From Hyphochytrium catenoides (Eukaryota > Protista > Hyphochytriomycota), in NCBI GenBank assembly GCA_900088475.1, contig FLMG01002136.1, positions 1 through 64,000 on the forward strand: a stretch of 64,000 nucleotides of DNA, in the 5' to 3' direction. The position numbers were made by a program, and so were the translations under genes. Positions 1 through 64,000 of this stretch are shown one piece after another. The notes beneath the pieces are model-generated. The model ran no database searches and had not been told where the DNA came from. It saw nothing but the letters and a program-made list of their open reading frames with translations. The stretch's first letter is position 1; every line of letters starts with the position of its first letter.

Positions 1-316
1 CAATCAGAGGCCGAGAATTTTGCTGATAGCATATCCGTTTAGCGTACCCCGGTGGAAGTGCTCTTAGACGGGAAAGAAAGTCCAAGAGACAAATTTTTGT
101 CCTCGCCCTCCCGCCACCGACAGCGTCTTGTTATTTGACAATCAGTACTAAGTCTTGATTCCTAATCTTGGCCTAGATTGGCCGGTCTCTTCTATAGACG
201 CCAAAGTTAATGTTACGAACAATGCTGAGAATGCAGGAACCCACGAAGAAGGAGAAGGTTTGTCTAATAGGGGAGGTGGGTTCATTGCATATTATCTTTC
301 TTCTTCTGCGGCTCTC

Positions 317-359
317 AATAGCCTGCTGCTCGTCGTTGAATAGCCTGCTGCTCGTCGTT
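317..359. repeat. Tandem duplication, 22-bp unit (aatagcctgctgctcgtcgtt[g]) x2
   Basis: Two adjacent copies read directly at 317 and 339. Confidence 0.9.
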
Positions 360-917
360 AGGAGGTGAGGTACTTGTTATTGGTGACGAAGAAGCAAAGA
401 AGGAGGAGAGTGATGTCATTGGGGAACGCGTGCGAGCGGTGAGAGAAGAAGCTGGTAGTAGGAAAGCAGCGCTCTGAAGTTGACTTGCTTGCTAGTAGCA
501 TGTAGAACGACGAGAGAGGGCGGTACATTTGGCGGCAGACCAAGGAGGGGAAGATTTCCGCTCATACGTTCATCTTTAAAAAAGTCTCTCTCTTCCCATC
601 AACACCATCAGTAAGAGGTTCAACAAGTAGGTACCAAGTAGTAGAACCATGATGTCTTCTAATGAAGAGTCGTGCTGCCCATCATTAGAGGCCAGGTTAG
701 GGCACCTCATGTGTAAGAGCCAGCAAATAGTCAGTAAGGCGTTCATGGGCAGCCAGGCGACGAAGGGAACCGCAGTTAGCGACGCAGTTACACGACCTAT
801 TAAAAAATGTACAGCCTCAAGCAAGCAGCATTGGCCGCGATCTCTTTAGGACCTAGTCCATCTTGAACAGCTGCTTATGGACAAGACAATCGAACACAGT
901 CGGACGATCCACTGACA

Positions 918-952
918 GTGTTCTGCTGCTGCTGGGTGTTCTGCTGCTGCTG
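918..952. repeat. Tandem duplication, 18-bp unit (gtgttctgctgctgctg[g]) x2
   Basis: Two adjacent copies read directly. Confidence 0.85.
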
Positions 953-3900
953 CGTTTGGGTCTGGATGTCCAACAGTAGCTACAGTGTCAGCCAAATGTG
1001 ATGGTCAATGTCAGCTGCGAGGTATATCGGAGCCAGCCCACCCAGCCACTGAGACCCAGCGGAGGGCGAACCGTCAGCCCTTCCGAATGGCAATGGCGAA
1101 GTACATTTTTCTTGTGGTCCTTTCTTCCCTTCCGCCTTGTTCCGTCGGGTGGGAGTCGCTGGGTCTGCTCTAACTCACTTATCCTTATCCGTTGGTTTGG
1201 TCAGAAGAGAATAGGCCACATGTGTCATAGGATCCTGGCTAGTTGCCTTTGTGGGTTCCAACTTTGCCTTATACTGTACTGCTGGCGATTTTGTACTTCC
1301 AGAGGCATTACATTATCAAAGGCATGCACCCCTCCATTATGGTTTGTCATTAATTCAACATGTTTGTCTATCGATGGCAGCACAAATCCTTCCTCTGTGT
1401 GTAAGAGAGTGATTTCTCATCCCCTCCAAGATCCTAGTGACCAATAGAAAATGCAGGAGAGTCACAAGCAAGGAGCACACTAGAGAAGTTTGAGGTGGCC
1501 AGTCACCGACTACTTCCCTCCTGAGTCAAGATCAGAAGCCAATGGTCTTTGCGACCGTGTGTGGTCTTATGTCTGCCCAAGCTACGTTTCCCTTGGTAAG
1601 ATAGATGTGCCGCAACCCTCTCTTCTTTGACCGCAATGTGGCTGCTCAAAGACTGCAAGGAGTCCGACAGTACAACCGAAAACGACCTAACAAGGACATA
1701 GCTCTTCCTTTGAATTGAATGGTACCCAGTACCGATCTAGTATAGCCGGCGCGCAAGGGTCCTCAGGTACCTGAAGACTCAACAGCAAGGAACACAGTGC
1801 TGAGAGTTGGAAGAGCAAGTAGAGGGTTCTTTATAAACAGTTTTCCAACTCGTGGCCTTTTTCATCTTGGCTAACACGTACGCGAATGCTCGCCAAGTGC
1901 TCGACGGAGTTTTTCTAGTCCCTGGCAACGGGGCCCACTCAATCCTGACATTGCATTGGACGACGGCATCTACATTTTTCGTATCCTGCGCAAGTCAGAT
2001 GTTTCCAAACTTCAAGAAGAAGAAGAGGAGGCATGAGAGTGAGTGGAAAACTTCGTCGTCATCAACAGGCTCTCTTGTCTCCAGCTAAGGAGTAAGTGCG
2101 TCTCAGCGGATTGATGTCTGCTCTTGTTGACGGTCACGGTAAGAAAGTCGTGCCATCGTCGGCTCCAAGTCCTGTCCAGCACGCCAAAAGCTACACGAGG
2201 CTAGTTGAAGACGGCAGTTTCCTCCTCTTGCCATGGCTCCACAGCGCCGATGCTGATGACTGACTGACAAGCAACGTGCAGGCACGCGCTGCTTGACTTT
2301 TCGATGAGATTTGGGTGTGTCGCTTCAGATGGCGCTGATGAGACACACCAACAACGAAAGCACTTCTTGTGCCCCAAAGGCGACAATATAAGGTTACAAA
2401 CGTTAGTGTAGTAGCCTCTGTCTTTTATATAGCCGTTTCTGTGAGAGGTATAACTAACCCCTAAATGCACTATAGCAGGAAATAGCGACGACGGTAGGAG
2501 ATCGTTACTAACAACCTGTAGCTTGTTACAAGGTTCTATTAAAGAGACAGCACACAGCCAATAGCTCATCCTCTTATCGGCTCCAAATAGACGCATTACC
2601 ATGTGACGATGCAGTATATAGGGTTAAAAGAAACACTACCATGTGGCCTGGTAGTATGATGTAATTTACGTGACGTTAGAAGTACTCGTACCAACATGAG
2701 AACTTATTCCTTCTTGATATTGTCTCCTACTACTGAGCATCTGAGGTGAGATATTGCAGGAGTTCCTAACAGATACTTGAAATTTTCCTCTGTAGAGAAG
2801 AGACAGAGCGAAGCAGGAGGCCCCAGCTTTTCTTTTCAAAGAATCATTTGTATGGTGACCGTGACATCTTGACCTTCACTCGCCTCGTGGCCCATACCAA
2901 CAGAGGATTACGCAGTTAGTTCCTAGGTTCCTAGTCTATCCTAGCTTCTCTAGTGTTATTAGAATATGTACCAATAATAAAGGATCGCGAGGTGTGGAAC
3001 AATAATGACCTTCAGCTGCCCCAGAGCCCAGGCTTGGCCCTACTCTTGTACACACAGTTACGGGGCTTTCTTCTAGCACTCTGTGTTAGTAACGCCAATA
3101 GGCAACATGAATTGTTTAGGGTTAGAATAGTGATCAGCCGTGTGGCCAAAACAAGCGCAAAAACCTTGATTTTACACTGTCAACTATGTCAACATCCTTT
3201 CAGTGGCATATGTTTAGACGAGCTGAGATCCAACATATATATCGTCTTTAAAGGCTACAAGAAATATGGCTGATTTATAGACGATAGCAAAGGTACTTTG
3301 CATAGTAAGGAGATGATGGGCAACGGCGATGCTTTGGGTATTGCGAGTGGCGACAGCCAAATGTTGACAGCGACAAACAGAAAGACCAGACAGATTCCCA
3401 AAGCCTCGAGACAGAGTCAAGTATACATGGATATGAACAGTCTTAACGCGCCGCATACTCAGGAGAAAGAAAGTCGTAGGAGATACGATATGGGAACGAT
3501 ATATTTCCGTGAAAGAGCGCGACTGGTTATGGCGACAGAAGAGCAACGCAGGCGGAGAAAATATTAGTAAAATCCGGCAATAAGCAGCCAAAAGAGGAGT
3601 AATAATACGTTTGACGGTGTTTGTACTGGAGAAGTATGGGGGAGCGAAAAAGGAAGATCAAAGAACCCGCAGCTCTCTATCAAGAGAAAGAGCGGTTGGT
3701 GGCAAGGCAAAACCAAGGCAGGAGACTTTATGTATGGGGACATTCCTAGTGTTGACCAGATGGGAATGGGAAGAGGGAAGGGAAAGGTCATCATCCTCTG
3801 ACTTCATGAGCTAAATATCAAACAGGGATGGGAGCACCAGCTGTGATGTCAGGTCGTCCATGTGTATGTATGTCCTTGCTCGGCTGGTGAAGAAGCTGGG

Positions 3901-4162
3901 AACTTTTAGACTAGGAGACCTGGCTGATGGACTGGTGAATGTCGCTTCTCTCTCGTGTTCTATCATTTTCCGTGAGCTCAAGGATGCTGATGATGACTCA
4001 CAGAACGTAGCACTCTTCACTGTCTGCTTTGCTTTGGCCTTTTGCCAGCCGTCTGTCGATCAGGCTATATTTGCTTGTGTCTAGTCCTAGCCAGTGGAGG
4101 AGGAGGAGCCTGCAGTTACTTTGATGAGACCCTTCGGCTCTTTTCTTTCCCGTTCGATTGAT

Positions 4163-4215
4163 TGCTTCTCCCTCTCTCTCTCTTGTCTCTTTCTCGCGTC
4201 TGTCTCTTCCTTCCC
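4163..4215 (+). repeat. CT-rich low-complexity tract upstream of the RING gene
   Basis: Imperfect (CT)n/(CTGT)n pyrimidine tract about 260 bp upstream of the ATG at 4472. Confidence 0.6.
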
Positions 4216-4471
4216 CTTCTCTCTGTCTCTGTCTCAAAAAGAGATAGTTCCGCCTCGTTCGTACGAGTACCTATAGAGGATTCTTAGAGCACTTTGGCTG
4301 ATTCCGGACCCGCGCCATAGTCCGGCCAGAGGGCGCCACCAACACTCCCGCCATTTTCCTCTCAGTCCTCTGCACTTTGCATGCCATCTAGACAGCTTCG
4401 ACCGTACCATCTTTAGTTTGCTAGAGAAAGATCTCAGTCTTTAATCGACAAGCTCGACGAAATCTCAAAGT

Positions 4472-5596
4472 ATGTGCTCAACAATGTGCTCGACGCCTTT
4501 GGCGGACATTCCCTCCCATCATCCGCATGATTATCAACCTCAAAGCCATTCATCATTCGAGATGAGCGAGCGTTATAGCTATGGCCGTCAAGGTAATGGG
4601 GTTCGCGCAGAGGCAGCTATGTCCTCGAGCATGCCTCTGGACTCTCAGTGCTCTCCCTGTTCGATCGGTGCCAGTGGCAGGCGGAGGAACATGAAGCTTC
4701 TTCGATATAGCAGCTCCTTCAAGAGCTTCGCGCTGCCTTCCACCAAAGCTGGACCTTTACGGCTATCCGGCTTCAACATCCTTGTCAAGCGCGACGGCGG
4801 GTTGAGCGCTTCAGGTGGATACAGCAGGAAAAGACAACGTGATGTAGGCAGTCTTCACCCTCGGCAGCCTGACATCGTTATTGGTATCAAGTCTACTCGG
4901 GGTGACCGGTGCTGGGAGGTGCGACGAACGCCGCAGCAAACCTTGAGTCTTATGATCAACCTTAGACGCTTGGTTAGCATCCCTCATGAGAACTGCAGGA
5001 CTTGTCCGTTCATGTTCTTCGTAGTACAGGACTTCCAGTACAGGCTTGGCAAGTCTTGGTTCTCCTTCAATCTTCTCTGGTGGCTAGGCTTCGCCCTTGT
5101 CTCCAAATCGATGGAGAGAGCCATAGAAACCTTTGTTCAGAATGTGGTGGATATCAGTGGGTGGAAGGCGGAAGGGTTGCGCACGGACCCGCATCATCGG
5201 CAAATTTTGGATCTCATCTCTTACTATCTAAGTGACGGCGAGGAACTCAGACACTATTTTCTGGAGAGCCTTTCTCCAACCTCCTCCTCAAACAACAGCA
5301 TAAGTCGGAACAACCTCTCAGCTGGATCATCTCCTACGGTGCGAAGTTCGCGGAGCTCGTCTCAGTCTCTGTTATCTATGAGGGACAGTGGCGTCAGCAG
5401 TTCTGGAGCCATTAGCGAGGGCTCTATGAAGCTTTGCACTCTCTGTTCTCTCCCGATGGGCAAGGATGTATCACGGCTAGACTGTGGACACCAGTTTCAC
5501 GATGAATGCATAATGGACCATCTTGAGGAGCAAACAGTGATAGAATGCCCGATCTGTGTGGAACAGGAGCTTGAGAGAAGAAGTTCCTACAGCTAG
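4472..5596 (+). CDS. Intronless RING-H2 zinc-finger protein (putative E3 ubiquitin ligase), 374 aa
   Basis: Long uninterrupted ORF. C-terminal CTLC...CGHQFHDEC...CPIC fits the C3H2C3 RING-H2 pattern and follows a Ser-rich linker. The central WEVRR...HENCRTC region may be a divergent PX-like domain (inference). Confidence 0.85.
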   Translation: MCSTMCSTPLADIPSHHPHDYQPQSHSSFEMSERYSYGRQGNGVRAEAAMSSSMPLDSQCSPCSIGASGRRRNMKLLRYSSSFKSFALPSTKAGPLRLSGFNILVKRDGGLSASGGYSRKRQRDVGSLHPRQPDIVIGIKSTRGDRCWEVRRTPQQTLSLMINLRRLVSIPHENCRTCPFMFFVVQDFQYRLGKSWFSFNLLWWLGFALVSKSMERAIETFVQNVVDISGWKAEGLRTDPHHRQILDLISYYLSDGEELRHYFLESLSPTSSSNNSISRNNLSAGSSPTVRSSRSSSQSLLSMRDSGVSSSGAISEGSMKLCTLCSLPMGKDVSRLDCGHQFHDECIMDHLEEQTVIECPICVEQELERRSSYS

Positions 5597-7267
5597 GAGG
5601 CGACCGCAGTCTTATAGAGAAGCATTTTTGTCCGAGTTAGCAACTCTGCAGCCTCAGAGGACTAATGAGTTGCCCTCTACTAACTAATGGTAGTTGTCAT
5701 GTCACTACGTCCCGTACCGAACGTCGCTACTACGTCTCTTTCTTCTGTCATGTGTAACTATACATCAGGCAGCACAGAAAATGTGCCACTCTTTGGCCCT
5801 TGCCTCCTGTTCAGATCCCTCCTGCAGCTCGTGGGTACGAGAAGAAACGAGGCGGGGACTATCAAGAGTCTTGGGGGCCTTGAGAACCATATACTCTTGG
5901 GCGTTTTGAGGACCATAAACTTTTCTATCTTATATATATCTTTATACGAACGCCAATGAAGTCTTGAAAATAGAATGCCACTCCCGTCATCCCTTAGTCA
6001 TCTATTCTCATTCCGCTGGTCTCCGCACTCAAGCAAACCTACGACCTATATATACCTCGTTTATGGTGCCACTCATCTATGATCAAGGAATGTGCATTGT
6101 CTTCAGCCCTGGTGCTCATTGAGCTAAATAACACTGCTGGGGCAACGTCGCGCCGCGTTTGTACGGCCAGTAGGTCCAGGTCAAAGGCTGACAGGTTAGG
6201 CACTTAGTTGCTAAAAAGAAGTTTAGCAGGCAAACTGTTCCTGTGTGCTGTCTTCTCCTTACTTCGCTTCTAGCTCGCTCAGACCCTGAACTCGTGTCTC
6301 ATGGGCAAAGGACCCACACAACAGCATTCGAGAGGCGATCACGTCCATTCCTCCGTCACAAATGCCTTGCCCTTGTTGTCATCTTCCTGACGTCGATTCG
6401 TCCAAACTCATCAGTAGTAGTAGCGACCAGAGATCCAAGTTGAGAGAGAGCAGCTCCTGTGTGAGAGCTTGGACAGGAAGAAGTGCGAGGTGAGAGCTTC
6501 CAGACGAAGCTGCTGCTGGCCCGCTTTCCCTAAGGTTTTTACCAGAAGTTCTGCGACTGATGAAGATTCTCAAGCAGCAGAATATGGAGAGCATCAAACC
6601 CACCTTCATACAGATGACCAATAATCCGTTGAATTCGCCATTCATTACGAAGATACATCCCTTCTATTCCGGATATCGCTCGTCCAGACAATTTGCCCTT
6701 GTTCTATTTTTTCCTTGTTGTTCGCACCTTCTCCAGCAAGACCAATGATCACGCATCACCAGGCCCCAGCACCCCAGCAACAGCAGCAGCAGCAGCAGTG
6801 ATATCCCCTGCCACTGCGCCAGCGCCGGTCCATCATCAGCATCTGTGGACAAGCAGCTGCGGGAAGACGTAAGAGAAACAGCAAGAGTCTTCATAAGCTA
6901 CTGGGTGTGGAATCAGCTCTGGGTAGAAGGGAGAAATAGACGCTGTTTAGACTAGATTCGGGCCATTAAGCCGGTGTTCTGAAGGTTCCAGTTGACGGAC
7001 TGGAGATCCCCAGGAAGTGCTTAGACGTTGCCAATACTAATCTTCAGTTCGAGCGGCAGCTCACGTCACTGCTCTGCTCTTTGGCTGCACGTGCCGAGCT
7101 ATCGTCTGCGTCAACCTCATCTGTTGAGGCCTTTTGATCTCAAAGCACTGTGGCGTTCTACTACTCGATGTCACCAATGGCAACAGCAGCGCTTAAGAGA
7201 CTCTGAATTTTCACCGGCCGACTATAGCTGGACGGCCAAAGCTTCAGGGTTCTGGTAGTCAAGAGTT

Positions 7268-11258
<3,991 letters not shown>

Positions 11259-11393
11259 GAACTATAACGTCCGTTTACTTTTAATAATATCCCACCCTAG
11301 ACAGAAGAATCTCTTCAGGGAAGCCCCACACGCTTCTCTATGCACAGGGTCATATTGCTGCGTATCCTTCCTTCCTTTATTAGCAATATGCCC

Positions 11394-11491
11394 GATGAGC
11401 TCCGCCTGGGAGACCTCTTATCTGCGTTTCTCGCCCCTCATGTTGACGTTAGTTTCGCAATTCGGGCGATGAGCTCCGCCTGGGAGACCTC
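11394..11491. repeat. 24-bp direct repeat (gatgagctccgcctgggagacctc) flanking the stop codon of the capping-enzyme-like gene
   Basis: Identical copies at about 11394-11417 and 11468-11491. Confidence 0.85.
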
Positions 11492-14400
11492 GGAAGTTTT
11501 AGAAGAGGACGACGTTGGATAGAGGAACTGGGGCTCATCTTGGTCGTTCCCTGCTACTGGATAAGGCGCAGAGATAGGAGTAAAGACCACTCCTTCCACC
11601 TGTATCAGTGCGAGTACTTAGCACAGGGGAGAAGAGGATGGATAGGATTCCACGCTTACCGCGTGCGGCACCTTGGGAAGGAAGGAAGACAGGATCCACT
11701 CCGTTCTGGCGAGTTTGTATTGATCTCGCATTCGCACACGGAAAGGCTCTTTGCTGTAGTCATACTGTCCCTTCTCCAACAATCAACAGAGCACGCGATG
11801 GAAAACGGGAACAATGAGAGGGCGAAGAGTCAGGGCCAGCTCCGGCTGTACCAAAGCATCTGCTTGGTACCTGTTTTCTTGGACCTAGGATCTCGTTTTG
11901 CAAGATTTGAAGTCGTCGGTCAAGCCCGCTCTGCGCGATCAAGTCGCCCTATAGAGGTATGAGTCAAAGAAGCCAGAATTGGATAAAGTTTTGTTGACAA
12001 TGTGTGAGCGAGGAGGCTGTGTATAGATGTTTACCTCTAGCGCTAAAATATCCGTAACCAAAAATCTCTGCACATCTCCTCCAGGGTCGCGATCCGTGAC
12101 TAGGACGCCGTCTATCAGTGTTTTATCCACCACTTCGTCCTGTCCAAGAAGATGTTAGAAACGGAATATTTGAAGAACGATTAGCTGGGTGGGTGACGGG
12201 GGACCCAAATCGGCAACATGGGCTTGTGCTAATCACTTCCAACGTAGAGCACGAGAAGAACTTACTAGGTTCTTTCTCCGAGGAAAGTGCATTGGGGGCA
12301 GCTGAGTAATATCTAGGCTTTCATCAATCGCGTACACGTTGCCTCGGAGCAGCAACAACAACATCCTTCTTCTGTCGTACATAATGAAACCAGAATAGTT
12401 AGTTTGATAAGGTAAGAGTAACAACGGACGTCAGGTCAGTGTAGTGGATGAACCGGGACTGTCTCTTACCCTTTTGGTTTCCATGAGACAAAGTAGTTCT
12501 TTGACAGGGTGCCTAAAGTGTGTGAAGCTGCCACATGTTCCTTCGCTAGAACTGTCTCCTATTGCCGATGTGACAAGATATGAGAGCAGAAATCCCAGCT
12601 TAGGACCCGCCTTGTGAGGAATCCCCGGGCAATGAACTCACATAGGAGCCGGGGAAGCGGTCAGTAGCCGGGGCGATTTGGTGTAAGGTAGACTTTACTG
12701 TCTCATACTCAGGAGTACCGCGCTGCAGCCGTCTGCCCCAACTAAGGGGATCTATAGTGATAGAAGGAGGCAGGGAATCACGGTATATAAGTCTCCTCTT
12801 CTTGACGACTGGAATGCTGGATTGAAGAAGGCGGACGCTAGTCAGGACTTCGCTATCTCAGGAGAATATGACAAATGCTCATGGTAAACAATCAAGGCAC
12901 GCCGAACGGAGATCGAGAGAACAAGGAAGAGGAATAGATGCTAAGAGGTCGTAAATACTATTCCCTACGCTTTCTCACCTCATTGTCCTAGGAGGTGGCG
13001 GAGGCATAAGAAAGTTATCAGTTTGTGGCCTCTTCAGATTTTTTGATACATCCGGCGCCTTTATATCCCCTCCAGAAGAGAGATGAAGGAAAACACTCAG
13101 AGTTATTATGGCCACATACACGCATTGGCTGTGAGCCTCTACCTTCATTGGGGTCAGCAGCCAAAGCCGCCTTGTCCCATAATGGAGGAGTGGGGCGAGG
13201 AAGGACCCTGGAGTCTGAGGCAAAGTTTGCCTGGTACTTCTTACACAGAGCCTGGCAAACGGAAGCATCAGATAAACTACTCTTTGGAACAAATAAGAAC
13301 TTGATGGCGAACGCCTAGAAGTGGTCACGATGTCGAGGAAACAAGAAGCGTTAAGCTCACGCCATTTGAATAGAAGCAGGTTCAAGGGCTACTTTTAGAA
13401 GAGAGGAAATCTGACAGACAAGCAGACTTTAAAAGCGGGGAGGAAGGAGCCAAGCAACAGTAGGTAGTGGTAAACTAGTAACTGACCTCCAGGAATTGTC
13501 TCTCGTAGATGCCAGGTGACCTGGCCCCCTTAAACATAGAGACAGCTTTCTCCACAGGGCACCGAAAGTATTCAACAAGATAGCTGCCGGAGGAGAGACA
13601 GGAGATGAGATACAAGTGGACGAGATGTCTGACAGAAGGCTTTCCCCAGACGATTGATGACCAAGAATAGATTAGAGGTGCAACTTCCTTAAAAGTTTAA
13701 GGCATCGAAGAACCAGGACCCTTATCGTTGCAGGACTGAGAGAAACAAAAAAGAGTGGCCAAGTACTTAAAGTGCCATGAGACAAGAGGTGCCACACCTG
13801 ACGATCAGGAAGCCAGTAAGGTTAAACCCAAAGTCATCGAACACGGCTATGGCCCTATTCTTATCAGGCCCACTCCAGTGCTCCTGCACCAGCCGCAAGA
13901 AGCGCCGTACGACCTCCTCCGAGGGCACAGCTCCAGAAGAGCTCTCCGGAGAACCCTCTTCTCCGGATGGCACAAGTTTCTTGTAGACGACGTCCCACTG
14001 GTCCCAGTCACTAGTAAATAGACAAGCAGGAGGTGCATGGGTAGTAAGACATAAATTTAACCAACTGGCATTGAAAGGCAGAAACAGGGAAGTCGGATCT
14101 CGAAGACCAGATAAGTGAAGGCAAGCTGTCAGCTATAGGTTAGCCCACCTAACGTCATGATAATATCGAGAAGACATGGTCGCGTCAATAACGAGTCCGA
14201 CGTCAACAGGTGGCTGATTCTTCAACGCATACATCTTATCCAAGAACGTATCAGGGGTGAAAGATTGGCTTTCATCATAGTGTGCTTCGTATCTGAGAAT
14301 TTTGGGGACCGGCAGATTATTAGGAAAGCTTGGGCTATAATCAGCGGTAGAGGAAAGCGGAACGCAGTGCCCATAGTACCCGCCGCAATGTAACGATAAA

Positions 14401-14600
14401 ACGTGCTGGGTTACAAAGGTTGGTCTGAAGACTTACACAGTAGATAAAGGAGCCTTCATGGCGATGAACGCGTAGTTCTTGCTAACCCTGAGGACCGAGC
14501 AATCAGGACACTGCTTCCACTGCTCAAACGTATCTGGGCTCCAACTCAGCAGCTTCCTTCGCTGCTCATCAATCGGGGTGAAGGTTGCAATCTGAGACAT
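11438..14600 (-). CDS. mRNA capping enzyme (RNGTT)-like protein: DSP-type triphosphatase plus guanylyltransferase domain, catalytic motifs degenerate, no OB-fold
   Basis: Spliced minus-strand exons: MSQIATF...WKQCPD...AFIAMKAPLS | ...VGLVIDATMSSRYY | ...IAVFDDFGFNLTGFLIV | YLVEYF...FKGARSPGIYERQFLE | ...DRFPGSY | ...YFVSWKPKG | RRMLLLL...MHFPRRKN | ...TLIDGVLV...RFLVTDIL | ...RLQILQNEILGPRK | ...EPFRVRMRD...KVPHA | VEGVVFTP...KLTST*. This is colinear with animal/plant bifunctional capping enzymes. Confidence 0.88.
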
Positions 14601-15597
14601 TTTTGTGTAGGTGTCCAATAGCGAATCAAGGTGAAGGTCAACCCAGGTCGAATCAATCGATCGAACCCGCCCTTAGAGCTAGTGAAGCCGTGGACGCTAA
14701 AGGGCAGACGCCGAACCCTAATACCATGCCCCTCCTGTCCGTGGACGGCCGCACTTCGTCATACAGCCTAGATTCTAAGAGAGGCTCCTCAGCCAAATCT
14801 CTAGCGAAGCCGTGGCAAATCTCATCGAGGGCCCAGGTGTGGAGTCTGGAGTCTGCCGCCGCTGGTAAACCGCCCTTGCAATCTGTGCTGATGACGATCG
14901 GAAGAACCTGATCTCAGGTCGAGCTGCCAATTATCCGAAGCTGAAGATCCGAGAGCAGACTGATGAAGCTTTGATGGAGATCAGGATGGCCGTTAGCAGA
15001 ATTATAGTCCAAGAACAATAAGTACCGGGGGATCTCTGGAGCTGATCAGCATCATCCTTTCACTTCCGATCCTGCTTCACTCTCACTTCAAGATCATCTG
15101 ATCGGCTAATTTCTTCCTCATCTCTCATACACTCTGTCTCTCTCTGTAAACTCTTGACCCCTGCTTTTACTACATCTCTTTCACCTTCGGTCTGTCCAAC
15201 TCCACCCTTCACCCCTTGCCTTTTCCCACCTCACCGCCCGATTCTTCCCTCTTCTGACCTCTCGAGGTCGCTTTGGACGTGGAAAGAGACCGCTGCGGTT
15301 GCCGTGAAGTCTTCAGATTTGACTCACCTGCAGTACGAAGTGTCCGGATCTATCTGGGACTCGCTGCTGAGGAGGCAGAGAGTATAAGTGAAGGCCTCGC
15401 TTGTGCACTATCGATCTCAGCGACCAGCTCCAGTCACGTAGTTTCTAGCGGAAGTGATCAAACACACGCTGGCGGGTAGAGGAACGGCTAGATAGCTGAA
15501 GCCTTTCACTCGAGCAAAGATCTTAGGCCTGGCAGCTAAAAGCTGCTTATCCAACGGTACGGAACTCCGGAAGAGATAATTAGAGGACGAAAGAACC

Positions 15598-18030
15598 ATG
15601 GCGCTTCGAGGACGAATCCGGTCTGTCCTGACGATGGTCTGGATATGCGCCAATTCTGCCGTCATTCAAACATACCAGTTCCTTCTCTATCTACTCGTGA
15701 AGCCCATCAGTCGCACAACTTACAGAAAGTTAATGAGGTCAGAGGTTGCCTGGTGATAATCATGAAACGTCCAACGCCTAACCTTGGAACTTCAACACAG
15801 CGATTTCTTGCAGAGCGCGTGGGTGCACATGGTCAATATTGCCCTGCCCAAGACTCCTTTGCACTTCAGGTATGTGGAGCGAAGAGCGGGGAGAGAGAGA
15901 TCCTCAGCGATGTGAATGAGGAATACCCGCGCCATAATAGACGCAAATATTGGTGGCAACAATGCTTACCTGAGGCAACATTACGCAGTGGTCGACTTCC
16001 AAGTGAGACTTCTTCCGTCAAGATCTTCATATCGAACCATCAGGCAGATGCTGACTGGTGGCTCCTCTGGCAAGGTAAGCCCTGGACAGGTGAAAGGAGC
16101 CTCATATGAAGAGAAGAGGTCTTGAAGCCATCTACAATGTACGCTAATCGCTGGGCAGTTGCTATGGCCCAGGGCAAGGAAGGTTACCTTAAAATCATCC
16201 TGAAAAATAGTCTTAAGAAGGTCCCTCTCTTCGGCTGGGGAATGTACCTCTTCGAATTCCTCTTTCTGAAACGCAACTGGGTGGCAGACAAAGGCAGAAT
16301 CTATGGTAAGAGCGGCAAAACTGTCCCTAGTAGATCCCTCCCTCGGTCCGTGATCTTTTGTTCACATTCCGCTCACGAAAGCCTTACCGGTGACGTTTGT
16401 GTACCAAATTCCTCACGTGGCTTCTCGTTCTCCGTGGCTGCAGGCAAAATGCATTCTTTCGCGGAGGACAAGTACCCAGGATGGGTCGTTCTCTTCCCTG
16501 AGGGCACAACAGTCCACCAGGAGGCCCTAGATAAGGGGAATAATTTTGCTGAAAAGTAGGTGCCGTCAACGTTGCCTAGTCTACTGGGTAGCGGACACCT
16601 CTTTTGTTCTAGCCTTGCACGGCGACTTTTCACCTGGGACTTATAATCTCTCAACTATCCTTTATGTCTTTGCTTGTCATCCAGCCAAGCTGATCCTTTT
16701 ACCTTTGCAGGAACTCCCGCCCTACGTTCGAGCATCTTCTATTGCCGCGCACAACAGGCTTTACCGCTATTCTTGACGCACTAAAGGACTGTAAACCGGA
16801 GATCTACGACACCACTATGGCCTTTACGGGCTACACAGGAGAGGTGCGCTCTCTCGCATTGTTGGCAGAGCTGTTATTTGGGTCCTAGAGAACCCGTAGT
16901 GTAGAACCGCAGCGTTCAGAAAGGGCGATAGGGATCTTTAGTTGAGCGCATTTATACTGGGAGGCCATCAGGACGGGATGACAATGCTCACCTTGGTATA
17001 TCATCCCCGACGTTACAGATCCCAACATGGAACATGGGCTATGGGAGAAAGGTTGACAAGAACATTCCTTCATTAGCCAAGCTGTTTAGTGGAAAGGTAA
17101 GCAGCCTCGGAAGGAAGGAGGAACTGCACAGAAGCTGGTAGCTCAGATCACTAACACCTTCTTCACAACTGTAGAGTGAGGGCGAGTGGTATCTACATTT
17201 GGAGAAATTCACTCTAGACGAGATCGAAGATCCCGCGAAGTGGCTAGATGCAAGGTGGCAGGAAAAGGAGCGAATGCTTCGCCATTTTGCAGAGCACCAG
17301 GTGAGGAAACGCCAAATCTAGAATTGCGATAGTGTGACTCCTAAAGGCCATGATAATCACTGGGTTGAGCACTGAAGACTAGTTTTATCACGCACAATAA
17401 GGAAGTTTTCTACTAGACTTGAGGGATAGTCAGTCCATGAGCGCAAGAGTTTGTGGGTCCCTCAAAGCCTTTGCCACTAAATCAAGCATTTTTGTTTGAC
17501 TAGTCATGGCCAGAAGATAAATTCGTAGGGAAGGCAATGCCTCCAAGAATACTGGAGGTGCCGGTAAGGGCATGTCCGAGAACATCCATGCTCGCTTGCT
17601 GGGCAAGTGACTAACCTCTTTATTCTACAGTCGGGCTGGCCTAAGCTACTTAGGCTCTGGGGATTTCACATCATCAACACATTGCTCTTTCCCGTTCTTT
17701 TCCTACTCTTCTGGCCAAGTAAGTTACAAACTTCTCTCTTTCCTATGGTACTAAGTTCTGCTCCGACATATTGTAGTTCATGTCCTTCCTTGTCTGTTAA
17801 TGGGAATATGCGGCGTTTCGTCCTCGTGGGTCCTTCTTTCCTGAAAACCGGTCTCTACCCCGATCCTGGCTAACACTGCACTTGAAGCTTTCATTTGCGT
17901 CCTTATCTTCGCCTTCGTGGACCGAGTGCTAACGAAGGTAGACATCACCAACGGTGCCTGGCCTTACCTGAAGGGGCTAGTCAGTGGGAGAATGCAGTGG
18001 TGGCCGCGGGAAGAAGACGAGGAAGAATAG
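15598..18030 (+). CDS. Lysophospholipid acyltransferase (PlsC family; LPAAT/LCLAT1-like), multi-exon
   Basis: Motif I ISNHQADADW, LKIILKNSLKKVPLFGWGMYLFEFLFLKRNW, VLFPEGT, HLLLPRTTG, IYDTTMAF, WLDARWQEKE and a C-terminal hydrophobic segment. The last exon is uncertain (stop near 17844 or 18030). Confidence 0.88.
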
Positions 18031-18257
18031 AACTAAGTTGGACAGCAGGAAGAAATATGGAGATGAACAGGACCAGAAAAGAACAATAAGGAATAATAGA
18101 TGGAGTCGATAGAGTTTTACGCACGTAGTTGGATTGGACGCCCACCATACAAAGATTTATACCCTCCGTGCTCTATTGCTCCCCGTCTGCTTACTCTTTG
18201 CACGCGTTCTCTTTTGTGAATGTTCTGTCGGGGACCCATTCCGCAGCTAGATTGGAC

Positions 18258-20080
18258 TAGACGCTAAGCTGCACCCGCTCCAGCACTTCTTCCACTGCGC
18301 GGGATAATCAATTGAGGTTAGGAGTAGAGGGCAATTAGCGTGAAGGCTGTTGAGAAGGTCCGACAGTGCAGCAAAATAGAACATGTCAGGAAGAAGGGAA
18401 GAGGACGACAGCAAGGCAGTAGCTGCTACGACAAGGTCTCTCGCACACAGGTAGCATCGCCGTCAATTCAACTTACTACCAGTAGCAAGTAGAAAAGCGG
18501 GAACCCCAGGCAACACTCAAGGGTAGACCTAGAGCCAAACTCTTACGGTCTAGACTCACCGCGAGAAATAGATACCGCACCATACTCGCCCCTCGATGGC
18601 CATGCAGTCGCCACAATTCCTGCTTTATCACCGAGCGAGAACCGTATTCGCGAGACGAGTTCGTGCTTGCGGACCAACCTGTGCAGAGATTATCTGCCTT
18701 AGACTTCCTAACGTTAGCGTATACACCCAGATAGGAAGAAGAGAAAAGCCCAGAGTCACATGAAGGTGCCCTATGAAGTTGGACGCACGTCGGGTATTTG
18801 AAAGAAAGAAGGGGAGTGAATGCGTGATAATTTTCTGAAGTGACGCGGGGGAGTAGGGGGGTGATGCAAACGACGCAATGAGGCCGGTAAGGTAATGACG
18901 GAGAGGTCAAGCCGTACTCTCTAGCAAACATGCGGCAGATCTCTTGAATAAATTCTGCATAGTCAGAGGGGGATAGCGACTTGCCAGCCCTTCCTCCTAA
19001 CGCCAATGCGTCCATAGTTTCTGCCTATGAGAGGTAATTAGCGGAGCACCACAAGGAGTCTAAGAGAAAGGTGAAAGGGAGACTGAAACCGAACTGCCAG
19101 ATATGGTAAGTTCCACTATAAGAATAGGAAGGAGCTGCTTTGGCGAGAAAGTCTTGAAAACATGTACCAAGGACATGTACAAAAGGCAAGAGTTAGGCAA
19201 GATGTAACAGTCAGTTCACGAGGACCTCAGTCCGTAGCAACGAGAATGTCTCATCCAGCACCGCAAACATAGCTTTCACGCACTCTTCCAACTGCTGTCT
19301 GCCAGGGAAGAGCATGAGAGACTGGACAAGAAGGGTTGTAGCGAACAAGCATATGGACTTTGGTCACACTTATGACGGAAGCAGAAGGAAATGTTAGGCT
19401 GTTTGAAGAGGTGCAAAGCGCAATAGTTCAAGCACAACGGATTGGCATAAAGGCAGCAACCCGGGCGGACGCACGGCCACTTCGGGAATCTTGTACGGCG
19501 AGACGCTGCATAAGAAAATAGGTTTTCCAGAGCCATCTAAGGAGTCATCAGTATCGATAGTAGAAGTAAGAGATTGAACGCTACGAAACTGAAGGACAGA
19601 ACGGCAAGAGAGCCGACCCGGAGGCCTACATGATGGCATTCAGATATCCCATAAGCTTCTCTGCTTCCGCCAGATGCTTCTTTAGCAACAAGGAGGAGAT
19701 TTCCTTGCAATTCTTTAGTAGTCCGATATCCACGCCCACTGTCCCACCTTTTGACTCTGCGACCAAGGAGACTCGCGGGAGAAGGTTAGAGAGCGATGAC
19801 AAGACGGTGCTTCCTTGCTGCTCATACGCTTCGAAGCTCTTGATCTGCGAAAGGAGGGGGAAAATTGAGGCCTTGGCACGACCAAAGAGAAGGATAGTAG
19901 TACCTCAGCTTCCACGGAAGAGAACAGTTTCAGATACTTTTTATGAGAGACAAGGGAACGCTTCTTATCGCTTCCAGGAGTGGGAGGTAGACCCTTCTCT
20001 CCCCGTCCACGAATTGTTGGGGTCCGATTCCTCTGCTCTGTTTGGAGTGTAGACCGTCGGTCGGGCGTCTTGTGGCTCAT
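18258..20080 (-). CDS. Hypothetical multi-exon protein
   Basis: Minus-strand ORF pieces at 19715-20080, 19394-19639 and 18476-19015 are bounded by plausible GT/AG sites. No recognisable domain. Confidence 0.45.
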
Positions 20081-20750
20081 AGCTTTCAGTACTTTGCGTA
20101 TAAGTCTTCGCCTTGAGCTCCCTTAGCCCTTGCTTTCTAGTTCAAAATCCGTCAATAAGAATTTGCCAGGCCCTATCTTGAGAGGTGCGGGCCTTCATGA
20201 CACCGCAGATGACACTCACTCTCATGCTCACTCCAGCTTGGCGGAGATGAGCTCAGAGTTGCATTGAGGAGGGAACTGGGGCGCCGATGAGCTTGGCTGA
20301 GCGCCTGGAAAGCTTGACTATCGAGCGATGAGAACAGCCCCCGATTGCCTGTTAGTGACATTTCGGGTAATCCGGGTTAAGGGGTTATGGATTCTGGGTT
20401 CTGATTGCCGCCCGTAACCCAGTGATTCATGAAGGATGACAGATTATGGGTGGCTAGGGTTTCCCAAGCTGACAAAATATGGGTTGATGGTGGTTGGATC
20501 CATGAGCATTGGAGGCGCTGATGATTCTGAGAGAGAGGCAGGAGCTTTGTGTTCCCGATAGCGCTGTCCTCCTCAGCGCCATCACCACCCTGTGCAGCTA
20601 GAGCATTCTCATTCCTCTTCTAGAAGCAGCATTGACCAAGCAAAGGTTGGGGTGACGTGACAAGAGTTTGCGTTTGAAGTGCCAGGAAGAACTCTCCTTT
20701 GTCGCAGTTCTGCTACGTCGCCAAGTCTCGACAAGAGAGAGCCTTGAGAA

Positions 20751-23700
20751 GATGGATGAGCAGCTCTCAAGGCAGGTTCGACCCATCTATGATGCCATTG
20801 ACAGCCATAACTACAAGTCTGCCATCAAGCTCTGCAGTACGAAGAAGCTGCAGCACCATGACCTAGTGAAGGTGAGATGATTGGCCCTGGTACTGTCCCT
20901 AAGAGTAACTTACCTTCGGCTGATGCTCTCGGACACCATATCTCTGGCGGCTTCCTCTCAATCCCCAAGGTCCTGAAAGCCCATTGCTTAGAGCGAACTG
21001 GCCGTCCGGAGGAGGCGCTAGACCTTTGTCGGGAAGTTGAGGTATCCGCCCTAGCTTATAGTAGATTTGCCTCTTGATAGCCTGCTTTATTACATGCTTA
21101 TTGTTTGTTTGCCTGAAGAACAACAAGCCTACAGATGAGGCTGTTATCAGCACTCTCTGCCTCGTGTACAAGTGGATTGGCAACCGACAAAAGATAGTCA
21201 AGGTTTATGAAAATGCTACCGCAGCTCAGCCATGTGAGTCAGAGATCGCACACCCACTTACTCCCATCCGACCATTATCACTCTTACTGACGCTTGCTCT
21301 ACGTCATTGCCCTATGGGTTTGGTCTTCGCATCATAGCTGATGAGGAGCTTTGGAAGGGGTAAGCACGAAGCTACTCGATGTCTTTTCCTCTTTTGCTCG
21401 TTCATGCAAGGCTACCTTATACCCCCAACGTATCCGTCTCCCGATGCTTCATCAAGCTTACTATCCATAACACTGTCATCTAAAGATGCCATTCGCTGTC
21501 TACTTCTTCATTTTATCTGAAGGTCTGTGTAGACGCGCTTCTCACTTAGTCTTCTCTTTCCCCTGCCGTATTCACAGCCTCTTTTATGCATATGTTCGAG
21601 AGTATAATTTTCTGAAGGCCCAACAGACAGCCATGAAGCTCTTCAAAACATTCGCGCGGCCACGGTACATGTACTGGTCCGGCCTCATGGCATACCTGCA
21701 GGTCTCTTCAGGAGCTGCGCCTCCCCTTTCCCTCAGCGTCATCGCATTTCGTCCATCCTTATACGCACCATCACATATCTTCCAAGGAACTATTGCCATC
21801 CAACTCGTCGTAGCGGCCTCGATCCGTCTTGGCCTTTCTCTTAGCTCCCTTATAACTCTTAACATCTGGCGTGATCTTTTTAATTGCCTTCTCAGTGGCC
21901 TCGGTCCTCATTCTTCTTTGACTCCAGGTCAGAAATGGAGCCCCCGTCATGATGCTCCAGCTAGCAGAAAGGATGATGACGAAGGTCCTTAAAGAGGATG
22001 AGAAGCGCAGGTAAGTTCGTGGCTAGCGATACTTCTTGATCTCTATCCCTTATCCTGGCTTTGGCGGTAAGTATGCGTATTGCCTCGACCTGAATGACTC
22101 CGCCCAAGCTACAGCTTTCTACAGCTAATCTCTGGACTATCAGTTCACTGGTCTCTGGTGCTAAATCGTAATCTTCTTTATGGCATTCAGCGCCGAGGCT
22201 GTCATCCTTTTGATAGAGATTCTTTGTGAAAGTGTAAGTGAGTTGTGAAGATTACCTAGCTATGTCTCAGAGTTTCCTGATCTAACTTGTACACCATAGG
22301 GGAAGTTCACAGAGTCATACGACACCTTCAAGACCTTTATTGATGACGTCTCTGGTGACAATGAAGCGGAAAGTGAGCAATTTTGGGTTTTGAATTTTGT
22401 TCCGGGCAACCATTGGCGTGTATTGTCTAACCGAGATTGTTCAAATAAAAGGGAGAAAGCCAAGAGCAGAAGAAGGACTGAGAGTTCCGGAAGAGCTCGT
22501 GGAGCAAGGGCCAATGCAGGTATAAGATCATACGACACCATTTTCATGTCTCTTTTTTTCGCCCTTCTAACCATTGCTCACGGTTTCTAACCAGCCTGAA
22601 CTAGAGCAATCCTTCTTCCTTCATTTCACTCTTGTCTGTACGATTGTGTGGTCTCCTCCCTTATTTGATGTGTCATACGTTGATAGTCTCGGGACAGAGA
22701 GCTTTTGGAGGCTCGTCTGCTTGCTGCAATCGAGCGTTGGCCTACGTGCCATCAACATTACAGAAAGTTGCTAGAAAAGCACGATGCCGACGACTGGTCA
22801 TTTTACTGCGGGTAAGTGCTTCACCATAAAGGAGAGTCACAAGAGGAATCTATCCGGTCCGAAGCTAAGAAAAGGCGTCCTGAGAGGAATAAAGATCCAT
22901 TTTGGTATAGCACAGTTCTATCGTTAGGTGTAGGTGGGGACATCCGAGAAGGGCATACAGAGACGGTTGAGAATGCGTGTGCGGTAACTGCGAGCAACTA
23001 ATTGATTATGTCCGCACAGACTTTGTGACTCGATGTCTGCAGCGGAGGGTGAGGTCTCCGTTGAGGAAGTAGAACGGTTTATTTTCAAGCTCCAAGAACG
23101 GGAAGATGACAACAACGGAGGCAAAAAGCGGGGCCCATTTTTGGCGCACATCGAGCTCCAACATAGATTAATGAGAGGAGACATGGGCCAGGTTAAATTT
23201 AAAGGACCTCCTTTGACTGTTCCCTTTCAGGCCGGTAACAATCGTGCTTGCTTTTGCGTTCAGAGGCTTGATGGACAGCAGGCAGAGGAAGAGTTGCTGA
23301 GCAGGATCGTGCGCTATATCCAGCTATTCGGTGATAAGCAATGCTGCTTCACTGATATTGAGGTATCTTTCTCTAAGAACTTGTTAATGTTTTGCAATGC
23401 TTCCTGCGGTATGTCCTCTCTCCTATCGGGCTGTGGTAACAAAATCTGCCCCTATGGAGCTCACACTGCTTACCTATATTCTGTGTCCTTCAGAGTTACC
23501 TCTATTGGTTCCTGCATAGCGCGGAGTCTTCGGCTGCAATTCCCTCCAATGAAGCAGACTTCTGCCCTGCTAAGGCAGCTGAGCGCTGCAAATCTGCTCT
23601 TAAGGATAGGACGTCTTGGATTCAGACTATGGGTGGTACGGATGAGATCTATTCGCCTTTTTGGCTTCCTTGGGTGGCGTTAGCTGGAACCTAAAAGCCT

Positions 23701-26700
23701 TCTTCTACGATGTTGCCAGTTCCGTACAGGGTAGGGTCTTCCGTTAGGCAAGCGTTTGCTAGCATTGTGAGAGCTATGTCCGCGGATAACTCTACGTTGG
23801 ACCCGACCGCGGATATTCCTGCGGGAAAGAAGCAACTTCGCCGCTACATCCTCTCTCACCAGGTAATAAAAACGTACAAACTAAGTGAGTCCTCGGGAAC
23901 CGCAAGAGCTGTTCAGAATTATGACAAGGAGTACCCGAGGGAAGGTTATATCCGATCACGACAGCCAACTGGACATGGGGTGCCTTAGACAAGATGATAG
24001 AGAGGTGTTGGAGAGGAAGGCAATACAGGTTTCACTGCTGGTTAGGGAGAAGAGTACGAGGAAAAGCCAGAACTTTTTATCCTTGACGTGCAAAGGCTAA
24101 TCAGTCAACCAGTACTTTGGCGATAAGTCACTTTTACAGAGATAATGATGGCTAACCGTCCTGCCAGATTCTCCGCTTCATAGGTGAACAGAGAGTTGAC
24201 GCTTTAGGAGAAGAAGGGACTCGGGCTTTGGTTAACCAGCTCTTGAACGAATATGAAAGGTTACCACCAAGGTGCTTGTCCTTTTATTAAAGCAATGAAC
24301 TAAAACCTCTGCTGTCTTTACTTGCCCGCTTTCTGAAGAACCCTACCTCTCAATGCAGAGGTCATTGGCGGACAACGGGAGGTAGGGATAAGGGCTCTTC
24401 GCGTTCGCATCATGTCTTTTGTTCCACCAAATTGACTCCTTTATTCACCCTCTGTTAGGTCCAGGCGGGAGACGATCTTATCCTACTAATAGCCCATAGC
24501 CTCCGGGACCTATACAACCACCGGGCAGAAAGTAAGAAGTTTAGCTCTCATGCCTGAATGACGAATCCCAGCCTTTATGGCACTTTCTCCGGTCTTCCAT
24601 CTCTGGTGTTCTTGTTTCGTTCTCTCTTTAACATTTGTCTACCTGCACGCCATAATCTCGCCATGCATCTTAAAGGGGCTCTGTGTCACTCTTTTGTCTA
24701 CCTACCACAAATCTTCATCTTACACTGCTTAATCATGGCAACTTGCCGGCGCCCCAACTCTACCTCATAGACAATACTGGAAGCTTATTTGGTCGACGGC
24801 AACTTCTTCTAGAAGCAGTATTTGCCCTCGAGTTTGCTCTGGAGCGGAGCCCATTTAACTTCCAGATGAAGCTGCTCCTTATTGACGTAATACTGATGAA
24901 GCGTCCTGAGAATTTTTACTAGTCATGTGCTTAACTACGATATCGAGTGGCACCTGTTCAATCTTCATAGAGGCTCACCCGCGGTGGCCCACATTCTACT
25001 CGTTGAAAGCTGGCTCGGCATAGAGCTTCTCAAGTCACCCTTTACGTCTATTTTCTTCTGTGCTACTTTCGAATGGCAAGGATTGGAGGTTAGCCCTTAT
25101 GTGGAAGGACTCACTCTTTCTCTTTGGTTTGCCTATACCTCCAGCTGTACTGCCTTCTGGGGTCATTTCCCCGCGCGTCTGCGAAGTACGCTGAGTTGGA
25201 GATCAAACAGATCCAATTGGACTCCCTATCTTACATAGTATTCGACCAAGCTATCAGACTTGGACATTTTGTGGAGGCTAACCAGGTGCGTGAGACCTAG
25301 GTCGTATCTTAGCTAACTTGCTTGCTCTTGCGCCATTAGTTGTCTTTATCAAGTGAGCCGGCAGCTCTCTGTTCATCGTTCTTTGACAGTACTCTGCTGT
25401 TCTCTTCCATGTCTACTATGCTGGCGTCTTTTATGCTTCAGCTCTGTTTAGACATCCGGCACATGCACAATGGCAACAGCAGAGACGTCGGAGACTTTAT
25501 AAGCCTAGCTTTCCGGTGTGGAACTTTATCCAAGGCCAAAGAGGTACCGAGAAGGGATTATTTTAGACCTGATGTTCTATGAGAGGGGCGTGTGGATGTG
25601 GCGGAAGATGTGTCGACACCTGCCGGACGTGGTATTCAGGGTATTGAATATTCTGTCAGGAGAACCATTACCTCTTGGCGTTACATCATAGGGTTTTGGG
25701 TGATCTTTCCTCACTCTTCGACAATTGGTGCTTTAGCAGTGTTTGGGTGGCCCCTGAGCTGCCTTAAGGCGCATCCTTCGCTAATTTCCGCGCTCAAGTT
25801 ATTAATTGGTTGCCTCTCCAAAGTTTTTCCCAACTCATCGGTGGTCCCTGGTAGGTGGTGGAATTCACTCAAAAGCGCATGGAGCTATCATTGCAGCTCG
25901 CAATAGCTCGTGGGGAGTTGGTCCAATTGGCACTGCTGGATAGAGGGAGTAGGGGAATTGATGAGGTGCATCGCTACCTCACAGGGATCTTTTTGACAGG
26001 TACCCTTCTGTCATTTTCATTAATATCGCTCTTTATAATTCTTTCGGGCTACTGACAAGGAGGAGTTGGGTCGCTCGGAATGTTCTCTTTGCTAGTTCGT
26101 ACTTATGTAAATGTCCGGGTCACTGATAGTTGTGCCTCGGTTACCCACGTTACTCATCCTTATGTTTAACTGAACAGATCTAATAGTCCCATGCTAATGC
26201 ACAACCTTGTCCCTTGTTGATAGGAGAATCGTCGGATCTTCTCTTGTATACTGAGGACACCCTAGCTCGCCTGTCTGCCAACTATGACCGCAACGTGAGA
26301 GTGTCCTGGTCCTATCCCTTTTCTTCCTCAGACCCTACCGGCTTCCTTTGTATGAAGGATGGGGGACCAATAGTAAGTTCAACCCTATGGAATTGCCAAG
26401 GCCTTCCCCCGGCTTTCATCTGACGCTTCACTGACTCCAACCCACACCACTGAATCTTACCCTTTTTCCTCTTCTTGCGCCGAACTAAACAGGTCAATCA
26501 TGACCGCACAGTGGACCGAGAGATGGCCCTCAACTGGATCAGGCTGCGGGTAAATGTTCCCCAACTGTTGCTTTGGGTACTGGAGAAGAATACCGTAAGA
26601 TCACCCTGTTTCGACCTCCTGATTTCTTGCTCACACATCATTCTTCTAACTTCCAATTCATGATTGTCCTATCCTTCTGTAGCGCCAAGTATCGTCTCGC

Positions 26701-28375
26701 CTGGCACAATTGGAAGACGAACTGACACGACTGGGTCTATTGGATAGAGGTAGCGCTGAGCATGAAGAAGGGCTGATTCGAAGCCAATGCTGGGAGATTG
26801 GGCTGCACGCTTTCAAGGCAGCTGAACAGGCGTTGCATGTGAGGGGCCTTCTCGTCAAATAACTGTTGCCTCGGTACTTATAGCCGTCATGATATCCTTT
26901 ACTGTCCCTTGAGTGGGAAATCTCCATCCTTGTTTTCATTCCGCTCCAAAACTGTCGGCTGTCCTTACCTGCGAAGTTCAGGGTGCTTCGGCCTCCTTCT
27001 AAAACTACGTCATTGCTACTGCAGGCCGCAGAAGGCTCCAAGGAACAATGGCCCAACTTTTCAGCATCTCTGGTATGGAGAATTTGTCACGCGGTCTCGA
27101 TTACGCCTCTCATACGGGGTCAAGACTAATCCTATACCTAACCGCAACCTACCTTCCTGGCCTCTTCTTGATAACGTTGTCCCAGGCTTCTATTGGAAGG
27201 GGAATGGATAGTTTAAGAACATATATCACTTCTAGTCTTCACTTTGAGGCTACAATGTCAGAAGAAGTAAGTGCGCACCTCGAGATGAACATCTTTGTAG
27301 CTTAGAGAACACCATTCAATACCGAGATTATTTCGTTCTTTCCGCAACGAGGACCTCTTCCTCGCACGAAGACACCTGTTTCTCTCTTATTCTGGGCCTC
27401 GGTTCTACAACTCTGAGCGCTNNNNNNNNNNNNNNNNNNNNNNNNNNNNNNNNNNNNNNNNNNNNNNNTCACCTTTTACGTTGGAGCTCCTTAGCTGTTT
27501 CCTTTATCAGCCGGGACAGTGGCTGGTTCTGTGCCTGTCGGCTATCGCCAAACTTTTCCCAAAACAGAAGAGAAAAGAGAAAAAGAAAGGTGCCCTGCCG
27601 AACGAAGATCCTATTCTGGTACGTCGCAGCTAGACCTCAGCACACAGTTCTGTTCTACGTTTGTGGCAGATTAGAAACCTCTGTACTTGCACTCTTAGTA
27701 GTCTCCCGAGCTGCTCGCATAAGTTCACTCATGCAATCTCTTTGTACCCTGTTGTTCCGTCTTGGGTGCCTCAACATGGGTCCGCTGGGCCCTTGTCGAA
27801 CTCAACGTACAGACGGCTATGGGTGAATTTCGCGACTCAGTAGGGAGGCTCATTCAGTCCCTGTCGGAGGTGCAAAAAACCTTGGAGAAGGAGACAGAAC
27901 ATGCCAGCAAAATTACGGACACTTTAGGAGGCTATGCTTCGGAAGAAGCCCTATTGGAGAAGTTCGCCAGTGAAGTAAGAAGACATCTTTTACTCTTTGA
28001 TGGTTGTTACTGGCTTTCTTAGAGTTACGTTCGAGGACCATCTGCCTTGTGGCTGAAGCAGCCTGCTTACAGATTGTGTTGGTACTGTACTCCTAGGAAG
28101 TGGTATTTATCTTCCATTGCTACCATTCGTTGGAAACGAGCTCTACTTCTCCCGCCGTTCATCTCTTAAGCTTATCTCCAAGAGCTATCACTCTTTCAAC
28201 CTCCCACTATCGCATACCCTTGCCTGTCCTTAACTCGGTTTTGATGGCACCACAGGAAAGTCGTGGATTCCGGCACACTGTCTTCGGTCACGTGAGAGAA
28301 GGACAGCATACATCCTTGCAGCGGTGTCACAGCCTTTTAACTGACAAGCTGAACCTTCTCAAAGCTTTACGGTAG
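20751..28375 (+). CDS. NAA25: N-terminal acetyltransferase B auxiliary subunit (NAA25/MDM20), TPR-like, many exons
   Basis: MDEQLSRQVRPIYDAIDSHNYKSAIKLC, VLKAHCLERTG, DEELWKGLFYAYVREYNFLKAQQTAMKLFK, KKRGPFLAHIEL, YIQLFGDKQCCFTDI, LEFALERSPFNFQMKLLLI, YAELEIKQIQLDSLSY. Contains an N-gap at 27422-27468. Confidence 0.92.
27422..27468. other. Assembly gap (N run)
   Basis: Run of N. Confidence 1.
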
Positions 28376-28706
28376 GAGTAGCTGCCTCAAGAGTGAGGCA
28401 GACATCGTCCAGCACTGACTATGGATATAAGAGCTTAGAGATATAGCATTATACAGTGGACCGATCAGGTCCCGAGGGTCGAGCATGGTAGGAAGTCGAA
28501 TCGAAACCGTTATGACTCTATATTTGGCATAATTTATCAGTCTAACCCTATAAAGCCTTTGGGTCTCTACCATCCCCTCGCTTTGCTTTTCCTACGTTTA
28601 CTTTCCTGTGCGTATGCCCCTTCTCCTTCCCGACTCACTCAGGTACCCCTAATTTAAAGAACCCTATATTGCAGCTTTAGATGTGAATAGCTAGAGATAT
28701 CAAGGT

Positions 28707-31700
28707 TTACAGGTTAACGTTCACCTTGGCCGTCCAGAAAGGAATGCCGTGGCTCTTTGCCTCCTCCGACAACAAATTGCCCGACCAGTCGCCTCCATCG
28801 GCTTCAACAAGCCAAGGCCTGATGCTAACGTCTAAGTACCCATCATCCCAGGTGTATGCCAAGATTTTCACATCGTTGGCGCCTGCCTTCAGTGGGGCAC
28901 AGACGACAAAATCGCGTTGGGGACCGTCCCCATTTCCATAGTATCGCGCCATCAAGATGCCGTTGATCCAGACAAAGGCTGTTGGAGAGCCACGGAGCCT
29001 AAGCCGTAGGGGTAATTCAATCTCGGAAGTTTCTGGAAGAGAAAAAGAGGAGCGGAACCACTGAAGTCCATGGCAGCGGCTAACTGGTAGTTCATCAGCA
29101 ACTGGGTCCAAGAGAGTCCATCCCTGGTTTGAGTCTTCATCAGGGAGCCCGGAGGAGCAGTACGCATTCGGCAGTTGTCTGACGTCTACACCGGCCACCC
29201 ACCACGAAGCGTTGCCTATCTTGGCAATAGAATTTGACCTACAAACATTATAATATAAGTCAGACCCAGGTCAACCAGCTTGATGAGCTTTGGCCATTAC
29301 TACCAGTCCCAGCTATCTCAACACTATACATGTTTCTCGGACTTTAAAGTTGGCCAGGGGCTTGTTTAAAACAGAAGCAGCGAAAGTAGTCTTTTTGCTT
29401 GCCCCCCTTCGTTTTACTCTTTTCTCCCGCTTGAGTATCTCGCACTTGCTTACCTCAGTGAGGCCTTCAGTAGCCCACGAGGACTTCGGGCATCATCAAG
29501 GATGAAGACTTGGCGATTCAATCCGAAGTTCTCCGCCAATATGAGTATCTGCTGAGCGGCCACTGTAGAAGTAATAGATGTTCCATACTTAATGTAGGGA
29601 GAGATATCATACCTATGAGGGTAGAAGAGGCCAACGATGGATCTGTCAGTAACGTAGAAGGTATGACGGGGGATTGATGCAGTCAAATCCTCAAAAGTCC
29701 ATGGAGCCCAAGAGCGAGCACTTACTCTTGTGAGCCCAAGAAGCTTACGTCAGGGCCCATCTTTCCTCCCGGCCTTAATAGTTGGTGCGAATAGGTCAAG
29801 TGACCCCCAACTATCTGACCATTGACGATAACGGTGGCCCGATGTCTCGCATTGATCCTCAGGATAAGTGACTTGGGTTCGAGTTTCTCCCAAAACTGTG
29901 CCTGAGAAGACTGCAGGACCAGATCGCACTTATATATAATATGTCCGGAGGTAAAGCAGAGATCAAGCGCTGTCTCTTTGGGAGAGAAGTTCATAACTTT
30001 TGGAGAAATAGAGAGGGAGGAGGCCAATGGGACAAAGCGATATTCTGACCAATTTGGCTGCCGGACTTCCCACTTACTGAACTCCGCTCTCATGCTTTCA
30101 TCTTTCAAATGCAGTACCGGAGGAGATCTTTTCGGCAGATGCTGGTGATGGACAAGAGCGGCAGGAAAGGTGTCCGATGACGCCATCCAGGTTTCAGGAT
30201 CGTAATGGACAAGATGAGCTGCTGAAAGAAGAAAGACGTCCCTCTCATCTTCCCTATAATCCACTTGTACACTTTCAGGGCTCAGCCAGAGAGCGGCGTA
30301 AGGACCCCAAGAAAGTGAAAAGTGCTCATCGTCCACGTGTGCCTCAGGACTGGCAACAGCCGACAGTGTATAGAGTTGAGATTTGTCCAGAGCCAAGATA
30401 TACAGGTTTCCTGCTGAAGGCGAAGAAATGACAGCCCAACCAGTAGAGCGGGCAAAGGAGACGATAGTGGCTCCAGCTTCTTCCTTCTTCTCCACTTTAG
30501 CCAAGAGGTTCCCTGCCACAGCGATTGCAGGGTCTAGGAAGACCATGCTGCCCAATATCTCATCATCACTCTGAACCACCCAAAGTTCTCTTTCTCTTTC
30601 CATTCCATTGACCTCCTTCACTCGAAGCATGGTCCTTACGTGAATGGGAGTTGATGAGAAGAGAAGCTTCGGTCCTGATACAGGCTTGTAGTTACCTAAA
30701 GCTATAAAAGCTTGTTTATAAGGTAGGTGGGCGGGAATCTCCAGCTCTACACGTTCTGCCTTTCTGTCGTCGCTGGGAAGCTTTACTCGTAGGGTGAAGT
30801 TTGTCTTCCTCTGAACGTTAAAGTTTCTGAGAAAAACGAAGCGGGCTCCTGTCACCGATTGTCTCTGGCGATTGACCACACCTTCATCATTGCACAGCAC
30901 ATCTTGAGACTGACTGAGATCTGTCCTCGATAAATGCTCTGAGAAGGAGCGGGCGAACAAAGCACCCAGCCGAAGTTTCCGCAATCTACCGGAAACAAAG
31001 CCGTATTCCCTGAGGCAGGCACTGTAGTCGTAGGAAGTATACACATCCGGATCACCTGAAGAAGGCAAGGATGGGGAAGGGTCAGCTAGGAGGTAAGAAA
31101 TCTAAGGCAGGCAAGTTCTTCCATATATCACCGCCTCAACTGGCGCTTGATGGGCCATGGCCTTGGCCTTGGCCTTCATCAAAACCGTTTTCTATGTGCT
31201 TTCGGCGTTTCTATCTGCATTTGGTCATCCTCTCTTATCACCCAGCCTTGGTGACATCCGTTTGCCGCCCGTTTTACCTAGGGTGCCCCAGTTAGTCCCT
31301 CCAAAGAACATATAATAGTTCATGACAGTGCAGCCTTGCGCGACGACGGTATCAAAGATAGTGCGTGTATAGTTCTCCCCATAAAATCTGTAGATGTGAT
31401 CGTATGTGTGCTGCAATTTATAGTGGTTGAACCAACCACCCTGCAATTCCGCGATGAAGATAGGAGTCTGAAGGCGCAAAATGAAGAAGCGTTATGAGAA
31501 GGAAAGGGATCAAGAGAGATGGTATCGTCAGAAGCCAGATTTTAAGGCCCATCAGAACGAAAGCCCTAAGGGCTCTGCTTTACCTCTGCGGCGGAGAATC
31601 CAAACCCTCGGACAGTCTGCTCCATTCCATCTAAGGACTGCACGACATCCTTCGTGTCCCAATCGCCCCAGTCTTCATATTTCAGTTTTTTGGGCTTCTT

Positions 31701-33534
31701 GAACTGACTGGAGGGGGCAGAGGCAGGCACAAACACAACGTACTTGTCGAATCCAAAGAGATCCAGCCCAAAGACTTTCTTTCCCCAGACGGTGGCGTCA
31801 TCTTTCTTAACCAACCACGAACCGCCTTCAAAAGCGTCGTTGGTAAAGAAGGGAACCTAGAAGGAAGATAAGCCCAAGACAACCGGTCCGTTATCATCCC
31901 AATGCAGAAGGACTATCGAGATATGAGGCAGAGAACATAGCTCTACAGCAATTAGACAAGTTACTGCGGCATCTACCAAGAGAGATAAGTTGACTGTATT
32001 GTGTAGAGGCTGGGATACAGGAGATTGGGTTCGGAAGCAGAATGCACAGGACTGTACAATATTGTAGCGTATAGAATGATGGGCGGGGTCTAGGGGTCGT
32101 ACCGTCATCATGAGGTCTCTTGCAGACTTGGCCAATACTCTCATATCATCGTGAATCCCCACTGTCAATGGTCCCAAGCGCTCAAACATCTCGTTTTCAA
32201 TCTGCATCCCGATCACGCAACCTGCAGCGGTCAATACAGAGTCCTTAGTGGTTCCAGCACGGAACGGAATACACCCTTGATTATCTTTGTCTTCCTCAAC
32301 ATAGGGTCGACCCTTCTGCTGTGTGTTTCCTCCTTCCCTCCAAGCGTACTCATAAATCGTTACTTCATGCTATGAACCTTCATGGTGCTCACCATCATTG
32401 TTCTCCGTGATCTGGTGTCTTCGCAGGATGGGCAAGAGGTGGCTAAACCACTCTTCACAGTAAAGAGCATACTTGGAGTCAAATCGTCTCAAAAAGTGTG
32501 TCACTGCATGGCGGATCCGCACGTCTCTCTGGGCAACTACCCAGACTGGGATACCGCCGGCTTGCGTTTCAGCACAGATGTAGGGGCCTTTTATAGGGAG
32601 CAAAGCAAAAGTGAATAAGAAGAGACTAATGAGCGCGCACAAGCAAGGATCATTTCGAGGACGACCGGGCTGACGAAGAGATGTAACAAGATAACTGCTA
32701 GAGGAATGCAAGTCTCCGATAAAATGAACACATTCGCCTGCAGCACCTCACCTGGAGCAGCAAGGACGTAGAGTCCGATCTCCTCGCATAAAGAGAGGAG
32801 GTACTCTACATCGCGGTTGCCATCAAAGTGGTAAACTCCTTGAGCTGTTTCAAGAGGATGTTAGACCAGAGAGATTGGTACTAATCATTAAAAGATTTGG
32901 CTAGGGAAGATGTGGGAAGAACCGGCGCAGAAAGAAGCTGTGAAAGTAGATTTATGGAACACAAGTAGTTCCTATGTTCGCGTAAGGAATGAAAAAGAGA
33001 ACAGCACAAGGCTAGAAGAATAGGAAAGATAACGGCACAGAGTTGTCTCAAAAGCAAAGCCGGTGGAGACTTGGACCAAAGCAGGCCAAATGTCACGCAG
33101 CAACCGCATTTTTCTCCTCCAAGCAAAGTGCTGCAAAGTATATCGCATTCTGTAGGCGAGAACCCGATGGTCTTACCTGGTGAATGAAAGCCCCAGTGGA
33201 AATAGATGCGTATGCAGTTAAGTCCGGCCGACGCGTACTTGCGAAGGATAGGCTCCCACTGATCCCTGTCAGGCACCCGCCAATAGTGGAACTCTCCGCT
33301 AACGATTATCTTGGGCTTGCCATGGATGTAGAGGCAATGCTTGTCCCACTTGATAATATGCCCATACTTCTCCATGTCATAGCGGCAGGAGGACGTTGTA
33401 ATGTCGGTTCGGGTACCGAAATGTGGAAGATAGCAGTAGTAATAGTAGAGCCCTGCGAGTGCAGCAGCGCTTAGCAGAAGACCCAACAAGGCATAGCCGA
33501 GCAGCGATAGAAGCTGGAAGACGAGGTCCATCAT
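28707..33534 (-). CDS. Glycoside hydrolase family 35 beta-galactosidase, long multi-domain form with an N-terminal hydrophobic anchor
   Basis: IVSGEFHYWRVP...GLNCIRIYFHWGFHSP, GPYICAETQAGGIPVW, VIGMQIENE (acid/base Glu), FIAELQGGWF (nucleophile Glu), NYYMFFGGTNWG, YTSYDYSACLREYG, and C-terminal AFVWING...GPQRDF. Confidence 0.93.
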
Positions 33535-34790
33535 TCTGGTTTCGACTGTGGCCCGATGATGGCGCTCCAGAGGGCCAACGATAACCTGAAGTCAGAGTTA
33601 TCTTCGACAACGTCTTCGCGCGGGCCAGTTACGCGCAGGTAGTCCTGGATGGAGTCTGTAGCCTCTCCCAGGCACCAGGTATTGGGAAGTGGGCGATCAG
33701 AGTTGCGACCATTGTGACGCAGAAGTGGTTGCATGACCATCAACCCCACCGCAGTTGCAGGAAATGCAGGGGGTGGTGGTGCCTATGACCAGCTCCATGA
33801 CCAGCAGGTTGGACAGGAGGTTGGACATCAGAAGCAACAGAATATCCTGACCAAAGCGTACCGCTAACGGCCACGCAACAAGAAGTATACGGACAGGTTC
33901 TGCCCTGCCAAAAAAAGAGTAGTGAAGAGCATCACATCACACATCACCCGCTGCTGCCCGGGGCTCTTTCTTGGTTCGTCTCCTAGTCACAGGCATGGAA
34001 GCGGTTGTTCTCTTCTGTGGTTCTTGTGATGTCTTCCCGTCTGACAGAACTTGATTTCTTTGTTGTCTCGTGGGCTCGGAGACAGGAAAAGAACCAGACT
34101 CGTGTTTGAAGCCCTCTCGCTTTTTTGAACAATGTGCCAATGGGTTCGCTATGTGACTGGTGGCGCCCTACCTCCCGTCTATTAGTAGTCTCCATCCCTC
34201 TTGTTCGTACAACGATCGTTGATAATTGATAACATAGTTCTAGAACTAAATAACAGCCCTTAACTGGTTAGCTCTTCTTTTTGTCCACCGCGCAGCGTGT
34301 TGGCGTGCAGTAGGCCCTGACCTCATGCTTTGTAAAGTCCTCAACTCCGAGCCAAAAGCCTAATACCTTAAACTTCCCGTGTTCCGATCAAAGTCACAAT
34401 CATCGTCCTTACTATTGCTGCATCTGGCGACAGATCGGGAAGTTCTTATTTGCATGGCAGAAGTAGGAAACCAAATGTAATTATAGAACTTCTTCTTCTA
34501 TATGTGATTTGTTGGCGAACAGTATTCACCTGCATTTCTAGCGCCGATGGTCTGAGTGAGTAGTCTCTTGCCTTTTGGCAGCTCCCATGAGAAAGCTGAT
34601 GGTGCAGGCCGACGATATTTATTCTGAAGAAAAAGACTTGTAGATGTATCTCTAACTGCCCGGTCCTTGACTCGTACTACTTCTAGCCAAAGAAGTATAA
34701 ATCATTATCATCTGCTAGGTGTACCTACGCTAAGCTGCCTTGCACGCAAGGCGTGTAATAGATAATGGTGCTGAGATAACTCGCATGCTC

Positions 34791-37007
34791 TCAGGACACA
34801 TGATGAAGCTTTGCAAACCTTGCTCGAGCTTCTACATACTCAGAGTGCTTATCACGCTTCCGATGATGAATTGGGTCTATTTCTGACACCAGTGCCTGCA
34901 TGTCCTCAGTATATGCGTATTGCTCAGCCGTGGACGTTTTTCTTGGCTTCTGGGTTCCCGGAAGATCCACGAGAATTCCTAGTCGAGATGTTAATTCAGA
35001 GCAAGGGGCATTTCCATCGCTTGTGCCGACATACCAGTGAGGTGACACTTCTGATGGGGCTTTGGCTTAGGCTTCTTTAGCTGCTTCTGGTCTTGTGCCT
35101 CCTTGTTCGCCTCGTGAAGCAGCCTACATTGTGCATGGCATTATTAGAGTCCTAGAGATCAGTCAACTGCTAGTCCACTCACTCTTTTATTGTGGTATCG
35201 TTGACAAGTATCGAACCTTCGTGCTCTGAACTCATCCTGCTGACTTTTATGTGTGCTAATTAGAATAACTCCACAATTCTTATATCCTGAAGTCACGGCC
35301 GGATTTGGTGGCCACAGCAGCAATGGCAATAAAGCTCACAAGAAAGGATGATGTTGGGCTCTGTGAAATGTAGATTAGCCGCATAGCCAATGAGGATTCG
35401 TCTGCCAGCATAGACGGTGAAGGCAAGAAGGCTGGTGTTTAGTCTGCAGACGGCTCTTTTAGAGCTTGTGGATAGAGCTTTATTGCAACTTCTGAAACGC
35501 CCATATCAAACAAAAATCAGACTAGTAAAGATCTAATCCTTCAAGGATTCTGTAGTTACTGATTTATAAAGATTCTGTGTATGTAACGCCCGACTGACTC
35601 TCTTTGTAAGGCCTTATTACGAGATCTTTGTACGAGAACTATGGTAGGAATCCTTTCAATGTCTGCGTCTTCAGTCTTCACATTATTCCTTTCTGAGTCC
35701 ACCACCGCCATAGCTGAGGGAAAGTCATTGAGGGACCAAGCTGCCAGAGCTGATAGTCAGTATCTCCCTTGTAGGACATGACTTGTCACGCCCAATAATT
35801 CACATACCTGCAACGAGAGCTCGTCAAGATCAGATTCGATGAGAGGCTTCGTGGTCGTGGACATAGCCTTTGCCAGTGCTGAATATGATGAGGCGAGGAG
35901 AGACTGCCCTCCATGAGGATCTGTCTGACTCACTTCCTCAAATGCGCGCAATAGGCGTCGATAATCTTCGTTTTCATGCTCCGTCATACTCTACATGAAA
36001 GAGTATGAGTCCAGGTTATAGTGGTTCTTCAATCACGTGGCGTAAACCGGAAAAACGGACGCACCCTTGAGGTTGCAATGTCTCCCGCTACTACTGCCCT
36101 GGCTTGGTTTGCCTCTCGAAATGATGGTAAAATTAGTTCCTACGAAGCAGTGGTACCTTGAATACGAGCAAGTAAAGGATGCAATTGCTTGGATAGCCAC
36201 GCTACCATCTTCTGTTCACCGGCACTGTGTCGAGCCCTTCGATAGAAGTCTAGAGCTTTCTCCGCCCATTCCAATATAGGTCCAGTAGCTTCATTAGAGT
36301 CTGACGTAGGATCTCTGCTGTTGGCTAGTTTGCATCTTGCAAGCCAGATGTCGCCAAGGCCCTTGCAGCATTCTTTCTTGCTGTGGCTCCTGAGAGCATT
36401 GTTCTGGCAAGCAACAACAGCGATCAACACAACTTAGACATCCATGTCATCCATACATGCTATTGCTGAACCTAAAGACCTCATAAATCCCTTCCGCAAG
36501 TGCCAGAAACTGTCTAGCTTGATCCCGGCTGTTGGCTCTTCGTGACTTGTTGCCTTCTGCATGGATAGAGTCCTCTGTCGTTTTGGTAAAAGTGGTTGGG
36601 GACCCTAAGCAACCACTTGACGGTCTATGGGAAGATTGCTATACCTACCGGAGGCATATATCTGTCCTTGGATTGCTCTGATGTTCCCTAGATGCAGTAT
36701 GCTTTCTAGGGTAGGGACGTGTGCGGACAAGCAGTCAAAGGTCGCTAGACCACAGGATATTTTGCATCATCTGGTATACTCACCCGCTTCTCTAAGCATC
36801 AATTCATAGTTGTTTGAGTTGCGATACCTTGCGTCACCTTTCTTGAGTGCTCTTAATATCTGTATTAAGTTAGGTTGTAAGGTGCGCCTTTCGAATCGTC
36901 ATTCAGCTCTAGATGTATATTCAAGAGACGGACTCACTCTGTAGCGATTTATTGTTGCCTCAAGCTCCTGCGCCACATGCTCAAGCCTCTTGAGCCTGAC
37001 CTCCATC
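34791..37007 (-). CDS. Hypothetical multi-exon protein, possibly helical-repeat/TPR-like
   Basis: Exon-like ORFs at 36140-36430 (CCKGLGDIWLARCKL...AEKALDFYRRA), 35757-35987 and terminal 34791-35048, with GT/AG boundaries. The start is approximate. Confidence 0.55.
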
Positions 37008-37950
37008 AAGTACTCTTTGTTCTTCTCACATGTCACCTTCTCTCCCGGGACATCTGAAAGAGTCGCGTCCTTTGTTAGCGCCCCACCCCTCGTATCTATT
37101 TAGCTTAACTATGAGGTCCTTATCAGCCTACTCACCAGCGATGATCTCCAGACCATGAATAGGCTCATAGCTGACATCTTCGTTACGTTGTGCCATCATT
37201 CTCAGTGTTTCTTAAACAAGACGACACACGAGATGGTGGGTCGCTCTGACCCATCGACACTTAGTTCTCCTTCTCAGACGAGATGCGATGCGGAGACGAT
37301 ATCGAGGTCTGCGTTGAGGACAGATTACTCTTACCCCTCCAAAGGTAAAACGCAGTGTGAAGTGTGCCTTTTCGAGAACTGGTGATGGCTCAATCTACCA
37401 ATGTACCGAGAACTAACCTTGTTGTCAATGATTGATAATCATTGATGGTGTGATTATTTTCTGTTCTCGGTTACGAAGACAGCGTTGTGTAGCAAGAGAG
37501 GTGTACTGTTTCCCAGAAAATCAATGTGCTAGTTATCGTGTCAGGTGGAGTGTTGATAAGGACGACCGACGCCAGAATGAAACGACATGCCAAGGAAAAG
37601 AACTCTGTCGCCACCACGAGACCTGAGTGATGCATCAGAGCTCAAATGCTCCGGTCCCCTTAAAGGCTCGTAGACCTCTTCTCCTGGGCTGGGCGATGGT
37701 CTCATGGCCTTCAAGCCCAACCGCATCTCTACCAGCGCCCAGTTGGTTGACCCTTAACCCCATCAGTCTATTTGACTCAAAAAAGATAGGCGTGTCTCCG
37801 ATGGTATCGGAGACTTAAGAGGCCTGGTGGTACCCGGCATGCCATCTACTTTGCTGCATCCTACATGGCTCAAGGGCGAGCTTTACTGTCGCTGATAGCT
37901 ATAAAAGTACCTTGGCGTGCAACATTCAGGAAGAGTTGCATGCTGGGAAG

Positions 37951-40900
37951 ATGGCTCGCAGAATCGCGGTTCAAGTCCATGACACCGAGGTGGTTCTCCT
38001 TATCCTGGTGGGCTATCGATGTCACTCTTGTATTCTCTCTTCGTCCTGACCAAAGCATCCTGCCATCAGAAGTACCTAAAGAGCCGTGGCCATCATGAGG
38101 CAATGCGGAGTCTTGAAAAAGAGACACGGATGACTGTAGAAGACTATGAGAATGAGACGATAGAGTTCTATCGGGATCTCGTATTGGATGGCAAGTGGGA
38201 TACTCTCATTTCCGAGCTGGAGCCCCTTCGTGGTGCCGGTAATGCCTATGATGAGGTGAGGACGTGGCTCTCCAGCTGCAAGGCTCCTTGTTCTGAAAGC
38301 ACCTTCGGCAGGTCCTCTATCAAATCAGAAGACAGATGTACCTGGAGCAGCTCAACCTTCACTGCAAAGTAAGCGCACGAAGCGATGTACTTCTCGTCCA
38401 GGGCAGAACTCATCTCCTTATGTAGGGAGAATCGCTGGATGAGGTAGAGCTTATGCAAGCTCTGGAGATCTTAAGACTATGTGTAAAGGATGAAAGGGAA
38501 TTCCATCGCCTTTGCTATCTTATGAGCCTCTCGCAGCTGCAAAAGGACCCGGATTATGCGCATTGGAGCCCACTTTCGGGCCGGGTGCAGTGCTTTGAAG
38601 CTCTGAAGCCGCATCTGCAGCAGGTACAAGGCTACTCGATACCAAGAGTCAAACCAAAAGCTGCGAACACCTGCGGCTCATTCATTTGTTCAGGCTCTGG
38701 GCTTTGTAGGAAATGCACCGAGGCCAACCATCCCAGCAGAGCAGTTATGCAGTCTGCTGTCGATCGCCATCCAAGAGAAGGTACTTGACGTTCTCATGTC
38801 CTGCCCACCTAAATAGACTCTCGCCTACTACGATCCAGAGCTTCAGTGCCTTCTATCTCTTGCATCCCAGTCCTCAGCTTCTAGTAACCTCAAATTTCTA
38901 ATAACGCCATCCTCCTTCATGGTCTGTCCTTCAGCTGCAGCGTTTTGAGATCACAAAGAGCTTGTCACAAGAGTCATCTCTCGAGATATCCATTCTCTCC
39001 GATAACCTGGTTGGATATATTATCCAGGAAGATGAGCGGACTCCACTCATGCTTAGAGCTGAATCTGTAAGTAGAGCCTTTTCGTAGATTGGTGCTGCCT
39101 TTCAATGTCCCTAATCTTTTCGTCCATCAACCCTTTCCCTGATTGTCACACCCTGATACGTTCTCTTGAGGCTATTAGCCTTAATGTCTCACGTTCTCTT
39201 GAGGATATTAGCCTTAATGTCTCACAAATTTCTTCATCCTTGCCTTACCTCACCCTGGGTGACTAGGTTCGACCGAAGAACGAAAATTTATGGGTCGACC
39301 TCTCCATCATACCACTGCCTTCAGACTTTAAAGTGAGGCCATAATCTTGCCCAAAGGACCTTCTCCTCTTCCTTCGCCAAAAGAATCATTCTTTCCCTAT
39401 CACATAAATTTCTGCTAACGTTTCCCTGCGATGTCTTGTTCCTTATGGTCAGGGCCATAGAGTTTCTTCCTCAACAGTACTTACACCTAGTCAAGAGAGT
39501 TTGAAGGATCCAGGCGTAGGAGGAAGGGGTCCCCAGGACGACAATGGCTTCAGACCTCTATGTTCGGCAGATGGACAATATAATGAGGGTGGAGAAGGAA
39601 GTGCGAAGCAAGAATCAGCCACATATGGTGCTATACTTCCACGAAGTACCACAAGTGAAATGGGGCAAGAGATACAGACTACCCATGAGCAGGAGACAAC
39701 GAAAGAGTTCAGCAGTGCTTCAGCTTCAGCTGCGCCAATCTTCCCAGTTTCTTCCTTCGGAGATCTTTCTGTTTCCCAACGAAATGAGGAAGACCAGAAC
39801 AACCAAAAGGAAGGAGGCAATGGGTTCGAGGAAAGGGAAAGAGTACCGATACGGAAGAGAATCCAACCAAAGCCTCCACCAGAGACAGCGCTTCACTCGA
39901 ATCAGAGAGCTACGCAGCTAATTAATCAGGGTTCCGGCACTACTAGAAAGAAGGATCACCCAGTGGCTGCTGTCCAACCTCCTTCTAACGAAGACGAGAT
40001 GAAGATTTCTACAACAGATCACGCCATACCAAAAGCCGGGGGTAGAAAGGGCCTTGCAGATGGGAGCTTAAACTTCAAGGATTCTGGTTCTGAAAGGATC
40101 CCATCCGTGCAACCGTTGGCCTCGGGTGAGCACTCGTTCAGAAATATGTTAGCCTCAATTGCCAGCGTCTCGTGGGTCCACTGTATTTCATCCTTTCTAA
40201 CCACAATCTTTCCCATGTCACAGCGGACCAAACTTCTGGAGTTTACCCGTTACTCCAGAAGAGTAGCTCCCCAAAAGTGGCATGGCAGTCGCAGTACACT
40301 CCTGACGGCGGGGACACTTCTTTAAGCAGCATGCCCGCCAGGTCACTAAACCAGGCAGTGAGCAAAGAGACGCGGAGCCCTTTCCTTCAACCTGACTCAG
40401 TGAGGGTGAAGGGGACAGGCACCCATATTAAGGCGTTCTCCGGCAATAGGGAACCCCAACGCATAGCGGAGGATCTCCAGCTTACGTCCGCACGTACAGA
40501 GGGAATAGACCTGATTGAACCTAAAGAAACAGAGGAAGACCCAGCAATGCATTCGGAAACATCTTCCCCAACAGGTAGAAATCCGGCTTCTTTTCTGCAA
40601 TACGAGCACCTACATGCCAAGCATTTTCAAGAGTATCTTCCTGTGGCCCAGGATACCGAAGATCAGGTACAAGATATGAATAAGATGCCCCCAATAAGGG
40701 AAATATGTAGAATACCCTCTTTAAGGGGACTGCTTTTCGTTCGCTGTTTGACCTAACCCTTACCTCTCAATTTACCTCTAACATGCTCTTCTCCTAGCCT
40801 ATTCGAGCTGTAGCGTTTGATCCCGCTGGTAAATGGCTGGCTGTTGGAACGAACGCAAAGTCTCTTCGAATCTGCTCTGTTAGTGAGACTTTCCCTCAGA

Positions 40901-42715
40901 GTGAAAAAGGCGCCAGCAAGTCCTCAGCTTTTCTAAGCAGGGAAACATTGGGTCCTGGATTTCTCTCTCCTCTTCCTATCGGCTATGAACGCCCAAACCA
41001 TCACCTTGGGTCGGTCTATTGCGTGGCGTGGAACTCCGATTCCAGCTTACTTGCGACGGGTAAGGAGTTAGTGAAGACTCACATACGCGAGTGCGGATAT
41101 CCCATGTGCACCCCTCAGCCGCCCATCCTATCTGCGAGTCCGCCGTCTTTTTTTGTACCTGATGGGTCCTGGATAGCCTTGAAGAAATGTGTCGGGTTCT
41201 CAGTTGAACTCTCTTTGTCTCTATCCCTTGTCTCGCTTCGTACAGGCTCAAATGATAAATCTATAAAGGTTATCCGGTTAGTGCATGGGATGTCTTCCTT
41301 CTTAAAGGTGCCAACAGTGTCGTCAGAAGAAGGTCTAGATGTCAAACTGCAAGGACATAATGGAACCGTCCGCTGTCTATCATTCTCACCTAGGGGAAGT
41401 GATCCTGTACTTTTCTCAGGAGGANNNNNNNNNNNNNNNNNNNNNNNNNNNNNNNNNNNNNNNNNNNNNNNNNNNNNNNNNNNNNTTACCATCAGCAAGT
41501 TAGGAGATGCCACTTATACGTCAGATGGTCTACAGTGCCTGCAGCTCTCGAAGCAACAGCCCCAAATATACTAAGGTTCTGTTGTTGTCCTTGTGTTTCC
41601 AGGAGACAATGCGTGCCGTGTCTGGGATCTCTCGCGGACAGCTCAAGTCCCGACTCTTACTCTCCGCGGCCACTCTGACGTGGTCTACGATTTGTGTGCA
41701 CTGGAAAGTGGCCAGCAGGTGAGAGGTCTTTGCATTGTACACTTGAGCATGTCGGAGGGTTGACCCTTCATTTCGCAGTCAGTTGGTCTTCAGTCGCATC
41801 CTGTACTTCTTTTCTTACAGCCGAAATATCTGCCTGTACCTTACTCCTTTGTATCACCGAAGCAGAGATTTTTATAGACTATTCGAAGTCGTTTCCGGCG
41901 TCTGTCTTACCATAATGTGACTCCCTTCCCTTGTTAAATGGGTAGGTGATCTCTGGAGGCGGGGACAAGACTTTGCGCCTTTGGGATGTACGAAGTGGCT
42001 GCTGCGAGCGCATTCTCTACGGAAGCAGCAGCACAATCCAAGCTGTGGCCGTCTCTAGGACGAATCGTAGGTGTATCTAAGCATATTCTGAGCAACATAC
42101 TTCTCAGGCACTGGTGTTCCTTCTGATTTATGATCTGCCCACATCACTCCCCACAACCTTCTGTCTCATTTGATAGTCTTTCACCATTGGTCTAATGCAA
42201 TCTCCGCATCCATCTCAGAGTCTATTGTCGCCACTGGTCATGCCGATAACTCCTTCAAACTATGGGACATCACACAAGGCCGAATGCTGTTTGAGCTGGG
42301 CCCGCATTCCGATGAGTGCAGGTCTGTCGACTTTTCGCCTGACGGAAAGTGGCTACTTTCAGGTAAAAAGGGTTGTCAGTCCGTCTTCTTTTGTCCTCGT
42401 ACGTTGTAGCTCCTTAATATTTCAGCCTTCCATAGCTTATCTGGCAGTTCGGCCTGCAACTCTTCCGCCCAACGATAAGTGAGCGTCTGCCGATTGAGTC
42501 AATCTAACTTCGTCTACCTAGGGTCTTTTGATGGCTGTGCGATCGTGTCTTCTGTGTACTCCTCTTTGCCGCCTCAGGAGCGAATCGTCGCCACCTACAA
42601 AGGACATAGTGATAAGTTGCTGCAAGCAAAATGGCATCCCTTGCTCCCTGTTTTTGTTACAACCAGTGCCGACAAAACAGTCAAGCTTTGGATGCGAAAG
42701 ACTCTGGCGCCGTAA
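37951..42715 (+). CDS. WDR47: WD repeat protein 47 (nemitin): LisH + CTLH, low-complexity linker, WD40 propeller
   Basis: N-terminus MARRIAVQVHDTEVVLLIL|KYLKSRGHHEAMRSLEKET...FYRDLVLDGKWD (LisH/CTLH). WD region IRAVAFDPAGKWLAVGTNAKSLRIC, HHLGSVYCVAWNSDSSLLATG|SNDKSIK, HSDECRSVDFSPDG, GHSDKLLQAKWHP...TTSADKTVKLW. Confidence 0.88.
39158..39225. repeat. Intronic tandem duplication, 33-34 bp unit x2 (acgttctcttgagg.tattagccttaatgtctc)
   Basis: Two nearly identical adjacent copies inside a WDR47 intron. Confidence 0.9.
41425..41485. other. Assembly gap (N run)
   Basis: Run of N within WDR47. Confidence 1.
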
Positions 42716-43296
42716 GGAGAATGGGAAACAAGTGTTATTGCGGGCGAGGATCACGACTTGTGTTAAGTTGTTCCCCTTCATTGGACGATGCAAGTCGGAG
42801 TACTATGCAGATTGGCAGGAACAGAATTCACTGATGCAGAGACAAGAGCTAACATCCAGTCGTCTACTGGAGGCAAAGACGACAAGTCCGGCTTATGCCG
42901 TGGGAGGACCCGGGACGTTCAAGTGAAGCGCTAGTAGCCATTCTGCACACTAAAGGGAAAGAATGCAGGCGGGAACAAGCCATGTTCAAGGGCAGGTGGA
43001 GAATAAGAAGCTTAGTAGGCGTTTTCCCATTACGACCAAAGGGAGAGGCACGGGTTTGGTGGCGCACCTACATCATCGGACATTGACGTTATACATAGAG
43101 TGTCGGGACCGCACCGTTTCTTTTATTGTTTGCCTCAAGGCCGCAGAAGCCCCGGCATAGGTTTGTTAACCTTCTAGTACTCAGTATGACGAAGCCAGGT
43201 CGACCTTCAACGACCTGCGAGTTAACAAGGACTGAGGTCGGTGGTTATAACCTGACACCTCTCTCAAATAAATTAGGTAAAAGCATTGACAAATCA

Positions 43297-46200
43297 CTAT
43301 CCCCCAGGAGTTCTGAGCCTGATTTCGGGCCCTTTGGTCTTCAAAGTCTTTGGGTTTCTTGCTGCCTGTGGAGGAGACATGAAATTGAAGAGGCCTCCAC
43401 TTCTTGAAAGTTCCTTCTTTCCCACAGCGCCTTCCTTGTTCTCATCGTGGAGTCCTGCAGACATTTTCCCTGATGGACCATTGCCACCAAAGGCAGAATC
43501 CTTTACAAAAAGTGGTCAGCTTAGGAGGCGCTTCACACTCTCTTGAAGTCCCTATCTGTTCTGTGCGGACCACTTCTTCCGATCAGGTGAAAGGTGCTTG
43601 CTTACCATAGGTACGGACGAAATGTCCTGAGAAGCCGAAGTGCCAGCCTTGCCAAATGCGTCCTTTACCTTGCTTGAGGCACTGAGTTGTTCCTCTGTAG
43701 ACCAGAAGCACATGATTAGGGGCCTTTATGCTGGAGAGTAGAACTAGAAAAGATGGTGGACGAGAATGTTTAGAAGTAAGGAGGGGCTTTTCATCGGCCA
43801 ACCGGACGTATGTTAACCAGAGGTATGGCACCATTGTGATAGCCAGTACCTTTCAAATACGAGTACTTGGAGAATGCTTCACTGGGTGACGCTAGAGCGT
43901 AGGGCGGCCGGTTCGCAGGCGGCGTCCGAAGGCCAATTCTTCGATCAAGTCGGGAAGGTTGCCGCCGCCCGGTAAGGTCTGGTTCATCTGAGGTAGAGGG
44001 GGTTAAGCGTTGCATGCAGACTAGGACTGTCAAGTGGGAGTCGTCTCATTTCGTTATCGACCAACGGGACCGCTGACCTTGATTTGTAAGATTGCTTGGG
44101 ACCGGGCTAACTGAGGATCCCTTTGGGAACAATGATACGGGATGGGAGGGTGAAGCACCAGGGGACACAGCTGTTCGGAATGCAGCAAGATAGAGGGTAT
44201 CATGTACTTAGACGCTACGTACGGGGGACAATGGGGGACATGACCCAGTGCCAAGATGAACCCTTACTTGCTTGCTGTGGAGGATCCTGAGTCATCTCCA
44301 CGGGTGATCCTCTCGGCCTCCTATTGGACAATGGTGGACGGCCAAGAATGATGTGTTCGTTCCTTAATGGTTGATCTTGGGCAAAGTCTTGGCCTTTGAA
44401 GGCATCGAGGCCATCCTCGTTTGGCCCAGGTGCATGTGTCCGCAGCGACAGACCTGGAGTCTGCTGAGTTGAGTGCATTGGCACTCTAGCCAGAGGAGAA
44501 GGCGATTGGAAGGTACGTCCTTGAGTTCGGGTTACCCTGACTGGGTAGGGGGATCGCCCTGAGAACTCTACCGGGGACACCATCTGTTCGGGTAAGCGAT
44601 TGCAAGGCGAGTTTATGTTGAGTGTTGCTAAGCTTTAAAAAGCTTCTACCAGCAACAACAGAGTTCTCACCTCAGCAGCAAGCGCTCTCCTCAGCGGGGT
44701 CATGCCTGGGACTGCCGGTATATCTCCCACTTCCTCTTCTTCCATCGCCTTAGGCAAAGGATCTTAGTTACTCTCTTCTGGGTGTAGTATTCTTTTCAAC
44801 ATCTCGTCTGCCTTTAGGTTATGATTATCCTGACCCCTCCATGCTCTTATTATTGGTAGGTGCAACGTCTTGTGAGTTTTCTCTTCTAACCCTGATTTAA
44901 CTCACCTCAGAGCGCAAGCTATCATTCAGGAATGAAGCGGTAGGTGCTTGCCTTTCAGTTGCATCTGCTATATGTTGGAATGGAAGTACAGGGACCAAAG
45001 GCGCATGGACAATCTCTTCGATAAAGCTTTGTGCTCTCCCTTCTCCCCATCGCTCCAGCATTTTCTTCTGCATCAGCTGTATTAGAGCTCTTGCAGGAGT
45101 TACAACGCTTAAAGAGGCTATTTCGGCTCATGACGACACGGAACTAGACTTGCAGCAAAGCTTTGACTGAGACTGACCTGGCAAATCCCAGGTAATGATT
45201 CTACAAATGCACGAGTTAAGGCGGTTCGCACTTGAAGGGTTGCCAGATTAGCCGAAGGTGCCTGAGCACGAAGAATATCCCTGCAACGTGGTAACATTAG
45301 CATCATATTCTTCCATTTGAACCATTCCGTTGCCCTCCGCCATCCATCTCGTGAGCACGACTGGCTGTAACAAAACGAACCCTATTTGACAAAGTACATA
45401 AGATTGTTCCCTACCTGTGGGCCTGATCTAGCCTCAGCGCTTTCTCCAGTTGCTGGTGTTGAAGATAGTATGACAGGAGGAAGTCCACGGCTCGAAGACA
45501 AGACGGGGATGCCCAGCCTCCAAAAAATTGATGAGAGAGTAAAAATCGCTCAAGACAGCTCTGCTCAACATGGTTTAGTGCTGATGTCAGCAGACTCCAC
45601 ACCTCTTCACCTAAGAGCGACATACGCACAACATGAGCGACTTTGGCTAACGTTGGAAGAAGCGACAAGAATAGGGTTAGGATACAAAGGTAGGCGGCAT
45701 CTTAGAAGCCCCCGGATCAGAATTAGTACAGTGTAGGCAGTTAGATCACTAAGTCAAGATGCAATGATTTACCTTCCCTACGGATAAAAACCCATGTGAA
45801 GCATAGGAGGAGTAGGGACTCTGCAATGCTCCGGCTATAGCCCAGGGCCACTCCTGCCCTTTTTAAGGTACCTTCAAGCTCATTTAAGTCCACAGAGAGT
45901 AGGTGGGGCACCTGACGATGTAGGAAGAGTGCTGCTTGCCATTCATGCTACCGTTCGAAAAGAGGAGAAGAGCTGGTGAGACGTAGAAATGACGGCATCT
46001 GACAGGAAATAATGAGAAAGAATAGCAAGGAGGGAAGACAACGTCAACCAGAGCTCATTGGAGAGGCTACTGGCTATGAGTGCCGGAACGTTGGCTTGGC
46101 AGAGGGTTCTTCCACTAACATTGAGAAGGAGAATCTGGGTTGCAATTAGAGCAAAATCTGGGGACCAGTCTTCATATGGCGGCTGCAACGCTGCAAGCAG

Positions 46201-48957
46201 TTCTAAAGCAGTGCTAAATTCACCGCCGTACGTGAATGACTGTAGAGCAGCCACTTTGATGGGCAGCTCCATTGTCGATACCTTAAGATCACGCAGGAGG
46301 GTGCTACATACAAGCCGATAAACAGAATAGCGTTATGTTGATGGTGAGTTCTTAGGAAACGCCACACGAATAGGCAGTGACTCAAGGGCGACAGTGAGAC
46401 ACAGAGAAGGTGATGAGGTGAAGGATCAGATACTAATAGTGGACGTTCGCCCTTGCATGAGAAGCAAGGCCACTCAGATGTCCAAAGCGATGAAATCGCC
46501 AGGAAATTATGAAACGGAAATCAGTACAACTGGTGTTTAGTAAGATTGTACCTTGCCATGGTCTGTCCCTCTGTTATACCAGAATCTAAGAGCCACAGGG
46601 CTACCGTGGCACTCTTAATATGATCAGGGAACTCCAAGGCGGCAGAGAAGGAGTTCGCGACCTGATAGATCTTCTTCGGGAAGTTTTCATCTCTCTCTGG
46701 AAAGACGTCAAAGGAAAAAAAGATATGTGAGCAATCTCCCCATGGATTGAACAATCACTAGGCTGAACTGGTATTAGGTAACAAAGCGCTATTGTCTCAA
46801 GCGGCAAGCCAATATGCCTAAGTTCTCTCGGGAAATGTAAGCGAGACGATTAGGGTGGTACTAACTTTCCGCATGGCCGAGGGCGAAACTATCAAGCACT
46901 GTGTACAGCAGTAGCGAGAGTCTTGATAACTCCGAGAGGTCAAGCACAGAGCGAAGCCGCTGGGTCGTTGTAGGGTCGGGGTTAAGAATCGTGGAGATGT
47001 CACTGAGTTGATGGAGAGGGAGTAACGATAGATCCTCTCTTGCCAGCCCTCCCTCCAAGAGAAGGTGCTCTATGATAAGTAGAGATTCCTCTCCTGCAAT
47101 AGAGAGGGGAACAAGGAGAGGTGGCAGGCCAGGTTTGGAGAGGTGTGAACTCTGGGTCAGAACTTCCCACGATATTCGCAGAGATGGGGTCCATGCTACA
47201 AAGCATTGAAGTGCATAACATGTTTTGAATTCTGGGAGAACTGAGCCAACGAGTGAAAAAGATACATACGAAGTAAGAAGGGCACCTTTGAAGCTTCCCG
47301 TCAAATCCCAGTAGGATCGAAAGCTTTGGGCAGCTCTTTGCATATTCTGACGTTTGGTAGCGTAGAGTCCCTTTAGCTTACTGTCGGGAAATGCAAGACC
47401 CTGAGAAAGAGTCCAAGCAAGAAACTGAACTTGGAGTATCGATCGCTCAATTGCCTAAGAATAAGAAACAGATAGGGCGTAAGCGTAAGGGCTCCTACTC
47501 TTAACACGGCACTTGGGCCAACGGGCAATATCGTGTGCCGTGTAATTCACAAATCAAAGGGTTCGGACTGTCTATCATGACTTGATAGTCCCCAGAGAAG
47601 AAGTGAATTAGTTCTCTCCCGTCGTACTTCAATTTTGCTCATCAACGCTAGTTCTCCTTCTTGAGTGATAGCTTGAACCTCATCATAAGTAGCTAAGTCA
47701 TCAGAGTAGTGCTGCAGCGTCTCTCTCAAGCGAGAGATTAACGCCTTCATAACAGAGTTCAGGGCTCGCAGCTTCGAAGAGGCAGTCTGGAGATCAGAAC
47801 GAGAGACGATAGTGGGGCCAAACGCGTTAGGCGTGCTGAATAAGAACGGTGCATAGTGAGAGGATACTGTTGGGAAGAAGCGATAGAAAGTTTCGATGTG
47901 GAAGGAGCGCAGTTGACGTGCTGTCCACACCATATTGGAGACCTCAGTAGATAAAGAAGTTCCTAAGATTCTACTAATATCCAACAGGTGATAAGGCTCA
48001 GGATGGGGCCGGTGGTGGGGGGCGAAGAGATACCTCTAAGACCATTGAAAACTCTGTCCTGGTCTTCTCTGTGTAAGGTTGAGATCCGACAAGATATTTT
48101 AAAGCTTTGGTACGGGTAAACTCCAAAGCATCCTTCTGCAAACATTGCACTCGGTCCCATGCCCAAGATTGTATAGTTCTTGGATCGTCAAGGAGGTAGT
48201 GTAGTGCTTGAGGTCAAATAGACGAGAAGAGGTGCTGCTATTAGCTCAACGGCATGAACAAAACAGGCAGGGTGCTGGTCAATCAAAAAAGTCATAAAAC
48301 CTTTTGCGAAGTTGGGAACCACCACGAGAGCGTGATGATGGGCGGAGGTGGGTCAAAGCTTTGGAAGACGCGGATGAAGGGCCCCCAGTGAAAGACTCAG
48401 AAGAAGGTGAGTTAAAGAGATGATAATGCTGTCAGTCTAAACGGAGCCATTGGGGGAAGCGCGCCAGCAGAATATCGCCAGAGTATTCCAAGGAAAGGGA
48501 GAAGCAGAAAGTGCATAGCCATTAGTACCGTTATGGCCATCCTCCGAGCCAGGAGGAGTGTTCCTTTTCTCCAGTATATACTGACATATAAAGGGAGCCC
48601 AACCAAGGTCCAGCACCACGTCGCAAAGAGCTCGTCTCTGCTGCAGCACATCTGAGGAGATTTCGTGAACAAGGCCGTAGCCTTTGCATTCTGTAAGGAA
48701 CGGTCCTGGGCAGTTGAAAACTTCAGTGCCACGACTGAAGTTGTCGAGAACCTATCAATCAGCCAATTAGTTTGAGGTGCGCTCAGTTGAAATGGCCATT
48801 GACGCCCCAGAGACTAAGGAAAGGTTGTACCGAAAAGAAAAAGACGATGAACACGCATAGTAGCACGTTAATAGTGGAGCTTGCAGATGAACCTATCTGA
48901 AGAGTAAGAGTTCGTCGTCAGTTGTCTTACGATTTGCGTGATTCTGGGTGTCGCCAT
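43297..48957 (-). CDS. ELYS/AHCTF1-like nucleoporin (ELYS helical domain with an S/P-rich disordered C-terminus)
   Basis: LSLLLYTVLDS ... VANSFSAALEFPDHIKSATVALWLLDSG ... ALELLAALQPPYEDWSPDFALIATQILLLN resembles the ELYS domain, followed by a long SP/TP-rich tail. Family call is from motif resemblance only; start inferred. Confidence 0.65.
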
Positions 48958-49453
48958 CCTGACCGCCTTCGCCTTCGCCTCGCCCTTGTCTTCTGGGCGT
49001 TTGCTTCCTCTCCCGCAAGCCTTACTAGCTAGCCACCATCTGTATCCAACCCACTGCTGAGTTTACCCTCACGACTTCTTAGGAATAGAAGGCGTGGCTG
49101 GTCTCCTTGCTTCTCAGCTGTCAGTCGCGATAAACTCTTCCATCAAAAAGCTTCATGTGCTCGATAATAAGAGCTCTCAAATCTTCAAAACAATGGTGCT
49201 GTGAGAATCCTTGAAAGCCGAATATTTCAATCTCATGACTTTCTACTCCCTCTACAAGCGACAACAATAACCGTAATATACTTTTTCGAAATCGTTATGA
49301 ACAAATATGATGCTGGCACCAAACATCAAGGTTTGAGTGATCGGATCACCTGCCTCCCAGCATCATGAAGCTGCATCGGCGCGACGACCGCTAGAGCTCC
49401 AGAAAGCTCTTGGCCAGCAGCCATTCGCACCTCACAGCCAACGAGACAGAAGC

Positions 49454-51967
49454 AATGAGGTTGGGCCTCCTCAGACCTGTTGTTTAACTGTTTTGCTGGC
49501 ATCTAAAGCCGAAGGCGTGACGGCGGTTCTCACTGGAATACGTAGCACTACCGGACAGACGTCAAGCTGCACAATGCCTTGACGATTGTGGCTGCAGTTC
49601 TGGTGGTCCTAACCTCTACTGAAATCTATTCTTGGGCCATGAGCCACGAGGGAGGAATGGATCATCCCTCTTAAAGCTCCATAAGACTCTTGGCTGTCTT
49701 TACGACACTCTCAAAGCAATGCGCAGAGCACTACAAGGTCCTATTTTCAAACCCTCGGGGGAACTTTGCAGTGGCACCAGTAGGAATCAAGCACCGCCTG
49801 AAGACGGTGCTAGCCGAGAACCCGCCGTACTTGAGGTGGGCCGTTCAAAGGAATTGACCCAAGAGTTGTACACTCTACGGTTCTGCTACGGCGGCACGCC
49901 TCTCACGCCTCTTTGTCTCATCTCCCTTTTCTCTCAAGAGGATGGCTTGAGTTTCTTCTTCCTCGAACCGGTTACTTGCTATTCCTTCCCCCAAGGTCTA
50001 CAAGTGCTATTCTACTAACTATCCACTTGTCGTTCCTAGACTCCTCTTCCATCCCGTGCAAGAGCTCATGCCTTTCAGAGTCCCGCCCAGGGCCTGACTT
50101 CGACCTCCAGAGTTTGTATGGGCGCTGCCCTTCAGATACCTTACGCCTTTATTACGAAGTAAGTCTCTAGTTATCCTGTAGCTTCCGTTGCTGTTTCTAC
50201 CAGCTCTTTCCAAGTGGCGCTGAGGCTTGTATCGCGGTTCTTATGTGTTTAGATATGTCAAAAGCAGAGGGGAAGCGACCACCCTACTTCAGATTGGCTA
50301 TCAGGGAAAGGTACTAGATCTCCTTTTGAAGTACTATGCATATTATGCCGAGGATGATGAGGTAAGCAGCGATCGCGGTATAGGCTGTCACCTAGCAAGA
50401 CGTGTAGGGATATATTACGACTGTAGGCCCATGAAAGTTGTACTCGATATAGGGAACCTGATTACAAGGGTTAGTGCTAGCCTGGGCAAGAAAGTGCATA
50501 TACCAGCCGCGGATAACCTACAACCAGAAAGTTGACTAAACGTTTCGTATATTTACTGCTTGCAGGCGTTCTGTGGCGCCAAGGATTTCATAGAATATTC
50601 CGGCGATAAGACGTACTATTCCCTGCTGCCTCTCATGGGTCAGGCACATCCATCTCTCGGTTGTGCGCTGTGAACGTCATCTTAAACTCTGCCCCTTTGT
50701 CCTCTGTCCAGTTCAGGCGTACAAAGCTCATCAGAAGAGCCGTAAGAGCATCCACAAGCGCCTAGAAGCAACCCTTCAAGAATTATCTAAGCTTTTGGTT
50801 CGTATCTAGTGTTGCCTTGTATGGTACCTTTATCATCCACTTCCTCCCTGAAATCCTCCATAAGCTTTTTACAATAGACACTTTACTGGTCCAACTGGTA
50901 AATCTGACACTCTTCTATATATATTCTCAGGAGAACCTATCTAATCTCATAGATATGAATACGAGTATGGCGCAGGAGCTGAAACTGGCCGGCTGCACAC
51001 CCCTTGCAGAAGAGAAGCTTTCGCTGTAAGTGCAGTTGGAGGAAACCGAGAAACTCAATTCGGGGAGTCTGTAGGACGCGTTGTAGCCGTGGAAATATCA
51101 CACGTAGTGATGTTCATTGCAGCTGGTCGTCTAATATCTCAGCAAGCTATCCAACTGATCATCTGTCGTGCAAACAGAGCACAGACTGAAGAAGTGTTAA
51201 GGAAGCGGCTCTCCCTTCTGCTGTCGGGACAACCGTCACTTGTGTCAACCGTCGCCTGGCCTCACGGAGCCTCTTATGAGGGACTCTCATTCGGCTCTTC
51301 TCCTCTCTCCTCGGTGCTTTCCTCGGTGGGCAAGGCAACTCATAGTGGGATAATCCTCACTCAGCGGACACCTGATCTTCAGCAGAAGAGAAGGAAGCCC
51401 CCCATTGCGTGCCCTATGCCTGATATTGGCAATAATACGCCCACGCCACCTACTCCTCCAGATAACGGTCCTGATGAGAATACCCCTCAGAGTCAGGATA
51501 GCACCCCAACTTCAAATGCGGGTACGTAAGGTTCGCCACCATCAAGCTGTGGTTGAGATGACTTAGATAGGTAGTGAGTATTAGGCATCAGCAACAGCGA
51601 CGGGTAGACTGCAGTTCTGTAGGCCTCTAGAGGGTTTCCACGCGTTTCCAAACTGGAAGCTCATAGCATTCTGTTGACGTTGCCTGCGGCTTAAAATGTT
51701 TGTCTTGAGATAGGCACAAAGGTGCAGGAAGGGGAGAGGGACAGGTTATCCGCGAAATGCTCCCAGAGCTCCTCGTCCCCAAGCACTACGTCGCTTTCCC
51801 CATCTTTGGCGCGGATATCTCAGCCTGTCCCTTTGTTTCAAGAGAAGAAGTTCAGCGAGGCCATGGGATTTTGCAGTAGTGCGGACAGTGAGGAGGGTAA
51901 AGAGCCGGCAGAAGGTAGACCGCTGCAAGTCTTTGTTGATAGACCCATTATCATGTTCCACGGCTGA
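49454..51967 (+). CDS. Hypothetical multi-exon protein with coiled-coil-like segment and low-complexity C-terminus
   Basis: Exon-like segments (LYRGSYVFRYVKSRGEATTLLQIGYQGKVLDLLLKYY; AYKAHQKSRKSIHKRLEATLQELSKLL; ENLSNLIDMNTSMAQELK) with GT/AG boundaries. No family recognised. Confidence 0.5.
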
Positions 51968-52448
51968 ACTCAGCTGCTGCTATTACTATTTTACGATTTT
52001 TGTCTAACGTTGCTTCTTGACCGGCAATATTGTCATAGGTAAGCCACGGGAGGCTCTCAGTACCATCAATGCTGCTTCCTCCGCGAACGTTTGCCATAGC
52101 GATAGTTCCCTGACAAGTGAGCTTTATTCTCAAGAGTCAGCCCATAATCCACCTGTCGGTCAGCAGCCCAAACCAGATGGCGATGTGTAGTGATTAACCT
52201 CACACGAGACAACGGATGCTACTACTGAGTTAGTGTGTGAGGCCACTGATAGTCCTGGGAGGGAGGTCGCCCATTAGCAGTAGGAAAACTGGTATATTTA
52301 TTAAGGTGCCTCAAGCTGAGCCAAAAGTGTACACTGCAAGTGACCAACGCTTGCTTGCTCCTACTTATCACTATGAGGTTTGCTGCCATGCTTTGGACAG
52401 CCTCAGCTATTAAATAACGAACATCAACAATTTTCTCTATTCTTTCGC

Positions 52449-55400
52449 CTATCGTAGTTCTGCCAGCATTGTGATCGGATCCTCCAAGTAACTCTTCCAT
52501 AAGTTGGAAAAGCGAGCCATTGTGGCGCCATCAAGCACCCGATGGTCCCCGCCCCAGCTCACGTTCATAATGTGCGAAGCCTTCACCTGCAAGTCCCGCA
52601 GGATTTACGTGGATCAAGAGGCAGCACAATATCATTAGACATCGAGGTCGGTCAGCGAGTCTCAAGAGATCGATTTGAACTATGGCACTGCTGGAGAAGA
52701 AAGGGTATAGAATTGTGAAGTTTTTGTTTGTACGACGCAGCTCTTAGTTGAGAACAGCAAGAGTGGGGCGGACTAGGATAAAAAAAACAAACATACGAGG
52801 AGAGCCAGTAGGGTAGGCAAGGTGACCCCTGGTAGGCTTACCTGTCCATTAGTGTCGAACCGAGGAAGAACTTGTACTTTTCCAACCGCACCAATGGCTA
52901 CCTGAGGAACCATGATGACGGGACCCATTACGGTACCTCCTATAGCTCCAATGTTGGAGAGAGAGAACGTCCCCCCATTGAGGTCATACTCCGAGAGCTT
53001 TCCTGCTTGACCCAGGGCCTAACAGGCAATAGGTGTGGGCAATGGTGTTAGCAATTTCCTGCAATACACTAAAGTTTTGCTGCTTCTGGGAAGTAGGTCT
53101 CTAAAGGACCGACCAGAACAGGTGCGAAGAACTAATTGCCACAAGAAGGGCACGAGAACAGCCTTGAAGGATACAATCTGGCGGTGTGTAGCTAGAGGCA
53201 GAAAGTGCCGCTTAGGAAGGGGTCAAACACTGTGGCTCCGAAAAGACGAGACGTAAACTGATGCCCACGGACTCGGGAAAGGATTTGGAGTGGATCACCA
53301 GAACAGCACATGAATTTACCTGCAGTCTAGCAATCTCCTTCGCAATATCAATGATGCTGCGGTGTTGAACCTGTTTGACATTCGGGACTAGCAGTCCGCG
53401 TGGGGTATCAACTGCGAGAGATATGTTATGGTCTTTGTGCAGTTTCAGCTCTGTGCACTCGCTATTGACTGTCGCATTCAATGTAGGAAACTGGATAAGT
53501 GCAAGTGATGCAGCCTATGACCATACGACCCGCAGTTAGTCTCACAATCAAGCAAAGGGTATGGTAAAGGAGGGCAAGACAATCTGTAGCTAGATAAGCA
53601 GGCCGTAACAAAAAAAAAGCCAGTAAGCGGAAGATAAGACTTGCAGGAATAAAGCACGAGGAATTCAAGGAACAAGCAGGGAAAGCGTCATTGCAAACCT
53701 TGACAAGGAAGGGCAAGTACGTGAGCTTAACCCCATGATCCGCTGCTGCCTTCTTCAATCGCTTTCGCAGCTCTACGAGATTATCCAAAGTGATCTGATT
53801 GGAGAGGCCCGTTACGCTACTTTTGCAATATTGACAGCATAAAGAGCAATAAAGAGTAACAGATAGATAGCTACGTCACGAGACAAGAGACGAAATGACT
53901 GGAGCTCGAAAGGAGAGTTGAGCGCATGCCAGAACACGCTAAGGTCCTTTAGGCAAGAGAATATGACGACAGAGGAGGATAGCCCAAAGTATTTACCTCA
54001 TCCCCGTAGTGAAAATGCGGCACTTTTAGGGCCTCTGTCATGCTCTTTACCATCATTCGCTGAATGCCACGGAGCGGTACTGTCTCATCTTCCTGCAGTA
54101 GGCTCCGACGAGTCGGTAATGAAGCAACCGGTGGCGCAGGGGCTGAGCCGATCGAAGCCGCAGGCGCTGCTATTGGAGGGGCGATGGGTGCTGCTATGAC
54201 CAATCAATAGCGGGGAAACATAGAAGTTAATACCAGTACCAGCGCATTGTCCTAGCGCAACCGGCGTGGTAAGGAAGCAGCAAAGCGAGGATGCAAGTCA
54301 GCCTGAAGACGCACTCCTTTCAAGAAACCTACCGACGCCTGCCGTGGGCCAAGAAATTGCCGCCTCAGAAGCTCTTGGCAGTGGGGCTGGAGAAGAGGTG
54401 TGTTGTTGAGCTGCCTCGTTTGATGGAGCCTTCAAGCTGGCGAGGTAATTTAGTACATCTCCTTTCAGGATTCGGCCTGCACAGGAGGCACGAGGGAGAC
54501 GCGATCAACATATATACTTGGAGAGAGGACCCAAGGGGCGAACATAAGTCCATGAGTTGGAGTTCTTAGCTAAGGCAGAGTCTGATGTTGTTCAAACTGT
54601 ACCTTTAGGTCCTGTGCCAGGAACCTTTCGCAAATCAACGTTATTTTCTTTGGCGATCCGTCTGACCGAAGGCGTGGTCAGCACCTTCTCTAGATGCCTT
54701 ACCGCTGTATGTAAAATGGCGTGGAAGAAAAGGTCTAAGTCAGCGGATACCCGAGAAAACTTTCTTTTGGTCTTTGTGTGGAAGCGCCAAGAGGGGAGTG
54801 TTATAGGCGAGGAAAGACTTGACGTACCATCAGGGTCAAAGCCACTGGATGAGGTTGTAGAACTCGGAGAAGCAGCATTGGCTGAAGGCGCTGATGCCCC
54901 CGTCCCAGTTGATCCAGCAGACGACACATCACCTTCTACGCTAATATTAATCAAGGTAGACCCAACAGGAACCTGTCAACGGATGGCGTCGATGGTCAGG
55001 CCCAGAGCAGCTAGGAGCCAACAAATTTGGGGTTTCGCTGCGAGGAAGACAAGCCTCAAGCAGCTATTGCTCATACTCGAGTCATGATCATTGTTCAAGG
55101 AAAGACACAGGCCATCTGCTACCAAAAAAGGGAAAGGGGGCGAGGAGGGGGAGTGTTGTGGAGACAACGAAACAAGATACAGTAGGAAGACCTATACCTG
55201 ACTGCCTTCGACCCAATGGAGCTTCTGCACAACCCCATCGTATCTGCTGGTGATCTCAACAGTAGCCTTGTCGCTTTGGACCTCACAGACGCGATCAAAC
55301 TGCTTGATAGGCTGGCCCTCTCTAACAAACCACTGCAGAAGTTCAACCTCCGCTATTCCTTCACCAATGTCTGCAAGCTTGAACTCAACAATGCTATCCC

Positions 55401-56384
55401 CTTGTCCGTTGCCTGCCGTTGAGGCTGCGGCGGTCCCCGTCGATGTAGCAGCTTTGGCCTTAAAACAGGGAGGAAGAGTAAGCCCAATATGGAACAGCTA
55501 TAAAGAGGCAAGTGCTATGCACGTGAGTCTGTGCGTGGTGACAGGAGAACAAGAGAGGTCACCACGAGGTGGGCAAAGCCGGTCTGGACGGAGGTAAGAA
55601 AAGGTCAAGTTATAGGATGAGGGACCATTGACGGAGGGAAACGGGCCGGTTGAAAGCAAACAGGGCAGAGTCGAATAGACTTACTTCCGGGGAAGGCGCG
55701 GCAGTGTTTTCCCCGTCTCCGTCCGTCACAATATCGATCAGGGGGCTGCCTACATGCGCGATGTCCCCCACATTGTAATAGAGTCTACCCACCCGGCCAG
55801 CGTATCTACTGGTGATTTCTACATTCGCCTTGTCGCTTTGGACCTCGCAGACCTTATCAAACTGCTCAATGCGGTCGCCCTATGGACAGGATCAAGCATA
55901 TGCAACAGAGAATTAGACCCTTGTCACAGGGACATCGGCGATAATCAATCGGCCAACCGCTTGCGCGCTCTTTCTTGCCGGTGTCTTCCCTTTCTTGCTC
56001 TGGCCTTCTCCCTCTTCTATCCCATTATCTCGCTTTCTCACGTCTACTGCGTCTATTGTCATACTGCTTTCCTGCTCTTACCTCTTTGACGAACCACTGC
56101 AATACCTCGACTTCTGCGATGCCTTCACCAATGTCAGCCAGGTTAAAGGGGACTACGTCACTCAGAGGGCTGCTAACAACAAAGTTACGTGACCAGACAT
56201 GAGGTGGTAGTCTGATAGTGTTGATGGAGATATTCTGAAGAGAAGAGAGAGAAGAAGGCCGCCGAAGTCTCTTCAGGCCATTTTTGCCCGCGAGGACGTG
56301 AAACGCTGCCAATCGAGTGCCCGTTGCCTGTGTGAAAGATGTCCTGCTGGCACAGGCACGCGAGAAAAAGCCTCTTCCCTTCAT
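52449..56384 (-). CDS. DBT: Branched-chain 2-oxoacid dehydrogenase E2 (dihydrolipoyl transacylase), mitochondrial, with two lipoyl domains
   Basis: Arg-rich presequence; two copies of [40 protein letters not shown]; subunit-binding domain [28 protein letters not shown]; catalytic domain [14 protein letters not shown]...[84 protein letters not shown]. Confidence 0.95.
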
Positions 56385-57897
56385 TGCTTCACGGAGAGAG
56401 GTAGACGAGGTTCGATTGATAGGTATGCACTGCTTGCGCTGTCGCTGCCCAAGGTGTGCCGACTGAATGGTTACTCCCTGCCTCGTTCCAACGCTGATTG
56501 GAAAGACGTGGAGTGAGCGCCCAAGGTATGCTCTTCACGAGATCAGCAAGACTCTGCCTTGCACTTCCGAGACACCAAGAACGCCAGTCACCTTGTCATG
56601 CTAGGACATGACCAGCTCTGACCTCTCGAACGCGGGATGGATGATGATGGGAAGGAGGTGACCGAGGAGAGACAGCAGAGGTGCTTCGCATTGCTTCCAT
56701 CAAAAGTCCAATGATGACTATCCGTCCTTGACCTCTGAATCTCTCTCCAAGACTCTGACTGTCCTTCATCCACCCTCTACCTCAGGCCCTTTCACCACAG
56801 TACGATACACTATTTCTATCTCGTCACCTGCCATTATACATCTCTTCTCTTCTCTTACTCGTCGTGGCTCCGTACCTTTAGGGGCTTCCCCTCCTTGCCT
56901 AGACGGCGGTCGCACTAAAGCTAATTTCTTTGGGTAAAGCTAGGGAGATAGCCCCACAAGTGGCGGTAGGTCCTCAATATGCCCACACTTTGGGCGGATC
57001 AGTTCCGCTATTTACCCCCATGAAAATGCTTGGGCCATGTCCACCTAATCAACAGAGCGGCTCCGAGGGGAGGAGTGGCCAGCTCTGATGGACTTCAACT
57101 TGCGTTTTGGCGATTTGGTTCGAGATCGTGGGATTCTGAATACAATACTTAACCGCACATCTTTATCAAGAAGGAAAAGGTGAGGAATCAAGAATACAGC
57201 ATATGATGGTCATACATACAACAACAACGTTCTGCTACATGTAGACACCATGTCAAATGAATTTCCACTCTCAAGCCAAGGTTTGATCATCTATTGAAAG
57301 AAGACAACAACGCTATATCTCTAATATATTGCTTGGAAGGTCTTACTAACAGTAATTGAAGCTTCGAAAGACCAGGTCATTTCGAATACCGCTTCAATGT
57401 GAGTTTGAAGAATAAGATTAACTCCAGGATTAGCGGATGGGATGTTAATAGAGAGCGAAGTGATGGTGCTCTTGGTCTCTCAATGCTGTGAGCTGGAGAG
57501 CACAACCATCTCATTCAGTTCTAGGAGGTCATCATGCTTTAGCACTCACTGCTGCTCACTGCTTTCCTCTTGAGCCTTTCCTCACTTCCTCACGAGTCTG
57601 GCGACCAGCTCAGCTCATCAGCAGCGCGGTCACTTGGACATCTCCCTTCTTCCCTGCTCACTCCTAGAGTCCGCCGACGCCTACCGCCTCCAAGTCACGA
57701 GCCTCAGAGGTTCATTGTATACTAAACGGAAGGGTTCGTCGCTACTGGCTCTGGACGCACGGGAGCAAAGACGACTATACTTCTATTCCTTCCAGGGGCG
57801 ACCTAAAGGTTTCTCTTGAGATCTCAACTGGCACTGGCCTTTATACCCTGCAATCACTCCGTTATTAAGGGCCCTGAGCTCCATAACTGCAGCAGCA
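56385..57897. promoter_or_regulatory. Putative bidirectional promoter region shared by DBT and BCKDHB
   Basis: About 1.5 kb between two divergent ATGs with no convincing ORF. Promoter function is inferred from the geometry alone. Confidence 0.55.
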
Positions 57898-60068
57898 ATG
57901 GCTACCTGTCAGAGTAGGCATATAAGGCGGCGGCTCTTCTCGGGCTTAACCTCAAGGACATCAGAACTCAATTGTCAGCTCAGAAGAGGAGCTAAACTCC
58001 AAGTTATCAAGAGCAAAGTCGCTGGGTTTCACTCTACATGTTCTGCTTTAGCTTTAGAGAGACCTCGGCATCCATCTGCAGCTGATGTGCCTACAAATGT
58101 CCCAACTACGAGAATGAACATGTTCACAGCTATCAATGACGCAATGCGATGGGCCCTAAAGACGGACGAGACAGCAGTAAGTCCACCAGCTAGTATGGTT
58201 CCTCGTAGCGTTCATGATAATGGACTGAATTCTGATCTGACAGGTCATTTTTGGCGAGGATGTTGCCTTCGGTGGCGTATTTCGAACAACTGTGAACCTA
58301 AGAGAGGAGTTTGGAAAGGAGCGTGTCTTCAACAGCCCCCTCTGTGAACAGGTGATTAGCTCTCCTTACTTTTTGTGCCATATGCCCGCCTTTCTATGTT
58401 GGAGCTGACAGTCCAGCTATTTACAGGGCATTGCAGGGTTTGGGATAGGTTACGCTTCGATGGGTTACACTGCAATCGCGGAGATTCAGTTTGCAGACTA
58501 TATATTTCCAGCCTTCGACCAGGTATTGCACTATTTTCTTCCTCCTTTTCCCCGGGTTTAGCGTGCGCCTGAAGTTTTCCTCCTCTCCCCGTCGTGCCGT
58601 GGGCATATGTCACGTTCAACTCTAGATTGTGAATGAGGCTGCCAAGTTCAGATACCGATCAGGCGATGAGTTCAATTGTGGGAGTCTTACAATTCGAGCG
58701 CCCTATGGAGCTGTTGGTCATGGTGGCCATTATCATTCACAATCTCCTGAAGCATACTTTGCACATACACCTGGTTTGAAGGTGAGCAGATTGTGGAACC
58801 TAAAGTTATGCGCACTCTTAGTGGCAGCTGCTAGCCATGCGTGCGTTGTCTATTGTTCCTTCGCCGTTCAAACACCGCGTCAGCCTGGCCTCGTCTCAGC
58901 GGGGTCTACCGGTTGATAGTCCTATACGCACTGTGTCTTGGTTTCCTTTGCCTTCTTTGGCTTTCTGATATCAACTCATTAGGTTGTGATGCCTCGAAGT
59001 CCAACCCAAGCTAAAGGGCTTCTCCTGGCCGCGATCAGAGACCCAAATCCAGTGAGTCCAACCACATGATATAGATCTCAATAGCGCTTATGGGCAACCT
59101 TTTAACACTTGTGGATGAACCATAGGTCATTTTCTTTGAGCCTAAGGCACTCTATAGAGCGGCGGTAGAAGAAGTTCCAGAAGGCGACTTTACGTTACCT
59201 CTTTCTAAGGCGGAGGTCCTTCGCATCGGCTCGGATGTTACGGTAGTGGGCTATGGTGCTCAAATGAGGGTACTCGAGAAGGTATGACAAGCGGAAAAAG
59301 AGTCCATGGTCGTTAGGCCTGGAGGGATCAAAAGCGCGCGAAATAGCAGCGGGTAGATGGCTGGGGAGCTACTTGCGGATATACAGAGGAGAATGGTCTT
59401 CGAAACATCGGTTAGCAACCTCCAGGATTAACACCTTCTATTTTCATAGGCGTGTGATATGGCTGAGGATGTCGGCATTCGCTGCGAGCTTATTGATCTG
59501 AGAACAGTCATGCCCTGGGATGTGGAAACTGTGGAGGAATCAGTTAATAAGACAGGAAGACTTGTGGTTAGCCATGAGGCGCCGGTGAGTTGACAATCAA
59601 CGTGTGTCTCTTATGTGCCATACTCCTCGTCAATTTTGGATCCTTGCATTCTTTATTAAGTTCCTATTGCCATTATTCCTCTGCGGGAAGTGTCCAGCTT
59701 TACTTCCATTCAGCTAGCTTCGCCAAGGATCCGACACTAATTTTCTTGATCTGCCCCATCTCCTCTTGCGCCGGTGTGCTACTTGTCCTACGTTTATTCA
59801 ATCAGATCACTGGTGGCTTTGGAGCCGAGGTAGCTGCCACCATCCAGGAGCGGTGTTTCCTCCGACTCGAAGCTCCTATTCAGCGAGTTTGCGGCTGGGA
59901 CACGCCTTTCCCTCTGGTCTTTGAAAAGGTACCGTACATTCTGAGCATCAATCTTTCCTTGTCCCTAATGCTACTGCAAATGCTTGTAACTCTACCTCCT
60001 CGTGTCAGGTTTACGTGCCCGACGCTTTGAGAAATTTCGAAGCCATCAAGACTGCAGTAAACTTCTAA
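57898..60068 (+). CDS. BCKDHB: Branched-chain 2-oxoacid dehydrogenase E1 beta subunit, mitochondrial
   Basis: [149 protein letters not shown]. Confidence 0.97.
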
Positions 60069-61126
60069 GATAGCTACCGGGGCCATGCTAGTAGTATCCT
60101 GATGTTACTTATCTATTTAATGGGCAAAACCTAAGCCATACAGCTACCTTTGCTGCGTTGATTATCGCTATAAGAATACTCTTGACCCAAACAAAGTTAG
60201 AATTATCAAGAGTCAGTTTTCAGATATCATCCACTCTACAAGTTACCCGATGGACAAGTGTTGGCTTCGACAACGTTCTTGAGAGCACCATCAAGGGGCC
60301 AGAACAAGCAATCCGTCCCCTAGAATACGATGACATCCACTGCAAACAGTCCGCTCTCCCCTGAGCCGCGCCGCCATACAGCGAAGCATCTGACTGAGGA
60401 GCTACGCATCTCTGCTTGACTGGCAGGGAGTGGCATGGCCAAACAGTATTGTAGAGGCTGAAGAGCTGCACTATGTTTCTCGATGATGTGGAGCCAATAA
60501 CGAACTTTCGATTGGGTTTCTCTAGCACATCCCCCAGGAGTAATGGTAGAACTATTCTGAATCCCTCTCCACGGATCCTACAAGAAGGCTACAGGAAGGA
60601 TCGTTATTCATGATGCCAACATCCCTCCTCCAGCCATCAACCTCACTATTGTTGAGCTGCATCGCTGAGGGTTCGCAAACCCAGCAGCAGGAGGGAAGGC
60701 AGGCATGAGGACGAAGCAGAGAATGATGAAGAGAGACAGATGATGCCCGCAACGCTGATGATGACAGTGAGAGGGCGGAGGATGTAAGAAAGACAGAAGA
60801 AGGATTAGAGGCGGCAACAGAACTACTGGGGTTCAAGAGCAAGGGCACGAAGGATAGAGCAGCATTACACATAGAAGTGTCATAGCTGGAAGGTAGAGCA
60901 TCTTCCCAATCAAAGGTCAACGTAGCTCAGACAGGTGGCTGCGTTCTGCCGTTTACTTGTCGAGCTATTCCCTAGAGGGAAGGGTTCAAAGAGATCGCGT
61001 CCTCCCAAGGCCAGTCATAAGTGCGCTGTCTGCATTAGCTGGTGGCATTAATAGTAAACGGAGGCACTTACTCCCCAAGGATAGGTGGAACACAATTTAG
61101 CGGAAAATCTAGCTGCAGGACTTAGA

Positions 61127-64000
61127 ATGAACGCTAGACCGTCTGCGTCGCTCACCTTCCTGCTTAGGCTTGCCAGCCTGAGCCAAAAAAATGGTAGCGC
61201 AGCGCAGAAGCTGCCCGTCAGGAGCCTGATCTCTTCGTGGTGGGTGCCCAATTGGCACTGATTGGTGTTTTGGCACTGTGGCTTTCAAACCCTTTCTAAG
61301 CTCTCAAAGCTTCTCCCGACTATTATAGCATCCTTCCTCAGGTGGCTGCTCGCCTCTGCTTCATTCTACCTCCATCTGGGAGCTAATTTTAACTATCACC
61401 TCGCGCGCCCCTTATGAACATCAGTCATACCCTTGCTAGCCAAGTGCCAAGGGACGAGTCGACTCAGAAGACAGGGAAGACAGGAAGCCGTAGCTCTAGG
61501 CGATTGTTTCATTCCTCTTCCCGTCTAGAAAAACGCGACTACTATAGCGTACTAGGTGTGGGGCGCAATGCAGACGCATCAGAGATCAAGAAGAAGTACT
61601 TCGAACTGGCAAAAAAGCTCCACCCAGATACGAATAAGGACGACCCGGATGCAGCCAAAAAGTTTGGAGAGTTATCCGAGGCTTATGAGGTAACACAAGT
61701 ATAGGTCGGGCAGAGAGAGAGGGAAGATGCGTTATTAGGTGAGGGAAGTGGGATCGATGGTGCCGTTTTGGCTCTCTGTTTCACAGGGCAGAATTCTTAT
61801 CAGTCATGGCAGACGACAGAGAAGAGTCAACAACGCAGTCCCCTCGTCAGCGATTTCCTACTTTGTGGCTAACCAGTGAGCAATCTTAGGTTCTGGGGAA
61901 TAAAGAGAAGAGAGAGATGTATGATACCTATGGCCATGCTGGAGTCGATCCCAACTTTGCAGGAGGGGAAGGAGGTTCGACTATTGTTCTTATTCTGCCT
62001 TTGAAACTTCTTTTGTATATCGATCCGTTCGTCTATTGTCCTTGGCTTGCTTCGCGTCTCCTTGGACTCCCTCAGCACCTCTACTAACGAGGCCAAACTC
62101 TGTGACTCTACGCCCAAGCAGCCTTACTTCTTCCTGCTGGTCTATTTTGGGAAGCAGTACTCCTCTCTCGCTTAATCATNNNNNNNNNNNNNNGGGTGTC
62201 GCCCGAAGATATTTTTGAAGAATTTGCTGGCATGTTTGGCGGGGGCGGAGGTACTAGAAGACGCCGTCAGGGCCCACAGAGAGGCTCCGACGTACAGACC
62301 AGGTCCGTCCCATAACAGTTGGATGTGCCTGGAATGTGGGCCGGCGAGCGGAGGAGGAAAAAGGGAGAAAGTGGGGATCCGGAGAGACTTCGATTAGGCC
62401 AGACATCAGCGAAGGAATAGGCTGCAGAAGTTGATATTGGGACATGGAGTTAACCCTTGTACCGAGATAAGAGGAGGGACAAAACGGCTTAACGGGTTGT
62501 ACGTATGAGGTGAAGCAGAAAGCTTTGGAATGCGAAGTTTCAATGGTAGTGCTAAAAGAACTTTTCTTGGGCGGGGCGTAAGTTCAGTAGCCCAGCAAAG
62601 AGTGGACACTGTTGCAGAAACCATTTTGATCAGGGAATTTTTTATGAGGTTAAGTGCTGACGGTCCAGGACTTATTCTCTCACAATCTTGCCTGCAGTGT
62701 GCGCCTAACATTCATGGAGGCTGTGAAAGGGACTGTAAAGACTCTCAACTTGATGGGGAACGTGCCTTGTGACACATGTGATGGTAGCGGGGCCAAGCCA
62801 GGAACTAAGCCAACAACGTGCTCAAGATGTAAAGGGAGCGGCCAGGTATGTGATGATGATTCCATTGAATGTGTCCATTTCGTCATTCGGGGCCGCTCAT
62901 CAGATACGTTCGGCTTACCTCTTTTCTAGGAAATCCTGCAACAAGGTTTCTTCCAGATCGCACAAACTTGTCGAAAGTGTGGCGGGCTCGGATCCATCAT
63001 TGAGAACCCATGCGGCACCTGCAGAGGACAAGGAACAGTTAAAAAGTCAAGAAACGTGGAGGTTACTATTCCAGCAGGCAAGGCCGTCAGTCCTTAGACT
63101 CACTTCACGCTCTACTTACCTTCTGTCTTCGTACAGCTGCGTAGCTTACTTTTCAATCTGAGTTACCCTTTTTCTACTCATTTAAGCCGTCTTACGGGCC
63201 TGATTTACCTAGTTTTTCATAGGTCTCTTTCTTTGACAAGACCGGGTTTGAAATGTGCTAATATTTCTAGTTCCCTTCCAGGCGTTGATACCGGAGTCAA
63301 TCTCCGACTTGCAGGCCAGGGTGAACCGGGAACCAAGGGAGGTCCCGCGGGCCATCTCTATGTGGAGATAAAGGTAGAGACGGCAGTAAAGGATGGCGAC
63401 GGGCAGTGGGTTCATCACGCTAGTACCACCACTAAAATTGTTTTGACAAGCCGATGGTCAAAGGGGTGATAATGATACCTTTTTTCTAACGCAGGTCAGG
63501 GAGGATCCTTTCTTCCATCGCATTGGAGATGACGTGCACGTGGAGGTGCCCATCTCAATAGCCGCAGCTATTTTAGGAGACGTCGTGAACATTCCGACGT
63601 TGACTGGAGAAGCAGAGCTAAAGGTAGGGACGCTCTCACGCAAGAAGTCTAGTTTCTATTATCATGTTCCTACCATTCAACATATAGTCGTCCCGTCGTT
63701 CATCGACATAAGGTATCTTACCTATGGCTCACACCTTGCAATCTTCAATCCCTGCTCTATAGGTCCCGGCAGGTACTCAGCCTGACCAGCAGCTCATTAT
63801 GCGAGGGAAGGGTATCAAGCGGCTAAGTGGACCCGGCATGGGAAATCAATACGTGCACTTCAAGGTCCAGATCCCTAAGAAGCTTACTACGCGCCAGAAA
63901 GAGCTCATGGAAGAATTCCGGGAAGAGGAAAACAAACGAAGCGACAAGGATGATGTCTTCCATGCCTTCGGTAAGCCCACCATGTTTTGTCTCTTTCCAG
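61127..64000 (+). CDS. Type I DnaJ/Hsp40 chaperone, mitochondrial-type (Mdj1/DNAJA3-like), 3' end beyond the window
   Basis: J domain RDYYSVLGV...[11 protein letters not shown] (HPD motif), G/F-rich region, zinc-finger repeats [32 protein letters not shown], and C-terminal IPAGVDTG...GGPAGHLYV...IPTLTG...VPAGTQP. Basic/Ser-rich presequence; start inferred. Confidence 0.92.
62180..62193. other. Assembly gap (N run)
   Basis: Run of N within the DnaJ gene. Confidence 1.
63078..63281 (+). other. GC-AG intron in the DnaJ gene
   Basis: The conserved VTIPAG-VDTG junction is restored only by splicing cag|gcaagg ... ttccag|gc. Confidence 0.8.

Follow-up and report, generated by a model that had tools for sequence, protein, structure and literature searches.

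The gene at 11438–14600 raises two questions: whether an mRNA capping enzyme whose active sites have both decayed persists as a working gene, and what its product might then do. RNGTT (Mce1) is the bifunctional capping enzyme of animals and plants, in which a cysteine-phosphatase RNA triphosphatase is fused to a guanylyltransferase, and a sequence-only reading of the window (the whole 64,000 nt stretch of Hyphochytrium catenoides DNA that was analysed) had proposed that a double pseudoenzyme of this type is retained here. We conclude, with a probability of about 80%, that the gene encodes a conserved, dead descendant of an RNGTT-type enzyme, that it is orthologous to a family found in all the oomycete groups sampled, and that it has been inherited vertically under purifying selection, its product probably acting by binding rather than by catalysis.

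Structure of the gene

The gene lies on the minus strand (14600..11438), with its ATG at 14600 and its stop codon at 11438, and we assembled by hand from the genomic DNA a model of 12 exons separated by introns of 60–334 nt, all of which are GT-AG. The coding sequence is 1539 nt long and specifies 512 amino acids with 0 internal stops. The gene had been described as intact and spliced, with canonical splice sites and no stops; all 12 exons do join in frame, and both ends fall exactly where they had been placed. The features of the gene are as follows.

14437..14600, minus strand: exon 1, with the ATG, an N-terminal RRKLLSW motif and the beginning of the phosphatase-like domain; it aligns with oomycete N-termini. 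The position of the following intron is common to Phytophthora ramorum.
14149..14292, minus strand: exon 2, phosphatase-like domain (YEAHY...VGLVIDAT). The position of the following intron is common to both oomycete orthologues compared (P. ramorum and Aphanomyces invadans).
13798..14010, minus strand: exon 3, with the family motif DWDQWDV and the degenerate P-loop.
13812..13850, minus strand: dead P-loop IAVFDDFGFNLTG, amino acids 157–169; canonical RNGTT has VHCTHGFNRTG.
13487..13583, minus strand: exon 4, end of the phosphatase-like fold (YLVEY...PGIYERQFLE).
13143..13251, minus strand: exon 5, beginning of the linker (PPLWD); its intron position is not shared with the oomycete orthologues compared.
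12642..12808, minus strand: exon 6, with a basic KKRR cluster, then the start of the nucleotidyltransferase (NTase) domain, and FPGSY at its end.
12803–12792, minus strand: KKRR cluster of exon 6, which resembles a nuclear localisation signal.
12470..12558, minus strand: exon 7, running up to motif I (…NYFVSWKPKG).
12266..12371, minus strand: exon 8, with the remainder of motif I (K-P-K-G-R-R), IDESL and FPRRKN.
12035..12139, minus strand: exon 9, with motif III LIDGVLV and RFLVTD; matches PF01331 at E 0.004.
11871..11948, minus strand: exon 10, RRLQILQNEILGPRK; the human RNGTT counterpart is RLQCIEREIISPR.
11660..11764, minus strand: exon 11, with EPFRVRMRD, in which the canonical Lys is Arg.
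11438..11599, minus strand: exon 12, with motif IV VEGVVFTP, the motif V remnant EPQFLYP, a C-terminal helix SQAELIARIAKL and the stop codon.
11380..11491, no strand assigned: 38-nt direct repeat; its two copies lie 74 nt apart at 87% identity and place a duplicate of the C-terminal helix's coding sequence in the 3' flank.

The next gene on the 3' side, a convergent kinase gene, has its end at 11258, which leaves 180 nt after the stop codon and no space for additional exons. Alternative exons that would restore the lost motifs had been named as a possible objection to the pseudoenzyme interpretation; when open reading frames of the introns and 3' flank were compared with Pfam, no phosphatase or OB-domain family was matched, the sole match being the exon 8 segment itself, to PF01331. 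The flanking genes here are the kinase and an acyltransferase, whereas the upstream neighbour of the orthologue is a COG2 gene in Aphanomyces and, in Phytophthora, a Sel1 gene; as the neighbourhood differs among these three settings, we gave up the notion of a partner gene linked to this one.

Relationship to animal and plant capping enzymes

The similarity to RNGTT is far beyond chance. BLASTP aligns amino acids 26–476 of the model with 15–463 of the 595 residues of an insect RNGTT at 30% identity (E 4e-53), and a profile built from oomycete relatives and the window exons, when compared with PDB sequences, matches human RNGTT at E 8.7e-58 over residues 10–178 and 252–445 only. The same profile matches structures with the Mce1/BVP/PIR1-type cysteine-phosphatase fold (1i9s and 2c46, E ~1e-21). 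The proposal of an end-to-end alignment with RNGTT is thereby sustained for the triphosphatase and nucleotidyltransferase domains and fails beyond them, the last ~130 RNGTT residues being unmatched.

Structural comparison with RNGTT, which had been suggested as a check, was made with an AlphaFold model of the Saprolegnia orthologue P0008 standing in for the window protein, and in this model, parts of whose NTase domain have pLDDT <50, both folds are recognisable: Z is 21.5 against the mouse triphosphatase domain 1i9t (2.4 Å over 188/190 residues) and 18.1 against the human guanylyltransferase 3S24 (up to residue 463), and the N-terminal domain gives Z 18–20 against PIR1/DUSP11 and BVP. Domain order is that of RNGTT, as are both folds in the modelled orthologue; the window protein is about 30% identical to insect RNGTT over ~450 residues, and the motifs GxN..TGFLI, PGIY, FPG, TLxDG, RLQC..EI..PR, EPF.VR and DG..F and a basic cluster in the linker are held in common with RNGTT. 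Unlike RNGTT, the family has no P-loop Arg, motif I Asp, motif III Glu, motif V, OB fold or motif VI; in addition the window protein and the oomycete copies are without the P-loop Cys, and the oomycete copies are also without the motif I Lys.

Degeneration of both catalytic centres

The motif strings that had been read from the DNA (IAVFDDFGFNLTG, KPKG, DGVLV and EGVVF) are all present in the spliced product. In the phosphatase-like half, where the window exons are collinear with the family in the alignment, the signature HCxxGxxR(S/T) with its Cys nucleophile and Arg is absent from the window protein and its oomycete relatives. The window P-loop reads FDDFGFNLT (His to Phe, Cys to Asp and Arg to Leu), as against FGxxGYNxx in oomycetes and HCTHGFNRT in plant and insect RNGTT, and its variable positions differ among species (FGARGYN, FGGYGYN, YGADGYN and FDDFGFN). 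The Cys is kept in the environmental relatives P0001, P0002 and P0004; the Arg is missing in every member seen. The fold of this N-terminal domain is that of pseudophosphatases of the cysteine-phosphatase superfamily (STYX and inactive myotubularins) and of the stand-alone RNA 5'-phosphatases DUSP11 (PIR1) and baculovirus BVP, and it resembles STYX-type proteins in having kept its fold without its nucleophile. It differs from these proteins in that the inactive phosphatase is joined to another inactive enzyme domain, and in that the P-loop side chains vary by species, the phosphate-binding pocket not being preserved.

The nucleotidyltransferase half is equally altered. Motif I, SWKPKGRR (amino acids 323–330, spanning the exon 7/8 junction), keeps the Lys of the canonical KxDGxR and has Lys for Asp, whereas in all 28 oomycete orthologues the motif is RARGxR (WRARG), with the Lys replaced by Arg. 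Motif III, LIDGVLV at 12118–12098, has Val for Glu (family consensus DG[VIL]), and motif IV, VEGVVFTP at 11599–11576, keeps an acidic residue, which is Glu (EG) in the window protein and Asp or Glu in other members. The equivalent of Arg315 is Glu in IDESL of exon 8, the CDS1 pair Arg-Lys is kept in FPRRKN of the same exon, and the base-stacking Tyr is Thr in RFLVTD of exon 9. The stacking aromatic residue and the EPFRVRMKD lysine survive in oomycete copies but not in the window protein, which has also lost the FKF lysine, GLDGS and the Arg315 equivalent, all likewise kept in oomycetes. The covalent NTase fold PF01331 is recognised in the orthologues at E 1e-33 to 1e-36, as against E 0.004 for window exon 9 alone; Pfam was run on single exons, pieces so short that almost none matched.

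The losses of motif V, the OB fold and motif VI were called correctly. EPQFLYP occupies the position of motif V (KxK), neither the OB fold (PF03919) nor motif VI (RxDK) follows, and the RNGTT alignment stops at motif IV. PF03919 was found in 0 family members and is present in P0043–P0045, and oomycete proteins terminate at the same place as the window protein. Relative to RNGTT an internal stretch of about 110 residues is deleted, and from the sequence alignment the C-terminal [ST]-E-x-x-L-L-x-Y-I segment may have been kept; structural comparison did not confirm retention of this C-terminal helix, since alignments stop near residue 539 of the orthologue model, where pLDDT is low.

A conserved family in oomycetes

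A search for orthologues, proposed with the sequence-only reading, recovered proteins of the same degenerate architecture from Saprolegniales, Peronosporales and Albugo, that is, from every oomycete group sampled; more than 30 oomycete proteins carry this layout. The searches covered a protein collection in which the window organism's own protein is not among the entries, and with a word index unable to reach other lineages they returned only oomycete members and three canonical RNGTTs; a metagenome scan gave 59 pattern matches to the family, of which 0 were confirmed. Members include H310_10979 (A. invadans), SPRG_07393 (Saprolegnia parasitica) and PRIC1_013205 (P. ramorum), and the label 'mRNA capping enzyme adenylation domain-containing protein' that the family bears is an automatic annotation. 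In the searches run, the closest matches outside the family were active animal and plant RNGTTs, with no dead counterpart, and we found no paper describing a dead, OB-less capping-enzyme family.

The window protein is 35–40% identical to full-length oomycete members and scores 411 bits with an oomycete-only HMM, as against 185–195 bits for canonical RNGTTs. The family motifs WDxWDV, FPGxE, RLQxLQNEI, EPFRVRM, [DE]GxxFTP and EPxF and the C-terminal helix are all present in it, collinear over the full length, and the oomycete consensus (VAVFGxxGYN, the lysine-free WRARGRR, DG[VIL] and FKF, with no OB fold) describes the same architecture. Intron positions coincide with those of the annotated genes of P. 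ramorum at 8 of 11 sites and of A. invadans at 7 of 11. In the tree the window protein joins the oomycete family with support of 100/100 and is sister to all oomycete copies (88/90), on a long branch of 1.96 substitutions per site. Architecture, family motifs, intron positions and C-terminus are alike; the window copy differs in a much shorter linker, in keeping the motif I Lys, in its acidic FDDF P-loop, and in the absence of the stacking aromatic residue, of GLDGS and of the FKF lysine.

Signs of constraint are also seen within the species and along the sequence. The public sequencing runs that contain this stretch are all DNA runs. Among the 40 of 58 allelic variants listed from them, 11 coding changes are synonymous and 6 non-synonymous (pN/pS ~0.17, binomial P = 3e-4), both indels are intronic, and the one variant in the P-loop (at 13848) is synonymous. 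The window protein is identical to the family at 78 of 138 constrained columns (≥95% conserved in 28 oomycete sequences) as against 9 of 62 variable columns. The orthologues, the shared introns, the identity at constrained columns and the pN/pS agree with the earlier view that this is a retained pseudoenzyme and not a decaying pseudogene. Conservation of the same dead protein in oomycetes points to a retained non-catalytic protein rather than a broken gene, although the window copy has lost residues that oomycete copies keep and sits on a long branch, so that some relaxation is possible in its lineage.

Alternative explanations

The strongest competitor, which we consider unlikely, is that the dead NTase domain still recognises RNA 5' ends, caps or guanine nucleotides without reacting with them, and that the protein serves in the transport or quality control of RNA. 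Snurportin-1 offers a precedent, its m3G-cap-binding domain being a guanylyltransferase-like NTase fold that works by binding without catalysis, and the corresponding family PF21974 (SPN1_m3Gcap_bd) gives a secondary match to oomycete orthologues (P0005, E 4e-8, 33.8 bits); in oomycetes the sequence of the former nucleotide pocket (WRARGRR) does not vary and is highly basic, and the retention there of the EPFRVRMKD lysine and of an aromatic residue for stacking would suit such a role. However, PF01331 scores 115–127 bits in the orthologues and PF21974 18–34 bits, so that the family is nearer to RNGTT in sequence, and the importin-beta-binding N-terminus of snurportin-1, which itself has no phosphatase-like domain, is represented by no Snurportin1 N-terminal family match among the orthologues in Pfam. 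Moreover, the window protein has Thr for the stacking Tyr, Glu for the Arg315 equivalent and Arg for the EPFRVRM Lys, losses that make nucleotide binding across the whole family doubtful.

That the protein is instead an enzyme of altered chemistry, using the window motif I lysine or another nucleophile in the phosphatase domain, we regard as very improbable. The window protein does keep the Lys, Gly and Arg of motif I (KPKG), the Asp of motif III and an acidic residue in motif IV, and the three environmental relatives named above keep the P-loop Cys; but Arg stands for the motif I lysine in 28 of 28 oomycete orthologues, so the lysine is not conserved as a nucleophile; the protein also lacks the Glu of motif III and the two lysines of motif V, and it has neither motif VI nor an OB fold. 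P-loop positions also vary freely among species, unlike those of an active site, and the Arg is absent from every member seen.

A duplicate in decay, with its reading frame intact by chance, is more remote still. The number of catalytic residues lost and the long branch of the window copy are what such a pseudogene might show, but it would not be expected to have 12 exons in frame with canonical splice sites, orthologues kept throughout oomycete evolution, a pN/pS of ~0.17 with both indels intronic among the 40 of 58 variants listed, or identity concentrated on the columns that the family constrains. Least probable of all is an artefact of the gene model, in which the true transcript has other exons that supply working active sites or an OB fold: the model is hand-built, its intron 5 is long (334 nt) and the 3' flank contains a second copy of a C-terminal coding segment, but 8 of 11 exon boundaries match those of oomycete genes annotated independently, every exon is collinear with the family, reading frames in the introns and 3' flank match no phosphatase or OB-domain family in Pfam, the convergent kinase gene closes off the 3' side, and oomycete proteins end at the same place.

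Proposed function and origin

The protein descends from a bifunctional capping enzyme of the animal and plant type, of which it keeps the cysteine-phosphatase and NTase folds. Gone are the Cys and Arg of the P-loop, the Asp of motif I, the Glu of motif III and the two lysines of motif V, and an internal deletion has removed the entire OB fold together with motif VI. What was the GTP pocket is now a strongly basic patch, K/R-x-K/R-G-R-R, and the basic linker cluster, which resembles a nuclear localisation signal as in RNGTT, suggests a nuclear protein. Our best guess is a nuclear binding module that docks on Pol II or reads RNA 5' ends, and within the main conclusion we prefer a nuclear adaptor tied to transcription, at clearly less than even odds. 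The earlier suggestions, an adaptor for the CTD or RNA ends or a partner of an active enzyme, are likewise guesses.

In human RNGTT, six basic residues (R330, K331, R358, R386, K403 and R411) dock the Ser5-phosphorylated Pol II CTD (PMC8034621). Four of the six equivalents (R330, K331, R358 and R411) are kept in the window protein, R386 being replaced by Asn and K403 lost; the argument for CTD docking is a weak one, since active enzymes conserve R358 and R411 too and the role of these two residues may be structural.

Capping itself would have to fall to another enzyme in organisms with a dead family member. An ESM Atlas cluster in which a TTM-type triphosphatase is fused to a guanylyltransferase is commonest in diatoms and suggests, as a lead only, that the active stramenopile capping enzyme is such a TTM-type (Cet1-like, metal-dependent) fusion; the proposed hunt for a second RNGTT with intact motifs may therefore be misdirected.

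Evolution of the capping apparatus has long been traced by the type of RNA triphosphatase, which is of the cysteine-phosphatase class in animals and plants and of the metal-dependent Cet1 class (TTM) in fungi and many protists. The dead family suggests that, judged by the active enzymes alone, the age and spread of the RNGTT-type fusion would be underestimated. A fuller scenario, which we offer tentatively and which may well be wrong, is that the fusion was present in the common ancestor of stramenopiles and of animals and plants, and survives in oomycetes and their relatives (possibly diatoms) only as a dead, OB-less nuclear protein that docks on the phosphorylated Pol II CTD, Spt5 or nascent RNA 5' ends and regulates or checks capping by an unrelated TTM-type enzyme. 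If this is true, the protein would be a new lineage-specific factor of co-transcriptional RNA processing. The family also provides a clean case of two enzyme domains repurposed together, and its members are found in major pathogens of crops and animals, namely Phytophthora, Plasmopara, Aphanomyces, Saprolegnia and Pythium insidiosum; a conserved and probably nuclear protein in these pathogens is worth characterising.

An intact spliced gene related to RNGTT

The capping-enzyme-like gene was built by hand from the three minus-strand frames and the sequence, and comprises 12 exons on the minus strand.

Exons of the capping-enzyme-like gene
14600-14437, -, exon 1
14292-14149, -, exon 2
14010-13798, -, exon 3
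13583-13487, -, exon 4
13251-13143, -, exon 5
12808-12642, -, exon 6
12558-12470, -, exon 7
12371-12266, -, exon 8
12139-12035, -, exon 9
11948-11871, -, exon 10
11764-11660, -, exon 11
11599-11438, -, exon 12

The model runs from 14600 to 11438, exactly the extent given by the sequence-only reading, and confirms the canonical in-frame splicing without stops proposed there: all introns (60-334 nt) are GT...AG, and the 1539-nt coding sequence specifies 512 amino acids and contains no stop but the terminal one. Upstream, on the opposite strand, is an acyltransferase gene, and a protein-kinase gene (8075-11258, +) is convergent with the capping-enzyme-like gene, with 180 nt from stop to stop; the 3' UTRs of the two probably overlap. 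A long spacer separates the two lobes of the kinase domain (N-lobe near 8075, C-lobe 10340-11258) in an SRPK-like layout. A 38-nt direct repeat (11380-11417 and 11454-11491; 87% identical, 74 nt apart) puts a copy of the C-terminal helix coding (…EVSQAELI…) in the 3' flank, in a frame other than that of the coding sequence, suggesting a small tandem duplication, of recent date, that spans the stop codon. Elsewhere in the window lies an unusually long single ORF (29725-31068, -; 448 aa) with similarity to the beta-sandwich domains found C-terminally in GH35 beta-galactosidases; the Atlas clusters closest to it come mostly from ascomycetes.

Individually, the exons have too little length for Pfam. 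Once spliced, the model aligns at 30% identity (E 4e-53) with an insect RNGTT, its aa 26-476 pairing with 15-463 of 595, and a profile of the window exons and their oomycete relatives matches human RNGTT (8p4a_M; E 8.7e-58) twice, in the triphosphatase domain (10-178) and in the nucleotidyltransferase (NTase) domain (252-445), stopping at motif IV. The end-to-end alignment with RNGTT claimed earlier therefore holds for these two domains only, and fails beyond motif IV, where the alignments stop.

An orthologous family in oomycetes

A phmmer search of 1.84 billion proteins with exon 3 returned four relatives, one of which led to a family of proteins, all named automatically only, in Aphanomyces, Saprolegnia, Achlya, Thraustotheca, Phytophthora, Peronospora, Plasmopara, Bremia, Pythium, Globisporangium, Lagenidium and Albugo. 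The same degenerate architecture was thus recovered across oomycete genera; layout and C-terminus are the same in all full-length members, each of which is 35-40% identical to the window protein. With an HMM trained only on oomycete sequences, the window protein reaches 411 bits and canonical RNGTTs 185-195 bits. Of the 138 columns with at least 95% conservation among 28 oomycete sequences, the window protein shares the residue at 78; of 62 variable columns it shares 9. A maximum-likelihood tree joins it to the family with 100/100 support and places it as sister to all oomycete copies (88/90), on a long branch (1.96 substitutions per site); the oomycete copies branch in the order of the species tree, and the topology agrees with a window gene lineage just outside the oomycetes.

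We retrieved the orthologous loci of A. invadans (L001 8001-10175) and P. ramorum (L002 8001-10420) and traced their exons, finding 7 and 9 introns respectively, which is many for an oomycete gene. By alignment column, 8 of the 11 window intron positions are common with P. ramorum and 7 of the 11 with A. invadans. These coincidences argue for orthology by descent and validate the hand-built model; because the oomycete introns lie mostly at window-gene positions, they also suggest that the gene structure is old and slowly changing. Some Aphanomyces gene models (P0003, P0039 and P0040; A. astaci and A. invadans records) join COG2 to the family protein. At the A. invadans locus COG2 (L001 4835-7811) and the family gene are separate neighbours on the same strand, 190 nt apart, and the fusions are therefore probably annotation read-through.

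Both active sites are degenerate

Capping-enzyme activity requires, from the mutagenesis literature, the Cys and Arg of HCx5R, the motif I Lys, the motif III Glu, the motif V lysines and motif VI. The strings on which the sequence-only reading based its double pseudoenzyme, IAVFDDFGFNLTG, KPKG (within SWKPKGRR), DGVLV and EGVVF, all occur in the model; the window protein and the oomycete family were aligned with canonical plant and insect RNGTTs.

Catalytic motifs in RNGTT, the window protein and the oomycete family
P-loop: RNGTT VHCTHGFNRTG; window VFDDFGFNLTG; oomycetes VFGxxGYNxxG, x freely variable among species
Motif I: RNGTT KADGTR; window KPKGRR; oomycetes RARGxR, 28/28 sequences
Arg315 equivalent: RNGTT Arg; window Glu; oomycetes Arg
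Motif III: RNGTT DGE; window DGV; oomycetes DG[VIL]
Stacking aromatic of RYLxYD: RNGTT Tyr; window Thr; oomycetes Tyr/Phe
Lys of EPFxVRxK: RNGTT Lys; window Arg; oomycetes Lys
Motif IV: RNGTT DG; window EG; oomycetes D/E then G
Motif V lysines and motif VI: RNGTT present; window absent; oomycetes absent (single Lys left, in FKF)

Because members of the family do not all keep the nucleophile Lys, guanylyl transfer is excluded as the family function. At the motif V position the window protein reads EPQFLYP and it ends 25 residues further on, which bears out the reported loss of motif V and of the OB fold with motif VI. OB-fold exons have no space downstream, as the kinase gene ends 180 nt past the stop, and Pfam searches of ORFs in the introns and 3' flank detected neither phosphatase nor OB-domain families, their single hit, to PF01331, being the exon 8 segment itself. 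Compared with the plant and insect enzymes (P0043-P0045), the family looks like RNGTT minus an internal stretch (motif V, OB fold and motif VI). Its short C-terminal segment, [ST]-E-x-x-L-L-x-Y-I, appears to line up with the RNGTT C-terminal helix, a match made by sequence alignment only, the coverage of structural aligners stopping short of it.

Three short environmental proteins (P0001, P0002 and P0004) carry the family WDDWD motif and keep the P-loop Cys, with His, Ile or Phe at the Arg position, which hints that loss of the Arg may have preceded that of the Cys. For P0002 the score from a small canonical HMM exceeds that from the family HMM, which makes its membership uncertain.

Selection from allelic variation

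Three public DNA runs from one organism cover the region, a short piece occurs in a soil metagenome, and the search for RNA runs listed none. Run contigs over 11300-14750 fall into two haplotype-like variant sets with 58 differences and 2 indels in 3.4 kb, and bubble contigs stand at about half depth, which fits a heterozygous diploid. Among 40 listed of the 58 differences, exons carry 17 (11 synonymous, 6 non-synonymous); the coding sequence has 359 synonymous and 1177 non-synonymous sites, so that pN/pS comes to ~0.17 (binomial P = 3e-4 for at least 11 of 17 synonymous). Both indels fall in introns, and the six amino-acid changes, at the N-terminus, in the first domain's acidic loop and in one loop of the second, touch none of the family motifs.

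Predicted fold and possible role

A structure model was built for the Saprolegnia orthologue P0008, rather than the window protein, from a 41-row alignment (mean pLDDT 71.6; first domain high, second patchy). In the model, the first domain aligns with the triphosphatase domain of mouse Mce1 (Z 21.5, 2.4 Å, 188/190 residues) and, at Z 18-20, with PIR1/DUSP11 and baculovirus BVP; the predicted second domain matches human guanylyltransferase 3S24 (Z 18.1, residues 229-463).

The first domain would act as a scaffold rather than a phosphate binder, since its P-loop side chains are variable. Six basic residues of human RNGTT dock the Ser5-P CTD (PMC8034621), and equivalents of four are kept in the second domain (R330, K331, R358 and R411), with Asn at R386 and K403 lost; active enzymes conserve two of these four as well, which makes the argument weak. 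The former GTP pocket is strongly basic, and invariant in oomycetes, and the linker carries a basic cluster (KKRR in the window protein, KKRKIR in oomycetes) in the same place as in RNGTT. On these three features we tentatively favour a nuclear, transcription-linked binding role for the window protein, to which we give a probability of about one in three. We infer this role, as we do its alternative, a snurportin-like reader of caps or nucleotides, which is unlikely: the window protein has lost residues for base stacking and ribose contact, which reading would require. With the nucleophile not conserved, the gene model validated by common introns and exonic differences mostly synonymous, the three remaining readings (some enzymatic activity left, a pseudogene, an erroneous gene model) are improbable, even taken jointly.

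Candidate capping machinery in stramenopiles

One ESM Atlas cluster (706 aa), most frequent in diatoms, joins PF02940, a TTM-type (Cet1-like, metal-dependent) triphosphatase, to PF01331 and PF03919, and is a candidate for the active stramenopile capping enzyme. Two further clusters are likewise leads: one of diatoms, 568 aa with PF01331 alone, resembles the oomycete family, and one of oomycetes pairs PF01331 with a CCCH finger (zf-CCCH). The oomycetes and the lineage of the window gene may contain two different dead guanylyltransferase families.

We found no description in the literature of a catalytically dead RNGTT relative or of the oomycete family, and stramenopiles go unmentioned in a study of the animal/plant-like capping enzyme of Trichomonas. 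The window protein is a double pseudoenzyme from a well-known enzyme, conserved at the family level. Pseudoenzymes are common; this family bears on the evolution of the capping apparatus and is conserved in important pathogens.
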